Part shown: piece after piece, positions 1 to 64,000 of the stretch
How positions within the stretch are numbered: the first letter of the stretch is position 1
Layout: the number at the start of each line of letters is the position of its first letter
NCBI GenBank assembly: GCA_963666485.2
Contig: CAXXUO010000001.1
Location: 1,350,654 to 1,414,653 of the forward strand
DNA from: Syntrophorhabdaceae bacterium
GTDB taxonomy: Bacteria; Desulfobacterota; Syntrophorhabdia; Syntrophorhabdales; Syntrophorhabdaceae
Reading direction: 5' to 3'
DNA length: 64,000 nucleotides
Translations under genes and position numbers: made by a program
Notes under the pieces: model-generated
The model's input: only the letters and a program-made list of their open reading frames with translations
Told to the model about the DNA's origin: nothing
Databases searched by the model: none

Positions 1-299
1 AGGTCTATGGCGTCATAACATTCTACAATTTCTTCTCCACCGTGCCTCAGGGACGCAACAGCGTCAAGGTATGCCTCGGTACGGCATGCTATGTCAGGGG
101 TTCCCAGGAAGTCCTCGACAAAGCGCAGAAAGAGCTCGGGATCAAAGTGGGCGGGACGACCGAGGACCGCCGCTATTCCCTCGATGTTGTGCGCTGTATC
201 GGTGCATGCGGCCTTGCGCCTGCAATGCTGGTGAATGAAGATGTGTATGGGCGTGTGAAATCGCCGCATCTCGTCGATATACTCAAAAAGTACGAGTAA
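1..299 (+). CDS. hydC: NuoE/HydC-like [2Fe-2S] subunit of multimeric [FeFe]-hydrogenase, 5'-truncated by window edge
   Basis: Frame is open from position 3 (VYGVITFYNFFS...). Thioredoxin-like 2Fe-2S motifs CLGTAC and CIGAC. Lies directly upstream of hydB/hydA. Confidence 0.9.
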   Translation, partial: VYGVITFYNFFSTVPQGRNSVKVCLGTACYVRGSQEVLDKAQKELGIKVGGTTEDRRYSLDVVRCIGACGLAPAMLVNEDVYGRVKSPHLVDILKKYE

Positions 300-314
300 G
301 GAGGAAGGTTAACC

Positions 315-3300
315 ATGGAGGTATCTCGCGCTCACATATTGGTATGTGCAGGAGCTGCATGCGTCTCGTCCGGCTGCCGCCAGATCAGGGATGCTGTTGT
401 CAATAAAATCGTCGAGCAGGGTTTGCAGAATGAGATCAAGGTCATCGAGACAGGCTGTATCGGTTCATGTGATCTGGGTCCGCTCGCACTGGTCTATCCC
501 GAAGGCGTCCTCTACCAGAAGCTGAAACCAGAGGATGCGGAAGAGATCGTTACCGAGCACCTGCTCAAGGGACGGATCGTCGACCGCCTGTTGTATAAGG
601 AAGCGACGACGGCAAAGGCGATCCCTTCAATGAAAGAGATCGACTTCTTCAAGAACCAGATCAAGATCGTCTTGCGCAATTGCGGCGTCATCAACCCGAT
701 GAACATCGAGGAATACATTGCGCGGGACGGCTACCTGGCCCTCGGCAAGGCCCTTACCTCGATGACGAGAGAAGATGTTGTCGAGGAGGTCTTGAAATCA
801 GGGCTTCGCGGCCGCGGCGGCGGCGGGTTCCCGACCGGCCTCAAGTGGAAATTTGCCCAGCAGTCGCCGGGCGACGTGAAATACGTTGTCTGCAACGCCG
901 ATGAAGGCGACCCCGGGGCTTTCATGGACCGCAGCGTTCTCGAAGGCGACCCGCATAGCGTCATCGAGGCGATGGCAATAGCCGCGTACGCGATAGGGGC
1001 GCAGCAGGGCTACGTGTATGTCAGGGCCGAGTATCCGCTTGCGATCGACCGCCTGAACTGGGCGATCGGGCAGGCCAGGGAATACAAGTTCCTCGGCAAG
1101 AACATCCTGGAGACGGGGTTCAATTTCGACCTCGAGATCCGTATCGGCGCCGGCGCATTCGTCTGCGGCGAAGAGACGGCCCTCATGATATCGATCGAAG
1201 GCAAGCGCGGCGAGCCAAGGCCACGGCCGCCTTTCCCGGTCGTCAAAGGCCTCTTCAACGCCCCGACACTCCTCAACAACGTCGAAACATACGCCAACAT
1301 AGCGGCGATCATCAATAACGGTGCCGCCTGGTACGCCCAGTACGGGACCGAAAAGAGCAAGGGAACGAAGGTCTTCGCCCTTGCCGGCGCGGTCAACAAC
1401 ACGGGCCTCGTGGAAGTCCCCATGGGCACACCGCTCGGCGACATCGTCTTCAACATAGGCGGCGGCATCAAGGACGGCAAGAAATATAAAGCCGCACAGT
1501 TAGGCGGGCCGTCGGGGGGATGTATTCCCATACAGCACCTGAACGTACCGGTCGATTATGAATCGGTCGCGGAGCTTGGTGCGATCGTCGGTTCCGGCGG
1601 TCTCATCGTGGCCGACGAAGATACATGTATGGTCGACTTTGCCCGGTTCTTCCTCGACTTCATCCAGCACGAGTCCTGCGGCAAGTGCCCGCCGTGCCGT
1701 ATCGGTACGAAAAGGATGCTCGAGATCTTAAAGAGGATCACCCATGGTGAAGGAAAGCCGACCGACATAGATGACCTCGTCGAGCTTGCGACAAGGATCA
1801 AGGATGCAGCGCTCTGCGGCCTCGGCCAGACGGCGCCGAACCCCATTCTGTCCACACTCAAATTCTTCAAAGATGAATACCTCGAACACATCGAGGACAA
1901 GCATTGCCGCGCAGGCGTCTGCAGTGCCCTGTTTGACGCGCCATGCCAGAACGCATGCCCCGCCGACCAGAATGCGTGGGGCTATGTCACCCTGATAGGC
2001 GAAGGCAAAATGAAAGAGGCCATCGCGGTCATCAAGGAAGCGAACCCGTTCCCGGCCACATTGGGCAGGGTCTGCGTGCACCCGTGCGAAGCGAAATGCC
2101 GCCGGGCCCAGATAGACGCACCGGTGTCGATATGTTCACTGAAGCGCTATGCGGCGGATGTGGACATGGCCTCGTACCCGCGCTACAAACCGCAGGTAGA
2201 GCAGCCGAAGGGCAAGAAGGTCGCCGTTATCGGCGCAGGCCCGGCCGGTCTCGCGGGCGCGTACTTCCTCGCCCTGAAGGGCTACGGGGTGACCGTCTTC
2301 GAATCCCTGCCGGTCGCAGGCGGAATGCTGGCAGTCGGTATCCCCGATTACCGGCTCCCGCGCGATGTTCTCAACAACGAGATAAAGTCCATCACGGACC
2401 TTGGCATCGAGATCAAGTACAACACCGTGTTTGGTAAAGATATAACGAGCGAGAAGCTTTTCAAGGATGGCTACAGCGCGGTCCTTATCGCAACAGGGGC
2501 GCACAAGGGACAGAAACTCGGTGTCCCGGGTGAGGAGACGAAAGGCGTCCTCGACGGCGTGACCTTCTTGAGGGATGTCAATCTCGGTAATACCATGAAG
2601 GTAGAAGGAAAGGTTGTCGTGATAGGCGGCGGAAACGTGGCGATCGATGCCGCGCGCGCTGCCTTGAGGCTCGGCGCGGCTGACGTGTCGATCCTGTACA
2701 GGCGCGAGAGATCGGACATGCCTGCCTACATCGAGGAGATCGACGAGGCGGAAGTTGAAGGCATCAAGATCCATACGCTGGTGGCCCCGAAATCAGTCGT
2801 GGAAAAAGACGGCAAAGTGGCAGGGATCTCCTGCATGCGGATGCTGCTCGGCAAGTTCGATTCGGGCGGCAGGCGCAGACCGGAACCAATCACCGGGTCC
2901 GACTTTGTTGTCGATGCCGATATGATCATAGCGGCTATCGGCCAGGTCCCCGACCTGTCATGGATGAACGGTGACGGGGTGAAGGCGGACAAAGCCGGAA
3001 CAGTCGACGTTAATATGAAGACCCTGGCCACGGCAGCCGAAGGTATATTCGCGGCAGGCGACAATGTCAGGGGTCCCGCAACGGTCGTCGAGGCGGTCGG
3101 TGACGGCAAGAATGCCGCCATGGCTATCGATGAGTTCCTGGGCGGCGACGGTATAGCACCGAACGCATTCCGTGATGAACTCGTCCAGATGACGGTATCG
3201 TACGATGAGGCGGAATACCAGAAAGAGATCGGCAGGATGAAAATGCCTCACCTGCCGGTATCGAAACGCGACAAGAACTTCAACGAGGTCGTCCTTGGCT

Positions 3301-3368
3301 ATGATAACAAAGCGGCCGTTGAGGAAGCGAAACGGTGTCTCCACTGCTATGTGAGGACAAGCGAGTAA
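315..3368 (+). CDS. hydB: HydB/NuoF-like NADH-binding flavoprotein fused to a C-terminal GltD/NfnB-like FAD/NAD(P)H oxidoreductase module
   Basis: N-terminal 2Fe-2S domain, GLRGRGGGGFPTG, NADEGDPGAFMDR, GAGAFVCGEET, GGPSGG and ESCGKCPPCRIG. Then PCQNACP, GRVCVHPCE, GAGPAG, GGGNVAID, YRR and a terminal RCLHC. RBS ggagg upstream. Confidence 0.92.
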   Translation: MEVSRAHILVCAGAACVSSGCRQIRDAVVNKIVEQGLQNEIKVIETGCIGSCDLGPLALVYPEGVLYQKLKPEDAEEIVTEHLLKGRIVDRLLYKEATTAKAIPSMKEIDFFKNQIKIVLRNCGVINPMNIEEYIARDGYLALGKALTSMTREDVVEEVLKSGLRGRGGGGFPTGLKWKFAQQSPGDVKYVVCNADEGDPGAFMDRSVLEGDPHSVIEAMAIAAYAIGAQQGYVYVRAEYPLAIDRLNWAIGQAREYKFLGKNILETGFNFDLEIRIGAGAFVCGEETALMISIEGKRGEPRPRPPFPVVKGLFNAPTLLNNVETYANIAAIINNGAAWYAQYGTEKSKGTKVFALAGAVNNTGLVEVPMGTPLGDIVFNIGGGIKDGKKYKAAQLGGPSGGCIPIQHLNVPVDYESVAELGAIVGSGGLIVADEDTCMVDFARFFLDFIQHESCGKCPPCRIGTKRMLEILKRITHGEGKPTDIDDLVELATRIKDAALCGLGQTAPNPILSTLKFFKDEYLEHIEDKHCRAGVCSALFDAPCQNACPADQNAWGYVTLIGEGKMKEAIAVIKEANPFPATLGRVCVHPCEAKCRRAQIDAPVSICSLKRYAADVDMASYPRYKPQVEQPKGKKVAVIGAGPAGLAGAYFLALKGYGVTVFESLPVAGGMLAVGIPDYRLPRDVLNNEIKSITDLGIEIKYNTVFGKDITSEKLFKDGYSAVLIATGAHKGQKLGVPGEETKGVLDGVTFLRDVNLGNTMKVEGKVVVIGGGNVAIDAARAALRLGAADVSILYRRERSDMPAYIEEIDEAEVEGIKIHTLVAPKSVVEKDGKVAGISCMRMLLGKFDSGGRRRPEPITGSDFVVDADMIIAAIGQVPDLSWMNGDGVKADKAGTVDVNMKTLATAAEGIFAAGDNVRGPATVVEAVGDGKNAAMAIDEFLGGDGIAPNAFRDELVQMTVSYDEAEYQKEIGRMKMPHLPVSKRDKNFNEVVLGYDNKAAVEEAKRCLHCYVRTSE

Positions 3369-3395
3369 ACAGGATAAATTAAGGAGCGTGCCTAT

Positions 3396-5120
3396 ATGAA
3401 GATCAGCCTTACTATTGACGGGCGTCCGCTGGAGGTCGAAGAGGGGATAAGCATTCTTGACGCGGCCAAATCGGCAAATGTCCATATACCGACGCTATGC
3501 TACCTGCCCGAGGTCCAGGCGATCGGGGCGTGCAGGGTTTGCCTTGTCGAGATCGAGGGGAACCGTACGCTTCAGGCGGCCTGTGTATCACCGGTCGCCA
3601 AGGGCCAGGTAATATATACGAACACAGACAGGGTCCGCAAGGCGCGGCGTTTTGCCGTCGAAATGCTCCTGTCCAACCACCCCTTCGACTGCTTGAGCTG
3701 TGCAAAGAACCTCCATTGCGACCTGCAGTCGCTTGCCTATGAACTCGGCATCCGTGAGATCAGGTTCACCGGGGAACAATCAACCGGCAGGATCGATGAA
3801 TCCTCCCCGTCCATACGGCGTGACCAGAATAAATGCATCCTGTGCAGGCGGTGTGTGACCGTGTGCCAGGATATCCAGTCCGTAACCGCCCTTTTCATGC
3901 AGGGCAGGGGCTTTGAGACCCGGGTCGAACCCGCATTTGACCGCGACATCAACGATGTCGCATGCACGAATTGCGGCCAGTGCTCGATCGTCTGCCCCGT
4001 TGGTGCAATTACGGAAAAAGAATATATCGATGACGTGTTCGCGGCCATTTACGATCCCACGAAATTTGTCGTCATCCAGGATGCGCCCGCGGTGAGGGCG
4101 GCCCTCGGCGAGGAATTCGGGTATCCCCCGGGCACCCTCGTCACGGGAAAGATGCTCGCAGCCGCCCGGAAGCTCGGTTTTGACCGGGTTTTCGATACCA
4201 ATTTTGCCGCCGACCTGACCATCCTCGAAGAAGGGACCGAATTGTTGACCCGGGTCAAGGAAGGCGGGACACTCCCCATGATAACGAGCTGCAGTCCCGG
4301 CTGGATCAAGTTCATTGAGCATTTCTACCCGGAACTGCTCGACCATCTCTCCACGTGCAAATCACCGCACATGATGCTGGGCGCACTGACAAAGACGTAT
4401 TTCGCTAAAAAGGCGGGCGTCGACCCGAAGGATATCGTGGTCGTATCCGTCATGCCGTGTACGGCGAAGAAGTTCGAGTGCAACCGGCCGGAGATGTATG
4501 ACAGCGGGTATAAGGATGTCGATTACGTCCTGACAACGCGCGAATTTGCGAAAATGATCAAACAGGCCGGAATTGATTTCGAGAACCTTCCCGATGAAAT
4601 GTATGATGACCCTATGGGTGAATATACCGGCGCAGCCACGATCTTCGGCGCAACCGGCGGGGTTATGGAAGCGGCATTGAGGACTGCCTACGAGGTAGCG
4701 ACCGGCCGTGTCCTTGAAAATGTTGAATTTACGGCGGTGCGCGGGCTTGAAGGGATAAAAGAGGCGACAGTGCCCGTCGAAGGCCTGGGAGATGTGAGGG
4801 TTGCCGTGTCGCACGGTCTTGGCAATGCCCGCAAACTGCTCGACAGGATAAAGGCAGGCGAGGCCAACTACCACTTCATCGAAGTCATGGCCTGTCCCGG
4901 CGGGTGCGTGGGCGGCGGCGGCCAGCCGATCCCGGTCACGAACGAGATCAGGATCTTGAGGGCACAGGCCCTGTACAACGAGGACGCACACCTGAAATAC
5001 AGGAAGTCCCACGAGAACCCGTCGATCACGAAGATCTACGAAGAATTCCTGGGTGCGCCGCTGGGTGAGAAATCACATCACCTGCTGCATACCCACTATA
5101 CACCGCGAAACAAAATCTAG
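3396..5120 (+). CDS. hydA: [FeFe]-hydrogenase catalytic subunit (group A, multimeric type)
   Basis: H-cluster motifs TSCSPGW, MPCTAKKFE and EVMACPGGCVGGGGQP. N-terminal 2Fe-2S, His-ligated 4Fe-4S and 2x4Fe-4S domains. C-terminal LHTHY. Confidence 0.97.
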   Translation: MKISLTIDGRPLEVEEGISILDAAKSANVHIPTLCYLPEVQAIGACRVCLVEIEGNRTLQAACVSPVAKGQVIYTNTDRVRKARRFAVEMLLSNHPFDCLSCAKNLHCDLQSLAYELGIREIRFTGEQSTGRIDESSPSIRRDQNKCILCRRCVTVCQDIQSVTALFMQGRGFETRVEPAFDRDINDVACTNCGQCSIVCPVGAITEKEYIDDVFAAIYDPTKFVVIQDAPAVRAALGEEFGYPPGTLVTGKMLAAARKLGFDRVFDTNFAADLTILEEGTELLTRVKEGGTLPMITSCSPGWIKFIEHFYPELLDHLSTCKSPHMMLGALTKTYFAKKAGVDPKDIVVVSVMPCTAKKFECNRPEMYDSGYKDVDYVLTTREFAKMIKQAGIDFENLPDEMYDDPMGEYTGAATIFGATGGVMEAALRTAYEVATGRVLENVEFTAVRGLEGIKEATVPVEGLGDVRVAVSHGLGNARKLLDRIKAGEANYHFIEVMACPGGCVGGGGQPIPVTNEIRILRAQALYNEDAHLKYRKSHENPSITKIYEEFLGAPLGEKSHHLLHTHYTPRNKI

Positions 5121-5132
5121 AGCGGCCTTATA

Positions 5133-5173
5133 ATCCCTGCGCTCCCGGCGGTCCATGCCGGAAGCGCAGGGAT
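5133..5173. terminator. GC-rich hairpin between convergent hydA and cupin genes
   Basis: Inverted repeat atccctgcgct-ccggc ... gccgg-agcgcagggat. Confidence 0.6.
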
Positions 5174-5222
5174 GCTGTACCTGTACACTACCGGATCTCC
5201 ACTCGCTGCGTTTCGATCTTCG

Positions 5223-5558
5223 CTACTTGATCATGACAAGGAGCATTTTATAACGCGTGACCGCTTTCAGGGCATGAGGCTTATGTGCCGGCATAATGAT
5301 CATCTCCCCTTCCTTGACGGTGTGCGGCTTGCCGTCTATCGTTATCGTCGCCTCGCCTTCAAGGATAAGGACGGCTGCATCGAACGGGGCGGTATGCTCG
5401 CTCAGGCCCTCGCCCTCATCGAACGCGAATACCGTCATCGTGCTGGCAGGTTTCCGGACTATCTCACGGCTCACGACAGAATGGTCCTGGTATGCAGCCA
5501 GGTCTTTCAGGCAAAACGGTCGGGTTTCCCTGTCGAGTGCGATAAAGTTTTCGCTCAT
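5223..5558 (-). CDS. cupin domain protein
   Basis: VFAFDEGEGLSEHTAPFDA and MPAHKPHAL cupin motifs. Start reassigned to the ATG at 5558, after RBS aggagg. Confidence 0.85.
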   Translation of the reverse strand: MSENFIALDRETRPFCLKDLAAYQDHSVVSREIVRKPASTMTVFAFDEGEGLSEHTAPFDAAVLILEGEATITIDGKPHTVKEGEMIIMPAHKPHALKAVTRYKMLLVMIK

Positions 5559-5670
5559 GGAATCCTCCTTCTTTATATTTTTAACATACAACAGAAAATT
5601 CCGTATGTTTTTGACCCAGGTCAAATTTTGTGGATTGTTTCGGTGCTAAGGTTTAAAAGAATGGAAGGGC

Positions 5671-7104
5671 ATGATGACTGATTTCAGGACTGAAAGGGAT
5701 GCGCTGGGCGAAATGAATGTCCCCGCCGATGCCTACTGGGGCATCCATACACAGAGGGCCTTGAAGAACTTTGCCGTCTCTTCCTTCCGTGTCCCCGGCG
5801 AAATGATCATCGCGCTCGCAGAGGTCAAGCTCGCCTGCGCACGAGCGAACATGCGCGCGGGGCTTCTCGACACCGGCATCGGTGATGCGATCGCTCAGGC
5901 TGCGAAGGAAGTGGCCGGCGGCGCATTAGCCGATCAGTTCATCGTGGACGCCTTCCAGGGAGGGGCCGGGACTTCGACCAATATGAATATGAACGAGGTG
6001 CTTGCCAACCGGGCCATCGAGCTCACCGGTGGGCAAAAAGGCGATTACAGCATCGTCCACCCCCTCGACCATGTCAATCTTTCGCAATCGACCAATGATG
6101 TCTATCCGACCGCGCTGAAGGTCGCAGCTGTGAGGCTCGTCATAACGTTAAGCGAGGGTATCGCCCGGCTGCAGGGATCATTTCAGAATAAGGAAAAGGA
6201 ATTCGCAGGCATCCTGAAGCTCGGGCGGACCGAGATGCGCGACGCCGTTCCGATCATGCTGGGACAGGAATTCGGTGCGTACGCCGAGGCATTCGCCCGG
6301 GACAGGTGGCGCCTTTTCAAGGTCGAAGAACGCTTACGCCAGGTGAATCTCGGCGGGACTGCCGTCGGGACGGGCCTTAACGCGCGACGCGAATATATCG
6401 CATACGCCATAGAAGAACTGCAGGATATTACCGGGCTTGGTATCGCGCGCGCGGAGAACATGATCGACATAACCCAGAACGCCGACGTCTTCGCCGAGGT
6501 CTCGGCTCTCATCAAGGCAGCGGCTGTCAACCTCGCCAAGGTGTCTGCGGACCTGCGCCTTCTTTCCCTGGGGCCCCGCGGCGGCCTCGCGGAGATCAGC
6601 CTGCCCGTCCGCCAGGAAGGGTCCTCGATCATGCCCGACAAGGCAAATCCTGTCATCAGCGAGATGGCGTCGAGCGTTGCCTTCCAGGTTATGAGCCTCG
6701 ACCACGCGGTGACCCTTGCGGCATCGTCGGGGCAGCTCGAGCTCAACGCCTTCATGCCGCTTATCGCCTTCAACCTTCTCACGGAACTCAAGATCATGAT
6801 AAATGCCGTGTCCATCTTCCGGACGGAGCTCGTCGACGGGGTGACCGCGGATGAAGGGCGCTGCAGGAAATGGCTCGAGGACAGCCTGTGCCTCGCCACG
6901 GCCCTTGCCCCGTATATCGGGCACGAGGCGGCGGCGGAGATATCGCGGGTGGCGCGCACCGAGGGTAAGACGATCGGCGAGATCGCTGTTGAAAAAGGGT
7001 ATTTTTCCGCTGAAGAGATCGGGTCCATATTCAAATCCCGGGAACTGACTCGCCCGGGAATAGCGGGATCAAGCAAGGTAAAGAGGCAGGACAACAAAAA
7101 ATGA
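5671..7104 (+). CDS. aspA: aspartate ammonia-lyase family protein
   Basis: YWGIHTQRA, QGGAGTSTNMN, SQSTNDVYPT, GSSIMPDKANP and GQLELN fumarase/aspartase signatures. Confidence 0.92.
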   Translation: MMTDFRTERDALGEMNVPADAYWGIHTQRALKNFAVSSFRVPGEMIIALAEVKLACARANMRAGLLDTGIGDAIAQAAKEVAGGALADQFIVDAFQGGAGTSTNMNMNEVLANRAIELTGGQKGDYSIVHPLDHVNLSQSTNDVYPTALKVAAVRLVITLSEGIARLQGSFQNKEKEFAGILKLGRTEMRDAVPIMLGQEFGAYAEAFARDRWRLFKVEERLRQVNLGGTAVGTGLNARREYIAYAIEELQDITGLGIARAENMIDITQNADVFAEVSALIKAAAVNLAKVSADLRLLSLGPRGGLAEISLPVRQEGSSIMPDKANPVISEMASSVAFQVMSLDHAVTLAASSGQLELNAFMPLIAFNLLTELKIMINAVSIFRTELVDGVTADEGRCRKWLEDSLCLATALAPYIGHEAAAEISRVARTEGKTIGEIAVEKGYFSAEEIGSIFKSRELTRPGIAGSSKVKRQDNKK

Positions 7105-8339
7105 CAGACACGCTTAACCAGACACCGCGGGGCAGCCGCCTCCACATCGCGATCTTCGGCAGGCGCAACGCCGGTAAGTCAAGCCTTATCAACGCACTGA
7201 CGAGCCAGGACATTGCGATCGTCTCCGACGTCCCGGGAACCACGACGGACCCTGTCTACAAATCCATGGAGATCCTGCCGATCGGGCCGGTCGTCATTAT
7301 CGACACGGCGGGCATCGACGACACCGGCGATCTCGGCAGGCTCAGGATAGAAAAGGCGCTCGGCGTCCTGAACAAAACAGACCTCATGCTCCTCGTCGTC
7401 GACCCGGTCGCCGGTTACGGGCAATTCGAAGAGGATATCATTGCCCGTGCGGCCGAGAACAAGGTACCCGTCGTTATCGTTGTGAATAAAATGGACCGGC
7501 ACCCCGGATACGTTCCGGATGAGGCGTTAAGCCGCGCCGGCCGTCCCGTGATCATGGTGAGCGCGCTTACCCGTCAGGGCATCGATGATCTCAAGATGGC
7601 GATGATCAAAGAGGCCCCGAAGGACTTCATGAACCCGACGATCTTGGGGGACCTCATAGGCCCCGGTGACACCGTTGTCCTTGTCACCCCGATCGACCTT
7701 GCCGCCCCGAAAGGCAGGCTTATCCTCCCGCAGGTCCAGACGATCCGGGACATACTCGACAACGAGGCCATGGCTTTCGTCGTAAAGGAAAGGGAGCTCA
7801 AGGGTGCGCTCGCCGCGCTGAAAGACAAGCCGCGCCTCGTCGTTACGGATTCCCAGGCCTTCAACAAGGTGGCTGCGGACACACCCAAAGACGTTCCTAT
7901 GACGTCTTTCTCGATACTCTTCGCGCGCCACAAAGGGAACCTCACCGCACTCGTAAAAGGCGTCAAAGCAATCGATGATCTCGAGCCGGGAGACAGGGTG
8001 CTGATTTCGGAGGCCTGTACCCATCACAGGGTGGAAGATGATATTGGAACGGTAAAGATACCGCGATGGCTGAATCAGCTTGTCGGGGGCCCGCTCGATT
8101 ACGCGACGGTGAGCGGCCTTGAATTGCCGCAGGACCTCACGCAGTACAAGCTCATCATACATTGCGGGGCATGCATGATAAACCGGAAGGAAATGCTTCA
8201 CCGGATCATGGTGGCGCAGCACGCCGGGATACCGATCGTGAATTACGGGGTCCTTATAGCCCACGTCATGGGTATACTCGAAAGGGCACTGAGGCCATTC
8301 CCCGAGGTCCGGGAGGTTTTGGAAAATGGCGAAAAATAA
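7101..8339 (+). CDS. hydF: [FeFe]-hydrogenase H-cluster maturation GTPase
   Basis: GRRNAGKSS, DTAG and NKMD GTPase motifs, plus EACTHH and HCGAC cluster ligands. Confidence 0.96.
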   Translation: MTDTLNQTPRGSRLHIAIFGRRNAGKSSLINALTSQDIAIVSDVPGTTTDPVYKSMEILPIGPVVIIDTAGIDDTGDLGRLRIEKALGVLNKTDLMLLVVDPVAGYGQFEEDIIARAAENKVPVVIVVNKMDRHPGYVPDEALSRAGRPVIMVSALTRQGIDDLKMAMIKEAPKDFMNPTILGDLIGPGDTVVLVTPIDLAAPKGRLILPQVQTIRDILDNEAMAFVVKERELKGALAALKDKPRLVVTDSQAFNKVAADTPKDVPMTSFSILFARHKGNLTALVKGVKAIDDLEPGDRVLISEACTHHRVEDDIGTVKIPRWLNQLVGGPLDYATVSGLELPQDLTQYKLIIHCGACMINRKEMLHRIMVAQHAGIPIVNYGVLIAHVMGILERALRPFPEVREVLENGEK

Positions 8340-8402
8340 GGGCATCGGGGTTTCTTTACATTTCGCAGAACGCGCAATATACTTAGGTGACGGAGGCCGC
8401 AT

Positions 8403-9818
8403 ATGAAGAGAAATGACGAGGTACAGCGGGCCGATTTTATTGATGAAGCAAAAATATTCCGGACGCTGGAAAAGGCAAAGAACGCTTCGGTTGCCGAGGT
8501 GCTCGACATCATAGAAAAAGGACGTGAGGCAAAGGGCCTTGACCCCTATGAGACCGCGGTGCTCCTGCACGCCGCGGACGGAGATGTCGAGCATGCCCTC
8601 TTTAAGGCGTCCCGTGAGGTCAAGGAAAAGATATACGGGCAGCGCCTTGTTCTCTTTGCGCCGCTCTATATCAGCAATTACTGCATCAACAATTGTACAT
8701 ATTGCGGGTACAGGCGGCACAACGCAATACCGAGGGAACGCCTTACGATGGACGAGATCGAGCGCGAGGTCATCGCCCTCGAGGCCATGGGGCACAAGCG
8801 GATCGCCCTGGAAGTCGGTGAGGACCCGAAGAATTGCCCGATCGACTATGTCCTCGAGGCCATGAAAAAGATCTATTCCGTCAAAGAATCGACGGGGAGC
8901 ATCCGGCGCATTAACGTCAACATCGCCGCGACGACGGTCGAGGATTATCGCAAGCTCAAAGAGGCGGGGATAGGCACGTACATCCTTTTCCAGGAGACCT
9001 ACCACCGCGAGACATATAAAAAGAGCCACCCCGCAGGCCCGAAAAAGGATTATGACTGGCACACGACGGCAATGGACCGTGCGATGCAGGCGGGCATCGA
9101 CGATGTCGGTTTAGGGGTCCTTTTCGGCCTTTTCGACTACAAATACGAGGTCCTCGGACTCCTCTACCATTCGCTCCACCTCGAGGAGCGCTTCGGGGTC
9201 GGGTGCCACACCATCTCTGTCCCGCGCATGAGGCCGGCCGAAGGGATCAATTTCGACACATTCCCATACCTGGTGAACGATCACGATTTCAAGAGGATGG
9301 TATCCATCATACGGCTTGCAGTTCCCTACACCGGTATGATACTGTCGACACGGGAACCTGCCGGATACCGGGACGAGGTCATAGCGCTCGGCATTTCGCA
9401 GATCAGCGCGGGTTCCTGCACGGGTGTCGGCGGCTACCACAAGGACATCGAAAAGCCGGACAAGAAAACGTACGGGCAGTTCCAGGTGGAAGACAACCGC
9501 ACGACCGACGAAATGCTCCTGAGTGTTTGCAAGTCGGGTTACCTTCCCAGTTTTTGCACGGCATGCTACCGGCAGGGACGGACCGGCGACAGGTTCATGG
9601 CCCTCGCAAAGACAGGCGAGATCCAGAATATCTGCCAGCCGAACGCGATACTGACCTTTAAGGAATTTGTGGTGGACTACGCATCGCCCGAGACCAAAGC
9701 GGCAGGTGAAGAGGTGATACGCATGCATCTCGACAAGATAGCGAACCCGAAGATGCGCAAGGAGATAGAAAAACGGCTCGCGAAGATCGAGGCCGGGGAG
9801 AGGGACCTCTATTTTTGA
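8403..9818 (+). CDS. hydG: [FeFe]-hydrogenase maturation radical SAM protein
   Basis: APLYISNYCINNCTYCGY, FQETYH, and C-terminal SFCTACY...CQPNA auxiliary cluster motif. Confidence 0.96.
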   Translation: MKRNDEVQRADFIDEAKIFRTLEKAKNASVAEVLDIIEKGREAKGLDPYETAVLLHAADGDVEHALFKASREVKEKIYGQRLVLFAPLYISNYCINNCTYCGYRRHNAIPRERLTMDEIEREVIALEAMGHKRIALEVGEDPKNCPIDYVLEAMKKIYSVKESTGSIRRINVNIAATTVEDYRKLKEAGIGTYILFQETYHRETYKKSHPAGPKKDYDWHTTAMDRAMQAGIDDVGLGVLFGLFDYKYEVLGLLYHSLHLEERFGVGCHTISVPRMRPAEGINFDTFPYLVNDHDFKRMVSIIRLAVPYTGMILSTREPAGYRDEVIALGISQISAGSCTGVGGYHKDIEKPDKKTYGQFQVEDNRTTDEMLLSVCKSGYLPSFCTACYRQGRTGDRFMALAKTGEIQNICQPNAILTFKEFVVDYASPETKAAGEEVIRMHLDKIANPKMRKEIEKRLAKIEAGERDLYF

Positions 9819-9923
9819 CGGTTTACGTCAAAATGACCTTGCCTGCGCCCGGATTTGCTTATATACTTAGGAAGGCAGAGTGTTGAGTATTAAGGGTTAA
9901 ATAATTTTTAGGGGGCTTTGGAT

Positions 9924-10370
9924 ATGAAAACTGCACAAGAAATGCTGAAAAACAAAAGCAAAGAGATCTGGTCCGTAAAACCGGACAATACCGTATTCGA
10001 TGCCTTGCAGTTGATGGGTGAAAAAGAGATCGGTGCCCTGATGGTCATCGGTGACAATGGAAAGGTCCAGGGGATCATTTCAGAGAGGGACTATGCCCGT
10101 AAAATTATCCTTGTGGGTAAATCATCCCGTGATACGAAGGTCTCAGAGATCATGACCCCGGTCGATAAAATGTTTACGGTAAAGCCGGATACGAGCGTCG
10201 AGGACTGCATGGTCCTCATCACGGCGAAACGTATACGCCACGTCCCCGTGTTTGACAACGATAAGTTCATCGGCCTCGTTTCGATCGGTGACGTCGTAAA
10301 ATCTATCATTTCCGAAAAAGACATGCTGATCGAGCACCTGTCGAATTACATTGCGGGGAAGTACGTCTAA
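9924..10370 (+). CDS. CBS domain protein
   Basis: GIISERDYARK and RIRHVPV...GLVSIGDVVK tandem CBS pair. Confidence 0.88.
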   Translation: MKTAQEMLKNKSKEIWSVKPDNTVFDALQLMGEKEIGALMVIGDNGKVQGIISERDYARKIILVGKSSRDTKVSEIMTPVDKMFTVKPDTSVEDCMVLITAKRIRHVPVFDNDKFIGLVSIGDVVKSIISEKDMLIEHLSNYIAGKYV

Positions 10371-10373
10371 AAG

Positions 10374-10503
10374 ACGGTTCAAGGTTCAAAGTTCAAGGTT
10401 CAAGGTTAAAAACGATCCAACGCCGCCATTCCGAAAGGATGGCGGCTTTTCTTATGAAGTTTTTTTATCTTTTCCTTTGAACTTTGAACCTTGAACCTTG
10501 AAC
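10374..10503. repeat. inverted arrays of 7-bp tandem repeats (aaggttc)n ... (ttgaacc)n enclosing a terminator hairpin
   Basis: Arrays at 10374-10407 and 10476-10503. Hairpin gccgccattcc-gaaa-ggatggcggc followed by a T-run lies between them. Confidence 0.8.
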
Positions 10504-10829
10504 TATTTTTTGATGTGCACTGCCAACCACACCGTCGGCTGTTTTTCATCTGTGCGTGTTACCCTGTGACGGGTGAAGGCGGGGATGAAGACGTAGTCTC
10601 CCGGCTTGAGGGTGACGGGCTGGCCTTCATCTTCGAAGACAAGTTCAGCTGTGCCCTTGAGGAGGATGACCCATTCGTCATGGGCCTGATCGTACCAGCT
10701 TTCCTCGGGGGTTGTGTGCCCGTCGGATATGATCCTTTCTATCCTGACGTCCCCTTTTTCAACGATCGTTTCGAATATCTCGTCAGGGATGATTGCCGGG
10801 ACCTTTAAGAATATATTGTCTTTTTTCAT
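10503..10829 (-). CDS. cupin domain protein
   Basis: IERIISDGH, WYDQ..DEWVILLKG and IPAFTRHRV..T...PTVWLAVH. Confidence 0.85.
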   Translation of the reverse strand: MKKDNIFLKVPAIIPDEIFETIVEKGDVRIERIISDGHTTPEESWYDQAHDEWVILLKGTAELVFEDEGQPVTLKPGDYVFIPAFTRHRVTRTDEKQPTVWLAVHIKK

Positions 10830-11311
10830 CAGTCCCGCCCGGGCCTCACGGCTTTGATCGTCCGTTTTTCCCGTATCTTTGTCAGTGTGTCACTGAATTC
10901 CTCGTTTTTCGGCTGCATGGTAACGGCCGTCTGCGCCAGGCTTTCCGCTTCGTCGAGGTTGGTGTCCTCCGAGTAATAAAGCCACGCGAGGTTATTATAA
11001 GCGTTCGGGTCCTGCGTCTTGTCTATCACCTCGCGGTAGGCTTTTTCGGCCTTATCGGTCATTCCTCTCTGGAAATACACGTTGCCCAGGTAAAGGTACG
11101 CGATGGGCATCTCCCTAGATGCTATCCTGTATTCCCTCTCCGCGCCATCAAAATCGTGCAGATTTTCATAGGCAACGCCGAGGTTTATATGTTCCTGTGG
11201 TGTGAGGAGGCCATTTCCGGTTGGGTAGGGAAGCCCGCAGCCGGCGACCAGGGCCGTGAAAAATATCAGGAGGGCACAATACGCAAAGCCCGGTATCCGG
11301 TTCTTCTTCAT
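10829..11311 (-). CDS. TPR-repeat lipoprotein
   Basis: Lipobox-like LVAGC and TPR motifs (HINLGVAY, AYLYLGNVY, AYNNLAWLY). Start moved to the ATG at 11311. Confidence 0.8.
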   Translation of the reverse strand: MKKNRIPGFAYCALLIFFTALVAGCGLPYPTGNGLLTPQEHINLGVAYENLHDFDGAEREYRIASREMPIAYLYLGNVYFQRGMTDKAEKAYREVIDKTQDPNAYNNLAWLYYSEDTNLDEAESLAQTAVTMQPKNEEFSDTLTKIREKRTIKAVRPGRD

Positions 11312-11349
11312 ATTTTCTCCAGGTCTGAGTTCGGGATAATCTCCTTTAA

Positions 11350-12819
<1,470 letters not shown>

Positions 12820-12839
12820 GGGGCTTTACATATGCGGGA

Positions 12840-12882
12840 GGTCAGCGCCCCGGATGCAGGGGGGGCGCTGACCGCTTTTTTT
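12840..12882 (+). terminator. rho-independent terminator after eno
   Basis: ggtcagcgcccc...ggggcgctgacc followed by a T-run. Confidence 0.7.
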
Positions 12883-13102
12883 ATGAGGGAGGAGGCTGCT
12901 GGGTCGGCTGCTCGGGGGGCCGGCATGAATTCATGCAATTGTAATAACATTCAGATTGCTTCTTGTTCGAGCACTTTGATTCGGTGCAGCAATTTGATAC
13001 GCACTTCTCATGGCACGACAGCGCCGCGAACGCAGGGGATCCTGACGTGATGAACATAGTCGCGGCGAACAAAATTACCAGGAGTAGAAAACATTTTTTC
13101 AT
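12881..13102 (-). CDS. small secreted Cys-rich protein (73 aa)
   Basis: Signal peptide ending AFA, 8 Cys in the mature part with CX3C spacing, RBS ggaggtg. Confidence 0.7.
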   Translation of the reverse strand: MKKCFLLLVILFAATMFITSGSPAFAALSCHEKCVSNCCTESKCSNKKQSECYYNCMNSCRPPEQPTQQPPPS

Positions 13103-13267
13103 CGATTCACCTCCATAGGTGCATGACGATTTATAACACTATCGGGACATTTCCGTCAATGACGGACGTCACACTTAAAATGGCGGAATGTTAAGAATTT
13201 GGATGCTTTTTAGTACGATATGGGATAGATTAAGGACAGACAATCCGGGCAAAAATGGTAGTGCAGA

Positions 13268-14182
13268 ATGGTAAAAAATTACAGCATCGTAGATTCCCGC
13301 GTCGTGGAAGGCAGGGGCGAAAAGGAGCGCATCTCCGTCTACATCAACCCTGATGAAAGTGAACGGCGTCACCTCATAGACCATCACCAGATAGACGAGC
13401 ACACCCTTCTGTCCGCCCTCGACCCCGACGAGCTTTCCCGTATCGAGATCGAATCGGACCATATCGCGATAATCCTTAAATCCCCGGTAAATTACCTGGC
13501 CGAGCACGCCTTTGAGTTCCTGGTATCGTCGATGGGAATGTTCCTGTTCGAGGATAAGCTTATCATCGTCATGGCCGAAGACCTTCCTATCTTCGACAGC
13601 AAGACATTTTCCCGGGTGAACCGCCTTGCAGAGACGATGCTGAAGATTGTAAGTTACAGTATTTTCCGTTTCCTCGAGCACTTAAGGGTCATCGACATGG
13701 TTTCCGATGAACTGGCGGATAAGATCAGCACATCCATGGAGAACACCTACCTACTGAACCTTTTTGCACTCGAAAAATCCCTTGTCTATTACCAGAATGC
13801 CATCAATTCCAACTCGGTCCTCATTGAGAAAATGAAGATCTATACCCAGAGGATCGGATTCACACGGGACGACACCGAATTGCTCGATGACGTCACCATC
13901 GAGAACACCCAGTGCTACAAGCAGGCGGAGATATACTCGAACATTCTCGCGAGCATGATGGACGCCCGCGTTTCTATCGTGAACAACAACCTGAACATTC
14001 TCATGAAGAAACTGACGTTCGTCACGATCGCCATCATGGTCCCGACATTTGTTGTCAGCGCGTTCTCCATGAACGTCGCTTTTCCTTTCCAGGGCCATCC
14101 CTACGCGTTCTGGATAATCCTCACCCTCGCGATCTGCGCAATGGGGAGCTTTTTCTTTTTCTGGAGCCTCAGAAACAAATAA
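13268..14182 (+). CDS. corA: CorA family Mg2+/Co2+ transporter
   Basis: NNNLNILMKKLT, then two C-terminal TM helices with SMN (GMN-like) signature. Confidence 0.88.
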   Translation: MVKNYSIVDSRVVEGRGEKERISVYINPDESERRHLIDHHQIDEHTLLSALDPDELSRIEIESDHIAIILKSPVNYLAEHAFEFLVSSMGMFLFEDKLIIVMAEDLPIFDSKTFSRVNRLAETMLKIVSYSIFRFLEHLRVIDMVSDELADKISTSMENTYLLNLFALEKSLVYYQNAINSNSVLIEKMKIYTQRIGFTRDDTELLDDVTIENTQCYKQAEIYSNILASMMDARVSIVNNNLNILMKKLTFVTIAIMVPTFVVSAFSMNVAFPFQGHPYAFWIILTLAICAMGSFFFFWSLRNK

Positions 14183-14200
14183 CCGGGTCTTAAAGACATC

Positions 14201-14533
14201 CTCTCGCCCGCTTCGCTCAAGCTCACAGAGGTCACAGAGAACTGCGAAGGAAAAAGACTTTGCCGGCTGGTCGCGGAGCCGACCACGACCAGCCGGCACT
14301 TTCATCGGCTTCGCCGAGGAAAAGAAAAAAACAATACAAGGAAATTAACGGTCCAAGCGGTCCATCCTGCCTGAAGGGCAGGATTGAAGATGCCGCCCTG
14401 ATAGCCGGGTACCCGCCTCCGAGCTTGCTATTGGCGGGTGGCAATGGTAAGGCTCCGGGCTCCCGCGGCCTCCGCCTTTCTCCGCGGCCTCCGCGAGCTC
14501 GAGAGAGGAGCGCAAGCGACGAGCGGGCGAGAG
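14201..14533 (+). repeat. ~330-bp palindrome-rich dispersed element, copy A (MITE/REP-like)
   Basis: Terminal inverted repeats ctctcgcccgct ... agcgggcgagag. Near-identical inverted copy at 34626-34957. Confidence 0.85.
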
Positions 14534-14612
14534 AGTGTCTTTTATGTTCGCAATTTCCTGCTGGATACTCTTTTTGGTTTTGATTACAATGTATCAGGTT
14601 CACCAACACGAC

Positions 14613-15089
14613 ATGATAGCTGCCTCAGGAAAAAGAAGTGCGGGATTGCTCATGTTCCGCCGGAAGGGGACTGCTGTAGAGGTTCTGCTTGTCCATCCCG
14701 GCGGGCCCTTCTGGGCAAAAAAGGACGAAGGCGCCTGGAGTCTGCCCAAAGGCGTGATAGACCCGGGAGAAGATGAACTCCTTGCCGCCATACGCGAATT
14801 CGAGGAGGAGACGGGTTTCACGGCGGAAGGGGACTTTATTGCCCTGACGCCGAGGCGTCAGCCGAGCGGGAAGATCATATACGCATGGGCCATCGAGGGC
14901 GACGGCGACCCTTCGGCCATGAAAAGCAACACGTTTACCATGGAATGGCCCCCGCGATCGGGAAAAATGGGCGAATTTCCCGAGGCGGACCGGGTCGAAT
15001 GGTTCGATATCGAATCGGCCAAATCAAAGATAATCAAGGGCCAGAAAGACTTCATCGAAGAATTCGAAGATTTTATAAAAGAACAGTGA
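14613..15089 (+). CDS. NUDIX hydrolase
   Basis: VLLVHPGGPFW...WSLPKG...AAIREFEEETG Nudix box, and FPEADR. Confidence 0.88.
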   Translation: MIAASGKRSAGLLMFRRKGTAVEVLLVHPGGPFWAKKDEGAWSLPKGVIDPGEDELLAAIREFEEETGFTAEGDFIALTPRRQPSGKIIYAWAIEGDGDPSAMKSNTFTMEWPPRSGKMGEFPEADRVEWFDIESAKSKIIKGQKDFIEEFEDFIKEQ

Positions 15090-15113
15090 CGCACCCGGAA
15101 TTAATGCGGATGA

Positions 15114-15410
15114 TCAGCCCAGGAATTCGGCTAAGAGTTTATCTATATCGTCCTGCGACATTGTCTCAGAGCCCGAGGAAGACGGGGCACCAGCTTCCCT
15201 GCCGGGTTCCTCTCCCGTTTGCATGAGATCAAGCCCCCCCGGGGTTTCCGGTGGTCCGCCTGTTTCAGCGGTCTCGGTACCCTGTGCTGACGTTATATCC
15301 CCGAAGAGGGCATCGAGGTCTGACTGGGAGAGCCCGCTGCTCTCATCTTTCTGAGGCGCACCGCCCCCGAAGAGGGCATCGAGATCTGATTGAGAAAGTA
15401 CTTCACTCAT
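15114..15410 (-). CDS. small acidic protein with three LSQxDxDxL(L/F) motifs (FliM N-terminal / CheZ C-terminal-like)
   Basis: VLSQSDLDALF, GLSQSDLDALF and TMSQDDIDKLL separated by low-complexity linkers. Confidence 0.65.
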   Translation of the reverse strand: MSEVLSQSDLDALFGGGAPQKDESSGLSQSDLDALFGDITSAQGTETAETGGPPETPGGLDLMQTGEEPGREAGAPSSSGSETMSQDDIDKLLAEFLG

Positions 15411-15542
15411 GTATTATTATGACCTTCCTGTGCCTGGTACTATACTTATCGGCAGGGACCCAAAAAACGTTATTCCCGGCCGATCCGGCCACCTCGTGCC
15501 TTGACAGTTATTCCCGCATCTGGTAAGGAATGAGTACGTCGC

Positions 15543-16784
15543 ATGAAAATCAAATATGCTCTCTTGATCATGACGCTTATCGTTCTGTCCCCGGTGATAG
15601 TGGGGGGAGAAAGCTGTACGGACTGCCATACCGATGAATCGATCATGAGATCTCTCGTTGAGATGCCCAAACAAAAAGCGGGCACGACCCCGGGGCTCAT
15701 CGGGCCTCAAGGGCCGTATCCCCTGATCAAGGCCGACACATATTACAAAAGATACTATGTCGATAAGGCCCTTCTGGAAAAGGACCCTCACCTCCTGGAA
15801 GGCTGCACGCCCTGTCATAAAGGGAATGAGAAGGCGACAGATAAGGACGACGCACATAAGGGCTTCGTGAAGAAGCCATCAGCCGACCTGAAATTGTGCG
15901 GCAGATGCCACGACGATGTCACGAAACCCTATGAGAATTCGCTTCACGCGTCACTGCAGGGCTTCACGACAAAGATGTCGAAGAGGCTCGGCGCGAAAGA
16001 AGAAAAGGTCTTCACGGAGAAGGTCTTCGGCCAATCCTGCCGGAGCTGCCACGCGACCTGCGGCGATTGCCACGTGAGTTCCCCTGCGGTTGACGGGATC
16101 AGGACGGGCTTCATAAAGGGACACGCCTTCGTAAGGAAAGACGAGGGGAAAACCTGCGCCGTCTGCCATGGCGGGCGGGTCTACCCGGAGTACACGGGTA
16201 CATATGGCGGACCGCCCGACGTTCATTATCAGAAAGGGATGTCCTGTGTGCAATGCCACAAGAAAGGCCAGGTGCACGGGGACGGCAACGCATACAGGAT
16301 GATGGGCGAATCGAGGTCGACCCCGGCTTGCAGGGACTGCCACAAGAAAGGTTCTGAGAAAAAGGGCGTTGCCCGGCTTGCCCATACGAAGCATGATGGC
16401 AGGGTAACCTGCTACGGATGCCACGTCGACGGCGAATATCGCACCTGCTCCGGATGCCACGACGGGAAAACCGTGACGTCGAAACCGGGCTTTGTCCTCG
16501 GGGCTGACCCCTCTGATAAGAGGGTCCTGACGACGCTCAGGCAGGTACCGGTGACGCGGGACAGCTTCGTCAAGGCAGGCATCAGAATGGAACGTTACGA
16601 TGCCCTGCCGGATTATCGCGCCGCGTATGTTCACAAGATACGAAGGGTAACCGACCGGACCCGTTCATGCGATATCTGTCACGTGAGCAGGAAGGGTTTT
16701 CTTACGAAGGATTCCGCCGTGAAAGGCGCATCCCGGGCAAACGAAGACCTGATCTTCAAAATGGCCCCTTTTAATTTGGAATGA
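15543..16784 (+). CDS. periplasmic multiheme cytochrome c (11 CXXCH)
   Basis: Signal peptide. CTDCH, CTPCH, CGRCH, CRSCH, CGDCH, CAVCH, CVQCH, CRDCH, CYGCH, CSGCH and CDICH. Confidence 0.9.
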   Translation: MKIKYALLIMTLIVLSPVIVGGESCTDCHTDESIMRSLVEMPKQKAGTTPGLIGPQGPYPLIKADTYYKRYYVDKALLEKDPHLLEGCTPCHKGNEKATDKDDAHKGFVKKPSADLKLCGRCHDDVTKPYENSLHASLQGFTTKMSKRLGAKEEKVFTEKVFGQSCRSCHATCGDCHVSSPAVDGIRTGFIKGHAFVRKDEGKTCAVCHGGRVYPEYTGTYGGPPDVHYQKGMSCVQCHKKGQVHGDGNAYRMMGESRSTPACRDCHKKGSEKKGVARLAHTKHDGRVTCYGCHVDGEYRTCSGCHDGKTVTSKPGFVLGADPSDKRVLTTLRQVPVTRDSFVKAGIRMERYDALPDYRAAYVHKIRRVTDRTRSCDICHVSRKGFLTKDSAVKGASRANEDLIFKMAPFNLE

Positions 16785-18670
16785 GGCGAAAGGCAATGAG
16801 GTTGATCACGGCGGCTCGACAAGCCAAAGATTTTTTCCTGGGCACCCTTCTTGTCGCCCTTATGACCTTCGGCCTCGCTTTCAGCGCGAACGCGGCTGTA
16901 AGCTGTGTTGATTGCCACGATGGCAAGAAATTCACGACGCTCCACAAAGAGTCCGCCCACGGGAACATCGCGTGCATTTCATGCCACACGATCTCGGGCG
17001 GCCTCGACAGGCACGTGCTGAAAAAGGAAAAACCGGCCCTCATCTCGTGCGGGCAATGCCATAAGGAAACAGAGAAGACCTACAGAACGAGCGTCCACTC
17101 TGTCAAGGCGGGCCTTACGTGCTACGGTTGCCATACGGATATCCATACCTTCAAACCGCTGAAAGACAATGTTAAGACAGCCGTGATACGCAGCTGCACG
17201 CGGTGCCATGCCGGTGATACGTATGTCATGTCGGGGCACGGTGCTGCGGTCATGGCCGGAAACAACGATTCTGCGGCATGCAGCGACTGCCACGGCGTGC
17301 ATGGCATAAAGGCCTACCGGACGCATGGCGACAGGCGGCAAACCCTGGAGGCGCGGGAGTTCTACAATAAATCCTGCAAGTCCTGCCATTCCGACAGGCA
17401 GATGATGCTGCGGAACAAGTTGTCCCCTGATATCGTCAAATTCTACGAGGAAACATATCACGGCAAGGTCGAGGACCTGGGCTACCCGACGAGCGTCGCG
17501 GGATGCGCCGACTGTCATACGAACCATAATATACTGCCCCCGTCGGACCCGGCGTCCATCTTAAACCCCCGCAACCTCGTGAAGAACTGCAGGACGTGCC
17601 ACGCCGGCATCCATCAGCGCTTCGCCGAGTACAAGGCCCATCCCGATTACCGGAACGCAAAAAAGTACCCTCTCCTCTACATAAGTTTTATCGCCATGGC
17701 GGCCCTCCTGCTCGTGACATTCACGTTTTACTGGACGCACACGATCCTGTGGTGGAGAAAGGTATACTGGGAAAAACACAGGCTCGAGGAAATGGGGATA
17801 AAGCTTGAGAGCCCCTTTACCCACGAAGAGGGTGTTCAGGAGATCAGACGCTTCAGGGTCCGTGACCGCATCATGCACGTTTTCCTGGTCATGTCTTTCT
17901 TTGGCCTTGTCATCACCGGCTTCCCCTTAAAGTATCACAGCACCCTCTGGGCGAAGCTGCTCATTAAGGGCATGGGAGGCGCTTTCAACGCGGGGTTCTA
18001 CCACAGGGTATCCGCCGTTGTCCTTATCATTCTCTTCCTTATCACGATCGGAAGATCGCTTCGCTTCCTCTTCCCGAAGGGTCTCGGGAAAAATGCCCGG
18101 AAGGGATGGGTCGAGAGGCTTTTCGGCCCCGACTCCCTGGTGCCGAACGCCAACGACTGGCGGCAGTTCAAGCAGATGGTGCGGTGGTTTTTCAACAAAG
18201 ACGAATACCCGAAGTTTGACAGGTGGACATACTGGGAAAAATTCGACTTCCTCGCAGTCTTCTGGGGCATGGTGATCATCGGAGGCTCAGGGATTACCCT
18301 CTGGGCACCCGAGTGGGCATCATACATTTATCCCGGATGGATATTCAACATCGCGAGCATCCTTCATTCCGAGGAGGCGCTGCTGGCGGCTCTCTTCATA
18401 TTCACGGTCCACTTCTTCAACACGCACCTCGTCCCCACCCGGTTCCCCATGGACCCCGTCATATTCACGGGCAGTTACCAGCAGGAAGAATTGTGGCGGT
18501 CGAGGGCCCTCGAATATGAAAGACTGGTAAAAGAAGGCAGGTTAGAGGACCTCAAGATAAAACACCCGTCCATTTCGCTCAAGATCTTCGCCGCCATATT
18601 CGGTCACGTGAGCCTGTGGCTCGGCATACTCTTCACCCTCATCCTGCTGTGGACGTTCTTTTACGGATAA
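16781..18670 (+). CDS. CbcL-like protein: 9-heme cytochrome c domain fused to a cytochrome b membrane domain
   Basis: 9 CXXCH motifs, then a TM domain with RIMH, FYHR, RWTYWEKFDFLAVFWG and HSEEALLA...VHFFNTH. Confidence 0.85.
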   Translation: MRRKAMRLITAARQAKDFFLGTLLVALMTFGLAFSANAAVSCVDCHDGKKFTTLHKESAHGNIACISCHTISGGLDRHVLKKEKPALISCGQCHKETEKTYRTSVHSVKAGLTCYGCHTDIHTFKPLKDNVKTAVIRSCTRCHAGDTYVMSGHGAAVMAGNNDSAACSDCHGVHGIKAYRTHGDRRQTLEAREFYNKSCKSCHSDRQMMLRNKLSPDIVKFYEETYHGKVEDLGYPTSVAGCADCHTNHNILPPSDPASILNPRNLVKNCRTCHAGIHQRFAEYKAHPDYRNAKKYPLLYISFIAMAALLLVTFTFYWTHTILWWRKVYWEKHRLEEMGIKLESPFTHEEGVQEIRRFRVRDRIMHVFLVMSFFGLVITGFPLKYHSTLWAKLLIKGMGGAFNAGFYHRVSAVVLIILFLITIGRSLRFLFPKGLGKNARKGWVERLFGPDSLVPNANDWRQFKQMVRWFFNKDEYPKFDRWTYWEKFDFLAVFWGMVIIGGSGITLWAPEWASYIYPGWIFNIASILHSEEALLAALFIFTVHFFNTHLVPTRFPMDPVIFTGSYQQEELWRSRALEYERLVKEGRLEDLKIKHPSISLKIFAAIFGHVSLWLGILFTLILLWTFFYG

Positions 18671-18790
18671 AAAACAGTTCCAGGTTCCACGTTCCACATT
18701 CTGTGTTTCTACGTTCGGTCTTCCAGATTCCAGGTTATAATTTTTCCATCATTTCCGATTTGATCTCCATCATTTCCGATTCCTATTTTC

Positions 18791-18888
18791 CGTCATCCCG
18801 GGCCTGACCCGGGACCCAAGGTTTTTCTTTTTTCTCTTTGCGGGTTCATTTGCATACGAATGGGTCCCGGGTCAAGCCCGGGATGACG
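18791..18888. repeat. inverted pair of CGTC-tagged REP palindromes
   Basis: cgtcatcccgggcctgacccgggaccca ... tgggtcccgggtcaagcccgggatgacg. Confidence 0.75.
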
Positions 18889-18973
18889 ACGAGGCTTAAT
18901 TGCTATGGCCGGAATGTCGGGTTGACCGGCATTATCGTTGCACCTGCCCGACTTCTCTGTTATCCTTTTTTCC

Positions 18974-19918
18974 ATGGCACTCGTCAATATCGATAAAAAG
19001 GACGTCAAGCTCATCATGATCGGCGGCAAGGGCGGGGTCGGCAAGACGACCTGCGCCTCGGCGATAGCCCTCAAGATGGCGAAGGAAGGCCGGAAGGTGC
19101 TTATCATCACGAGCGACCCGGCGCCTTCATTATCGGACATTTTCGAGAAGGAAATAGGCGATGCCGAGACGCGCATCCATGACACGTACGAGCTGTACGG
19201 GCTCGAGGTGTCCTCAGACATTGTCCTGAAGAGATGGAAGGAGCGTTTCGGGCCGGAGATCTACGAGGTCGTATCGTCGTTCGCGGCCGTCGATTATGAT
19301 TTTGTCGAATATATCGGCACCGCGCCGGGCATAGAAGAGGAGTATATGCTCAACTTCATCATGGAGCTCGTCGAGGGCGGATCGTATGATGTCGTGGTGT
19401 GGGACACGGCGCCGGCGGGGCATACGCTGCGGCTCCTCAAGCTTCCCGAGCTTTTTCTTTCGCACATGGAAGCCGCCACGAAATTCTACATGAACATCTA
19501 CGGATATATCGAGAAGGTCAAGGATACGGTGCGCCTGAAGGAATCGAAGAAGACGCTCCTGCAGATCATCGCGGGGTGGGAGGCACTGTCGGAACGCATC
19601 GTCGAATTCATCCGGGACGGCAGGTCGGTGAAATACCTCATCGTCACGATACCGGAGGCCCTCGGCGTGAAGATGACGAACCGCGTCATCAGTGAGCTTG
19701 AAGATAATCACCTCACCGTCGAGAACCTCGTTATCAACAACGTGGTGGAAGAAGCGGACTGCGAGTTCCACCGTCAGCGCAAGGCCATGCAGGAACAGTA
19801 CATCGGGGAGCTCAGAAAAACCTACGACGGCAAGAACATTACCATCATTTACCTTGCCCCGCATGAAATAAAGGGTGTGGAAAAGATCGCCGGCATAGCC
19901 GGTGTTCTTTTCGGGTAG
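18974..19918 (+). CDS. ArsA/GET3 family ATPase (single domain)
   Basis: GGKGGVGKTT, SDPAPSLSD and DTAPAGHTLRLL. Confidence 0.9.
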   Translation: MALVNIDKKDVKLIMIGGKGGVGKTTCASAIALKMAKEGRKVLIITSDPAPSLSDIFEKEIGDAETRIHDTYELYGLEVSSDIVLKRWKERFGPEIYEVVSSFAAVDYDFVEYIGTAPGIEEEYMLNFIMELVEGGSYDVVVWDTAPAGHTLRLLKLPELFLSHMEAATKFYMNIYGYIEKVKDTVRLKESKKTLLQIIAGWEALSERIVEFIRDGRSVKYLIVTIPEALGVKMTNRVISELEDNHLTVENLVINNVVEEADCEFHRQRKAMQEQYIGELRKTYDGKNITIIYLAPHEIKGVEKIAGIAGVLFG

Positions 19919-19920
19919 CC

Positions 19921-20493
19921 ATGTCAACGATACGGATCACCGGCGGCAGACTGAACGGGATGTCGATACAGGTCCGTGCCAATGAGGTCGCCCGGTACAC
20001 CTCTTCCAAGGTCAGGCAGGCCATATTCAACATGTTAGGCGACATTGAAGGCCTCAGTGTGCTTGAATTGTTCGCCGGATCGGGCTCGTTCTCGATCGAG
20101 GCATTGAGCAGGGGAGCGTCGTCGGCAACCCTCGTCGAGGCCGACAGGAGAATGACCGGTCTCATAGCGAAGAATCTCGACAAAACAGGCCTAAATAAAT
20201 ATTGCGAAGTCCACCATATGGATGTAAGATATGCCGTCCCTTTGCTCTTTGGAAGGAAGTGCATTTATGATATTATTTTCATGGATCCTCCTTATGAAAT
20301 GGGATACGTGATGCAGGTCATGACACTTCTCGAAGCACATCCGCTGTACAATCACGATACTACCGTTATAGCTGAATACTCCCGGCGGGAAAATGACACG
20401 TTGGCCTTCTGTGAAGGCTTCGCCGGCCAAAAGACCAGGAAGTACGGGGATACTGTCATTACCATCGTGAGAAACATCAATCTTCCGGCATAA
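19921..20493 (+). CDS. rsmD: 16S rRNA m2G966 methyltransferase
   Basis: IRITGG, VRQAIFN, LELFAGSG, EALSRGA and FMDPPY. Directly upstream of coaD. Confidence 0.9.
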   Translation: MSTIRITGGRLNGMSIQVRANEVARYTSSKVRQAIFNMLGDIEGLSVLELFAGSGSFSIEALSRGASSATLVEADRRMTGLIAKNLDKTGLNKYCEVHHMDVRYAVPLLFGRKCIYDIIFMDPPYEMGYVMQVMTLLEAHPLYNHDTTVIAEYSRRENDTLAFCEGFAGQKTRKYGDTVITIVRNINLPA

Positions 20494-20502
20494 GGAGAGG
20501 CC

Positions 20503-20988
20503 ATGAAAAGAAAGCTCGCTGTCTATCCAGGTTCCTTTGATCCCGTCACGTTCGGTCATCTCGATATACTCCAGCGGGGGCTTGAGCTGTTCGACAAGGT
20601 CATTATCGCCATAGCGTACAATATAGAGAAGAAAGGGTTGTTCAGCTTCGAGGAACGCAAAGAGCTCATCCAGCAGTCCATAAACGGGAACGAGAACGTC
20701 ATCATCGACAGCTTCGACGGCCTGCTCATCGATTACGTGAAAAAAGTGAACGCGATGTTTGTCATCAGGGGCTTAAGGGCCATGAGCGATTTTGAGTATG
20801 AGTTCCAGATGGCGTCTATCAACCGGACGTTGAACCCGGGGATGGACACCCTGTTCATGATGACGAGCAAGGACTATTTTTTCATAAGCTCCCGGACGAT
20901 CAAGGAAGTGGCGCAATTTCACGGGTCAGTCAGCAGTTTCGTCCCGGCCCCTGTTGAAAAGAGGCTCAGGGAGATCTTCGAGGGGTAA
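20503..20988 (+). CDS. coaD: pantetheine-phosphate adenylyltransferase
   Basis: YPGSFDPVTFGHLDI, IRGLRAMSDFEYE and ISSRTIKE. Confidence 0.97.
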   Translation: MKRKLAVYPGSFDPVTFGHLDILQRGLELFDKVIIAIAYNIEKKGLFSFEERKELIQQSINGNENVIIDSFDGLLIDYVKKVNAMFVIRGLRAMSDFEYEFQMASINRTLNPGMDTLFMMTSKDYFFISSRTIKEVAQFHGSVSSFVPAPVEKRLREIFEG

Positions 20989-22275
20989 TGAAGAAACTCT
21001 GCATCGCCTTCATATGCGTCATCTGCATCCTGTCCGCATATACCCTCCATGCAAAAGATGTCTATACGGTCAGCATCAACGGGGCGATAAACCCCCCGAT
21101 CGCCGGTTTTCTTGAAAGCTGCCTCAAGAAGGCGGACAAGGACGGCGCAGAGGCGCTCGTCATCCTGCTCGACACCCCGGGAGGGCTCGATTCCTCCATG
21201 CGGGAGATCATCAAGGGAATAATGGATTCCTCTGTCCCTGTCGTCGTCTACGTGGCGCCGTCCGGTGCACGCGCGGCATCGGCGGGGGCGATCATTCTCC
21301 TCGCCTCCCACGTGGCCGCCATGGCGCCGGGGACCAACGCCGGTGCGGCCCATCCGGTCAATATAGGGAAGGAAAAGACCGATGAGGTCATGATGAAAAA
21401 GGTGGTGAAGGATGCCGAGGCCTACGCGAAGAGCATAGCGGCGCAGAGGGGCAGGAGCGTCGATTTCGCCGCAAAGGCCGTGACGGAGAGCATCTCGATC
21501 CCGGCGAGGGACGCGCTCGCGAAAAAGGTCATAGATGTCGTTGCCGACTCCGTCGATGACCTCTTGAGGCAGATCGACGGCAGGAGCGTCTCCACGAAAA
21601 AAGGCACCGTTGTCCTGCACACGAAGGACGCGAAGAAGGTCGCCCTGGCCATGCCCTTCAAATTTCGTTTCCTTGCGTATGTCAGCGACCCGAATGTCGC
21701 ATACATCCTTATGATGCTCGGCATCTACGGTATACTCTTCGAGTTCTACAGCCCGGGAACGATTTTTCCCGGTGTGATTGGCGGCATATGCCTTATCCTT
21801 GCGCTGTATGCCTTTCAGGCGATACCGATCAGCTTTGCAGGCCTTGCGTTGATCCTGCTCGGTATCGTATTTTTTATATTGGAGGTCAAGATCGTGAGGC
21901 CACGGGGCGCTCGGCATCGCCGGCATAATATCTGTCGTCATAGGGTCGCTTATGCTCGTAGACCTTCCCGGAAGCGCCCTGTCGATCTCTATTTCAACCA
22001 TAGTTCTCGTCGCGGTCATTTCGGCCGTGTTCGTTTTTGGTATACTTTCCTTCGCTGTCAGGGCACAATTTCTTAAGGTGAAGACCGGCCGCGAGGGCCT
22101 TGTCGGGGAGACCGGATTTGCCCGCGAGAAATTCACGGCAGGCGGGAAGGGAAAGGTCAATGTACATGGGGAGATCTGGGCCGCTGTAAGCGAAGACGAT
22201 CTGAACGAAGGTGACGAGATCGTTATAGCCTCTGTTGACAGGCTTGTTGTGAAGGTACGTAAAAAAGGAGGGTAG
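20988..22275 (+). pseudogene. nfeD: NfeD family membrane serine protease, split by a +1 frameshift near 21898 (true lesion or sequencing error)
   Basis: LDTPGG, AASAG and MAPGTNAGAAHP in the first frame. Removing one G at 21898-21899 gives IVSHGALGIAGIISVVIGSLML, joining ORF 21952-22275 (TGREGLVG...VHGEIW). Confidence 0.85.
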
Positions 22276-22278
22276 AGC

Positions 22279-23040
22279 ATGGCTTTCTTGTCAATTCCGT
22301 TTCTGTTCATTGTCATAATCGTCATTTTCTTTCTTTTCAGCGCCATCAAGATTCTGAATGAATACGAGAGGGGCGTCATATTCCGGTTAGGACGCGTTCT
22401 CGGTACGCCAAAAGGCCCCGGGCTTATTATCCTCATCCCGATCATCGACAGGATGATCAAGGTGAGCCTGCGGACGGTCGTCCTCGACATTCCGCCGCAG
22501 GACGTCATCACGCGCGACAACGTCTCGATAAAGGTGAACGCGGTTGTGTATTTTCGCGTTGTCGACCCGCTGAAGGCCATAATCGACGTCGAGAACTTCC
22601 TGTACGCAACGAGCCAGCTTTCCCAGACAACCTTGCGGAGCGTCCTCGGGCAGGCGGAGCTTGACGACCTGCTTTCACACAGGGAACAGCTGAACGAAAG
22701 GCTGCAGGAGATCCTCGATACCCATACCGAGCCGTGGGGCATCAAGGTTTCCAATGTCGAAGTAAAGAACGTCGACCTCCCGCAGGAGATGCAGAGGGCC
22801 ATTGCCCGCCAGGCGGAAGCGGAAAGGGAAAGAAGGGCGAAGGTCATCGGGGCCGAGGGCGAATACCAGGCGGCATCGAAACTGGCGGAGGCGTCGGATA
22901 TACTTGCCAGGAACCCGATGTCGCTCCAGCTGCGTTATCTGCAGACGCTGATCGAGATATCAACGGAGAAGAACTCTACGGTCATTTTCCCGTTGCCGAT
23001 AGATATAATAAAGATCTTTGTAGACAAACTAAGCAAGTAA
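22279..23040 (+). CDS. stomatin/SPFH (slipin) family protein
   Basis: [29 protein letters not shown] and [12 protein letters not shown]. Canonical NfeD partner. Confidence 0.93.
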
Positions 23041-23054
23041 AGGAACTCGAATTA

Positions 23055-24242
23055 ATGAAAAAAGTTTTGGTCTCTCTCATCATCGTGTCACTCTGCCTTC
23101 TCGGCACCGCCTATGCGGCGCCAACGAAAAATGCAGGCAAGAAGCCGCAGGCTTCCGTCAAAAAGGCGAAGCAGGTGGATGTGCCTTACAAGGCTTTTAT
23201 AGTCGTGGAGGCGGACGGGGGCAAGATGATCGACGGTGAGAACGTCCACGAGCGGCGGGCCCCCGCGAGCATCACGAAGTTGATGGTGGCGTATGTCGTT
23301 ATGGACAAGCTCGCATCAGGGGCAATAAAATTGACCGATAAGGTCACGATATCAAAACAGGCTTCGCAGATCGGGGGAAGCCAGGTCTACCTGAAAGAGG
23401 GTGAAACATTCACGCTCGAGCAGCTGATGAAGGCCATGATGGTCGCGTCCGCCAATGACGCGGCCTACGCGATCAGCGAGTATGTGGCCGGCAGCAAGGA
23501 TGAGATGGTAAAGCTGATGAACGCGCAGGCAAAAACGCTCGGCCTCAACGACACGGAATTTCACTCAGTCCATGGCCTGCCGCCCTCAAAAGGGGACAAG
23601 GAAGACCTGACATCCTGCAGCGACCTTGTGATCCTTGCGCGGGAGCTCCTCAAGAGCCCGAAGATCCTCGAGTGGACGTCGATACAGACGGATTCATTCC
23701 GCGACGGCAAATTTGTCCTGACGAATACCAATAAACTGCTCGGGAAATTCTCGGGAACGGACGGCCTCAAAACCGGTTTTTATTCCCAGACCGGCTTCAA
23801 TATTGTCGCCACGGCAAAAAGGGGCGACATGCGATTCATAGCCGTTGTCATGGGCAGTCCGTCGGGGAAGGTACGCGACGCGTCGACAATGGAAAAGTTG
23901 CAAAAGGCATTTGCTCAGTATAAAATGATAGGCGTCGTCAAAAAGGGCGAAGTTATAGAGCAGGATGTCTTTCTCGTTGACGGTAAATACAGAAAAATGA
24001 AAGGAGTGGCCGAGAAGAGTTTCCTGTACCCGATGGACATAAACAAAAAGGGTGCAATAACGAAAGAGATCGTCATGCCCGAGAGGGTGAAAGGGGAGAT
24101 CAAGGAAGGGCAGAAACTCGGAGAGCTTGTCGTCAAGCTTGACAACAAGGCGGTCGGCAAGGTGAATATCGTTTCTCCCGTGTTTGTCCCCAAGGCGAAC
24201 CTCTTCACGCGGTTCATCCGGAGACTCGGCCTCAACATCTAA
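23055..24242 (+). CDS. D-alanyl-D-alanine carboxypeptidase (PBP5/DacA family)
   Basis: Signal peptide, PASITKLM (SxxK), SAND (SxN) and GLKTGF (KTG). Confidence 0.92.
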   Translation: MKKVLVSLIIVSLCLLGTAYAAPTKNAGKKPQASVKKAKQVDVPYKAFIVVEADGGKMIDGENVHERRAPASITKLMVAYVVMDKLASGAIKLTDKVTISKQASQIGGSQVYLKEGETFTLEQLMKAMMVASANDAAYAISEYVAGSKDEMVKLMNAQAKTLGLNDTEFHSVHGLPPSKGDKEDLTSCSDLVILARELLKSPKILEWTSIQTDSFRDGKFVLTNTNKLLGKFSGTDGLKTGFYSQTGFNIVATAKRGDMRFIAVVMGSPSGKVRDASTMEKLQKAFAQYKMIGVVKKGEVIEQDVFLVDGKYRKMKGVAEKSFLYPMDINKKGAITKEIVMPERVKGEIKEGQKLGELVVKLDNKAVGKVNIVSPVFVPKANLFTRFIRRLGLNI

Positions 24243-24243
24243 A

Positions 24244-25488
24244 ATGATAGAACCCCAGTTCAGCAAACTTCGCAACAAGGAGATCATCGTCGGGATCACC
24301 GGCGGGATCGCGGCATACAAGACGGCGGAACTTATCAGGCTGCTGACCAGGCGGGGCGCCAACGTCCACGTCGTCATGACGAAGAACGCGATGCAGTTCG
24401 TGACGCCGCTGACCTTCCAGACGCTGTCGGGCAACCCGGTCATCCACGAGATGTTCGAGCTTTTCAGGGGTTCGAAGATAGGCCATATCGCTTTATCAGA
24501 CATAGCGGACCTTCTCCTTATTGCGCCGGCGACCGCGAATATCATCGGCAAGATAGCGAACGGCATCGCAGACGACTTCCTGACCACGATGGTCATGGCG
24601 ACCACGGTGCCCGTCTTTTTCGTGCCGTCGATGAACACCAAGATGTGGTCGAGTAAAATGGTCCAGGCGAACATGGTCAGGCTGCGCGAAGCGGGCTATG
24701 AGGTCATGGAGCCTGCGAGCGGGGACTTGGCCTGCGGCACGGAAGGCAAGGGCCGCCTGCCGAGCATCGAGGAAATAGTCGAGCGCGTCGAGGAGATCTT
24801 CACCGAAAAAGACCTGACATCAGAGAGGATCCTCGTGACCGCCGGGCCCACCACGGAATATATCGATCCCGTGCGGTGCATCACGAACAGGTCGTCGGGG
24901 AAGATGGGCTACGCGATCGCCAAGATGGCGCGCAGGCGCGGGGCGGAGGTCATGATCATCTCGGGGCCGACGTCGATACCGGTCCCGCGGGACGATATCA
25001 GGGTCATCCCCGTTGTGACGGCGGTTGAAATGCGCGACGCCGTCATGCGGTTCTACAAGGATTGCAGCGTGGTGATCAAGGCGGCAGCCGTGGCCGATTT
25101 CAAGTGTGCGACCGAGAACTGCCAGAAGATAAAGAAGAAAGGCGATGTCAACCGTGTCATGCTCGAGCTCGAAAAGAACCCCGATATCATCGGCGAGCTG
25201 TGCCAGGTCAAAGGACACAGGGTCGTCGTCGGTTTCGCGGCGGAGACGGAGAACATCATCGAGCATGCCGTCGATAAACTGAAGCGGAAAGACCTCGATC
25301 TCATCATTGCAAACAACGTTGCCCAGGAAGGGATCGGGTTCGGTTCCGAGCAGAACGAGGTGACCATCATCGACCGGTCAGGCACGACGAAACAGGTGCC
25401 GCGGATGAGCAAGGATGAGATCGCGAACATCATATTGGATTCCGTAAAGAAACTGATCAAGAAGCGCCGCAGGATCGGGGAAGGATGA
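24244..25488 (+). CDS. coaBC: bifunctional PPC decarboxylase / PPC synthetase
   Basis: GITGGIAAYK, APATAN, PSMNTKM, LACG..GKGR, TAGPT.EYIDPVR.ITNRSSGKMG and GFAAET. Confidence 0.96.
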   Translation: MIEPQFSKLRNKEIIVGITGGIAAYKTAELIRLLTRRGANVHVVMTKNAMQFVTPLTFQTLSGNPVIHEMFELFRGSKIGHIALSDIADLLLIAPATANIIGKIANGIADDFLTTMVMATTVPVFFVPSMNTKMWSSKMVQANMVRLREAGYEVMEPASGDLACGTEGKGRLPSIEEIVERVEEIFTEKDLTSERILVTAGPTTEYIDPVRCITNRSSGKMGYAIAKMARRRGAEVMIISGPTSIPVPRDDIRVIPVVTAVEMRDAVMRFYKDCSVVIKAAAVADFKCATENCQKIKKKGDVNRVMLELEKNPDIIGELCQVKGHRVVVGFAAETENIIEHAVDKLKRKDLDLIIANNVAQEGIGFGSEQNEVTIIDRSGTTKQVPRMSKDEIANIILDSVKKLIKKRRRIGEG

Positions 25489-26858
25489 TCCGCAGAATGG
25501 CGGGGATTGCCCGCGCATTCTTTATTTTCCTCTTTTTCATCAGCGCATTCCTCTGCGTCTCCCAGGACATACACGCACAGGCGGGCCGCCAGGCCGATGA
25601 CCGGATAGCGGACGTTGTCGAGGTGGCGGGCAGGGCGATCGTCAACATCAAGACCGAAGAGGTCTTGAAGACGGAAACTGACGAGAAGAAGTCGGCGCCT
25701 CCCTCCATTTTCAAGAAATATTTCTCCTCCGAGGACGAGGTTGAAGAACTCGTGGAGAACATCGGTTCCGGGGTTGTCGTTGATCCGAAAGGGATCATCG
25801 TGACCAACGAACACCTCATCGCCCGCGCAATAAACATCCGGGTAAAATTTATCAATGGCAAAGAATACGAGGCGTATGTTCTCGGCAGTGATCCCGAGTA
25901 TGACATCGCGCTTTTGAAGATCGTATCGGACCGGACCGATTTCCCGCACCTCACGATAACCCCCCGCAAGGTCCGCGTCGGGGAAAGAGCCATAGTGATC
26001 GGGAACCCCTACGGCCTTTCCAGCTCTGTTTCGCTGGGGGTGGTGAGTGCTCTCGGCAGAAACCTCAGGATCGATAACAAGATATACGCGAATCTCATCC
26101 AGACCGATGCCGCAATCAACCCCGGTAACTCGGGCGGTGTACTGCTCGATCTCAGTGGCACGCCAATAGGCATCGTCACGGCGATCTATGGTGAGGGCAA
26201 AGGGATAGGTTTCGCCATCCCCATGGAAGACGTCATGACGATCCTCTCCGAGTTTGTCGAAAGCAAGGCGACCCGCCCCATCCTCGGCCTTTTCATAGAG
26301 CGTCAGAAGGAAGAGAAAAAGAACTATCTCCTCGTGAGCAGGATCATCCCGGGGAGCCCGGCTGAGAAATACGGGTTCAACGTCGGGGACAAGATCACGG
26401 AGGTCAACAAGCGCCCGATCCGGGAGTCTCTCAAGATCCAGAGTGCGATCCGCTCCGCGACATCGAAGGATACATTCCAGCTGCGCCTCGTTCGCAACAA
26501 TAAGAAATATGTCGTGAACATCGACGTGGCCGAGATCAGCGACTATACACCCCGGCCGGTCGACCAGGTCCTGTGCGGCATGAAGGTGTCGGACATAGCC
26601 GGCTACCCCAAGCTCAAATACCGCTTGAGGGACAAGAACGGCGTGGTTGTCGTCAAGGTCTTCGCCGGGAGCATCGCCGCGAAGGCAGGCCTGAAAAAAG
26701 GCGATGTCATCGTCAAGATAAACAATAATCCCGTCAAGAACAATAAAGAATTTGACACCTACATGATCGAAGGATTAAAAAGGAATTATATTCTCTATCA
26801 GGTAAAGAGGGACGACAGCCTGTTCTTCTTGCCGGTAAAACTCGACACACTTTTATAG
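25485..26858 (+). CDS. HtrA/DegP family serine protease with two PDZ domains
   Basis: GSGVVV, TNEHLI, DIALLKI and QTDAAINPGNSGG. Confidence 0.92.
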   Translation: MIRRMAGIARAFFIFLFFISAFLCVSQDIHAQAGRQADDRIADVVEVAGRAIVNIKTEEVLKTETDEKKSAPPSIFKKYFSSEDEVEELVENIGSGVVVDPKGIIVTNEHLIARAINIRVKFINGKEYEAYVLGSDPEYDIALLKIVSDRTDFPHLTITPRKVRVGERAIVIGNPYGLSSSVSLGVVSALGRNLRIDNKIYANLIQTDAAINPGNSGGVLLDLSGTPIGIVTAIYGEGKGIGFAIPMEDVMTILSEFVESKATRPILGLFIERQKEEKKNYLLVSRIIPGSPAEKYGFNVGDKITEVNKRPIRESLKIQSAIRSATSKDTFQLRLVRNNKKYVVNIDVAEISDYTPRPVDQVLCGMKVSDIAGYPKLKYRLRDKNGVVVVKVFAGSIAAKAGLKKGDVIVKINNNPVKNNKEFDTYMIEGLKRNYILYQVKRDDSLFFLPVKLDTLL

Positions 26859-26868
26859 GGGGTTTTCA

Positions 26869-27186
26869 ATGGCCGAACTGGATGATATAAAGAAGCAGGT
26901 TCAGGAAGAGGTAGGCACGACGGCAACAGAAAAGGCGGAGTTCCCCGGGCTCAATTTCTCGACGTTCCTCCTGTCACTGTCCACATCGGCCCTCGTATCC
27001 TTAGGTGAACTGCCCGACCCGATAAAGAACGAAAGCAATATCAATCTCTTGCTCGCCCAGCAGACCATCACCATCATTGAGATACTCAAAGAAAAAACGA
27101 TGGGAAACCTCACCCCGGAGGAAGACCGGCTCATTGACGGGATCCTTTATGATCTGCATATCAAGTATGTGGGGGCGGCGAAGTAA
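26869..27186 (+). CDS. DUF1844 family protein
   Basis: FSTFLLSL..SALVSLGELPDP and EKTMGNLTPEE..L...LYDL pattern. Confidence 0.8.
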   Translation: MAELDDIKKQVQEEVGTTATEKAEFPGLNFSTFLLSLSTSALVSLGELPDPIKNESNINLLLAQQTITIIEILKEKTMGNLTPEEDRLIDGILYDLHIKYVGAAK

Positions 27187-27190
27187 AATT

Positions 27191-27425
27191 ACGGCGTACG
27201 GCTAACGGCGTACGGCTAACGGAAAAACAGCCCCCGCCCGTCATTCCCGCGAAAGACGCGATCCGCTCCACCCCATCATATCCGCCAAGGCGGGAATCCC
27301 CCCCAACCCCGTCATTCCGGCGGAGGCCGGAATCCAGTGTCTTTGCCTTTGTTGAAATAAAAAGCCGCCTGAAATCAGGCGGCCTTATTTTTTTTTGTCT
27401 TTTCGTTAGCCGTTAGCCGTTAGCC
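27191..27425. repeat. composite intergenic repeat: heptamer inverted arrays, CGTC REPs and terminator
   Basis: (acggcgt/acggcta)n at 27191-27222 and (cgttagc)n at 27404-27425. REPs at 27239 and 27310-27337. Hairpin gccgcctg-aaat-caggcggc. Confidence 0.75.
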
Positions 27426-28720
27426 TATCCCCCATACACCCTTTTAAAGATCGCATCCACATGCCTGAAGTAGTGCTCGTTCGTGCACGTCTCCTCGATC
27501 TCTTTCTCACTGAGGTATTCCCGCAGCGGGGCGTCCTTTTTCAACTCCGTCACGAAATCAAGACCGCCCTCATAGCAGCGCATCGCGACGGCCTGCGTGA
27601 CCTTGTATGCGTCCTGCCTTGTGAGACCTTTCTTGATAAGTGCGATGAGTATGGCCTCGGAATGGTACAGGCCCTTCGTGATGTCGAGGTTCTTCTGCAT
27701 CTTTTCGGGATACACGATGAGGTTTTTGAAGACGTTCTTGACGCGCTCGAGAGCGTAGTCGAGTGCGATCGTGGCGTCGGGGGCGATGACGCGCTCAACC
27801 GACGAGTGGCTGATGTCGCGTTCGTGCCAGAGCGGGACGTTTTCGAGGGATGACATGGCGTAGCCGTGGAGAAGGCGCGCCATCCCGCACAGGTTTTCCG
27901 ATGCGATGGGATTTCTTTTGTGGGGCATCGCGGATGAGCCGGTCTGGCCCTTCCTGAAGAATTCTTCCGCTTCCCCGACCTCCGTCCTCTGGAGGTTCCT
28001 CACTTCCATGGACATTTTCTCGATGGTCGATCCGACAATGGCGAGCGTCGTGAAGAACTCCGCATAATTGTCGCGGGGCACTATCTGCGAGGAGATCGGG
28101 CACGGCACGAGTCCCAGTTTTTTACAGACGTATTCCTCGACAAACGGCGGAACATGCGCGTACGTCCCGACGGCGCCTGATATCTTTGCGTACCGGACCC
28201 GTTCCTTTGCAGCCTTCATGCGCTCGAGGTTGCGGCGCATCTCGTCGTAGAAATGGGTTATCTTGAGCCCGAACGTAACAGGCTCCGCATGAATGCCGTG
28301 CGTCCTGCCGATCGCGGGCATATCCTTTGTGGCATAGGCCTTTTCCTTGAGCACGTCCATGAGGGCAGCGACATCCTCGATGAGGATATCGGCCGCCTCG
28401 ACAAGCTGGCATGCGAACGCGGTGTCGAGAATATCGGACGATGTCACGCCCATATGGATATATTTTGACGACGGTCCGACATATTCCGCGACATTTTCGA
28501 TAAAGGCCACCACATCATGACGTGTGCGCTCTTCGATCTCGAGGACGCGTGCGACCTCGAACTGCGCCTTGTCCTTTATATTCTTCATATCGTCAGCGGG
28601 GATGACATTGAGCTGTGTATAAGCCTCGCAGATAAGCACCTCGATATCGAGCCACTTCTGGTATTTATTCTGGTCCGTCCAAACCCCGGCCATTCTCTCG
28701 CGCGTATATCGTTCTATCAT
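27425..28720 (-). CDS. purB: adenylosuccinate lyase
   Basis: MIERY, TRHDVVAF, GRTHGIHAEP, GSSAMPHKRNP and WHERDISHSSVER. Confidence 0.97.
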   Translation of the reverse strand: MIERYTRERMAGVWTDQNKYQKWLDIEVLICEAYTQLNVIPADDMKNIKDKAQFEVARVLEIEERTRHDVVAFIENVAEYVGPSSKYIHMGVTSSDILDTAFACQLVEAADILIEDVAALMDVLKEKAYATKDMPAIGRTHGIHAEPVTFGLKITHFYDEMRRNLERMKAAKERVRYAKISGAVGTYAHVPPFVEEYVCKKLGLVPCPISSQIVPRDNYAEFFTTLAIVGSTIEKMSMEVRNLQRTEVGEAEEFFRKGQTGSSAMPHKRNPIASENLCGMARLLHGYAMSSLENVPLWHERDISHSSVERVIAPDATIALDYALERVKNVFKNLIVYPEKMQKNLDITKGLYHSEAILIALIKKGLTRQDAYKVTQAVAMRCYEGGLDFVTELKKDAPLREYLSEKEIEETCTNEHYFRHVDAIFKRVYGG

Positions 28721-28775
28721 CCGCCAATAACCTCCGCTTTATGATCTTTCGCCATCACCCGTTACCTATTGTCTA

Positions 28776-29249
28776 TCACCCTTCTTCTTTCGGAAAAAAC
28801 TTCTTCGCCAGTTCCCGGATCATGGGATGCGATTTCTTCGATCGTATCGGCTTCCACTCATCGCTGATGCCCGGCAGGAGTGCGGCCATCGCCTCCGTGA
28901 TGATGCACGCCTCACCCAGTTCCTTATCCTTCGCATCGTAATCCCCGGCGGGCAGGACCCGGCAGACCATCTGTTTCAGATCTATCTCGGCAAGGCACAG
29001 GGAATACCTGTACGACTTGTAGCCGGCGACGGGCAGCGACCTTTTCTTGCGCTCTTCCAGGTAACGGGCTGCATCCTCTTTTTTCTTCAACACGATGGAT
29101 ACAAAAACCCCGAACCGGGTGGGCAGGGGACGATAACAGTCGGGTGATGCATAAAGACCGTCTTCGTCCGCCTCCGTATCGATGATCTGGTCGAGGTCGC
29201 AGAATACGCTTATATTGTCGTCTTCATAGAAGTGTTTCCAGTTCCACAT
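28776..29249 (-). CDS. hypothetical protein
   Basis: 157-aa ORF with RBS aaggag, co-oriented in the operon upstream of purB. Confidence 0.65.
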   Translation of the reverse strand: MWNWKHFYEDDNISVFCDLDQIIDTEADEDGLYASPDCYRPLPTRFGVFVSIVLKKKEDAARYLEERKKRSLPVAGYKSYRYSLCLAEIDLKQMVCRVLPAGDYDAKDKELGEACIITEAMAALLPGISDEWKPIRSKKSHPMIRELAKKFFPKEEG

Positions 29250-29262
29250 GTGTTACGTCTCC

Positions 29263-29757
29263 TTACTCGTTCCAATCCATGACGGTAATTGTCTGGAAAT
29301 TGCCGACATGGATGCAGCTCGTTATATCGACAACGACCAGGGCCGTTGTCGACGCATTGATAAATTCTTCGAGGTCCGGGTGTTTTTTCAAAAATATCCC
29401 GGCATACTCCAGCCACGACCTGCCGCGCTTGAGGGGCGCCGCCTTCCCGAGTATCGTTATCGCCTGGGTCTCGATGAATCCCTTATTTTTCTTCGACCGG
29501 TTGTCAACGAGGATAGCCACGTCTTTCGTATCCGTGAGGTTCTTGAACTTGCGGGTGTTCTTCGGCGTCGCAAACAGGACCTTCGTGAGGTCAGGCGTCA
29601 CGGCGAAGGAGATAAGCGATGTGTAGGGCTTCCCGTTTTCGCTTGTCGCGAGCACCGCGAAGGATTCTCCGGCATCCATCGCCCGCAGTTTTTTTGCGAC
29701 GTCGGCAGCACCTTTTTCCGTTACGCTCGGGATCTTTTTCTTCTCGGGCATATTCAC
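29263..29757 (-). CDS. pyridoxamine 5'-phosphate oxidase-like FMN-binding protein
   Basis: FAVLAT...PYTSLISF and FATPKNTRKFKNL...VAILVDNR. Confidence 0.85.
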   Translation of the reverse strand: MNMPEKKKIPSVTEKGAADVAKKLRAMDAGESFAVLATSENGKPYTSLISFAVTPDLTKVLFATPKNTRKFKNLTDTKDVAILVDNRSKKNKGFIETQAITILGKAAPLKRGRSWLEYAGIFLKKHPDLEEFINASTTALVVVDITSCIHVGNFQTITVMDWNE

Positions 29758-29788
29758 CGGTCCTTTCTTGTTTTCGTTATCCGATCGG

Positions 29789-31129
29789 CTAAAACGTCTC
29801 TATGTACCTTTTTATATTGAACTTAGACGCGCACCCATTATAACTCATGAACCGGATTTTACCAAAAACATTTCGTTCGCTCCACGGCCTGTCATGAACC
29901 CCCCCTATACTCCACGCTATTCCCGTGTACCCGTTCGGGTCCCGCCCGTCAAGGAAGTACCGGTCATTGAGGTAGATCGCCGCAGTGAGAGCTTCTTCCG
30001 GGGATGGTGTCCATTCCAGTATTTTCTTGGCCCAGTACATCCTCATGTAGCCGTGCATCGTTCCCGTCCGGGCCATCCGGGTTTGAGCGGCATTCCACAG
30101 CGGATCGTGTGTCGCCGCGGATTCCAGTTCATCCCGCGAATAAAGATATGCCCGTTTGTCGCGGCGGTGATCATCGAGCGTCTTCTTTGCCCAATCCGGG
30201 AAGGCGTCGAAGCTATCGTAGTTCGGGGTGTAGAGACAATAATTGTCGGAAAGCTCCCGGCGGACGATAAGCTCCTCTAGGAACGCATCTTTCGCCGCAC
30301 TGTCCGCACGGCATTTTCTCACCTCGAGTGCGACGCGCTGTGCCGAGATCTGCCCGAAATGGAGATAGGGCGACAGATGCGACACGGCGTCGCGGGTCGG
30401 GTCATTGCGTTCGGTCGCGTACCGGTCGAGGTGATCGAGAAAAGACGACAATCTGGCCTGTGCCGCTTCCTCGCCCGCGACAATATCCGGCACTTCGGGG
30501 ACTGAAACATCGACTTTCAATTGGCGTAAGAGACCTTCGGGATCAACCGGACGTCCTTGCAGGCTGGACCGATAAGGGTGTTTTTGCACGGCCGGTATTT
30601 CATCGAGAAAAATTGGCAGAAGCTTCGTGATCTTTTTCCTGATCGTGTACGCCCCGTATTCCCGTTTACCGGATGCGCGCCTGCAGGGCACTATGTTGTG
30701 GGCATCGACCTCGTAAAACGGGATATCGATCTTCCGTGCGACCTCCTCTTTCCATTGTTTCTTGATGCGAAGCGGGTCGAAATCCGTAACAAGGAATGAT
30801 ATCCCGTTCTTCGCAACGAACTCGGGCAGGCTATCGCCGGGTTTGCCCGACAGAATGAAGAAAGGTATGGCAAGGCCTTTTAATCTTTCAGCGACCTCTT
30901 TGAGCCCATGAAGCATAAAAGCATACTGCCTGCGGGCCGCACCGAGAAAAGAATCCGACAGGGTGAACACGACGACAAGAGGGAGACCTGCACGAAGGGC
31001 GGTCTCCTGCGCGAATATGAGCGCCCAGTTGTCCGACACCCGCTCGTCGCGGCTCATCCACAGGGCAACGCATCCGGAAGAGGCTTCGCCCTGCCTTAAC
31101 GGAAATATCCTGTCCTCAAGGCTGTTCAT
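29789..31129 (-). CDS. phr: class II CPD deoxyribodipyrimidine photolyase
   Basis: WMSRDER..DNWAL, SHLSPYLHFGQIS, EELIVRRELSDN, MHGYMRMYWAKKILEW and DGRDPNGY. Confidence 0.95.
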   Translation of the reverse strand: MNSLEDRIFPLRQGEASSGCVALWMSRDERVSDNWALIFAQETALRAGLPLVVVFTLSDSFLGAARRQYAFMLHGLKEVAERLKGLAIPFFILSGKPGDSLPEFVAKNGISFLVTDFDPLRIKKQWKEEVARKIDIPFYEVDAHNIVPCRRASGKREYGAYTIRKKITKLLPIFLDEIPAVQKHPYRSSLQGRPVDPEGLLRQLKVDVSVPEVPDIVAGEEAAQARLSSFLDHLDRYATERNDPTRDAVSHLSPYLHFGQISAQRVALEVRKCRADSAAKDAFLEELIVRRELSDNYCLYTPNYDSFDAFPDWAKKTLDDHRRDKRAYLYSRDELESAATHDPLWNAAQTRMARTGTMHGYMRMYWAKKILEWTPSPEEALTAAIYLNDRYFLDGRDPNGYTGIAWSIGGVHDRPWSERNVFGKIRFMSYNGCASKFNIKRYIETF

Positions 31130-31200
31130 ATCGTATTCTATAACAAATTTCGGATTCTTTGTTATAATACCAGACAGACACTATAAAAAGGGAGGGACTT

Positions 31201-31587
31201 ATGAAGTTGAGCGAATATTTTGAAAATACCAAGGGGAGAGGGGTCCTGGCGACAGCGGATTCAAAGGGGATCGTGGACGCGGCGGTCTATTCGCGGCCTC
31301 ATTTTGTCGATGAAGATACAGCGGTGTGGATCATGACGGACAGGCTGACGCATGCCAATCTCCAGTCGAATCCGCATGCCGCATATATATTTGCCGAGGC
31401 GAAGGAGAACGAATTTGTCGGCAAGCGCCTCTACCTCACGAAGATCAAGGAAGAAAGCGATCCGGCGAAGATAGACCAGTTCAGGTGGCGCGCGACATAC
31501 AAAATACCGGACGAACAGAAGAACGAGAAACGCTTTGTCGTCTATTTTCACGTTGATAAGGTCCTGCCCCTGATCGGAGTGAAATAA
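31201..31587 (+). CDS. pyridoxamine 5'-phosphate oxidase family protein
   Basis: GVLATADS.G.VDAAVYSRPH, DRLTHANLQSNPHAAY and GKRLYL. Confidence 0.82.
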   Translation: MKLSEYFENTKGRGVLATADSKGIVDAAVYSRPHFVDEDTAVWIMTDRLTHANLQSNPHAAYIFAEAKENEFVGKRLYLTKIKEESDPAKIDQFRWRATYKIPDEQKNEKRFVVYFHVDKVLPLIGVK

Positions 31588-31589
31588 CT

Positions 31590-31760
31590 TTGACGGAACA
31601 TCATCACGACCATGGCAGGCCCAACGCCCGGGCCTTCTTGACGAACCTCAAGGCAGATATGCCTCTCGGCAGAAAGATCTGGCTCCTGTTCCGCAACAAT
31701 ATGAAGAAGATCCTGACGATGCGGAACTGCTGCGGGCATCCGGGCGAACCGGGCTGCTGA
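31590..31760 (+). CDS. small protein (56 aa) ending CCGHPGEPGC, absent from the ORF track
   Basis: TTG start 10 nt after ggag. Translation MTEHHHDHGRPNARAFLTNLKADMPLGRKIWLLFRNNMKKILTMRNCCGHPGEPGC*. Confidence 0.6.
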   Translation: MTEHHHDHGRPNARAFLTNLKADMPLGRKIWLLFRNNMKKILTMRNCCGHPGEPGC

Positions 31761-31905
31761 CAGACCGACGAGACGTCCGCCGGTCGGTGAGACAAAGCTT
31801 AAATGCAATATGGCCGCCCCGTGATCACACGCGACGGCCATATTTACAATAGAAAGGATTGAGAGAATTTGCCTTTTAAAGGACTGTCATGTTCAAGTCC
31901 GCTAT

Positions 31906-31929
31906 TGTTATATACTAATGGGAATAACG
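31906..31929. promoter_or_regulatory. putative ModE-type operator
   Basis: tGTTATATActaatggGAATAACg resembles the ModE palindrome and lies upstream of a ModE-family gene. Confidence 0.45.
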
Positions 31930-31954
31930 GTGTCAAGTTTTTTGTTGCGATATG

Positions 31955-31984
31955 TTGACAGGGTTGCGGAATGGTTTCTATAAT
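31955..31984 (+). promoter_or_regulatory. sigma70 promoter of the ModE-family gene
   Basis: TTGACA-18 nt-TATAAT, both hexamers at consensus. Confidence 0.75.
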
Positions 31985-32016
31985 CAAATGTCCCTGTGGC
32001 GCACAAGGAGCTGTAT

Positions 32017-32343
32017 ATGAAGGTAGGCTATAAGGTCTGGATAGACAACGATGGCAAGGCGTTCGGTGAAGGGCCCTACCAGGTCATGAAAAGGATCGAG
32101 GAAACGGGCTCCCTGCACAAGGCCGCTCTTGAGCTCAACATGTCCTACCGCAAGGCCTGGCTCATGATACAGGCCATGGAAAAGCGCCTCGGCTTCCCCC
32201 TTCTCGAACGCAAGGTCGGCGGCGTTTCCGGCGGCGGCTCACACATCACCCCGGAAGGAAAAAAATTTCTAAAAGACTACGAAGCATTCCGCTTGGAAGT
32301 AAAAGAAGTCCTCGAAAGAACATTCAAAAAGCATTTCAAATAA
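32017..32343 (+). CDS. ModE family winged-helix regulator (DNA-binding domain only)
   Basis: KVWI....KAFGEG, ETGSLHKAA.ELNMSYRKAW and GGVSGGGSHITPEG. No molybdate-binding (Mop) domains. Confidence 0.88.
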   Translation: MKVGYKVWIDNDGKAFGEGPYQVMKRIEETGSLHKAALELNMSYRKAWLMIQAMEKRLGFPLLERKVGGVSGGGSHITPEGKKFLKDYEAFRLEVKEVLERTFKKHFK

Positions 32344-32348
32344 AAACG

Positions 32349-32431
32349 GGCGATAGGCGATAGGCTATAGGCGATGGGCTAAAAACAAAAGAACTCGGAC
32401 CCTATCGCCCATTGCCTATCGCCTATCGCCC
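32349..32431. repeat. inverted heptamer tandem arrays between convergent genes
   Basis: (ggcgata)n at 32349-32380 and (cctatcg)n at 32401-32431. Confidence 0.75.
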
Positions 32432-32438
32432 GCCTCTT

Positions 32439-33221
32439 CTACTTCCTTACCGCCTTATATTCATTAGCATCCAGAAAACCATCCCCGTTGCGGTCGTACT
32501 GTTTGAATTGCTCCATGGTGACCGATGGCAGAACGGTGCCGAGTTCAACCGGCGAGATCTTGCCGTCCTTGTTATTGTCGACTTCCGCAAACGACATCCG
32601 GTTGACCTTGTATTTCACCCGGACAAGGCCGTTGCGATTGCCCGCACTCTGCTTCGACCGTTTGCCGCTGACCTTCGAAGGTGACAGGTCGTCAGCCACG
32701 GTCTGGGGTTTGAGGTCCTCGGGGAAGGTTCCACCTTTCGCTATGGCAATTGAATTGGAGATATAACCCAGGGACACGATATCCCCGACCTTTATATCAT
32801 TCACGCTTTCGTACCCCCGGAGCGTCGGGCTGACGAGATCGAAGGCGAGATGCTTATCGGATGTCAGCACGGCTATCGTCCGCGATGTCATGTCGAGCCG
32901 CGTGACCTTGCCGGTGAATATCATTTCCGGCTTGGTCCGGACACCGGTAAGGGCGGTCCTCTGGCCTGCGGGTGAGCCGTCGAGGTTCTCCGCACGGACC
33001 GTCTGTGTCGCTGACGGCGGTGTCGGGGCCAGGGGCGCCTCCTCGTCCGGTGCAGTCAGACGCTGCTTTTCATATGCGACGTCCTGCTGTTTCTGTTTGG
33101 GCGGCGGTTTGGGGCCCATGATCACGGTAGGTCCGGGGCCAAGATCGAGGGTTTCGCAGCCGGTTATTACGAGAAGGCAGATACAGATAAAAAGAAACGT
33201 GGGTACATATTTGGATCGCAT
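32439..33221 (-). CDS. lipoprotein with C-terminal EF-hand pair
   Basis: Lipobox VITGC, with DNNKDGKISPVE and DRNGDGFLDANE EF-hand loops. Confidence 0.75.
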   Translation of the reverse strand: MRSKYVPTFLFICICLLVITGCETLDLGPGPTVIMGPKPPPKQKQQDVAYEKQRLTAPDEEAPLAPTPPSATQTVRAENLDGSPAGQRTALTGVRTKPEMIFTGKVTRLDMTSRTIAVLTSDKHLAFDLVSPTLRGYESVNDIKVGDIVSLGYISNSIAIAKGGTFPEDLKPQTVADDLSPSKVSGKRSKQSAGNRNGLVRVKYKVNRMSFAEVDNNKDGKISPVELGTVLPSVTMEQFKQYDRNGDGFLDANEYKAVRK

Positions 33222-33328
33222 GTTACACCTCGGAAAACTCCCAAGTTTTAACGAGGTTTTGCGGGCAAGTCAAGAATTTAATTTCCGCTTGATTTTGGGG
33301 AGGTTGGCTCTTAAACTGGTACAGTCAA

Positions 33329-34596
33329 ATGCTGGTGGAAAAATTTATATGCAACATTGCGCGGAAAAAGAATGCGGATTACCTCAGGTTCGCGCCCGGG
33401 GAATCGTACGATGTGCCGCGGCCGCGCGATGCTATCCCCCGTCTTCTTTACCTGCACGTCCCGTTCTGCGAAGAGCTCTGCCCCTATTGTTCATTTAACC
33501 GCATCGTTTTCAAGGAACAGCTGGCCCGCGACTATTTCAGGCTCTGCGCAAAGAGATCTCCCTGTATGGAGACCTCGGCTATACCTTCAACGCCATATAT
33601 GTGGGAGGCGGCACACCGACCGTTCTCATAGATGAGCTGTCGGAGACCCTCGCGCTGGCGAAAAGCGTCTTTCCCATCCGCGAGATCTCTGTGGAGACAA
33701 ACCCCAATCACCTGACGCCCCCAAATCTCGCAGAACTCAAAAAGATGGGCATCAACAGGCTTTCCGTCGGGGTTCAGACATTCGATGACGGTATCTTAAA
33801 GGCGGTCGAACGTTTTCACAAGTACGGCAGCGGTGAAGAGATCACTGCCCGGCTTAAGGAGACGATGGGCCATTTCGACACCCTCAATGTCGACATGATC
33901 TTCAATTTCCCCACGCAGACGATGCCCATGCTTGAGCGCGATCTCGACATTCTCACCGGGCTTAGCGTGGACCAGGCCACATTCTACCCCCTCATGGTCT
34001 CGACCTCGACGGAAAAGATCATGGGAAAGAAACTGGGCAAGGTCGACTACGACAGGGGACGCGACATGTACATGACGATCACCGAGCGGCTCAGGAAGTC
34101 CTACGTGCCCAGCACCGCCTGGTGCTTCTCGCGCGGCGACGTGATGATTGACGAATACGTCGTCAACTACGATGAATACGCGGGCCTCGGAAGCGGATCC
34201 ATAGGCTATCTCGGCGGAAGCGTCTATTCGAACACCTTTGACATCCCCGCATATATCGCGTATCTCGACAACGGTAAATTCCCGGTCGCCGCCCGGAAGG
34301 ACTGCGGGACCCGGGAGCGTCTCCTGTATGATTTCCTCATGAAACTCTTCGGCATCACCCTCGATCTCGACGAACTGTCCCAAAAACACGGGGTAAATGC
34401 CTCCCTCTATCTTCTCCCCGAGATCACCTTCTTCCGCATGGCAGGCGGTCTCACGAAAAAAGCCGGCAAACTCACTCTCACCCCGAAAGGCCAGTATTAC
34501 TGGGTCATCATGATGCGCGAGTTCTTCGTAGCCGTAAACAACTTCCGCGACTACTGCCGCGCACTCGTCAACCCCTCGTCGTCATCCCGGACCTGA
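33329..34596 (+). pseudogene. HemN-like class C radical SAM protein (MenK/MqnK-like methylmenaquinone synthase), split by a -1 frameshift near 33540
   Basis: LYLHVPFCEELCPYCSF in ORF 33329. Adding one G at agg|gct restores YFRALRKEISLY...IYVGGGTPT. QATFYPLM and MMREFF..VNNFRD motifs follow. Confidence 0.8.
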
Positions 34597-34625
34597 TCCA
34601 ATATTCGGGTCAGGGTAAAGACCTC

Positions 34626-34957
34626 CTCTCGCCCGTTCGTCGCTTCGCTCCTCTCTCGAGCCCTCAGAGTTCGCGGAGAAGGGCGGAGGCCGCGGGAGCC
34701 CGGAGCCTTACCATTGCCACCCGCCAATAGCAAGCTCGGAGGCGGGTACCCGGCTATCAGGGCGGCATCTTCGATCCTGCCCTTCAGGCAGGATGGACCG
34801 CTTGGACTATTAATTCCCTTGTATTGTTTTTTTCTTTTCCTCGGCGAAGCCGACGAAAGTGCCGGCTGGTCGTGGTCGGCTCCGCGACCAGCCGGCAAAG
34901 TCTTTTCCCTTTGCAGTTCTCTGTGAACTCTGTGAGCTTGAGCGAAGCGGGCGAGAG
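34626..34957 (-). repeat. ~330-bp palindrome-rich dispersed element, copy B (inverse of copy A)
   Basis: Reverse complement matches 14201-14533 over nearly its full length. Confidence 0.85.
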
Positions 34958-35064
34958 GATGTCTTTATCTTCGAGATGAACCACTCCTCTATTAAGTTAT
35001 TCCGTTAAGTTATTCCGCATGTTTCCGATAAAATAACTGTGAAATGCCTTATCAGGCTGGAGCT

Positions 35065-36291
35065 ATGACGAGACGTATTTGCATAACCGAGGACAGTAAG
35101 AGCCAGGCGCGGATCGCCGAGAAGATCTTTTCCGACAGGGGATACGAGGTGATCCTTGCTGAGAATGGCATGGACGCCCTGTACAAGATCAATGAGAGCC
35201 CGCCCGACCTTATCATAAGCGACGTGGAAATGCCGCACATGAACGGGTACGAGCTGTGCCGGACCGTCAAGAGTGACACGGAACTCAAGCACATTCCCTT
35301 CATTCTCCTCACCCTGCTGTCGAGTATCACCGACGTAGTAAAGGGCCTGGAGGCCGGCGCCGATTATTACCTGACAAAACCGTACAATGCCGACGTCCTT
35401 GTCTCCATGGTGGGCACGATCCTGCAGAACGGACTGGTATCTGCAAATGGCAATGGCACAGTGAATATTTCCATGTCGACCGAGGACGCATTCGTCAGTT
35501 TTGAGGCCCAACCGCAAAAGGTTTTTAATTTTCTCCATTCGACGTACGAGAACCTTGTCCGGCAAAACCGCAATCTCCTTATTACGAAGCAGGAACTCCG
35601 CAAGCTCAATAACCTCTTAGAGGAAAAGGTCCGTGAAAAAACAATGTTTCTCGAAGGCGAAGTAGCCGAGAGGCGCAAGGCAGAAAATGCCCTCAAGGAA
35701 AGCCTCGATAATATGCGCAAGACGGTTGACGGGACAGTCCGCGCGCTGGCCACAACGATAGAGATGCGCGACCCCTACACCGCCGGCCACCAGAGGCGCG
35801 TTGCACAACTCTCCTGCGCCATAGGCCGGCAGATGAATTTCCCTCAGGACTTTATCGACGGGCTAGAAGTCATGGGTTTTCTCCATGACATAGGCAAGAT
35901 CATAGTCCCTGCCGAGATCCTGAGCAAACCGGGCGCCCTCAATGAATTCGAGTTCAACATTATCAAGGCGCACGCACAGGCCGGCTACAACATTCTCAAA
36001 GGCATCGAGTTTTCCTGGCCCGTCGCCGCCGCCACGATCCAGCACCACGAAAGGATGAACGGTACCGGTTACCCTTACGGCCTCCACAGTGAAGCCATCA
36101 TAATGGAAGCCCGTATCCTCGCCGTCGCCGATGTCGTCGAAGCCATGGCCACACACCGTCCCTACCGCCCCGCTCTCGGCATGGACATCGCCCTGAAAGA
36201 AATAACCGATCACCGCGGCGCCCTTTACGACTCCGCCGTGGTCGAAGCCTGTCAGCAGCTTTTTCAGCACGGAAATTTCAGTTTCGAGTAA
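35065..36291 (+). CDS. response regulator receiver - HD-GYP phosphodiesterase
   Basis: PDLIISDVEMP...GADYYLTKP receiver domain, then RDPYTAGHQRRV, LHDIGK, HHERMNGTGYP and HRPYR. Confidence 0.92.
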   Translation: MTRRICITEDSKSQARIAEKIFSDRGYEVILAENGMDALYKINESPPDLIISDVEMPHMNGYELCRTVKSDTELKHIPFILLTLLSSITDVVKGLEAGADYYLTKPYNADVLVSMVGTILQNGLVSANGNGTVNISMSTEDAFVSFEAQPQKVFNFLHSTYENLVRQNRNLLITKQELRKLNNLLEEKVREKTMFLEGEVAERRKAENALKESLDNMRKTVDGTVRALATTIEMRDPYTAGHQRRVAQLSCAIGRQMNFPQDFIDGLEVMGFLHDIGKIIVPAEILSKPGALNEFEFNIIKAHAQAGYNILKGIEFSWPVAAATIQHHERMNGTGYPYGLHSEAIIMEARILAVADVVEAMATHRPYRPALGMDIALKEITDHRGALYDSAVVEACQQLFQHGNFSFE

Positions 36292-36484
36292 TCACAATTC
36301 CCCATCACCATCCACGCACCACCCCCCGTTTTCCCCGGCTTGGCCCGGGGTTCGCTCTCTTTTCTATTCTAATCCCACTTACCGCACATCCTTCACGCTC
36401 CGTCATCCCCGCGAAAGCCGAAAAACCCCAACCACCGTCATCCAAAAAATCCCAACCGCCATTATCCGAAAAACCTATCCGCTA

Positions 36485-36630
36485 GTCATCCAACCCCACC
36501 CGCCGCCATCCAACCCCACCCGCCGTCATCCAACCCCACCCGCCGTCATCCAACCCCACCCGCCGTCATCCAACCCCATCCGCCGTCATCCAACCCCATC
36601 CGCCGTCATCCAACCCCATCCGCCGTCATC
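36485..36630 (+). repeat. 20-bp tandem repeat (gtcatccaacccca[c/t]ccgcc) x7, ending in a CGTC REP (36624-36651)
   Basis: Seven contiguous units with no spacers, continuing into cgtcatcccggcgaaagccgggatccag. Confidence 0.9.
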
Positions 36631-36711
36631 CCGGCGAAAGCCGGGATCCAGGGTCTTTGTCTTTTCTTTTAATCCCGGAATATCAATTCATTTTACGAAT
36701 CTAAACCCTAT

Positions 36712-36740
36712 TTGACATTACATACCGTAATCAATAAACT
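36712..36740 (+). promoter_or_regulatory. sigma70 promoter of selC
   Basis: TTGACA-17 nt-TAAACT, ending 8 nt before the tRNA. Confidence 0.75.
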
Positions 36741-36748
36741 ATAGCAAC

Positions 36749-36843
36749 GGAAGTGGAGGGGTCCTGGTGGGCCTCCTGGTCTTCAAAACCAGTGTGCCGG
36801 TGACGAGCTGGCGGGTGGGTTCGATTCCCATGCACTTCCGCCA
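36749..36843 (+). tRNA. selC: tRNA-Sec (anticodon UCA)
   Basis: 95 nt. Acceptor GGAAGTG/CACTTCC, discriminator G plus CCA, anticodon arm CTGGT-CTTCAAA-ACCAG, long variable arm gccggtgacgagctggc, and T-arm GGTTCGATTCC. Confidence 0.95.
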
Positions 36844-36867
36844 TTTCAGTGATATCAAGGGTTTACA

Positions 36868-36950
36868 GCATTCTGACGTTGAAGACCAGAAGGCCCACCA
36901 GAACCCATCCCTGTCCATTTTTGATCAAATTGTGCCTAGATTGTGCCTGA
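36868..36950 (-). repeat. junction unit 1: inverted degenerate selC 5' half plus TTGTGCCT direct repeats
   Basis: Minus strand reads GGACAGGGATGGGTTCTGGTGGGCCTTCTGGTCTTCAACGTCAG. Tail aattgtgcctagattgtgcctga. Confidence 0.8.
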
Positions 36951-37035
36951 ACGGCTAATAATCTCTTCAAAAGGCTCGTCATTGGTAGAATGGTCATATA
37001 AACAAATTCACATAAAATGCCATATTGAATGGCGA

Positions 37036-37230
37036 ATGAAAAAATATGTTTCCCCGATTTTCTTAACATGCATCCTTGTCCTGATCTCACTTTGTCCTGG
37101 CTATCCCCAAACTGCAGAGGAAATGATTAATAAACCTGTCCTAAAGCCTAAAAAGCCAGGCGATCAAGCACATGTATACGATAGACAACACCAGATCGCC
37201 ACAGATTCACTTGACTATCCACTTTTCTAG
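37036..37230 (+). CDS. small secreted hypothetical protein (possibly truncated)
   Basis: MKKYVSPIFLTCILVLISLCPGYPQ signal-like N-terminus. Confidence 0.45.
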   Translation: MKKYVSPIFLTCILVLISLCPGYPQTAEEMINKPVLKPKKPGDQAHVYDRQHQIATDSLDYPLF

Positions 37231-37437
37231 TGATACGAAATAGCAAAACGTGATGTGCGCCTACCCGAAGAGATAGCCGACGGGGGAACGTTTTCCATCG
37301 AAGCTTGTCAAATGTACAATAAGAGGAAAGATGAAGGAGTCCCGATGCAGGGGTGACCGCAACACTTGTTTCCGGCGCAACGAGAGGGAAACAGGTTAAG
37401 ATTTGAGAGACGTATAGACTATTTTGGAGGTGGAGAA

Positions 37438-37842
37438 ATGAAGAGTACCGTATTTGCACTGTGTGGTCTGGTTTTTCTGATTCTGCTGTCGGGCATCAGC
37501 TGGGCTGATTGCGAAAGCGATTGTGACGGCCCTTTTCAAACATGCGTAAAGATGTGCAGGCAAACGACCAAGGAAGACAGCAAAGAGGCGGCGGCCTGCA
37601 TGGATAATTGTTTTCGCGGGGTCAGCGGCTGCCAGAAGAGGTGCAAGCAAAAAAATAGCGGGAATCTGGAAGATACGAAAAATGACCGCCTGCTGATCGC
37701 GGCAAATAATTCGTATACTGGCAAAAGCGTCGTTCAGGGCGCCAATTGCATTGAGCAGGGCCTGACATGTGTGTTGAATGGAACCCCTTGCTGCGCTCCC
37801 TATACATGCAAGGGAAAATTCCCCAACACGACCTGTCAATAA
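37438..37842 (+). CDS. secreted Cys-rich protein with CX3C helical-hairpin domain and C-terminal knottin-like motif
   Basis: RBS ggaggtggaga, signal peptide ending SWA, 8 Cys in CX3C pairs, then C-X6-C-X6-CC-X4-C-X8-C. Confidence 0.75.
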   Translation: MKSTVFALCGLVFLILLSGISWADCESDCDGPFQTCVKMCRQTTKEDSKEAAACMDNCFRGVSGCQKRCKQKNSGNLEDTKNDRLLIAANNSYTGKSVVQGANCIEQGLTCVLNGTPCCAPYTCKGKFPNTTCQ

Positions 37843-37905
37843 ACGGCGGGGGCATTGGTCTATCAAGCGTAAGGAAAATTCTGGCCTGAACCTGGAGGAT
37901 TGCAC

Positions 37906-38745
37906 ATGCACATGACACGATTGATCGGTATTGTCGCGCTGATCTGCCTCGCGACGACGCTTGGACTGGCCTGGGCCCAGACCGTCCCGGAAAATGCGCG
38001 CCGCTATATGGACCGGGGCCAGGCGGCGGTGGAGATGGCGAAGACGAATGTCGACCTCGAGGACGCGCTAAAGGAATTTCAGAAGGCAGCACAGTCTGCG
38101 CCTTCCTGGGCCGAGCCGTACTATCACATGGGAGTGGTGCAGAATAGACTGGGCCGGCTGGACGATGCGTTGACGAGCCTCAAGCGCTGCCTGCAGGTGG
38201 CCCCCGGGGGCAAAAATGCACAGGCCGCACAGCAGCTCATCAATAAGATCGAATATGTAAAGGAGAAGGAAACAGGGATCAGGAGGGTCTACGAATTGAT
38301 GGCGGAGACGACCAATCGTGTTCAATGGGTCAAGATCAGCCAGAAGGGCGCCGATGGCCCGGACTGGGAGATCGAGCACAATGAGGATTTTGACGGGTAC
38401 AAGCCCCCCGAGAATCGCAAGCAGCCGGTCTTCATAATGAAGGATGGGGCACTGTATAAGAACGGCTATTCCGTTGAGCCTATGAATTACTACATAGCCC
38501 CTGATCCCACTTACGGGAAGCTCCCGGTAAAGGTCGACGGGAGGTTTTTTGAATATACCTATCCGGTTGCCTTGGTATACGCGCTCCAGCGCGGGGAGTA
38601 TAGTTACGGGAAAGGCGGGGAAATGTCGATCAAAGGCGAAATAATCTCCTTCGACCCGCCCCGCGTGAAGAGGGTCCAGAGATTGAAGCTTCCCGAAGGA
38701 AAGACGTCCGTAACCGAGTATGTCTACGAATTGCGAAAAAGATAG
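37906..38745 (+). CDS. secreted TPR-repeat protein
   Basis: Signal peptide ending AWA, with ALKEFQKAAQSAPSWAEPYYHMGVV and ALTSLKRCLQVAP TPR motifs. Confidence 0.78.
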   Translation: MHMTRLIGIVALICLATTLGLAWAQTVPENARRYMDRGQAAVEMAKTNVDLEDALKEFQKAAQSAPSWAEPYYHMGVVQNRLGRLDDALTSLKRCLQVAPGGKNAQAAQQLINKIEYVKEKETGIRRVYELMAETTNRVQWVKISQKGADGPDWEIEHNEDFDGYKPPENRKQPVFIMKDGALYKNGYSVEPMNYYIAPDPTYGKLPVKVDGRFFEYTYPVALVYALQRGEYSYGKGGEMSIKGEIISFDPPRVKRVQRLKLPEGKTSVTEYVYELRKR

Positions 38746-38774
38746 TCGTATAAATGGTGGGAACGCGGTTTGCC

Positions 38775-39614
38775 TTAATCACGATTGCGTCTAAGTTCGT
38801 ACAACACGACCCAGGTTATAAATATTCTGACAGGAAGTGCAATTCGGACGGGAAGATCGACCAGGCAGCCCAGGCTGAAGTCTGATCCCTCGCCCGGGAT
38901 CATCCCTATCGTCTCGTCGTTTTGCTGTATAATGTACGTGTCAGTGAAGAGGTGACAGAAGGGGGCGGATGTAAGATAATATTCGCCGTCATTACATTTG
39001 ACCGTATACGAACTGGACACCAGGCTTTCTTTCTCGGCTCTTGCCAGCTCGATGCCATCTTTTTCGAGAAGAAAAGGTTTGAGACCGATCATTCCGTCTT
39101 TACCCCGGATATCATACCGATTTCCATCCAGGTCAAAATTGCAGGCACGATGCCACCATCCGCCTATCCGGGCGATCTCCCGCTCTTCATTGAAGACAGT
39201 GCACTCACCTACGGACCAGCCGGAGTCGACTCTGAGCGCAGGATAACCGTTTGTCCTTTCCGCCGGGCAACCGGCCATGTTTTTTCCTTCGGATTCTGAT
39301 TTGTGCTTTTTATAATAGAAGTACCCCCTGGACAACTCCTCGCCAATAAATACTGCAGCGACAATAACAAGGGGGATGACTTTGGAATACCAGTTCTCGC
39401 CGAGGATGTCGCCCAACCACCGGCCGGTATTGGCACGATTAACCCAGAGGATGAGCAAGATAAAAACGCACGCGGGGAGGTAGATTTTGACTATGCGTTC
39501 AATTGCGAAGGGTCCCTTTTTTTCTATCCGCCAATAAGGCGTCGCCCGGGGAGTCTCGTCTTTCTTTCTCAGGAGACTCTTGATGTATTCCCAGAAATCA
39601 TTCATATCATTCAT
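38775..39614 (-). CDS. membrane-anchored hypothetical protein (two TM helices plus a scramblase/LURP-like beta domain)
   Basis: Start moved to the ATG at 39614 because the longer ORF runs through the selC repeat. Confidence 0.55.
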   Translation of the reverse strand: MNDMNDFWEYIKSLLRKKDETPRATPYWRIEKKGPFAIERIVKIYLPACVFILLILWVNRANTGRWLGDILGENWYSKVIPLVIVAAVFIGEELSRGYFYYKKHKSESEGKNMAGCPAERTNGYPALRVDSGWSVGECTVFNEEREIARIGGWWHRACNFDLDGNRYDIRGKDGMIGLKPFLLEKDGIELARAEKESLVSSSYTVKCNDGEYYLTSAPFCHLFTDTYIIQQNDETIGMIPGEGSDFSLGCLVDLPVRIALPVRIFITWVVLYELRRNRD

Positions 39615-39689
39615 ACTCGGGCCCCGGATGCTCCCGCAGAATATCATTAAAAAGGCGAACCTTGCAACGGCTACAGGGCATCGATCAGA

Positions 39690-39843
39690 GCCGGTGACGA
39701 GCTGGCGGGTGGGTTCGATTCCCATGCACTTCCGCCATTTCTTTTTTGCCAACGGTCCGCAACATCCTGATATTGAAGGCCAGAAGTTCCACCAGGACCC
39801 TTCCTGTCCATTTTTGATCGAATTGTGCCTGGATTGTACCTGA
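39690..39843 (+). repeat. junction unit 2: 48-bp exact selC 3' end, inverted 5' half and TTGTGCCT boxes
   Basis: 39690-39737 is identical to 36796-36843. 39763-39809 is an inverted 5' half. Tail aattgtgcctggattgtacctga. Confidence 0.9.
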
Positions 39844-39926
39844 GGTGAAAAAGGAATTGACCCGATTTTCTCCAACGCCTATGATTGTTGTACCAGAAGC
39901 AAACAAATCATTAAGGAGGTAAGCAG

Positions 39927-40169
39927 GTGAAAAGGATTCTGGTGAGTTTTGTGGTGGCAGTTTTCGTGGCAGCCGCACTCATTCTGTCAGGTGGAAGTGC
40001 TCTTTATGCTAAAAGCAAAGAAGCTGCCTGTTATGGAGACTGCTTCAAAGCGATGAAGAATTGCATGGGGAAGGCCGGTCAGTCGAAGGATAAGCAACAA
40101 GAATGCAGTACAAAAGAGGATAACTGTAAGCGCCGTTGCGATCAGACTGGAGGCGCGGCAAGCAAGTAG
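39927..40169 (+). CDS. small secreted Cys-rich protein (80 aa)
   Basis: RBS aaggaggt, signal peptide, and CX3CX6C...CX6CX3C. Confidence 0.72.
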   Translation: MKRILVSFVVAVFVAAALILSGGSALYAKSKEAACYGDCFKAMKNCMGKAGQSKDKQQECSTKEDNCKRRCDQTGGAASK

Positions 40170-40696
40170 AAACTGCATTCGTCAAAAACAGCGCTTACAA
40201 GTACGGGCGCACGGATTGTGCCTGGATTGTGCCTGAGTCTCTGCACGGGGCTAAACCCATTTGTTTTTGTCGTACAATACTTGGCGGGGCGGCGCTTCCT
40301 GAAAAAACGTATCGACCAAGAAAGCGTCTGCGTTTGACAAAGGGCTTGTCCAATCCACATTGATCCAGATTGATGAGGCGATTGAAAAGATTTGGTCTCG
40401 CACCAGCGACATCGTATCGAATAAAATAGCGCAACTATCATCGTGATCGTCATCGGTATTTCCGGGGACCTGCGGATGGCAGGGGAATTCGACGGAGAGT
40501 ATCAAAGAATGAATATGGAGAGATCTTAAGAATGTTCGAAGTATTGAAGTTGACAAGGTTATCCGTGGACAGGTATCATTACAACAATTCTTATTTATTT
40601 TTCGCAAATTATCGTAATTATCGGTAAAGAAACGGCTGCTTCTGGTTGACTACACGTCAGGCAGCGATTGTCGTTCAGGAAACCCGAAGGCGGATC

Positions 40697-41179
40697 ATGA
40701 ATACCGGAAGCCAAATGGATATTGTCCACGCGATACAATTGGCCTTGGCACCGGCCTTCCTCCTCGCAGGAATCGCCGGCCTTCTCGGCCTGATGGTAGG
40801 CCGCCTGGGACGCATTGCTGACCGCCACCGCCGGCTCGCTGAATCTCCGGATATCGCAAATATGGCCGCGGAGTGGATAGAGCGTGAAATTCACGGATTG
40901 GCGCGCCGTGGGTATTGTGTAAATGCGGCGATTATTTCATTCACCGTATCGGCGTTGCTGGTATGCGTGGTTATTGCCATGTTGTTCCTGGAGGTGTTGG
41001 TGGACCTGCCTCTCAAATGGCTGGTAGGCATCATATTTTTTTCGGCTATGATGGCGCTGATCACCGGGCTGGTCTTCTTTCTGCGGGAGGTCCAGATGGT
41101 TAGTAGAATAGCACTCCGGGACTTTAGGTCATCGGGCGCGAAAGAGGGACAGCAGGAACGTTCGTTAAAAAGTAAATAA
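40697..41179 (+). CDS. DUF2721 family membrane protein
   Basis: IQLALAPAFLLAGIAGLL...RLGRIADR.R and FLREV motifs. Confidence 0.8.
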   Translation: MNTGSQMDIVHAIQLALAPAFLLAGIAGLLGLMVGRLGRIADRHRRLAESPDIANMAAEWIEREIHGLARRGYCVNAAIISFTVSALLVCVVIAMLFLEVLVDLPLKWLVGIIFFSAMMALITGLVFFLREVQMVSRIALRDFRSSGAKEGQQERSLKSK

Positions 41180-41245
41180 CTCAATTCCGAGTTTCCTTCC
41201 AAGCTATTGCCTTTGCCGCAACTTTTCCATCGTCACGTCGACATC

Positions 41246-41376
41246 GTTCGATTCCCATGCACTTCCGCCATTTATTTATCGCCAACGGTCTACGGCATCC
41301 TGATATTGCAGACCAGGAGGCCCACCAGGACCCCTCCTTGTACAGTTTGATCAAATTGTACAAGGATTGTGCATAG
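41246..41376 (+). repeat. junction unit 3: 25-bp selC 3' end, inverted 5' half (28-bp exact match) and degenerate boxes
   Basis: 41246-41270 matches the T-arm/acceptor end. 41310-41337 is the exact reverse complement of 36755-36782. Confidence 0.88.
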
Positions 41377-41664
41377 CGAAATCCCTGTTACGCGGTCGAC
41401 CCGACCGGGCCCTTCGGAGGCGTGGTCGGAACCTCGAGTAGCCTGAAGTCGCTATTGCCGAATCTCAGTCGATACGTAGCAGCACTTGCCTTGGTCGCTA
41501 TCTTCTGGACGAATTCCAGCCCCAAAATATCTCGATAAAATGTGAGGCTTGCCGAAAAAGCCGATCATCGCAAGCCCCACCAGAACCCCTTCACTGTCCA
41601 TTCCTAATTCAATTGTTAATTTTTGAAGAACGTCCCCGGATGCTCCACTGGGGGTAGCGTGATG

Positions 41665-41817
41665 TTATTCATCCCATAACAGGTAATGATCTTCATCATC
41701 CCAGCAGCATCCCCAACAGCCCTGGGCCGTGCAAAAACAACTGCCTTGGCAGGCGTTAGCGATACCAGCTGAGAATAATCCCACGAACAATACAAGAGCG
41801 AGCAGAAGTTTTTTCAT
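41665..41817 (-). CDS. 50-aa secreted Cys-rich peptide, absent from the ORF track
   Basis: RBS ggaggtg. MKKLLLALVLFVGLFSAGIANA-CQGSCFCTAQGCWGCCWDDEDHYLLWDE*. Confidence 0.7.
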   Translation of the reverse strand: MKKLLLALVLFVGLFSAGIANACQGSCFCTAQGCWGCCWDDEDHYLLWDE

Positions 41818-41951
41818 TGTCACCTCCGTAGATTAATTATCTCAAATATATCATTCACTATGTATCGTTCATTATTGTCATTTTGCATAGACAAAAGTGG
41901 ATAATGAGCTGTGGCGATATTTCCCCCAAAGGATATCAATAGACAACCCTG

Positions 41952-42011
41952 CAAAACCAGTGTGCCGGTGACGAGCTGGCGGGTGGGTTCGATTCCCATG
42001 CACTTCCGCCA
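41952..42011 (+). repeat. junction unit 4: 60-bp exact selC 3' half starting in the anticodon loop
   Basis: Identical to 36784-36843. Confidence 0.92.
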
Positions 42012-42265
42012 TTTCTTTGTGGGAGAGGGTTTGCACCGGATGGTTGTGTATCAGGTTTAACCGACCAGATGTTCTAATCCAATCAATTTTCGACCATATT
42101 TAGTGTTTTGGGGCTAAATTGGCGCTATCAAGTTTCCCAAAGCGTTGCCAGTAGAGTTATAAAAGATTGCCAAAACATTCCTAATACAATTGACAAGACA
42201 ATAACCTGAGAATAGAATTTCAGAAAATATTATGCATGGCAAGCGACCGTAAAGGAGAGAGATAA

Positions 42266-42328
42266 ATGTCTGTGCCCCATTTTCAATCTTTATTTAAGCC
42301 ACTGCTTGACATAGCTGCCGATGAATAG
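42266..42328 (+). pseudogene. remnant resembling the N-terminus of Mrr-type restriction endonucleases
   Basis: RBS aaggag. MSVPHFQSLFKPLLDIAADE* resembles the Mrr_N start (M.IPDFQ..M.PLL...ADG). Confidence 0.45.
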
Positions 42329-42383
42329 AATTCGAATTAAATCTCCAAGTATTTAAAAATGCCAGACAATCCAAGGGGGCTTT

Positions 42384-42783
42384 ATGTCAAACTATGGTGT
42401 CAGTGGCAAGGCAATATTGACGGGTTTTCTTTATACGGTTGCAATGTTCTTCCTCCTCGGCGTCCTCATGACAATGGTCGTACTAAAATGGTCGGAAATA
42501 GAACATGCATATATCTATTGGATTATTATAATTTTAATTCTGGTAAGCGCGGGATATATAACCGGGGTTATAGCTAAAAGGTCTGAAATAATTAATGCAG
42601 CCATTATGGGAATGTTATTGGCTTTCGGTTGGCTTGCAATTACTAATGCAAGGAACCAAATTGACTCTCGATATAACTATCCTTTTTAAACTGTTATCGG
42701 CAATTTTCTTTACTGTTGTGGGTGGCATCATACGAAAACATACAAAAAAATATGACCTACCCGGTGGTGATTTATCAAAATGA
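42384..42783 (+). CDS. small membrane protein, probably frameshifted near 42655
   Basis: Three TM helices in 42384-42689. A further hydrophobic helix (ITILFKLLSAIFFTVVGGII) follows in the adjacent frame. Confidence 0.45.
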
Positions 42784-42959
42784 GGTTACGGAATGGTTGA
42801 CCTGGATATCAAATCGGAAAAACATTTTTGATAACGCAGGTTCATATCATTTTCCCTTACTGGTGAGGTTTTATTTTCTGCTAATGTACTCCTTGAATAC
42901 ATGATACAAAACGGGTATCTTACGACTGTATGTCAAATTTTGTTTAACAGGAGGAAATT

Positions 42960-43406
42960 GTGAAAAAAGTTCTAATTGTTGTTTTCGCTTTAATGATATT
43001 AATGGCATTGGTCCCTATGCAGACGATGGCATTCGATCCGGCTGCCTTAGAGAAACTCAAAACTACGAATAAATGTGCAGGCTGTCAACTTGACGGCGCA
43101 AATCTAATGGGAGTAAATCTTTCTAATGCAAACCTGATGGGGGCGAACCTCGCTAGAGCAATCTTAATTAAGACAAATTTATCTAAAGCGTTTCTTTCAA
43201 CGGCTGACCTTACCGGAGCAGTATTGATGGATGCCAACCTCGAGGAAGCACTGATGGCCGGTACTAACCTGACCGGGGCATTCCTGAGCGGGGCAAACCT
43301 GAAAGGGGCCAAGGTCAACCTCATTCCGACCGACGCAAATTTTATTGGCGCAACATGGACAGACGGGCGAAAGTGCGGCCACGGGTCAATCGGCGCGTGC
43401 AAATAG
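42960..43406 (+). CDS. secreted pentapeptide repeat protein
   Basis: RBS aggagg, signal peptide, KCAGCQL then A(N/D)LxG repeats, and GATWTDG..C. Confidence 0.88.
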   Translation: MKKVLIVVFALMILMALVPMQTMAFDPAALEKLKTTNKCAGCQLDGANLMGVNLSNANLMGANLARAILIKTNLSKAFLSTADLTGAVLMDANLEEALMAGTNLTGAFLSGANLKGAKVNLIPTDANFIGATWTDGRKCGHGSIGACK

Positions 43407-43476
43407 TAAAGTGAGAACGCCCTCAATAATGTTGTAGGCTAAGCGCAATAGCTGTCTGTAGTAAAGGGAGAAGACA

Positions 43477-43908
43477 ATGATTACCGCTAAAAAGGTTGTT
43501 ATCGGCATCGCTCTATTTACATTTCTATTCACAGCGGGAGTATGTTTCGCAGATTCGACTATACCCAATCTGGTGGGTGCATGGACTGTAACGACCGAGG
43601 GCGGCGTCCTTCTAAAAGGCGGCTCTTACTCGTGGAAGACGCACCACAGCGGCGAGTTCAGCACCCTGACCGCCGAAGCAGTTGTGACCAAGCAGCAAGG
43701 GAGAGTCTTTCATGGGGTCTTTACGTCATTGAGGGCTACCGAGAAGTTCATCGGCGTCATCGGTCTTGACAATAAGAGCTTTTATTATGCCGATGAAGAT
43801 GGGTTCGTGGATGGCAAGATAATAGGTAAAAACAGAATAGAAGTTGTTTACCGTCATGTATCCACGTCAGATACCGTAGTAGGAGTGGGTACGTGGATAC
43901 GGAAGTAG
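43477..43908 (+). CDS. secreted beta-rich hypothetical protein (paralog of 46393-46827)
   Basis: Signal peptide, IPNLVGAW, VTKQQGRVFHGVF and YYADEDG. Confidence 0.75.
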   Translation: MITAKKVVIGIALFTFLFTAGVCFADSTIPNLVGAWTVTTEGGVLLKGGSYSWKTHHSGEFSTLTAEAVVTKQQGRVFHGVFTSLRATEKFIGVIGLDNKSFYYADEDGFVDGKIIGKNRIEVVYRHVSTSDTVVGVGTWIRK

Positions 43909-44113
43909 AAAATTAACAATGAATTCCGGGAACCCGGGAAAAATACAGTTTTTATTTCGATTCGGTGTGGATACTTATAAGGAAATGGTTCGATTAAATA
44001 CGCAGAACCACTAAAAAATATATACGACAAAGCAATTGAGCATTTAACTTCGAGGCCAGATCGTAACGAAGCGGAAATGAAGAATAGTACACGGTAGTAT
44101 CTTGAGGAGGCCC

Positions 44114-44404
44114 ATGAAAAAAACATTCGTCGCATTGTTCGCAGCGCTCATTGCCCTTACGTTTATCTGTCCTGCGCTGTCCGCTGATAATCCGGTTGAT
44201 AAATCTAAACAGGCACCCGCCAAGATTGATAAACCGAAGACAGATGTTAATAAGGAAAAAGCCCAATCGAAGGAAGTTAAAGCTACGACCGGGAACCCTG
44301 CATCCAAGAAGACAGATAAGGCATTAGGGTCCGGCGGGGGGATCGTTCCGCCGGGGCCAATACCACCGGGACCTGTAGGTAAGAGCACAAATAGCGGGAA
44401 GTAG
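44114..44404 (+). CDS. small secreted Lys/Pro-rich protein
   Basis: RBS gaggagg, signal peptide, low-complexity mature region. Confidence 0.6.
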   Translation: MKKTFVALFAALIALTFICPALSADNPVDKSKQAPAKIDKPKTDVNKEKAQSKEVKATTGNPASKKTDKALGSGGGIVPPGPIPPGPVGKSTNSGK

Positions 44405-44623
44405 AGCCTTCCCTTCAGGTATTACGGAGAAGTAGCGGACGGTACGCTGGAGCCCTCCGGGACAAAAGGTTGCGTTGTAGTGCCGAGAGTGCTTGGCGAC
44501 ACGCTAGTCGCTTTTTTTGCTTCCTCGCCTGTCGTGACGAGCCGGAAGGGCTTCATTCCCCAAGGCGCGACCTTGACGGAAATGTAATTCGCTGCTAATG
44601 TTCCTGATGACGGAAACTATTAT

Positions 44624-45364
44624 ATGCTGAATGCATTTTTATGGGGTGTATTGGCGACGTCCTCTTTGATCCTCGGAGGATTGATTGCTTCCCGATTTTC
44701 TTTGAGTAAACGGACCATCGGGATAATAATGGCTTTTGGTGCCGGGACGTTGCTTTCGGCTGTTTCCTATGAATTGATCTTTGAAGCAGTCAAACTTGCC
44801 AGGGGGACAGGGTTTCCCGCATTTGGTCTTTTTGCCGGAGCTCTCACGTTTTATTTCAGCGAGCGGCTGATTGTAAAATTGGGCGCCAGGAATCACATGA
44901 AAATTGAGGCATCCAAAGAGTCCGGCCTGGTAATCCCCATGGTACTGGCGATCATTCTCGATGGTGTGCCCGAATCTATCGTTATCGGATTGGGTATATT
45001 TGAAGCCGGTACAGTAAGTCCGGCCATGCTGGTTGCCGTTTTTATTTCAAATTTGCCGGAGGCCATTGCCGGAACAACCGGTATGAAGGCGGGTGGCTGG
45101 AGCAAGGCGAAAATAGTTTTTCTCTGGGTTATCATTGCAGTTATATGCGCATTTGCAACTCTGTGCGGTTACTCCCTGTTCAGCGGTGTATCCGAGCAAT
45201 GGCTGTCATTTATCCAGGCTTTTGCGGGAGGCGCTATTCTGATTATGCTTGCTAACTCAATGATACCGGAATCGTATGAACATGGAGGAAAACTCACGGG
45301 TATTTTCACGGTGCTTGGATTTTTTGTTTCAGTGTCGATAGTAATAGTGGAAAACATCAGATAA
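44624..45364 (+). CDS. ZIP family metal transporter
   Basis: MAFGAGTLLSAVSYEL, LDGVPES, SNLPEA and AFAGGAILIMLANSMIPE. Confidence 0.88.
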   Translation: MLNAFLWGVLATSSLILGGLIASRFSLSKRTIGIIMAFGAGTLLSAVSYELIFEAVKLARGTGFPAFGLFAGALTFYFSERLIVKLGARNHMKIEASKESGLVIPMVLAIILDGVPESIVIGLGIFEAGTVSPAMLVAVFISNLPEAIAGTTGMKAGGWSKAKIVFLWVIIAVICAFATLCGYSLFSGVSEQWLSFIQAFAGGAILIMLANSMIPESYEHGGKLTGIFTVLGFFVSVSIVIVENIR

Positions 45365-45391
45365 AACGGTCAGGGTCTTCCGGGATTTGAT

Positions 45392-45790
45392 TCAATTCAC
45401 ATCATCAATGGTCGGCAGCTTGTCCACTCCTATCCATTTGGCGGCCTCCGATAACGTCCGAAAAACTTGCGTATCAAGCGGTAGATCTATGAGTTCCCCA
45501 AAGGTGCTGAGCATTCTGCTAATCCCATATTCCAGGTCAGCCGGTGCAACTATTGCCGTTTTCCCTCCAACCCTGGTATACGCATGCGTACGGACAAGAT
45601 CAGCAATGGCTCTCAGGTCGTCAGATGTCAGCTGCCCCACTGACCCTGTTGAGAGATCCCATACCACATCTTTCGTTATGTGGCCTGCATAGGCATCCAG
45701 CACGGCATTCAGCAACTCATCGGCTGTGACAACGCCGACGATTTTTCGCATCGTCACTTCTCCTGAAATGACGGTTTTTATTTCGGCCAT
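45392..45790 (-). CDS. hypothetical protein (STAS/SpoIIAA-like)
   Basis: VVWDLS, KTAIVAPADLEYGISRM and QVFRTLSEAAKWI. Confidence 0.65.
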   Translation of the reverse strand: MAEIKTVISGEVTMRKIVGVVTADELLNAVLDAYAGHITKDVVWDLSTGSVGQLTSDDLRAIADLVRTHAYTRVGGKTAIVAPADLEYGISRMLSTFGELIDLPLDTQVFRTLSEAAKWIGVDKLPTIDDVN

Positions 45791-46029
45791 CTTATTGGTC
45801 CTCTAATACATAGACAGTATCATGTATCCAGCAATAGGTACGACAAGGGTTCAGTAACTAATTACCACTAAAACAGTCATGTTTCAAGACGAAGAGGTTA
45901 CGAATCCGAAAAGACGGATAAGGTATTAGGGGTCGGCGGGGGGATGGTATCGCTACCGCCACCACCTATCCGCGGGGGTGGCGGTAAGAACACAAATACT
46001 GTGAAGTAACCCTCAATTGGTGACTGGAG

Positions 46030-46296
46030 TTAATCTTTCGTATTGTCGACAATTTTCTGGGCATCTTCATGTTGTTTCTTCGAGATACCCGAGACTGTTT
46101 CGGTAGGGCTCGATTGTTTTCCAACCGGTTTTGCAACATCTTTCCGTGGTTTAACATCCGGTTTCTTTGCAGGGGAAGAAGGTTCTTTTTTGTAGCTGTT
46201 CTTGTTCTGACCGGTTGATGTATCAGCGGCAAACACGGTGCCTGCAAAAAGAACCGATATGATAGAGGCAATGATCAACATTCTGACCTGTCTCAT
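46030..46296 (-). CDS. small secreted Lys-rich protein
   Basis: Signal peptide ending VFA. C-terminus SGISKKQHEDAQKIVDNTKD. Confidence 0.55.
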   Translation of the reverse strand: MRQVRMLIIASIISVLFAGTVFAADTSTGQNKNSYKKEPSSPAKKPDVKPRKDVAKPVGKQSSPTETVSGISKKQHEDAQKIVDNTKD

Positions 46297-46392
46297 TCTT
46301 TCCCCTCTCGAGATCATGTTTCACGTCTTAAGCTGATTCTATAAAACCATCGGATAGACGTTCTTTTAAAACAATGTGCAGCCGGGTTTTTC

Positions 46393-46827
46393 TTATTTCT
46401 TTCTGGACCACGTTCCCACGGATAAAACGGAATCAACCGGGGTTGCGTGCCTGTAAATACCCTGGATCGTGTCGTTGTCAAGGATCTTCGCATCCATGTA
46501 GCCGTCCTGGTCGACCAGGGATATACTCTTGTTGTCAAAACCGATCGCGGCGACGAAGTTCTCGGTCATTTTTGGCGAGGTGAAAGTTCCCCACAAGAGC
46601 CTGCCATCCTGCTTTGTGATCACTACTTCGCCGCCTGACGCATTGACCTGCTGCGCGTAGTGGGTGTATTTGCCCGGGGCATCGCCTTTTAACATAAGGA
46701 CGGCCTGAGATTTTACCGTCCACGTTCCCACCAAATTGGGAATGGCAGAGTCGGCATAGCAAATGCCCGCCGTGAAGAAGAACGTCAACAGGATGATAGC
46801 TGCAACAGATTTTCTTGCCGTGGTCAT
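46393..46827 (-). CDS. secreted beta-rich hypothetical protein (paralog of 43477-43908)
   Basis: RBS aaggaggag. MTTARKSV...GICYADSAIPNLVGTW, ITKQDGR and VDQDG. Confidence 0.75.
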   Translation of the reverse strand: MTTARKSVAAIILLTFFFTAGICYADSAIPNLVGTWTVKSQAVLMLKGDAPGKYTHYAQQVNASGGEVVITKQDGRLLWGTFTSPKMTENFVAAIGFDNKSISLVDQDGYMDAKILDNDTIQGIYRHATPVDSVLSVGTWSRKK

Positions 46828-46974
46828 TGTCTCCTCCTTGAGAGATGAATCGATCCCGGAACGGGTAGCACGTTGCGCTGTTTTCGGCAAGGGACCGGGA
46901 AAGCCCTTCACCCTTTTATCCTTATCATTAAAAGGTGAACCTTGCAACAGGTATGAGACGTCAATCGATTTGCC

Positions 46975-46999
46975 TCTTCAAAACCGGTGTGCCGGTAAC
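46975..46999 (+). repeat. junction unit 5: degenerate selC anticodon/variable-arm fragment
   Basis: tcttcaaaaccggtgtgccggtaac matches 36780-36804 at 23 of 25 positions. Confidence 0.7.
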
Positions 47000-47284
47000 A
47001 TTTTGATACATATAGGAAGGCACAATTGAAGAATCACTGTATCCTTTTCCCTGCATGAAATGGAGTATTTTTCCTGCAACCTCCTTATCCTGTGTATTTT
47101 TCACGGAAATGTACGCGGGCTTACTTTCTCAATATTATTGAATATTGGGCTTGTACAGCGTTTTCCGCCCGTGGATCGGTAAACGGCACGATATGTGCTA
47201 ATCGTTTTATTGCCTAAAATAACTGCGAGCAGTACGACAGCCTGCACTCACCCGGCGAAAAATAACGCGTACTTCGAGAAGGAT

Positions 47285-48022
47285 ATGAAAGCCAAAAGGT
47301 TTGCTCTTGTTACAGCGATCTGTTTTTGTCTTATAACAGCCGAATGTGCCACTGTCCAGGGTTCCCCATCGATTAACCCTGCAAGCCCTGAAATCATTCA
47401 GATACAGCCCGGCCCACGGCGGGCAAACTTCAACGGCGAGATGCAATCAGGGGATGCCCGGAGCGTGGCGGACTGGGTTGTCGATTCGGGCGACAACGCT
47501 ACTTTGCCATTCATCATTGTCGATAAGATTAATGCGAAAGCCTTCGTATTTGGCGCCGACGGGAATCTTCGCGCCGCAACGCCTGTCCTCGTCGGTCTGA
47601 TGAAGGGCGATCGATCCATCCCGGGGGTCGGTGCCAAGAAATTGTCGGAGATCCGTCCCCGGGAGCGCATCACTCCTGCGGGCCGTTTTGTGACATTGCC
47701 GGGCCGCAATCTCAAAGGCAAGGACATTCTGTGGGTAGATTATGAAAACGCGCTGTCCGTGCACCGGGTAGAAAAGTCCCGCCAGAAATGGTTGAAGGCC
47801 CCGACACCACTCGACAAACGTGTTACCTTAGGTTGTATAGTGGTTCCGGTAAAATTTTTTGATGACATCATCGGTCCTATATTCACCGGCATTCAGGGTA
47901 TTATCTACGTCCTGCCGGAAGAACGGCCCAAAAATGAAATTTTCACCTCGTATTACGACGTTGAATCAGCTGTAAATATGCGGCCGGTTTCGGCAGGTAA
48001 CGATAACTTCCAGATACACTAG
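47285..48022 (+). CDS. L,D-transpeptidase-like (YkuD-related) exported protein
   Basis: PFIIVDK, ITPAGRF, WVDY...SVHRV and RVTLGCIVVP (His...Cys pair). Confidence 0.7.
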   Translation: MKAKRFALVTAICFCLITAECATVQGSPSINPASPEIIQIQPGPRRANFNGEMQSGDARSVADWVVDSGDNATLPFIIVDKINAKAFVFGADGNLRAATPVLVGLMKGDRSIPGVGAKKLSEIRPRERITPAGRFVTLPGRNLKGKDILWVDYENALSVHRVEKSRQKWLKAPTPLDKRVTLGCIVVPVKFFDDIIGPIFTGIQGIIYVLPEERPKNEIFTSYYDVESAVNMRPVSAGNDNFQIH

Positions 48023-48135
48023 TCGTTGCGCGATCGACCAATTATTGCCTGAAATCGCTGCCTGAGAGTCAACCAACCAGTTCTCTTGTAATTCCCAAAG
48101 AATGGAGAGATAATAAACATGACCACGTTACGAAT

Positions 48136-48309
48136 ATGAAAGGGCCAATATTATATATTGCAATAGCTGTCGGGGTTTTATTGGTTGGCTGGCTATTATG
48201 GTGGGCAGTGATCATTACCGGTGTGGTCCTTGGTTCAGTACGTCATAAAAAAGAGAAAGAAGAAGAGGAAGAACAGAAGAAAACCGGTGCGCCCGATTCT
48301 TCTCCCTGA
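48136..48309 (+). CDS. small membrane protein (57 aa), absent from the ORF track
   Basis: MKGPILYIAIAVGVLLVGWLLWWAVIITGVVLGSVRHKKEKEEEEEQKK... Confidence 0.5.
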   Translation: MKGPILYIAIAVGVLLVGWLLWWAVIITGVVLGSVRHKKEKEEEEEQKKTGAPDSSP

Positions 48310-48450
48310 TCTCCACAGTCTGTATTCCAATATCTGCCGCTGTTATGGCAACGCCATCTTCTCCTGATATAGCTGCTTGACATACCAATTATTTGTGCTA
48401 GTAACAACGTATAAGGTCTTTAATAACATAATAAGACTAAGGAGGTTACT

Positions 48451-48666
48451 ATGGCAGGGAGTGTTTATGTAGTCAACGAGGTTGTGGGCACCAGCGAAAA
48501 ATCATGGGAAGATGCGGCGAAGGTGGCCATCGAAACTGCCGGAAAGAGTGTCAAGGACCTTCGCATCGGTGAAGTGGTGAAACAGGATGTAACGGTTGAA
48601 AATGGGAAGGTGGTAGCCTACCGGGTAAGACTGAATATTTCGTTCAAGTACAAAGCAGGGAAGTAA
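48451..48666 (+). CDS. dodecin family protein
   Basis: EVVGTSEKSWEDAA and YRVRLNISFKY. RBS aaggagg. Confidence 0.9.
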   Translation: MAGSVYVVNEVVGTSEKSWEDAAKVAIETAGKSVKDLRIGEVVKQDVTVENGKVVAYRVRLNISFKYKAGK

Positions 48667-48720
48667 TCTCGTCCAGCCCATCCTTTTTGCGGTTCGATTA
48701 AATATTCTGATATTAAAATG

Positions 48721-48751
48721 AAAAAGGCAACCTTTAGCGGGTTGCCTTTTT
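48721..48751. terminator. bidirectional terminator
   Basis: aaaaaggcaacc-tttagcg-ggttgccttttt between convergent genes. Confidence 0.75.
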
Positions 48752-48767
48752 CAAGTTCAGAAGGTTC

Positions 48768-49820
48768 CTAATTCTTTTTATAACAGCCGTAGAATATTCC
48801 GTTCTCTATCTTTGGCTCTACGTTGCTTCCTCCACCCGAACCCCATGCCGTGCAGCCAGCCTGGAATTCATATTTGTTTGCGCCGCCGCACCGGGGGGAT
48901 TGTGATCCGTTCGATGTCGCACAGCAGAAATAACCTTTTGCATCGCACCGCATATATGATCCCATAACACCGGCACAGCTTGGCTGTCCCTGATATGTAT
49001 AACCCGGGAAATTCTTAGGCCCCGGGCAACCGGTCGACTGCTGCTGCGGTGGGGCTCCCGGCTGGGCGCAGGTCCCATTGCTGCAGTACTTCGATGTGCA
49101 TTCCGACGAGGCATGGCAGGGCCTCCCGATCGCCTGGTTGCCTGCCGAGCATGTTCCGCGGAGCCCGCCCGCGACCTGGCAATAACCACTGCTGCACTGC
49201 TGGTGCGTCGTGCAGAAATCGTTCGGCCTACCGGTCCCGTCCTGGGCGACGCATCCCGCCCCCTGCCGGTTGTCGCAGCGCTGGGAGACACACTCATTGT
49301 GTGATGAGCATGCGGTTCCCAGTGGTTTGCTGCTCGCAGCCGAGCATCTGCCAGCGATTTTGCCGGCAGCGACCGAGCACATCTGGCTGCGGCACTGTTG
49401 GTGCGTCGAACAAAAATCGTTCGCGTTACCAGTGCCGTCCTGCGGAACGCAGCCTGAACCCGGCCGGTTGTCACAACGCCGGGAGACACACTCGTTATGG
49501 GACGAGCAGGCGGCTCCGAGCGGTTTACTGCTCCCGCCGCACGTGCCTGTGATCTTGCCCGGGGTGATGCTGCACAACTGGCTGCTGCATTGCTGATGGG
49601 TCGTGCAGAATTCATTCGGCTTACCGGTTCCGTCCTGCGGAACGCAGCCTGCCTGTGCCCGGTTGTCGCAGCGCCCGGAAGTACACTCGTAATGCCCGGC
49701 ACATTTCGCACCCAACGGCTTCCCGGCAAATGACGGCGTTGCACACAGCATGATGCCGGCCAGCAACAAAAGAGACAGTATGAACGCTTTGCGATAATAA
49801 CGCTTCTTTGTAACTGCCAT
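48768..49820 (-). CDS. secreted Cys-rich repeat protein
   Basis: Signal peptide. Three ~66-aa repeats KPLG..C..H.EC.S.RCDNR...GCV.QDGTG..N.FC.THQQC.S..C, then a Cys-rich C-terminal domain. Confidence 0.8.
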   Translation of the reverse strand: MAVTKKRYYRKAFILSLLLLAGIMLCATPSFAGKPLGAKCAGHYECTSGRCDNRAQAGCVPQDGTGKPNEFCTTHQQCSSQLCSITPGKITGTCGGSSKPLGAACSSHNECVSRRCDNRPGSGCVPQDGTGNANDFCSTHQQCRSQMCSVAAGKIAGRCSAASSKPLGTACSSHNECVSQRCDNRQGAGCVAQDGTGRPNDFCTTHQQCSSGYCQVAGGLRGTCSAGNQAIGRPCHASSECTSKYCSNGTCAQPGAPPQQQSTGCPGPKNFPGYTYQGQPSCAGVMGSYMRCDAKGYFCCATSNGSQSPRCGGANKYEFQAGCTAWGSGGGSNVEPKIENGIFYGCYKKN

Positions 49821-49846
49821 TTCCCCTCCTTTAGAGTGACCGGACC

Positions 49847-51139
49847 TCAGGCCCGTCCGGTTCGCCCCAGCTTATCCTGGATGATATGAACTACTGTCGG
49901 GTCCACGAGTCCCATGCCTTCAAGGGAGATCTTGCTGAGATTGTGGATCGACTCCTCAGCAGATCTGCCCAGCACTCCTTCGTCAACCGAAAGGCCGTAA
50001 CCGGCGAGCGCCATGAAAGCGGAGCGCATGACGGTGTCCGCCCCACTCACGATCTTCATGGAACACCCCGACTTGGCACCGTCGCAAATTATTCCGCAGA
50101 GGTCGCCTACGACGTTGTCAATAGCATAGGTTATCTTCTGCATGTCGATGCCCGCCTGCTGGTAAACAACGGCGATGGCCGACGAAATACTCGCTGCTAT
50201 GGCGCACCCGCACAGGACGGACAGCTCGCCCGTAAAGCATTTTATGTATGAGTTGATCGCATGGCTGATTGCCACACTCTCCTCGATAACGTCGGGATCG
50301 ATCTTCCGGTCCATGCCGACAAGATACGGTCCAAGTATGGCCAGGGTCCCCTGATTGCCCGATCCGCCCGACGTCATGACGGGTTCCGCCATTCCGCCCA
50401 TGCGGGCGTCTATGGCTGACGCAACCCGGACCTTCACCCTGTAGAACAGGTCGTTGGAGAGCATGCCCTGGTCATGCATGTGCTGCAATTGATACCCGGT
50501 CCTTTTCATCGTAATGCCTTTTTCGGCTATCGACATGTTCATCTCGATACCCCGCCGGATGTAGGCGCGGTCGGAGTCGTCGAGTTTTATGACTTCCCGT
50601 ATCACATCCTCGACCTTCATCCCCCTCATGATATCGTGGTAATCCTTCTTTTTCGTTCCACCATGGGGATGGGTGTGAATTATAGATATCCCGTCCTTTT
50701 CAAGGCTGGTAATGTTCGTGTGCCCTTCAGAGACAACACACCGGACGTGAGAGCCGCCCCCGTAAGCGGACACTTCAATGTGAAAACCCTTTTCTTCTTC
50801 CCTGCATTCATATTCGAGAATGCCGTGGTTGAGTATTTCCCTTGCCCTTTCCAAAACCTCGGGGCTGACATCTTTCAGGATCTCGAGCCGCAGCCCGGAT
50901 TTGCCAATGACCGTTCCGAGGGCCGCGGCGATGGCGTTCCCTTTTTGGCCTCCACTATTGGGAATGGTCACGGCGGCGCCGTTTTTAAATGTTCCGGGAT
51001 CGACACTGAGTTTGATTTTTTCAACAGGGTGTGCAAGGCACTCCGCAGCTGCAGCCGCTGTATAGGCACAGGATATTGGCTCGGTACAACCGATGGCAGG
51101 AAACACCTCATTGGCAAAGATCTTCTTGAGCAGGTTCAT
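49847..51139 (-). CDS. L-cysteine desulfidase family (YhaM/CyuA, serine dehydratase alpha-like)
   Basis: PAIGCTEP, MTSGGSGNQG, LSVLCGC and GIICDGAKSGC. Confidence 0.88.
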   Translation of the reverse strand: MNLLKKIFANEVFPAIGCTEPISCAYTAAAAAECLAHPVEKIKLSVDPGTFKNGAAVTIPNSGGQKGNAIAAALGTVIGKSGLRLEILKDVSPEVLERAREILNHGILEYECREEEKGFHIEVSAYGGGSHVRCVVSEGHTNITSLEKDGISIIHTHPHGGTKKKDYHDIMRGMKVEDVIREVIKLDDSDRAYIRRGIEMNMSIAEKGITMKRTGYQLQHMHDQGMLSNDLFYRVKVRVASAIDARMGGMAEPVMTSGGSGNQGTLAILGPYLVGMDRKIDPDVIEESVAISHAINSYIKCFTGELSVLCGCAIAASISSAIAVVYQQAGIDMQKITYAIDNVVGDLCGIICDGAKSGCSMKIVSGADTVMRSAFMALAGYGLSVDEGVLGRSAEESIHNLSKISLEGMGLVDPTVVHIIQDKLGRTGRA

Positions 51140-51300
51140 GAGCACCCCGGTCTAATTTTGATCGTGAATATCGACATACTATCATCGGGCCCTAAGGCTG
51201 TCAATCGCTTAAGATTACGGTCAAAAGCGGGACCCAACAAATTCTTTTTCAATCACAACCCAAAATGATATAGTTAGGGAAACCCCATAAAAATCGGAGG

Positions 51301-52989
51301 ATGACCGTGATAGACGAGATGGTCAAGATCGCCCAGGCAAGCCCTGAGTTGCTGGTGTTCCTTGCTCTCGCAATAGGTTACTTGATCGGAAAGATAACGA
51401 TAAAGGGCTTCGGGCTCGGCACGACGGCGTCAGTCCTTATCGCTTCCATGGCCCTTGGCCAGATAACCGTCGAGGTGCCTGCCCTGCTGAAAAGCATCAG
51501 TTTCGCGCTTTTCGCGTTCTGTATCGGTTACCAGGTTGGCCCCCAGTTTTTTGGCTCGCTCAAGAAAGAAGGCCTCAACTACCTCTGGATAACACTTGTT
51601 GTTGCCGTTGCCGGGCTCGTTGTTGCCGTGGTCATGGGAAAGATCTTTCATTTTGATCCGGGCACAACAGCGGGATTGTTTGCGGGGGCAATGACGCAGT
51701 CGGCGGTGATCGGCACGGCCCAGGGGGCGGTGGCGCACCTGTCGCTTTCCGAACAGGCAAAAGCGGTCCTGAACGGCAACATCGCTGTCGCATACGCAAT
51801 AACCTATATATTCGGAACGGTGGGTGTCATCATATTCTTCAAGATGCTCCCCGGTTTTCTCCGGATCGATCTGAAGGGGGAAGCCAGGAAGCTGGAAGAA
51901 AAGATGGGAAGCCTGTCGAGCCTATCAAAGACTCCCGAACTTTTCCTCTGGTCGCGCCTGGTTGGCCTGCGCGCCTATCGCGTGACGCAGCCGGCCGCCA
52001 TTGGCAAAACGATCAGCGACATAGAAAAGAGCTTTCCCGTGAGGGTCAGCATCGAAAAAGTAAAGCGGGGCGAGGAAGTAAACAGCGCGGAACCCGGCCG
52101 TGTTCTTCAGAAGGATGATCTCCTGGTGATGACAGGAAACTATGAAGGCTTCGTCGTTGCGGCGGATATAATCGGGAATGAAGTTGACGTGTCAGGCATC
52201 GTAGAAATTGTGGGCGAATCCCTGGACGTCTGTCTCCTGAACCGCCAGTTTGTCGGGAAATCTCTTGCCGTACTGGCGCGTGAACGAGGAGCGCACGGCG
52301 TCTATCTGCGGAGAATAACGCGACAGGGCCGCGAGATCCCGATCACCATGGATACAGTTGTAGAAAAATGTGACGTGATTCAGCTTGTCGGCGCAAAAGA
52401 GACCGTGGAACAGGCTGCCAAGGACCTGGGCTATGCCGAGCGGCCTACGTCAGCGACAGACCTTATGATGGTGGGGATAGGCTGCGTCATCGGGACTCTC
52501 ATCGGGATGATCGTCATTCCCGTTATGGGGCTGCCCTTGACCCTGAGCACGGCAGGCGGGGTGGTTATCATAGGGCTTATAGCCGGATGGATGCGATCGG
52601 TCCATCCCACCTTCGGACAGATACCGGATGCCGGCCAATGGCTGCTCAATGACCTGGGGCTCAATATTTTCATTGCCTGTATTGGTCTCGCATCGGGAAA
52701 ACAGGCGATTGCCGCATTGCAGACAAGCGGCTTGAATGTTTTTCTTGCCGGCGTGGCGGTTGCCCTGGTCCCGATCGCAGTGGGGGCTCTCTTCGGAAAG
52801 ATTCTCCTCAAAATGAACCCGGTACTGCTCCTTGGCGCCCTGACGGGCGCTCGGGTCATTCCACCGGCCCTTGTCACGCTTCAGGAAGAAGCCGGGAGTT
52901 CCACCCTCACCCTCGGCTTCGCGGCGCCTTTCGCGTTTGCCAATGTCATCCTTACCATAATGGGAAGCATTATAGTCAACGTGATGTGA
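51301..52989 (+). CDS. aspT: aspartate:alanine antiporter family (YidE/YbjL) with TrkA-C domains
   Basis: GYQVGPQFF, GAMTQSAVIGTA and AVAYAITYIFG. Duplicated TM halves flank a soluble region. Confidence 0.85.
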   Translation: MTVIDEMVKIAQASPELLVFLALAIGYLIGKITIKGFGLGTTASVLIASMALGQITVEVPALLKSISFALFAFCIGYQVGPQFFGSLKKEGLNYLWITLVVAVAGLVVAVVMGKIFHFDPGTTAGLFAGAMTQSAVIGTAQGAVAHLSLSEQAKAVLNGNIAVAYAITYIFGTVGVIIFFKMLPGFLRIDLKGEARKLEEKMGSLSSLSKTPELFLWSRLVGLRAYRVTQPAAIGKTISDIEKSFPVRVSIEKVKRGEEVNSAEPGRVLQKDDLLVMTGNYEGFVVAADIIGNEVDVSGIVEIVGESLDVCLLNRQFVGKSLAVLARERGAHGVYLRRITRQGREIPITMDTVVEKCDVIQLVGAKETVEQAAKDLGYAERPTSATDLMMVGIGCVIGTLIGMIVIPVMGLPLTLSTAGGVVIIGLIAGWMRSVHPTFGQIPDAGQWLLNDLGLNIFIACIGLASGKQAIAALQTSGLNVFLAGVAVALVPIAVGALFGKILLKMNPVLLLGALTGARVIPPALVTLQEEAGSSTLTLGFAAPFAFANVILTIMGSIIVNVM

Positions 52990-53061
52990 TGTAGATGCCG
53001 CACATACCGTATAACGGCGCTTGACACATTCTTTTCCGGAAGGCTATTCTGAAACATACGC

Positions 53062-54282
53062 ATGATCGAACTGTTACGCCGCCTGGTGCTTCTGGCATGT
53101 TTCCTGACGGGCTTGGGACTCGCCTGGTATGCCTCGCTCGAACCGCTCGTCATCGTCAAGCCGGTGGAGGGGAAGAAGGCTGAGGACGCGGCATCCCGGG
53201 ATACAGGCAGCGGCCTCGGGTCCTCGCTGCTTGCGGAGGCGGACAGGGCCCGCCGAGCGCGCGACGACCGTATCGTTGTGGATGTCGAAGGACCCCAGTG
53301 GGGTTCTTTTTTCACATCCGTCGTTGCCGCGACCGAAGGCAAGCTGACATCGTACGAATGGAAAAGGAGGCTGCCTTCGGACAGTCATCCCATGGCGGTG
53401 CTTTTCTTTCGCCCCGATGAAAGCCCGATCAATGCCCTGGCAGGCTATTTTCGCCCCGGGGGCCCGCGATTCCTGGTCAGGTTTGGCCGGGAGGCCCGGG
53501 CCCGCTATCTCGAGATAGACTACCGGACATACTCGGATGAGTCTTTTCACTTCGGGAGCGGCTTGTCGAGCTATCCCCATCCTCCACGGTATCTTCTCTA
53601 TCCCTACCGCACCATGGGCCTCTGGGTGGTCCTTGCCGGGCTTCTCTTCTATTTCGTCCTTCCGACCGCAAAAAAACCGGCCGGCGCCCTGCGGTACACC
53701 CGGTGGCGCATATGTCTCGGCGACCTCGCGGGATATGCATTTACCATCATGCCCATCGCACTTCCCGTCCTCGTGGTCGGCGGCACCGTGCAGGGTCTGA
53801 CCCGCGGATGGCCCCTGCTTCTCCTTTTTGGGGCCATCATACCCCTCGGCATCTACTCACTCTATGTCTCAACGTGGCTTGCCAGTTTCCAGGTCCTGGC
53901 GCGGGACGCCGATCTTGAGATCGCAACCTTCCGGGGAAGGCGGTCATTCCGGTATTCCGACATGAATTTCTTCCAGCCGGTCATTTTCAGGCCGCCGCGC
54001 TGGCTCATTACCCTCTCCTGGATCATGGTGCTCGCCAGTGCCGGCGCCGCACAGGTCGGCGCAACAGGCCGCGCCGTTTTGCTCAGTTCCTCGGAAGCTT
54101 CGAGCATAGCGATCACGATGAAAACGGGGGGCACGGTCTTCATCAATATTTCCGACCAGATGGGTGGCACAGCGCTGGACGGCTTCGGCGCCTTATTGAA
54201 AAAACTTGAGGCGGAAGGTGTAAGAAAAATCAGGGACCCGAGGGAGGTACGCAGCCTCGGTTTCGAAACGGTGCGGATGTGA
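53062..54282 (+). CDS. membrane hypothetical protein
   Basis: 406-aa ORF with several TM segments and genome-typical codon usage. Confidence 0.65.
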   Translation: MIELLRRLVLLACFLTGLGLAWYASLEPLVIVKPVEGKKAEDAASRDTGSGLGSSLLAEADRARRARDDRIVVDVEGPQWGSFFTSVVAATEGKLTSYEWKRRLPSDSHPMAVLFFRPDESPINALAGYFRPGGPRFLVRFGREARARYLEIDYRTYSDESFHFGSGLSSYPHPPRYLLYPYRTMGLWVVLAGLLFYFVLPTAKKPAGALRYTRWRICLGDLAGYAFTIMPIALPVLVVGGTVQGLTRGWPLLLLFGAIIPLGIYSLYVSTWLASFQVLARDADLEIATFRGRRSFRYSDMNFFQPVIFRPPRWLITLSWIMVLASAGAAQVGATGRAVLLSSSEASSIAITMKTGGTVFINISDQMGGTALDGFGALLKKLEAEGVRKIRDPREVRSLGFETVRM

Positions 54283-54344
54283 AGCGAGCGCTCACGTTCT
54301 TCATGTAATTTTAATCGGGCAGTAGAATGGTATAATACTATCAG

Positions 54345-55070
54345 ATGATTCCCTTACCCTCTTTTTCAGTGAAGCTGGACATAGTGGATGTCGCGTATGT
54401 GACGTACCTGGTGCCTGAAGAGCGCCTGCGCCCCGCGGTCCCGGAAAATATCACATTTGCGATGACGCACGAGGGTAGAGCGTTTGTTTCCCTCGTCATG
54501 TTCCACAACAGGAATGTCCGGGCGTCCTTCTTTCCCTTCATCCGGTTCAATTATGACCAGTTGAACGTAAGGACGTACATAATCGACCCGGTCACGGGAA
54601 AAACGGCGGTATTCTTTCTCCACAGCGGCATAACATCGGGCATCATGTCGTCCGCGACGAAACTGTTGGGGATACCGTGGCCCGTCATATCTTTCGGGAT
54701 AAACGGCGGGCAGGAAAACAGCCAGGGAGGCTATAGCGCGGACGGTGAATGGGAAGGAGGGATCGCTATTAAATTGCAGGAGGTCCCGGAGCCCGATAGT
54801 TACGCTCCGTTTCGGAACATGAAGGAGGCGATCGAGTTCCTTGTAACCCCCACAGCCGGCTTCTACAAGGCCCCGGGCGGAGTCACCCGATTCGAAGTGC
54901 AGCATACTTTTGTCGTCCCGTCCGCCGGAAGGGCCGCAAGTGTCCATTTCCCCCTGCTTGAAAAATTGGGTTACCTGGGAAGCGAAGAACTTCAGCATCC
55001 TCACAACGTTCTCATCACGCGCCATGGCTTTTTCCGGGTCTTTCTGCCGCCCGAACTCATCCCTCTCTGA
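54345..55070 (+). CDS. DUF2071/YqjF family protein
   Basis: YLVPEERLRPAVP, QLNVRTY and AVFFL. Confidence 0.7.
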   Translation: MIPLPSFSVKLDIVDVAYVTYLVPEERLRPAVPENITFAMTHEGRAFVSLVMFHNRNVRASFFPFIRFNYDQLNVRTYIIDPVTGKTAVFFLHSGITSGIMSSATKLLGIPWPVISFGINGGQENSQGGYSADGEWEGGIAIKLQEVPEPDSYAPFRNMKEAIEFLVTPTAGFYKAPGGVTRFEVQHTFVVPSAGRAASVHFPLLEKLGYLGSEELQHPHNVLITRHGFFRVFLPPELIPL

Positions 55071-55087
55071 GGTACGAAGGAGGTCCT

Positions 55088-55555
55088 ATGCGAGCCGTTA
55101 TTGCAGGCTTTGTATCCGGTGCAGCCGCCGGCATCATAATGGGCATTATCTCCCATGCCCTCCACAAACTCCGCATATTCACGTCGAGCCTCATCGTCAT
55201 CGATGGTTCTTTTTTCTTCCGGACATTAGGAAAACAAGCCGGGCCCGGCACGGTCGCCGGCACCGGTCTCGTAATTCACCTCGTCACCAGCGGGGTCTTC
55301 GGCGCCATCTATTTCATCGCGACCGCCATTCTCGCGATCGCGCCCCGGGAAGCGGCCTCATCATATTCTCTCATCGGCCTTTACATCGGTATACTCTGGC
55401 TTTCCATGCTCTTCATCGCCCTTCCCGTAGCAGGCGAGGGTTTCCTCGGCCGGCGCTCCGGCAAACATTCCTGGTTTGAACAACTCTTGCTCCATATAAT
55501 CTTTTTCGTCTTTTATGTAATAATCGTCAGGTTGTCGGTAAACGGTACGCCCTAA
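55088..55555 (+). CDS. 4-TM membrane hypothetical protein
   Basis: RBS aaggagg, with conserved-looking His in IHLVTS and LLHIIF. Confidence 0.7.
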   Translation: MRAVIAGFVSGAAAGIIMGIISHALHKLRIFTSSLIVIDGSFFFRTLGKQAGPGTVAGTGLVIHLVTSGVFGAIYFIATAILAIAPREAASSYSLIGLYIGILWLSMLFIALPVAGEGFLGRRSGKHSWFEQLLLHIIFFVFYVIIVRLSVNGTP

Positions 55556-55652
55556 TTTTATAGTTGTCATTTAAACCGCCTTTAGAGAAAATGATTAAGA
55601 GAAGACTTTCAAATTGATCTCGACGTAAAGCTTGCTATCGGGGAAAGCGGAC

Positions 55653-56063
55653 ATGTTCACGATATTGAAAAAATATGAAAAGATAATGATCCAGGCGTTG
55701 ATGGTGATGATGGCTGTCGTGCTGGGGTTGGCCACACTCGACCTAGGCTGGCTCATCATCAAGGACATCGCGAAATCGCCGCTCTTTTTCCTGAGCATCG
55801 CCGATCTTCTCGATATATTCGGGCTTTTCATGCTCGTCCTGATCGGGATAGAACTCCTGGAAAGCATCATGAAGACGTACATAACGCAGGACCAGCCTCA
55901 TTATGAGGTCGTTCTGTCTGTCGCTATCATCGCGATTGCCCGCAAGGTAATAATCCTCGATGTAAAAGAAATGGACAGCATGAGCCTGATCGGTATTGCC
56001 GCTATCATTATCGCATTGACCGTCGGGTATTACCTGACGAAGAAAGCCCACGCCCGGGAGTAA
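55653..56063 (+). CDS. PsiE family membrane protein
   Basis: LDIFGLFMLVLIGIELLESI and VAIIAIARKVIILD. Confidence 0.85.
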   Translation: MFTILKKYEKIMIQALMVMMAVVLGLATLDLGWLIIKDIAKSPLFFLSIADLLDIFGLFMLVLIGIELLESIMKTYITQDQPHYEVVLSVAIIAIARKVIILDVKEMDSMSLIGIAAIIIALTVGYYLTKKAHARE

Positions 56064-56130
56064 GGCGGGTCAATTTCGGAAGACACCCCCGGCAATATCT
56101 TCTATTACCGTGTGACCATGAGGAGTTGCA

Positions 56131-56424
56131 ATGGCACTATTCATATGTACCCTGACAGGATTGGCCGTCGTCGTTCTTATCGCGTACCTGGCCATTCCCC
56201 TGGCCCACATGATCAAAAACAAGGGCAAGCCTCGTGACATAGCGGAAATGATGCACCCCGGCGACAAACAGCGTCAGTCCGATTTCAGAGACAAGGTCGC
56301 CTCCGACATCCTCCATAACAATCCGGAATTGACATACGAGTCCCCGGAGTTTCAAGAGCTTTACCGGCAGGAGATGGAGAGATTATTGAAGGAATACCAG
56401 AAGGCAGTTCCCCGGCCTGAGTGA
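56131..56424 (+). CDS. small membrane-anchored hypothetical protein
   Basis: RBS gaggag and an N-terminal TM helix. Confidence 0.55.
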   Translation: MALFICTLTGLAVVVLIAYLAIPLAHMIKNKGKPRDIAEMMHPGDKQRQSDFRDKVASDILHNNPELTYESPEFQELYRQEMERLLKEYQKAVPRPE

Positions 56425-56583
56425 TCCCATTGCCTGCGCGATGTTCACGGCGACAAGCATCGTCAAAAAAAGCGGGTAAAAATATCGTGCAAGGGACGTT
56501 GTTCCCTTTCCCCCTTTCTCAATTGCAGTTCTTTCCCGCAATGATTATTGGAAAGGAAACAACGTCCCGGGGTTGATTTCTTT

Positions 56584-57423
56584 CTACTTCTTGACCAGCT
56601 CAACCCGGCGGTTGGCGGCCCGGCCGTCCTCTGTGCGGTTATCCGCGACGGGCTTTTCCTGTCCCCAGCCGACCGTTTCCATCCGGTCCGCACGGATGCC
56701 GCCCGCGGCAACAGCCGATGCGACGGCCCTGGCCCGGTTGAGCGACAGGGTCTTATTGGCGGCAGCAGTGCCCTGGTTGTCCGTGTGGCCTTCGATAGAC
56801 ACCCTGAGGTTCGGCTGGCTCTTCATCAGGTCAATGATCTGTTGTACGAGCGGCATCGACTCGGGCTTGATGGTGGCCTTGTTTGTGTCAAAGTTGATCT
56901 GCAGCGAAATAAAGCCGTCCTTCTGCAGTTTTTCCCACATCAGGTTCGCCGTGATCTCCTGCTTCATGGCCTTTTCTTCCAGCACATCGACATACAGGCG
57001 GTAGCCCCCGCTGCCCGTGGTGACAACCGCATATACCGCGCCGCCGCCCTCGCGCGTGAATTTCAGCGCGGTGTAGCCCGGCCTGTCAACGAGGACCGTA
57101 CCGCCTTTCTGCCTGGCCGCGTTCTGGTAATTACGCATCACCTGCAGGTCGCTTGGCGCCGACGGTACATTGGCAGGTTTCTTGTATATATATTTGATCG
57201 TGGCCAGGTCCCCCTCCGGCCTGAGATTTCTCGGGGATTTTGGATCATTATCGACCTTGATGATCAGCTGGTCATATGTTTTCTTGCACTCATAGATCTC
57301 AAAGTTGCTCATGCGGTTGAACAGCGGATGGTCCGCGCAGCCCCTGGCATCCGCGGCAAACCCGGCACCGGCCGTGAGCAGTGACAACAGCACGAATAAT
57401 GCGATGCTTCCGATCAATTTCAT
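56584..57423 (-). CDS. OmpA family peptidoglycan-binding protein
   Basis: Signal peptide, DHPLFNRM, INFDTNKA, IEGHTDNQG, LSLNRA and GRAANRRVELV. Confidence 0.92.
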   Translation of the reverse strand: MKLIGSIALFVLLSLLTAGAGFAADARGCADHPLFNRMSNFEIYECKKTYDQLIIKVDNDPKSPRNLRPEGDLATIKYIYKKPANVPSAPSDLQVMRNYQNAARQKGGTVLVDRPGYTALKFTREGGGAVYAVVTTGSGGYRLYVDVLEEKAMKQEITANLMWEKLQKDGFISLQINFDTNKATIKPESMPLVQQIIDLMKSQPNLRVSIEGHTDNQGTAAANKTLSLNRARAVASAVAAGGIRADRMETVGWGQEKPVADNRTEDGRAANRRVELVKK

Positions 57424-57671
57424 TGCGACCCTCCATAAAAGTTATGATGAACCTGCGCTGAAATTATACCTTAATACATTTTTGTCTCAAAAATCTACAG
57501 GTCGACGCGCGTGTCATTCAATAACGTATTAGCGGGCCATGCTGCAAAATTGTAATGTTGCGGGAGAATAGTTATGGCAAGGGCGGCCAGGCGCAGGATG
57601 CCAGAGGCGCAGGACTGTCATATATTGTACGCAGATACAATAGAATAGGATCGTATACAGCTGAAACAGTC

Positions 57672-58175
57672 TTATTTCAGGGATACCCCCAGGCCCTCGA
57701 GGATCTCCCGCATATGATTGACATGAAACCGCATGTGAGACTCTCCCAATGTTGCGATCAAGCTTTCCAGTGTCGGATACTCGCCCAGCGGCGAATCTTT
57801 GAGTGCGGGAATGTGCGCCTTCCTGTCCAGTTGATCACCTGATAAGCCCGCAGCAAACTGAGAAATCCCGTCAAACTCCTTCACGACCTCCGAGAGCATT
57901 TCAGCGAAAGTCATCCCGACCCGCTTTTCGGAGAAATACGGGTTCCCGGGTTCAAGCTTCAGCGTGGGCGTGTCCTGGTCGAGATACGCCTGCAACATTG
58001 GTAACCGCCCCGATCTTTCAGGTCCCCAGAGATGCGAAAGGACCTCTTTCGGTGACCACCTTCCCTCCGGCGCACGGGAAGCCACACTCTCGTCGACCCC
58101 TCCACACACTTTCTTCAGCTCCTCAAGCGCAGCCTGAATGCCCTGCGCCAGTTGTACCCCTGTCAACGTCGCCAT
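57672..58175 (-). CDS. DinB family protein
   Basis: [12 protein letters not shown] ... HMRFHVNHM. Start at 58175 after RBS ggaggga. Confidence 0.8.
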
Positions 58176-58383
58176 ATATTTCCCTCCTTCCGCCTCGACT
58201 CTATGCCATACCGGGAACTTAATCACTCCCTCCATTCTTGGGAAGAAGTTACGGCACCCACCCTTCACGAGCCCACCAGTATGCTTGTTTTGTAGGATCT
58301 CCCCCTACCATTTAACGACAAGCGCTCGACCAAACGAAAGGGCAGAGTGCCCTGACATTGTGTTCCGGAACGCTTCAGCTTTT

Positions 58384-58502
58384 CTCGGCGAAGCCGACGG
58401 AAGTGCCGGCTGATCGGGGTCGGCTCCGCGATCAGCCGGCAAAACCTTTTCTCCTCCGCCGTTCTCCGCGTCCTCTGTGTCCTCGAGCGAAGCGGGCGAG
58501 AG
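58384..58502 (-). repeat. partial copy E of the palindrome-rich element
   Basis: ctcggcgaagccgacggaagtgccggctgatc...gatcagccggcaaa...gagcgaagcgggcgagag. Confidence 0.8.
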
Positions 58503-58550
58503 AAGTCGTATCCTTCCCCCTTTTTTATTGTACTGACGACATCCGTTGTT

Positions 58551-58937
58551 CTACGGGGAGTTAATGATTCTGACGATTCCTTCTCTGAGTAACGGGACAT
58601 TGAAATTGATCAACAGCCCCAAGCTCTTCCTGGCAAGTCTCAAATATGTCAAAAGTTGTTTTTTATGGACCGCCTTTATCTCCTCGACCGATTTCAGTTC
58701 GACCACAATGCAGTCTTCCACCAATAAGTCCAGCTTGAAAAGATCATCGAGAGCCTGTCCGCCATACGTGATCTTCACAGGCGCCTCCTTCTGAACACGG
58801 ATTCCCATCAATCCCAGTTCGATAGCCATGCACGACTGATATACACTCTCCAACAGCCCCGGCCCGAGTTCATTATGCACATGTGTCGCCGCCTTTATAA
58901 CTTTCGACGAGAGATTATTAACTTCCATCATATCCAT
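58551..58937 (-). CDS. GxxExxY protein (predicted PD-(D/E)XK nuclease fold)
   Basis: VHNELGPGLLESVY, DLLVEDCIVVELKSV, HKKQLLTYLRL and GLLINFN. Confidence 0.93.
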   Translation of the reverse strand: MDMMEVNNLSSKVIKAATHVHNELGPGLLESVYQSCMAIELGLMGIRVQKEAPVKITYGGQALDDLFKLDLLVEDCIVVELKSVEEIKAVHKKQLLTYLRLARKSLGLLINFNVPLLREGIVRIINSP

Positions 58938-58997
58938 TTGATGCGATATTACTTTTTGTAGGTAGATTTTGTCCCGAGAACCGAAAGAAAAGCCTCT

Positions 58998-59299
58998 CTC
59001 TCGCCCGCTCGTTCCTCGCTCGAGCCCTCAGAGTTCGCGGAGAACTGCGGAGGCCGCGGGAACCCGGAGCCGACCAGGTTCCCGCGGCATCTTCGATCGC
59101 CTTACGGCGATAGGTAATACCTACCAGTTGCCGTCCAAAATGTAATTACCGAGCAACCAGCACAACTTCGCTCCTCTTTTCTCGGCGAAGCCGACGGAAG
59201 TGCCGGCTGATCGTGGTCGGCTCCGCGATCAGCCGGCAAAGTCTTTTCTCCTTCGCAGTTCTCCGTGCCCTCCGCGCCCTTGAGCGAAGCGGGCGAGAG
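58998..59299 (-). repeat. ~300-bp palindrome-rich element, copy C
   Basis: Same termini as copies A/B with a different core. Near-identical direct copy at 60307-60607. Confidence 0.88.
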
Positions 59300-59311
59300 A
59301 AGCCTTTTAGC

Positions 59312-60244
59312 CTATATATCCCCCTCTATAATGCACCTCTCGTAACCGTTCGTCTCAAGCCACCAGAGCGCATGGTACTTACTGAGCATACTCGCGACGA
59401 ATTCCTCTGCGAGGAGGAACGTATCGAGAAAATAGACCGGGATATCCCACCGCTCCTGTACCGCCACAATGCTGCCGAGGACGGCATTGGGATGGGCCTG
59501 CGATTCCTGGTACGGCGTCTTCAGTGCACTCATGCTTCCCTCAATGACGATGCATCTCTTCTTGAACGCCGCGAGCTTCTCGCATTTCGCTATGAAGCTC
59601 TTCCTCTCCTGTATGATCGAGTTCACGAGGTCCGGGAGGGTCTTCCGCTCGACTGCCACCTCCTGCTCCAACCCGGACAACGTGTAATCCCCGGTAGGCA
59701 GTCTCCTGCGCACCGTCCCCGCGAACCAGTTGCTGAACCTCTTGAACGTGTACCCCATGTGCTCCGCCGAATCTATCACAACGACAGGTTTCGGCACCTT
59801 GACGGATTTCCCGCCCTGCCTGACCCTGAGGGCGGTCTTCGTCGGGGGCACGGGATAGAGGCACCCTGAATCGCCTTCAAACCAGAAGCGCGTGAACGTC
59901 CCCTTGTTGCATCGAGGGCACGTGACCTCGCCTTCCGGCAATACCAGCGAGATGCCATTCTTGCACGTATAGCACCTGGTCCTGAACCTGCCCGCCGCGC
60001 CCGGCCGGAGCCAGATATCATCGACCGTTTGCAGAGGCCGGACATACTCCACAATAATGTACGTCTTCTCCTTGTCGCAGACCGGGCAGTACACCTCCGC
60101 GACAAGCCCATGCACAGGCCGCGAAACCCCATCAACTGGTTCTCCGATGACCGCCCTTTTCCTCCCATCTCCATAATAAGGCCAGGGCCCACTCGTCTTC
60201 ACCCTGTACCCGCAGCAATTACACTCATATTCGTATCTGACCAT
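59312..60244 (-). CDS. ERCC4-domain nuclease with N-terminal zinc-ribbon region
   Basis: CNCC, CPVC, CYTC and CPRC pairs, then VIDSAEH, LPTGDYT, VAVERKTLPDL and IVIEGS. Confidence 0.85.
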   Translation of the reverse strand: MVRYEYECNCCGYRVKTSGPWPYYGDGRKRAVIGEPVDGVSRPVHGLVAEVYCPVCDKEKTYIIVEYVRPLQTVDDIWLRPGAAGRFRTRCYTCKNGISLVLPEGEVTCPRCNKGTFTRFWFEGDSGCLYPVPPTKTALRVRQGGKSVKVPKPVVVIDSAEHMGYTFKRFSNWFAGTVRRRLPTGDYTLSGLEQEVAVERKTLPDLVNSIIQERKSFIAKCEKLAAFKKRCIVIEGSMSALKTPYQESQAHPNAVLGSIVAVQERWDIPVYFLDTFLLAEEFVASMLSKYHALWWLETNGYERCIIEGDI

Positions 60245-60306
60245 AACCCCCGCCTCCCGTCACCCGGCATGCCCGGTCCAGCAAAACAGAAACAAAAAAA
60301 GCCTCT

Positions 60307-60607
60307 CTCTCGCCCGCTCGTTCCTCGCTCGAGCCCTCAGAGTTCGCGGAGAACTGCGGAGGCCGCGGGAACCCGGAGCCGACCAGGTTCCCGCGGCATC
60401 TTCGATCGCCTTACGGCGATAGGTAATACCTACCAGTTGCCGTCCAAAATGAATTACCGAGCAACTAGCACAATTTCGCTCCTCTTCTCTCGGCGAAGCC
60501 GACGGAAGTGCCGGCTGATCGTGGTCGGCTCCGCGATCAGCCGGCAAGGCCTTTTCTCCTCCGCCGTTCTCCGTGCCCTCCGCGTTCTCGAGCGAAGCGG
60601 GCGAGAG
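60307..60607 (-). repeat. ~300-bp palindrome-rich element, copy D
   Basis: Direct repeat of copy C. Confidence 0.88.
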
Positions 60608-60626
60608 AGGCCTTTTTTCTGCAGTC

Positions 60627-61475
60627 CTACATCTCTCCTTCAAGCTCCGTTGCTCCCCATTCCGAATGAATCCTGCTGTGCTCGATAAGGCGGCCCCCGG
60701 GCGTGATTTCGAGATAGACCCTCTCTCCCCCGTAGACCCGGCACATCCCCGCATCAATGTCGATCAGGCGCAGTCCGCGTGCCGACGCCACCGCGGCCTT
60801 GCCTGTCGGCGTGTGACCGAACACCTGCCTGATCGTAAACGCCTCTTCCGACCGGCTTATCGACGTCCAATCGCACCAGAATATGCCTCCCACAGGATCG
60901 CCACCGCCCCTGTCAGGGCCTACGTAAAAGATAGGGTGATTTTCGGCAAGATCATTCCCAACAGCACCCTTAAATATGTCGTTGATCCTGTCCGACAACC
61001 AGAACAGGTCGACGCCGCCAGCCCCGGCTCGTGCTTCCCCGCCAGCTATTGCGCTCCTGACGGCCGACCTCAACCCTGCGTGCGTGTACAACCTTTCCCC
61101 ATCGGTATAAGAAGCAGCCACATCGCCCCGCACGATCGCCTCTCTCAAATCATGGGCAAGCCCCTCGGGGCCATCAAAATTCACGTATCCATAATATCCC
61201 TGGAGCAGCATCAGTTCATGGTTCCCGCACAGCCGTACAACCCTGCCCCCGGCGATCACCGCCTCCTTTTGCAGCCTTTGGAGGTACCGGAACGACTCGA
61301 CGGATGCCGGTCCCCGGTCGATAACATCTCCCGTTTGAATCAGGTCATCATCTCCCCCCTTCCACGAGCCGTCTCCATCGATCAGCCCGGCGTTGCCAAG
61401 GACCTCGACCAGCCCCACCAGTTCCCCATGCACATCACCTACGACAACACGCCGTCTTCGTCCATCACTTACCAT
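60627..61475 (-). CDS. metallophosphoesterase (Shewanella-like phosphatase type)
   Basis: GDVHG, GDVIDRG, GNHE, HAG, GHT and IDAGM. Confidence 0.9.
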   Translation of the reverse strand: MVSDGRRRRVVVGDVHGELVGLVEVLGNAGLIDGDGSWKGGDDDLIQTGDVIDRGPASVESFRYLQRLQKEAVIAGGRVVRLCGNHELMLLQGYYGYVNFDGPEGLAHDLREAIVRGDVAASYTDGERLYTHAGLRSAVRSAIAGGEARAGAGGVDLFWLSDRINDIFKGAVGNDLAENHPIFYVGPDRGGGDPVGGIFWCDWTSISRSEEAFTIRQVFGHTPTGKAAVASARGLRLIDIDAGMCRVYGGERVYLEITPGGRLIEHSRIHSEWGATELEGEM

Positions 61476-61773
61476 ATCTCACCCTCGCCCCCCGGCAACT
61501 TATTCCCTCCCTTATCCGGCACCGCCCGCATCATCACATCGAACGTGCTCTGCACCTGTCTCTCCCTTCATCTTCCGATACGTGAGGAAGGCCTCCTGTC
61601 GCCCTTCTTCGCAGATTTTCCGTATGTATTCATTATACCTCAGGCCGGTGACAACCTATTGTCAGGGTAAAGATGTTCCCAAAAAGGTCGTCAAGGAGTA
61701 CGTGACAAAGGGATGATACTTTGGGACTTTTTTCAGAAACGAAAAGTAATACCACTATAAACAAGGAGGAACT

Positions 61774-62349
61774 ATGGTCCCTTATTTTGCCAACCGATAT
61801 TTCATCACCATAATGGCATTTTCTCTGCTGCTCATTTCGTGCGCACCAGCTTTTGCCGTCAAGAGGGAACGTGTTGTCCGGAGCGACGCGGAGTACCCCG
61901 CGACCCCGGAAGAGGTTCTCGAGGAATATGTCCGAAAAGATTCCCTCGGAGCACGGATCTCCAGTAACAGGTTCCCGGAGATCATGGATCTTTACACGTG
62001 GCAGGAAGCGGGGTTTGATGTCGCTATTATTATCACCGGATACAGCATAAAGCCATTGGGTATCGGACCGGATGAAGCGCACATCTCGGTAACATACCGG
62101 GAACTCGGCGAATTCCTTCCTTTCGAGTTCAGACCCGATAAGAAGGAAGTAACAGAAACCTTCATACTCAAAAAGGATGGAAACCGGTGGCGAATCACAG
62201 AACCTGAGATATTCCCGCACGTCTCACTCGATACGATGGTCTCGATGTTTGAACACTATACTGAAATTGATCCCCGCGACGATGACTTTGCCCGCATGCT
62301 TAAACAATTGAAAATTCTGAAAGAAAAGGAAGACAAACATGCCAACTAA
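61774..62349 (+). CDS. secreted hypothetical protein (candidate immunity protein)
   Basis: RBS aaggagga, signal peptide ending AFA, and TFILKKDGNRWRI. Overlaps the next gene by 11 nt. Confidence 0.65.
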   Translation: MVPYFANRYFITIMAFSLLLISCAPAFAVKRERVVRSDAEYPATPEEVLEEYVRKDSLGARISSNRFPEIMDLYTWQEAGFDVAIIITGYSIKPLGIGPDEAHISVTYRELGEFLPFEFRPDKKEVTETFILKKDGNRWRITEPEIFPHVSLDTMVSMFEHYTEIDPRDDDFARMLKQLKILKEKEDKHAN

Positions 62350-62932
62350 CTTGCTTGATGTCGCAACGAAAATTTATAAATCCACCGAATACGGATACGA
62401 GCCAGGGGGGAACGGCACGAGAGACATGAACGGTGACGGCCTCAAAGACATAGACTGCTCAGGCATGGTTTCGTCCGTTCTGCGGGCCGCCGGCTATGAA
62501 TTTCCTCAACGCGACAGATTTAGCACCGACTGGCTGAGATCCAGGAAAGCTGAAGACTATTTCGAAGTAATCGACAAGAACAACGTTCAACCCGGAGACA
62601 TCATTGTCTGGGGTCCGCGAAAAGGCCAGAAATACGGTCACACCGGTTTTGTTGACGAATACGATGCCAGGTCAAACAGGGGAACACTCTATGGTTCAAA
62701 CAGCAACACAGAGGGGCCTGAATACATGGATATTCCACTGGACCGACTCAATACGAAGCCGGAAAACGGCGGTGTCAAATTCTTGCGCCCGAAAAAGGCC
62801 TATCAGATGAACTATTACCCGGGTCCGTTCAGCGAGTCGGATAAGGATCCTGTGCACGTCGCCAGCGCATCTCCCGACGCGCTCCAGCTCGACAACGACG
62901 ACTACTATTTCTCGCCGGGAATGGGAATGTAG
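62339..62932 (+). CDS. NlpC/P60 family peptidoglycan hydrolase without signal peptide
   Basis: IDCSGMV, VQPGDIIVW and YGHTGFV (Cys-His dyad). Confidence 0.82.
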   Translation: MPTNLLDVATKIYKSTEYGYEPGGNGTRDMNGDGLKDIDCSGMVSSVLRAAGYEFPQRDRFSTDWLRSRKAEDYFEVIDKNNVQPGDIIVWGPRKGQKYGHTGFVDEYDARSNRGTLYGSNSNTEGPEYMDIPLDRLNTKPENGGVKFLRPKKAYQMNYYPGPFSESDKDPVHVASASPDALQLDNDDYYFSPGMGM

Positions 62933-63000
62933 AAATCCGTCTGGGCTTAATGAGGCATATCAATATTCACCACCGAAAAAAATCTATTTATAACCTTTTT

Positions 63001-63035
63001 ATTGCACTTTAACATTATATATGTTAATGTGCAAT
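63001..63035. promoter_or_regulatory. palindromic operator upstream of the terminal gene
   Basis: attgcac-t-ttaacat-tatat-atgttaa-t-gtgcaat inverted repeat. Confidence 0.55.
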
Positions 63036-63062
63036 TTACATGTTACTAATGTAGGAGAATCA

Positions 63063-64000
63063 GTGAAAAAAATTATCGAGGCTTTTGAGGCTTACATTCA
63101 GGAGGTCCTTGGGATCATTGCCAGGCCAAGGCCAAGGCCTAAAACGGAGGAATTGCCCTTCTATCTTCGAAATTTGTATGAATTTTACGAGGTTGATCTT
63201 TTGAATATGCCGTACGTACTTATGATTGACAAGGGTGGTGAAGAATTAACGCCTGCTGTGATAGGCAAGCATATGGCGAATGTCAGACAGTCATGGGACG
63301 GGCGAGGCGTGTATGTGACGTCTGCCATCACCGCGTACAACCGGAAGCGTTTGATCGAGCAACGGGTTCCCTTCGTTGTTCCCGGTAACCAAATGTATCT
63401 GCCGGAACTTGGCATTGACCTGCGGGAATATTTCCGCACGGTTCGCAGCGCCCAGAACTTATTGAGTCCCGCAACCCAGGCAATAGTGATCTATTTATTG
63501 TTGACGGCGGTCCACGAGAGGTTCACGGCCACAACTTTGTCGGAAATACTTGGCTATACGGTCATGACGATGACCCGGTCGCTGGGCGAACTGGAAGCGG
63601 TCTCGCTGGTTGAAGTGGACCGTACCGGAAGACAGAAGTGGCTATCCTACTCAAATGACAAGCGTGGGCTATGGGCAAAGGCCCGACCCTTAATGCGAAG
63701 TCCGGTGAAGAGACGCACGTGGTTGAAGGAGGATATGGTGAACAGTGAGAAGACTGTCAAGGCAGGTCTGACTGCCCTGTCACAGTATTCCATGCTCGAT
63801 CATATTTCCCCCCGGGTCTATGCGATCAGTACCGGGGATTGGAAGGAACTGGAAAGCGCAGGCGTCGAAGAATTTCCTTTCCCCGAAAAAGACAGTTGCG
63901 AGATTGAAGTATGGCACTACAACCCCCGCCTTTTTTCGGTAAACGGCCTTGCTGATCCGTTCTCGGTCTATCTGAGCTTGCACAGCAATAAGGATGAGCG
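63063..64000 (+). CDS. AbiEi/MarR-like HTH protein of mobile-element type, 3'-truncated by window edge
   Basis: GTG start after RBS aggaga, and frame open to the end. NRKRLIEQRVPFVVPGNQMYLP.LG, LSPATQ, AGLTALSQYSML, IEVWHYNP and DPFSVYLSL. Confidence 0.7.
   Translation, partial: MKKIIEAFEAYIQEVLGIIARPRPRPKTEELPFYLRNLYEFYEVDLLNMPYVLMIDKGGEELTPAVIGKHMANVRQSWDGRGVYVTSAITAYNRKRLIEQRVPFVVPGNQMYLPELGIDLREYFRTVRSAQNLLSPATQAIVIYLLLTAVHERFTATTLSEILGYTVMTMTRSLGELEAVSLVEVDRTGRQKWLSYSNDKRGLWAKARPLMRSPVKRRTWLKEDMVNSEKTVKAGLTALSQYSMLDHISPRVYAISTGDWKELESAGVEEFPFPEKDSCEIEVWHYNPRLFSVNGLADPFSVYLSLHSNKDE

Follow-up and report, generated by a model that had tools for sequence, protein, structure and literature searches.

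The gene for tRNA-Sec (selC) in this 64,000-nucleotide stretch of Syntrophorhabdaceae DNA (the window) is followed by a row of short segments that are bounded by partial copies of the tRNA, which raises the question of whether such a row is a gene-capture array in working order or what is left of older insertions. An earlier note, made from the sequence alone, had favoured the former, proposing an integron-like array of non-autonomous cassettes captured one after another at selC by a recombinase acting in trans. In our analysis this interpretation is supported only in part: serial deposition at selC, shared segment ends and the lack of a recombinase are retained, whilst a functioning capture system is not. 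We instead consider it probable, at roughly two chances in three, that the array is a frozen accretion stack of selC-targeting islands, i.e. the remains of integrative elements and not a working capture machine.

The array starts with an intact selC gene (36749–36843, + strand, anticodon TCA), which is the single match for tRNA-Sec by both ARAGORN and Rfam (Rfam 73.7 bits, E 1.2e-13) and is preceded by a sigma-70-like promoter at 36712–36740; no RNA family besides tRNA-Sec was found in the region from 30 to 55 kb. The last 25 nt of the gene occur four times exactly on the + strand (ends at 36843, 39737, 41270 and 42011), with not a single match in any of 100 shuffles. The three exact 3' copies and the additional 23/25 fragment of the earlier note were all recovered, as were its segment sizes of 2.9, 1.5, 0.7 and 5.0 kb: c2 (39690–39737, +) is an exact copy of tRNA positions 48–95 (48 nt) and lacks the anticodon loop, c3 (41246–41270, +) is an exact copy of positions 71–95 (25 nt), c4 (41948–42011, +) covers positions ~32–95 with 60 nt exact (41952–42011) and an anticodon loop that reads CTGCAAA vs CTTCAAA in selC, and c5 (46975–46999, +) retains positions 32–56 at 23/25 identity, the 3' part of this copy being deleted (expected matches of this quality in shuffles: 0). 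Two features of tRNA-directed insertion are present, namely direct 3' part copies behind an intact tRNA gene and scar starts at canonical sublocations: the anticodon loop is the starting point of c4 and c5 and the T-loop that of c3, whose length is typical for scars of the T-loop class, while c2 starts at position 48, which a ~20-nt deletion relative to c5 would explain. A sublocation scheme of this kind (anticodon loop or T-loop starts) for tRNA-targeting integrases was reportedly set out by Williams in 2002.

Analysis of the DNA adjoining these copies revealed that the repeat is longer than the earlier note had stated and extends ~110 nt beyond the tRNA end: homologous arms, 79–85% alike, follow selC (a1, 36844–36960, +), c2 (a2, 39738–39860, +) and c3 (a3, 41271–41390, +). 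Segment 1 has a1 as its P'-type arm, in which a ~24-nt spacer is followed by tRNA positions ~7–38 in inverted copy (36868–36919) and by a tandem site with an 11-nt period, ATTGTGCCTAGATTGTGCCT (36929–36948). In a2, which shares 82–85% identity with a1, the inverted 5' half is found at 39767–39804 and the tandem site at 39822–39841; in a3 the inverted 5' half (41288–41337) is 86% complementary to tRNA positions 7–56, with 28 nt exact, the tandem site is degenerate and a palindrome spans 41335–41366. Segment 3 contains an incomplete arm on its own, composed of the linker and a portion of the inverted half (41572–41616, +), and the arm after c4 is of a different type, being 71% like the selC-proximal arm of a relative (G018). 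The tandem motif ATTGTGCY, which occurs in a1, in a2 and as a second, solo copy in segment 2 (40215–40234; shuffles expect 0.02), marks candidate arm-type sites beside the core. At the far ends of two segments, a P-arm-like stretch is common to the DNA upstream of c2 (39650–39686) and of c5 (46930–46966) at 76% identity: the former lies in the P-arm remnant of segment 1 (39650–39689, +), which lacks ~20 nt relative to c5 where the anticodon-loop core would be, and the latter in a P arm (46930–46974) that together with c5 makes up the end of the array (46930–46999, +). In segment 1, the P' arm and the P arm are both retained. Whereas the tRNA pieces show no substitution (48/48, 25/25 and 60/60), the arms beside them are diverged, which fits scars derived from the host next to arms derived from the elements. 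The arm was rejected as a coding sequence, given that the reading frames of a1 and a2 differ.

The genes between these ends mostly encode secreted or membrane proteins. Segment 1 (cargo 36961–39649) encodes a Cys-rich secreted ORF (37366–37842, +), a secreted TPR protein (37900–38745, +) and a membrane ORF (38775–39614, −), with signal peptides judged by eye from the translations; the listed 366-aa ORF that extends to 39875 is artefactual, its frame running through c2 and a2. Segment 2 (cargo 39927–41179, +) holds an 80-aa Cys-rich secreted ORF (39927–40169) and a DUF2721 membrane protein (40646–41179), and no ORF of 70 aa or more is present in segment 3. Segment 4 (cargo 42012–46929) encodes a small membrane ORF (42384–42689), a secreted pentapeptide-repeat protein (42960–43406), two secreted paralogues (43477–43908, +; 46393–46947, −), a secreted ORF (44102–44404), a ZIP-like transporter (44624–45364), a 132-aa ORF (45392–45790, −) and a further secreted ORF (46030–46317, −). 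In agreement with the earlier note, neither Pfam (21 window ORFs, 13 of them within 36844–46999) nor PHROGs (17) detected any domain of an integrase or for replication or transfer in the array. NCBIfam and PHROGs returned only pentapeptide repeats for the cargo, and a tblastn search for integrase debris across 36.8–49 kb, with four integrases that are linked to selC in relatives as queries, produced nothing above noise (E > 0.3). The TPR gene of segment 1 has no near-identical counterpart in 95 other genomes of the order, where its relatives show 33–56% identity (the best being 56% over part of the protein), and on this ground segment 1 was dismissed as a discrete unit present elsewhere. The search for a gene always linked to the arm likewise gave no candidate: the one recurring neighbour is a small ORF of the GSU3473 family, which follows the 20-mer of the arm in G062, G035 and G002 and belongs to a family that the window's genome lacks.

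The origin of the arms becomes apparent from the relatives, in which a tyrosine integrase family (here labelled INT_A) adjoins selC. In G014 and G024 an intact integrase of 364–378 aa, with hits to PF00589 and a SAM-like N-domain, lies convergent to and directly against selC, and the region after the tRNA exhibits the same ~24-nt spacer and 11-nt-period ATTGTRMY repeats as a1–a3; in these genomes, the repeats encode the C-terminus of the integrase. The arms of the window match the INT_A P' arm of relatives, including the last codons of the integrase. The similarity of segment ends that had suggested cassettes stands insofar as three segments share one end type, but what they share is a P' arm from an ordinary family of tyrosine integrases located next to selC. 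An integrase gene lies beside the tRNA-proximal junction in G003, G012, G014, G024, G036 and G060, and none does so in the window. In the simple island of G024, selC is followed by INT_A and then, 7.5 kb away, by a tRNA piece starting in the anticodon loop, a layout that ties INT_A to the ~63-nt scar class; 14 of the 27 scars examined start in the anticodon loop. INT_A is absent from the window's genome (99% complete), and the search proposed in the earlier note for a matching tyrosine recombinase was without success: the genome yields five PF00589 hits, of which not one is of the INT_A type or lies at selC. We take the top two (E 1e-50 and 3e-42) to be XerC/D, and the other three, located at tRNA-Arg(tct), at tRNA-Arg(cct) and ~2 kb from tRNA-Cys/Gly, share only 19–21% identity with INT_A. 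A second set of selC scars on another contig of this genome (C3) shows the decay and rearrangement of such islands: one of these scars directly precedes a 120-aa ORF with a weak, sub-threshold match (E 8.5e-4) to the C-terminal region of PF00589.

A working integron-like system is difficult to reconcile with the missing integrase and with the state of the sites, as c2 and c3 are devoid of the anticodon-loop region, c4 is altered at one loop base, c5 is truncated and segment 3 is gene-less. Comparison of selC loci among relatives, as the earlier note had suggested, agrees with serial insertion at selC as far as the left side of the array goes: the left flank, in which the gene upstream of selC encodes a response regulator with an HD domain, is syntenic in five congeners (G003, G006, G012, G014 and G018), whilst the DNA after selC differs in each of them. 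No conserved right flank or right-hand chromosomal boundary of the array was found. A 1.3-kb block carrying the ZIP gene (44534–45848) has a counterpart within the G002 selC array at 90% identity, vs 69–79% for other DNA common to the two genomes. On the accretion reading, selC-targeting elements would have entered one after another by site-specific recombination, each newcomer pushing older elements outward and leaving at its far end a host-derived tRNA 3' copy. The process would have involved two or more recombinase classes: heterobivalent INT_A, with an identity block from the anticodon loop, may account for a1–a3, c4 and c5, and a T-loop class would fit c3. INT_A would presumably bind the tandem ATTGTGCY sites and exchange strands in the anticodon loop. 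Deletions would then have taken the genes for the integrases along with portions of the attachment sites, such that probably no unit is now individually excisable in a genome that encodes no matching recombinase, and the remaining genes, mostly for secreted or membrane proteins, would be passengers. Integrase remnants inside the segments, which the earlier note had named as refuting its reading in favour of ordinary decayed islands, are lacking from the window but do exist as INT_A fragments inside the selC arrays of G002, G003, G018 and G062. Since no fragment of an integrase body was detected in the window's segments and their tRNA pieces are unsubstituted, either the loss of the integrases was clean and rapid or the units had lacked one from the outset.

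The latter leads to an explanation that we regard as possible though unlikely, namely that the units arrived as satellites without an integrase of their own (cis-mobilisable mini-islands). Each would have been built of a P' arm, cargo and a P arm and moved in trans by INT_A from a co-resident or incoming element, in which case the array would be a real but now idle record of gene capture, in keeping with the proposal of the earlier note. Perfect tRNA scars without integrase debris and the two arms of segment 1 agree with this, as does the distribution of the arm: an integrase-less module of spacer, inverted tRNA 5' half and 20-mer is carried by at least 16 of the 96 genomes from this order, for which a spreading non-autonomous lineage would be a better explanation than independent decay, and multi-unit arrays occur in G002, G018, G035 and G062. 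In G035 an apparent INT_A-only element is followed by four integrase-less units (selC lies beyond the contig end). Among 46 distinct exact occurrences of the 20-mer in metagenome contigs, ~10 of them from an unrelated lake-water repeat, INT_A-like coding was found downstream in one (+1.9 kb; up to 2.5 kb of downstream DNA examined), although a search with the exact 20-mer is biased against integrase-adjacent arms, whose sites must also encode protein. Against satellites stand the lack of INT_A in the window's genome, the core damage in c2–c5, the gene-less segment 3, the absence of a close copy of the segment 1 TPR gene and the INT_A fragments in the arrays of relatives.

Two further explanations do without separate integrations. 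Multiplication of arms and tRNA pieces on the spot, by unequal crossing-over or replication slippage, would account for three units of one design within 4.6 kb; it is nevertheless very improbable, given that the segment interiors are unrelated, the piece lengths are unequal (48, 25 and 60 nt) and arms that differ by 15–21% beside identical tRNA pieces are the opposite of what an old duplication leaves. Even less credible is an assembly artefact, in which repeats of 25–60 nt would have made the assembler chain unrelated metagenome pieces. Public unitigs of the source sample do end exactly at the repeats, where selC regions of other organisms pile up (depth 100–400 vs ~7–18), so that these short-read unitigs give no independent confirmation of the segment order, and contigs of the source sample from three runs, whose unitigs break at the repeats, contained no excision joints. 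The four unitigs are, however, similar in depth within each of three runs (6.5–6.8, 7.1–8.0 and 17.2–18.0 for segments 1–3), the repeats are shorter than a read, and arrays of the same build recur in several independent genomes.

A frozen accretion stack is a known kind of genome scar. The likeness to integrons is one of outward look only, a row of short gene-bearing segments between recurring sites: the selC array has no resident IntI, attI or Pc, its sites are direct tRNA-derived repeats and not attC palindromes, and its genes, which are missing altogether from segment 3, lie on both strands. The ICESt1 family, for which Pavlovic et al. reportedly described accretion and cis-mobilisable elements (CIMEs) in 2004, is closer in that tandem stacks of att-flanked elements lacking recombination genes occupy one site; CIMEs, however, keep working attL and attR beside an element that supplies the integrase, neither of which appears to hold for the selC array. 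The best reading is a resemblance to the tandem ssrA islands of Dehalococcoides. In Dehalococcoides (McMurdie et al. 2011, PMC3146451), the 3' end of a single-copy small-RNA gene recurs behind it in many direct copies; each copy lies in conserved sequence and bounds a small strain-specific island, and 15 islands without an integration module were suggested to be cis-mobilisable or fixed; integrase-less units moved in trans are hence already published as cis-mobilisable elements, together with accretion. That system employs a serine integrase and a 20-bp repeat at the tmRNA T-loop, in contrast to the tyrosine integrases of relatives, the tRNA-Sec scars of 25–63 nt and the lack of an integration module in array and genome observed here. 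Tycheposons of Prochlorococcus (bioRxiv 10.1101/2020.12.28.424599) are likewise tRNA-anchored islands in which newcomers push older elements inward and leave partial tRNAs and fragmented integrases, but they belong to another phylum and use other tRNAs, and their excision was shown by PCR whereas the selC array is known from sequence alone. Our findings indicate that a clade-specific family of integrative elements has selC as its main landing site in Syntrophorhabdales-like bacteria, and that such sites can gather rows of small, gene-poor scars which resemble cassette arrays yet are probably inert, a point of use when integron-like arrays are called at other loci.

The one feature that merits specialist attention is the inverted tRNA half in the arm: search listings pointed to no description of an attachment-site design of this kind in the literature, and if functional it would be a new build. 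We consider it doubtful, if conceivable, that the arm marks a Syntrophorhabdales-wide lineage of integrase-less selC units riding on INT_A, with the inverted copy serving as a second core in opposite orientation; recombination with selC could then occur in either direction, or the tRNA 3' half could be flipped between two 5' halves. A flipped state, with full selC preceded by the reverse-complement 20-mer, was found at none of 25 distinct selC loci and in none of 401 genomes of the phylum, the latter being a weak test (exact pattern, only 15 genomes of the order, without positive control). A related candidate, in which the DNA after the 5' fragment of G003 would be the reverse complement of the spacer plus the tRNA 3' part, was dropped since the alignments did not exceed shuffles (z ≤ 1.9). 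For the RNA read through from selC into the arm, folding gives a long hairpin with a U-run behind it (−87 kcal/mol, z −5.7), a trivial consequence of the inverted repeat from which we draw no function. In the sample examined, arms with the inverted 5' half never directly precede INT_A, the distances being 0.85 kb in G042, 4.2 kb in G094 and 1.9 kb in the one metagenome contig. The inverted copy ends exactly in the anticodon loop, beside a degenerate second half-site, and the 20-mer is almost confined to Syntrophorhabdales records. In four of the five genomes from other genera that have their own tRNA-Sec for comparison, the inverted 5' half in the arm is the host's variant.

The only tRNA gene in the window is selC (tRNA-Sec, 36749-36843, forward strand; Rfam RF01852, 73.7 bits), and its last 25 nt are repeated exactly at 39713-39737, 41246-41270 and 41987-42011, with 0 of 100 shuffles containing any match. 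The exact runs span 48 nt in copy c2 (tRNA positions 48-95), 25 nt in c3 (positions 71-95, T-loop-sized) and 60 nt in c4: c2 and c3 are without the anticodon-loop region, and the loop of c4 reads CTGCAAA, as against CTTCAAA in selC. A fifth piece, c5 (46975-46999), corresponds to tRNA positions 32-56 with 23 of 25 nt identical and lacks positions 57-95. The copy coordinates and segment sizes of the earlier note are correct. Compared with c5, c2 has lost some 20 nt where the anticodon loop would be. Ahead of the array, between a response-regulator gene and the selC promoter, lie about ten head-to-tail copies of a C-rich 20-nt unit (AACCCCACCCGCCGTCATCC-like; 36424-36651), the period of which is no multiple of 3.

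The repeated unit exceeds the tRNA piece: a homologous arm of about 110 nt follows selC (a1, 36844-36960), c2 (a2, 39738-39860) and c3 (a3, 41271-41390), with pairwise identities of 79-85%. The arm consists, in order, of a spacer of about 24 nt, an inverted copy of the tRNA 5′ half, a short linker with a terminal T-run and a tandem site of 11-nt period; the latter is ATTGTGCCTAGATTGTGCCT in a1, has 3 matches in the window versus 0.02 expected, and is degenerate in a3, where the pattern search finds none. A P-arm-like stretch lies upstream of both c2 (39650-39686) and c5 (46930-46966; 76% identical), and c4 is followed by a different type of arm, which resembles (71%) the arm nearest to selC in relative G018. 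Copies and arms could have arisen together through local duplication, but the tRNA pieces are perfect whilst the arms diverge by 15-21%, which speaks against this and agrees with scars of host origin next to arms that came from elements.

The selC query matches 33 of 40 relatives, many with several partial copies; contig C18 of G002 holds at least seven pieces across 40 kb. In some relatives a tyrosine integrase convergent to selC directly abuts it: a 330-aa type whose stop codon overlaps the tRNA end (G003, G012) and a 364-378-aa type, INT_A (G014, G024, G036 twice, G060). INT_A matches PF00589 and a SAM-like N-domain, with about 70 residues ahead of these; arm-binding integrases have similar extra residues ahead of the SAM-like N-domain, and those of INT_A are probably its arm-binding part. 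In an alignment of post-selC DNA, the window's arms have the spacer and the ATTGTRMY repeats of 11-nt period in common with the P′ arms of G014 and G024. In both relatives these repeats encode the last INT_A residues, and we therefore read a1-a3 as P′ arms of INT_A-type elements whose integrase body is gone. A simple island in G024, running from selC through INT_A and 7.5 kb to a piece beginning in the anticodon loop, ties INT_A to the scar class of about 63 nt. The anticodon loop is the starting point in 14 of the 27 scars examined, the others being 24-31 nt long with a T-loop start. From these starts and the sublocation scheme for integration within tRNA genes, reportedly set out by Williams in 2002, we infer that the anticodon loop is where INT_A exchanges strands; if it is, no internal junction of the array would be intact. 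The different arm type after c4 and the T-loop-sized c3 point to more than one recombinase family and to deletions by which remnants were fused.

To the left of selC, a radical-SAM gene and the gene of an HD-domain response regulator are in synteny with G003, G006, G012, G014 and G018, and the DNA after selC is different in each. Positions 44534-45848 (ZIP-like transporter and a 132-aa ORF) have a counterpart within the G002 array at 90% identity, compared with 69-79% for other DNA common to the two genomes; together with the flank synteny and the differing DNA after selC, this is evidence for the array DNA being mobile. In G003, a partial copy that comprises the selC promoter and tRNA positions 1-39 and stops in the anticodon loop sits 2.3 kb upstream of the intact selC (L020, contig C1, 8926-9019 and 11289-11448). 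The region upstream of the intact G003 gene is 95% like that of the window's selC and 87.5% like that of the first copy, and the G003 gene looks like a tRNA rebuilt by recombination from an element-borne promoter and 5′ half.

Neither Pfam searches on 21 window ORFs (13 inside the array) nor PHROGs searches on 17 ORFs turned up an integrase, replication or transfer domain in the array. Pfam matches there comprise TPR, DUF2721 and pentapeptide repeats, with weak sub-threshold ZIP and DUF3792 matches, and segment 3 (41271-41951) has no ORF of at least 70 aa. Segment 4 encodes secreted paralogues of no known family (43477-43908, forward, and 46393-46947, reverse; 48% identical), two further copies of which are neighbours in G002:C18 (52.5-54.5 kb). 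A 350-aa secreted protein with three Cys-rich repeats of about 60 aa and no family match is encoded at 48768-49820 (reverse); since its G002 homologue sits between two tRNA-Sec scars, the window's island probably does not stop at c5 but continues to at least 49.8 kb.

The earlier note had proposed cassettes captured at selC by a recombinase acting in trans. The window's genome, 99% complete, has five PF00589 matches: the two strongest we take to be XerC/D, and of the other three, one adjoins tRNA-Arg(tct), one adjoins tRNA-Arg(cct) and the third is some 2 kb away from tRNA-Cys and tRNA-Gly. With identities of 19-21% (tblastn), none is close to INT_A. Integrase remnants within segments, named in the earlier note as a finding that would refute it, are absent from the window, where tblastn with four selC integrases gave only noise at 36.8-49 kb, but present in relatives: the arrays of G002 (at four places), G003, G018 and G062 contain INT_A fragments and so show decay. 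Serial site-specific capture at selC did happen, and to this extent the proposal stands; a working system is not supported, given the damaged junctions and a genome without INT_A. Judged from its sequence, the present array is an inert stack for which the genome has no recombinase, made up of putative remnants of ordinary integrase-borne islands. That integrase-less units were moved in trans by the INT_A of another element is an unlikely history for the array, and still less likely as a present activity. The idea of accretion of cis-mobilisable elements is said to originate with Pavlovic et al. in 2004. The array type itself is already known, as tandem islands beside small-RNA or tRNA genes: work on Dehalococcoides ssrA describes tandem islands bounded by 3′-end repeats of this small-RNA gene, 15 of them without an integration module, which its authors suggest are cis-mobilisable or fixed (PMC3146451), and work on Prochlorococcus tycheposons describes stacks of elements in which tRNAs are partial and integrases fragmented (bioRxiv 10.1101/2020.12.28.424599).

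The window (G000:C1:1350654-1414653) reaches the end of its contig and is present as contigs in four runs of one sample. Unitigs stop exactly at the repeats (36818-39719, 39715-41275, 41247-41993 and 41989 onward), so segment order lacks an independent check; read depths of segments 1-3 are alike within each run, and no excision junctions were reported in the contigs of this sample, a result not decisive on circles. From a raw-read run of a different sample, no reads could be placed on the stretch. Two further scars lie 30 kb apart on contig C3 of the same genome: 194625-194655 (L001; tRNA positions 68-98), with a 120-aa ORF immediately behind it that matches the PF00589 C-terminal part weakly and below threshold (E 8.5e-4), and 224601-224638 (L002; positions 33-70), whose P arm has a homologue in G002. 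Between them are a serine recombinase, an HNH/ABC-3C CTD11 gene, a DUF2326 ATPase-like gene and an AbiC-like gene, which suggests a displaced selC-island piece with defence-like cargo.

The inverted tRNA half is the sole feature here that could turn out to be new; a limited literature search found no description of one in an att arm. Its end falls exactly within the anticodon loop, and a degenerate half-site (nTCAG) comes next. In the window's genus it corresponds to positions 7-38, individual copies having 0-7 mismatches (1 in a3, 0 in G002 at 12.6 kb, 0 in G003), positions 1-6 being replaced; in other genera it extends to position 1 or 2, usually with the host's own tRNA variant. The host's type was found in four of the five genomes from other genera compared with their own tRNA-Sec: the copy in G094 is 37/37 identical to it, including a D-arm variant not in the window's genus, those in G035, G062 and G036 are each of the genome's own type, and that in G042 is foreign, resembling the window's genus. 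Intact INT_A genes adjoin only arms without the inverted half (G014, G024, G036 twice, G060); for arms with it, INT_A is 0.85 kb off (G042), 4.2 kb off (G094) or not found nearby. Of 96 genomes of the order, at least 16 contain arm-type matches that continue past the complement of the tRNA itself.

The exact 20-mer ATTGTGCTTGGATTGTGCTT occurs in 19 stretches of a species-representative genome collection, 17 titled as Syntrophorhabdales-type or 'delta proteobacterium' MAGs; the remainder are a Scalindua MAG contig (tandem run, no tRNA piece) and the inside of a Francisellaceae gene. Among 46 distinct occurrences in metagenome contigs, 17 lie 70-104 nt downstream of a tRNA-Sec 3′ end, 19 bear the inverted-half signature, one has INT_A-like coding in the downstream DNA examined and about ten are an unrelated lake-water repeat. 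The latter, near-identical in several freshwater metagenomes (L109, L116, L131, L144, L146), has the same 11-nt unit as the arms three times in tandem and no tRNA-Sec piece, and is apparently an unrelated element.

The inverted half may be kept by gene conversion with selC, by co-divergence or by selection for a second core or hairpin. The product that a second, inverted core would predict, a complete selC with the 20-mer in reverse complement ahead of it, was seen at 0 of 25 distinct selC loci and, by a weak exact-pattern search, in none of 401 phylum genomes. The read-through RNA of selC and arm is predicted to form a long hairpin before a U-run because of the inverted repeat itself. Small ORFs of the GSU3473 family (NF045719), none of them in the window's genome, were found at L071 (G062:C15, 8514-8792, E 2e-18) and L024 (G035:C10, 9063-9293, E 2e-15): they begin 36-63 nt after the 20-mer in several G062 units, lie farther downstream of it in G035 (at +528 nt) and in G002, there on the opposite strand, and may represent an element-borne small DNA-binding or directionality factor.

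What the first reader, a model, noticed from the sequence alone, without database searches (positions are those of the whole stretch)
36868..41617. Each junction carries an INVERTED copy of the selC 5' half about 25 nt after the CCA end
Seen: minus-strand copies of the D-arm and anticodon arm at 36868-36916, 39763-39809 and 41295-41337 (28 bp exactly complementary to 36755-36782), plus a remnant at 41575-41617. The anticodon-like stem can still pair through G-U. Ordinary att duplications give only direct 3' repeats. Inference, three options: (a) a second recombinase core, allowing inversion of the tRNA 3' half as a selenocysteine on/off switch; (b) a trailer that pairs with the 5' half in pre-tRNA and controls maturation; (c) a folded ssDNA recombination substrate analogous to integron attC.
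Basis: partly seen in the sequence, partly recalled or inferred. Interest (0 to 1): 0.8.

Follow-up and report, generated by a model that had tools for sequence, protein, structure and literature searches.

The report
Inverted tRNA half in attachment sites
One lineage of mobile DNA that inserts into the selenocysteine tRNA gene of anaerobic bacteria carries a reversed copy of the first half of that host gene, ending at the predicted cut site and matching each host's own sequence; most likely it is an extra recombination half-site, not an on/off switch.

Summary
The inverted copies are real, at three of five selC junctions plus one remnant, not at "each". The region is a tandem array of four integrase-less islands at selC. 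Each copy lies between an IHF-like site and a pair of TTGTGC arm-like repeats. It covers tRNA bases 1-37 and stops inside the anticodon loop, the predicted 7-bp strand-exchange region. It is not local: 28 of 86 selC junctions collected from Syntrophorhabdales-type genomes and metagenomes carry it. The integrases found behind copies form one clade that has moved away from attL. The copy follows its own host's tRNA (17 of 19 at each of two diagnostic sites), decays together with the arm repeats, and almost never matches base 38 (2 of 26). One window unit has the same rare loop mutation in its direct and inverted sites. No inverted state was found (0 of 96 genomes; no joint in assembled contigs). 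Best reading (0.43): a second, deliberately imperfect integrase half-site refreshed from the host gene by abortive strand exchange. A bottom-strand hairpin and a neutral relic remain open; the Sec switch and pre-tRNA control are unlikely. Function is inferred, not shown.

The parts
36712..36740 (+). sigma-70-like promoter of selC (TTGACA-17-TAAACT)
   Evidence: consensus scan; function not shown
36749..36843 (+). intact selC (tRNA-Sec), left junction J1
   Evidence: ARAGORN; Rfam RF01852 73.7 bits
36781..36787 (+). anticodon loop CTTCAAA = predicted 7-bp overlap O
   Evidence: full-length 3' duplicates in relatives begin at this base; loop-as-overlap is established for tyrosine integrases (PMC8371274 passages)
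36853..36865 (+). IHF-like site (WATCAANNNNTTR, consensus recalled)
   Evidence: found in 11 of 28 copy trailers vs 1.4 in shuffles
36878..36916 (-). inverted copy 1: O' (36878-36884, CTTCAAC) plus host-arm copy
36930..36948 (+). arm-type-like direct repeats TTGTGCC x2, 10-bp period
   Evidence: same type at 27 of 28 copy junctions; binding inferred
36844..39737 (.). unit 1, no integrase; cargo: small secreted-type ORFs, TPR protein 37900-38745, ORF 38775-39587 (-)
39690..39737 (+). selC 3' duplicate (J2), begins in the variable arm
39772..39809 (-). inverted copy 2 (O' 39772-39778, CTTCAAT), 4 differences in bases 10-37
39823..39841 (+). arm-like repeats of unit 2
40216..40236 (+). lone arm-like repeat pair without copy or tRNA fragment
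39738..41270 (.). unit 2, no integrase; cargo 39927-40169 and DUF2721 gene 40697-41179
41246..41270 (+). selC 3' duplicate (J3), T arm to CCA only
41305..41343 (-). inverted copy 3 (O' 41305-41311, CTGCAAT); 28 bp perfect complement
41356..41372 (+). degenerate arm-like repeats of unit 3
41572..41616 (-). orphan remnant: D-arm and acceptor part of a copy plus half an arm, no tRNA 3' end
41949..42011 (+). selC 3' duplicate (J4) from the anticodon loop, with loop CTGCAAA, the same T34G change as copy 3; no inverted copy follows
42108..42127 (+). different arm-like repeat (TTGGGGCTA / TTGGCGCTA) of unit 4
   Evidence: same type in L012 and L045
42012..46999 (.). unit 4, no integrase, 45.9% GC against 54% in the flanks; pentapeptide, ZIP-like and small secreted-type genes
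46975..47025 (+). right end J5: anticodon loop plus 17 nt of selC, then a minus-strand IHF-like site and one minus-strand TTGTGCC

Best explanation
The window holds a tandem array of four integrase-less islands of a lambda-type tyrosine-integrase system that cuts selC at the anticodon loop. The inverted copy is part of the element's left attachment arm in one integrase clade. It is a second, inverted half-site (host-side arm plus 6 of the 7 overlap bases) placed about 44 bp from the arm repeats. Shown: anatomy, distribution, host tracking, sharp end at base 37, decay in step with the arms. Inferred: integrase binds and nicks at this O' site; while the element sits next to the intact gene, a first strand exchange between O and O' forms a Holliday junction that can migrate only outwards through the homologous arm, copying host sequence into the element; the mismatch at base 38 blocks the second exchange, so selC is not inverted. 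The site would serve as an accessory integrase-binding or cleavage site for assembling the recombination complex, possible only once int moved away and stopped encoding its tail there.
For: Copy ends at the base where the overlap ends: 21-26 of 26 copies match at each of positions 10-37, 2 of 26 at position 38, although the tRNA 3' half is always in cis and could template further. Tracks own host at base 31 (17 of 19, no cross-match) and D-stem type (17 of 19); own host type best or tied in 15 of 19, including a host-specific variant in L223. Window unit 3 has T34G in both its direct and inverted loop, an allele seen in 1 of 96 genomes. Copy and arm decay correlate (Spearman 0.55, n=29, rows not independent); L425, with arms lost, has a decayed copy even beside an intact gene. 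O'-to-arm distance 43-45 nt in 26 of 27. 4 of 14 orphan trailers break exactly at the edge of O' and 1 inside it. Integrases behind copies form one clade, SH-aLRT 98, quick tree; 0 of 28 copy junctions have int within 150 nt, against 14 of 58 without copy.
Against: No binding, cleavage or conversion was observed. Core sites need about 7-10 bp, so a binding role alone does not explain 28 conserved bp. The 3' flank of O' is poorly kept. Five junctions with the same arm type have no copy, so it is dispensable or ancestrally absent. Three of the four exact orphan breaks share a flank and may be one event. True-core-to-arm spacing is also roughly in helical phase (about 85 or 94 nt, 4 of 27 out of phase), so the fixed O'-arm distance is not decisive. 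The shared T34G is one case. Only 3 integrases are directly linked to a copy. C>T bias points towards a bottom-strand fold.
Confidence: 0.43

Rival explanations
1. Bottom-strand hairpin. RNA or single-stranded DNA read from the element towards selC pairs the copy with the antisense of the tRNA 5' half, only in the integrated state; it would trap or mark antisense read-through (RNase III, sib-like retroregulation, recalled) or give a folded excision substrate.
For: Left-junction fold is stronger on the bottom strand (RNA z -9.0 vs -5.6; DNA -6.5 vs -5.3). Against own host, C>T 16 vs G>A 3 in 19 copies, i.e. changes that keep G-U/G-T pairs on the bottom strand; nominal p 0.035 even after allowing for the 1.9-fold bias in control fragments.
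Against: Copies are not independent and the control leans the same way. The integrases that abut attL, whose mRNA would run into selC, have no copy; those with a copy lie 1-4.4 kb away. A hairpin has no reason to stop at base 37. Copy 2 of the window pairs better on the top strand.
Confidence: 0.2
2. Functionless relic. One aberrant strand transfer or template switch made an inverted duplication in a spacer freed when int moved away; it persists by descent within host lineages and occasional template-switch repair.
For: Confined to one clade and order; same-arm elements without it exist; bases 1-9 drift freely (13-22 of 26); many copies are decaying.
Against: Bases 10-37 are far better kept than the adjacent spacer (21-26 of 26 vs mostly 10-21 of 26); repair stops at the overlap edge; a copy beside an intact gene decays once the arms are lost (L425).
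Confidence: 0.2
3. CTX-like or attC-like folded single-stranded attP: O and O' pair in the circular element to form the integration substrate.
For: Geometry resembles CTXphi, two inverted sites about 90 bp apart with an incompatible centre (PMC4246890 passages). A modest O/O' stem forms in the modelled circle of unit 3 (z about -2). One copy-bearing element has a 399-aa ORF with motifs I recall from rolling-circle initiators.
Against: Modelled circles fold at z +0.5 to -2.1 against -4.3 to -9.0 for integrated junctions; the copy has no partner in the circle; IHF-like and arm-like sites imply a double-stranded intasome; that ORF has no Pfam hit.
Confidence: 0.07
4. Pre-tRNA trailer that pairs with the tRNA 5' half and controls maturation.
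For: No terminator-like site on the + strand in 36600-37500; the precursor's lowest-energy fold is the long hairpin (-87.7 kcal/mol, z -4.25). The best copies reach the first bases of the leader.
Against: Commonest changes break top-strand pairs; 22 of 28 copies lie at internal junctions without a 5' half; restricted to one mobile-element clade; it would harm a host that keeps selA.
Confidence: 0.06
5. Productive inversion between O and O' as a selenocysteine on/off switch.
For: Two loops in inverted orientation with a short spacer are present.
Against: 0 of 96 genomes show arms plus copy joined to a tRNA 3' half (exact pattern); no joint in three contig sets, which drop rare forms; base 38 mismatched in 24 of 26 and acceptor strand usually broken; this genome has no integrase of the clade; a candidate inverted end in L044 failed a shuffle test.
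Confidence: 0.04

Closest known systems
tRNA-targeting genomic islands of lambda-type tyrosine integrases, anticodon-loop subsite (Islander class A; tandem arrays)
   Same: 3' tRNA duplicates starting at the anticodon loop, tandem units, PF00589 integrase pointing at attL in relatives, IHF-like and arm-like sites (PMC4383910 passages)
   Different: An inverted 5'-half copy inside the element arm, int displaced by cargo or absent. Islander discards 5' fragments downstream and fragments in opposite orientation, so it would not report this.
CTXphi attP1/attP2 folded single-stranded attP (XerCD)
   Same: Two inverted sites about 90 bp apart, central region incompatible
   Different: Own arm-type integrase, tRNA target, and the long hairpin exists in the integrated junction, not in the circle
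Integron attC / IntI
   Same: Bottom-strand fold; top strand of O' reads GTTGAAG, close to GTTRRRY (consensus recalled); cassette-like arrays in relatives
   Different: No matching R'' box, fold needs the host gene, integrase is a phage-type protein with no integron annotation
Lambda sib retroregulation (recalled)
   Same: A hairpin that exists in only one recombination state, downstream of int
   Different: Here formed with an antisense tRNA half, and int is far from it in the copy-bearing elements
Shufflons and invertase switches (recalled)
   Same: Inverted recombination sites
   Different: No inverted state found; overlap mismatch; 28-38 bp host-gene homology

Membership tests
tRNA-targeted tyrosine-integrase island array | intact tRNA plus displaced 3' fragments in the same orientation | tested here: met
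tRNA-targeted tyrosine-integrase island array | integrase gene on the island | tested here: not met
   none in the window; 5 PF00589 hits elsewhere in the genome; met in relatives L046, L270, L353
tRNA-targeted tyrosine-integrase island array | crossover at the 7-bp anticodon loop | tested here: inconclusive
   identity blocks start at CTTCAAA; cleavage itself not testable
tRNA-targeted tyrosine-integrase island array | arm-type and IHF sites bound by protein | not testable with these tools
   motifs present and enriched
Invertible switch | both orientations occur | tested here: not met
   rare forms would be missed
Invertible switch | identical overlap in both sites | tested here: not met
   base 38 differs in 24 of 26 copies
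CTXphi-type folded attP | stable fold in the free circle that rebuilds both binding arms | tested here: not met
   three modelled circles
CTXphi-type folded attP | host XerCD acting at dif | tested here: not met
   target is selC and elements encode their own integrase
Integron attC | R''/R' boxes within a self-contained hairpin and an IntI | tested here: not met
   fold needs the host gene; integrase families; integron-specific insertion domain not tested by profile
Regulatory pre-tRNA trailer | trailer is transcribed and pairs with the tRNA in vivo | not testable with these tools
   no RNA holder listed

The most novel reading that the evidence does not exclude
This integrase clade recognises its target partly by base pairing. 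A bottom-strand RNA or single-stranded DNA of the element would carry the copy (pairs with the bottom strand of selC left of the loop) and, 34-45 nt further on, the antisense 3' half (pairs with the top strand right of the loop): the two-guide geometry I recall for IS110 bridge RNA, here with a tyrosine recombinase and re-written from each new host. In the same elements a 170-bp repeat that contains the O' sequence GACTTCAAC separates single short genes, which would make this a tRNA-anchored, non-integron cassette platform.
Probability: 0.06. Interest if true: 0.9.

Novelty: new variant of a known kind. Interest (0 to 1): 0.58.

Why it matters
tRNA-targeting islands are expected to carry only the tRNA part they must restore. 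Here one integrase clade also carries the host-side arm, inverted, cut at the overlap and updated from the host gene, a feature that standard island finders filter out by design. If it is a working half-site, it changes the picture of what an attachment arm can be and gives a natural, testable case of integrase-driven gene conversion from a host tRNA gene. If it is a state-dependent hairpin it is a new way to sense integration. It is unlikely to be a selenocysteine switch.

Tried and rejected
Loose pattern searches gave chance matches (154 of 401 genomes; 120 viral stretches) and were dropped. Of 14 genome-collection hits 5 were not copies (3 tandem tRNAs, 2 not complementary to their own tRNA); all 3 viral hits were tandem tRNAs; of 95 metagenome matches 15 were true. 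Expression: no RNA holder listed; the only raw-read run laid gave no reads, so no test. Inverted junction in L044: not significant. Template from a GCA-anticodon selC relative for unit 3: not found in 96 genomes. Perfect full-length copies enriched beside intact genes: 3 of 6 vs 2 of 20, p 0.06, not relied on. Association of the 170-bp repeat with copy junctions: 9 of 20 vs 8 of 33, p 0.14, not relied on; the repeat is absent from this genome. The split selC fragments on contig C3 belong to another integrase type and have no copy. Earlier scan notes: nothing returned. Solved structures: only distant Xer-like matches. The careful integrase tree did not finish; the quick tree is used. Williams 2002 was not held and is not relied on.
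Full report
OBSERVATION. selC lies at 36749-36843 behind a sigma-70-like promoter. Its 3' part is repeated directly at 39690-39737, 41246-41270 and 41949-42011, and the anticodon loop plus 17 nt at 46975-46999. Reverse-complement copies of the 5' half follow the first three 3' ends (36878-36916, 39772-39809, 41305-41343) and a remnant lies at 41572-41599. The 28-bp perfect complement is exact. Scores are about twice the best of 2000 shuffles, and none of the other 47 tRNAs of the genome has such a copy. The fourth and fifth junctions have none, so 'each junction' is wrong. Contigs from three runs of one sample carry each unit as assembled and show no joint; contigs drop rare forms, and the raw-read run did not cover the stretch.

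ANATOMY. Each copy-bearing trailer reads: CCA, an AT-rich stretch with an IHF-like site (consensus recalled; 11 of 28 trailers within one mismatch vs 1.4 in shuffles), the inverted loop O', the inverted host arm, then two TTGTGC repeats at 10-bp period. The four units are lower in GC than the flanks (46-51% vs 54%), carry small cargo genes and no integrase; the five PF00589 genes of the genome are elsewhere and none is close to the selC family described below. Full-length 3' duplicates in relatives start at CTTCAAA, the anticodon loop, which is the classical 7-bp overlap of tRNA-targeting tyrosine integrases (PMC8371274, passages seen). So this is a tandem array of non-autonomous islands.

DISTRIBUTION. 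52 of 61 genomes searched matched the selC region. After fetching more regions and two collection scans, 86 distinct selC 3' junctions with at least 100 nt of trailer were tabulated; 28 carry the copy. This set is enriched by searches aimed at the copy, so 28 of 86 is not a frequency. In the scan of about 185,000 species genomes for a tRNA end followed by an inverted Sec loop, 9 of 14 hits were copies, titled Syntrophorhabdales, Syntrophorhabdaceae, Syntrophorhabdus or uncultured delta proteobacterium; the other 5 were not (the pattern is exact and would miss divergent cases). 27 of 28 copy junctions have the same arm type; 5 further junctions have that arm type without a copy. No copy junction has an integrase within 150 nt, whereas 14 of 58 others do, with the integrase tail running over the arms (only relatives of one integrase query were detected). 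Where an integrase is found behind a copy it lies 1.0, 2.0 or 4.4 kb away, still pointing at attL, and these three plus one from an array with orphan copies form a clade (SH-aLRT 98, quick tree of 42 rows). The clade protein is an ordinary-looking 359-aa PF00589 integrase.

THE COPY FOLLOWS THE HOST. For 19 copies whose host gene is known, base 31 matches the host in 17 (11 T, 6 A, two other letters, no cross-match) and the D-stem type in 17 (one cross-match, L015); the own host type scores best or equal in 15. Across 26 distinct copies compared with the nearest natural tRNA, positions 10-37 match in 21-26, positions 1-9 in 13-22, and position 38, the last overlap base, in 2. Several copies are perfect or nearly so over the whole half in different host types (L033, L210, L302, L223), while close relatives keep an older acceptor-side sequence, which suggests re-templating; the enrichment of such copies beside intact genes is not significant. 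In window unit 3 the direct loop at 41949 and the inverted loop at 41305 both read CTGCAA, an allele found in 1 of 96 genomes. Copy and arm repeats decay together (rho 0.55, n 29, related rows); L425 has an intact gene, lost arms and a decayed copy. Of 14 orphan trailers without a tRNA end, 4 break at the edge of O' and 1 within it; 3 of the 4 share a flank (antisense hits to real genes and one duplicate were dropped).

Inversion: no genome of 96 shows arms and copy joined to a 3' half. Pre-tRNA: the hairpin is the lowest-energy fold of the precursor and no terminator was found, but C>T changes in the copy (16) outnumber G>A (3) and T>C (3), which weakens top-strand and preserves bottom-strand pairing, and 22 of 28 copies have no 5' half in cis. 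The bias is 6.7-fold against 1.9-fold in control fragments, nominal p 0.035 with non-independent rows: inconclusive. Folded substrate: integrated junctions fold at z -4.3 to -9.0, modelled circles at +0.5 to -2.1, the reverse of CTXphi, where the free single strand folds (PMC4246890, passages seen).

MECHANISM. The one boundary that all copies share is the overlap edge, which only the integrase defines. A second half-site that can be bound and nicked, but whose last overlap base differs from the host, would allow a first exchange with O, outward branch migration through the arm homology and conversion, but not a completed inversion (homology rule for tyrosine recombinases recalled). This accounts for the boundary, the gradient, host tracking, the shared loop mutation, the breaks at O' and joint decay with the arms. 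It does not prove a benefit; the fixed 43-45 nt spacing to the arms is suggestive but the true core is also roughly in phase. I give this 0.43, a bottom-strand hairpin 0.20, a neutral relic 0.20, a folded attP 0.07, pre-tRNA control 0.06, a switch 0.04.

SIDE FINDING. Many selC arrays of relatives contain a repeat of about 170 bp between single short genes, up to 12 copies in L353, always on the tRNA strand where a junction is in view; 6 of 96 genomes match its core; it often contains GACTTCAAC, identical to O', and three orphan copies are joined right after it. It is absent from this genome and some clusters (L426, L428) show no selC fragment in the fetched stretch.

LITERATURE. Ten full-text searches listed nothing on an inverted tRNA 5' half in an attachment arm; four returned no paper and most listings were seen as title and abstract start only. 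The library lacks most subscription papers. Seen: PMC4383910 (first third and passages), which rejects opposite-orientation and downstream 5' fragments; PMC8371274 and PMC4246890 (passages); bioRxiv 2023.11.06.565760 (abstract and outline). No supplements were read; att-site tables in supplements could bear on novelty. IHF and attC consensus, sib, shufflons, bridge RNA and template-switch repair are recalled.

VERDICT. Real, conserved and apparently undescribed; a new variant of tRNA-targeted integrase attachment sites with an inferred function. Interest 0.58.

Noticed in passing
L353:2560-18770 (also L251, L290, L355, L215, L425, L426): A repeat of about 170 bp with 10-bp-period TTCGTCT motifs separates single short genes every 500-700 bp in selC arrays of relatives, up to 12 copies, on the tRNA strand; looks like a non-integron cassette array. 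Often contains GACTTCAAC and is preceded by remnants of the integrase 3' end. Absent from the window's genome.
   Followed up: partly
L001:2626-2653 and L002:13601-13638 (contig C3): selC bases 68-95 and 33-70 lie 30 kb apart in permuted order, with an integrase C-terminal remnant facing the first: a selC element broken or inserted at a second site.
   Followed up: partly
L044:8930-9019: A second selC promoter and 5' half cut exactly after the anticodon loop, 2.3 kb before the intact gene, followed by arms, an integrase remnant and a perfect orphan copy.
   Followed up: partly
window 39642-39668 and 46923-46948: The right ends of units 1 and 4 share a 27-nt motif (93% identical) found nowhere else in the genome.
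   Followed up: no
window 36485-36631: 20-bp tandem repeat (about 7 copies) ending in a GC-rich hairpin at 36628-36650 just upstream of the selC promoter; related sequences have high depth in the sample.
   Followed up: no
window 43477-43908 (+) and 46393-46827 (-): Two 48% identical secreted-type genes face each other in unit 4; 44302-44364 and 45904-45966 are also similar. The ZIP-like gene and its neighbour recur in the selC array of L034 (94% and 85%).
   Followed up: no
window 48768-49820 (-): 350-aa cysteine-rich protein with tandem repeats of about 65 aa and a signal-peptide-like start, unusual for an anaerobic bacterium.
   Followed up: no
L270:2920-2960: Arm-like repeats overlap a TTGACA-type promoter upstream of the clade integrase, suggesting autoregulation.
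   Followed up: no
L033:4054-5604 and L046:9361-10182: First cargo genes behind copy-bearing left ends include a reverse-transcriptase-domain protein and a NucS-like nuclease, possibly defence genes.
   Followed up: partly
G000:C3:23114-24217 and C1:229872-230966: Two strong SelA family matches, one in a 795-aa open frame.
   Followed up: no
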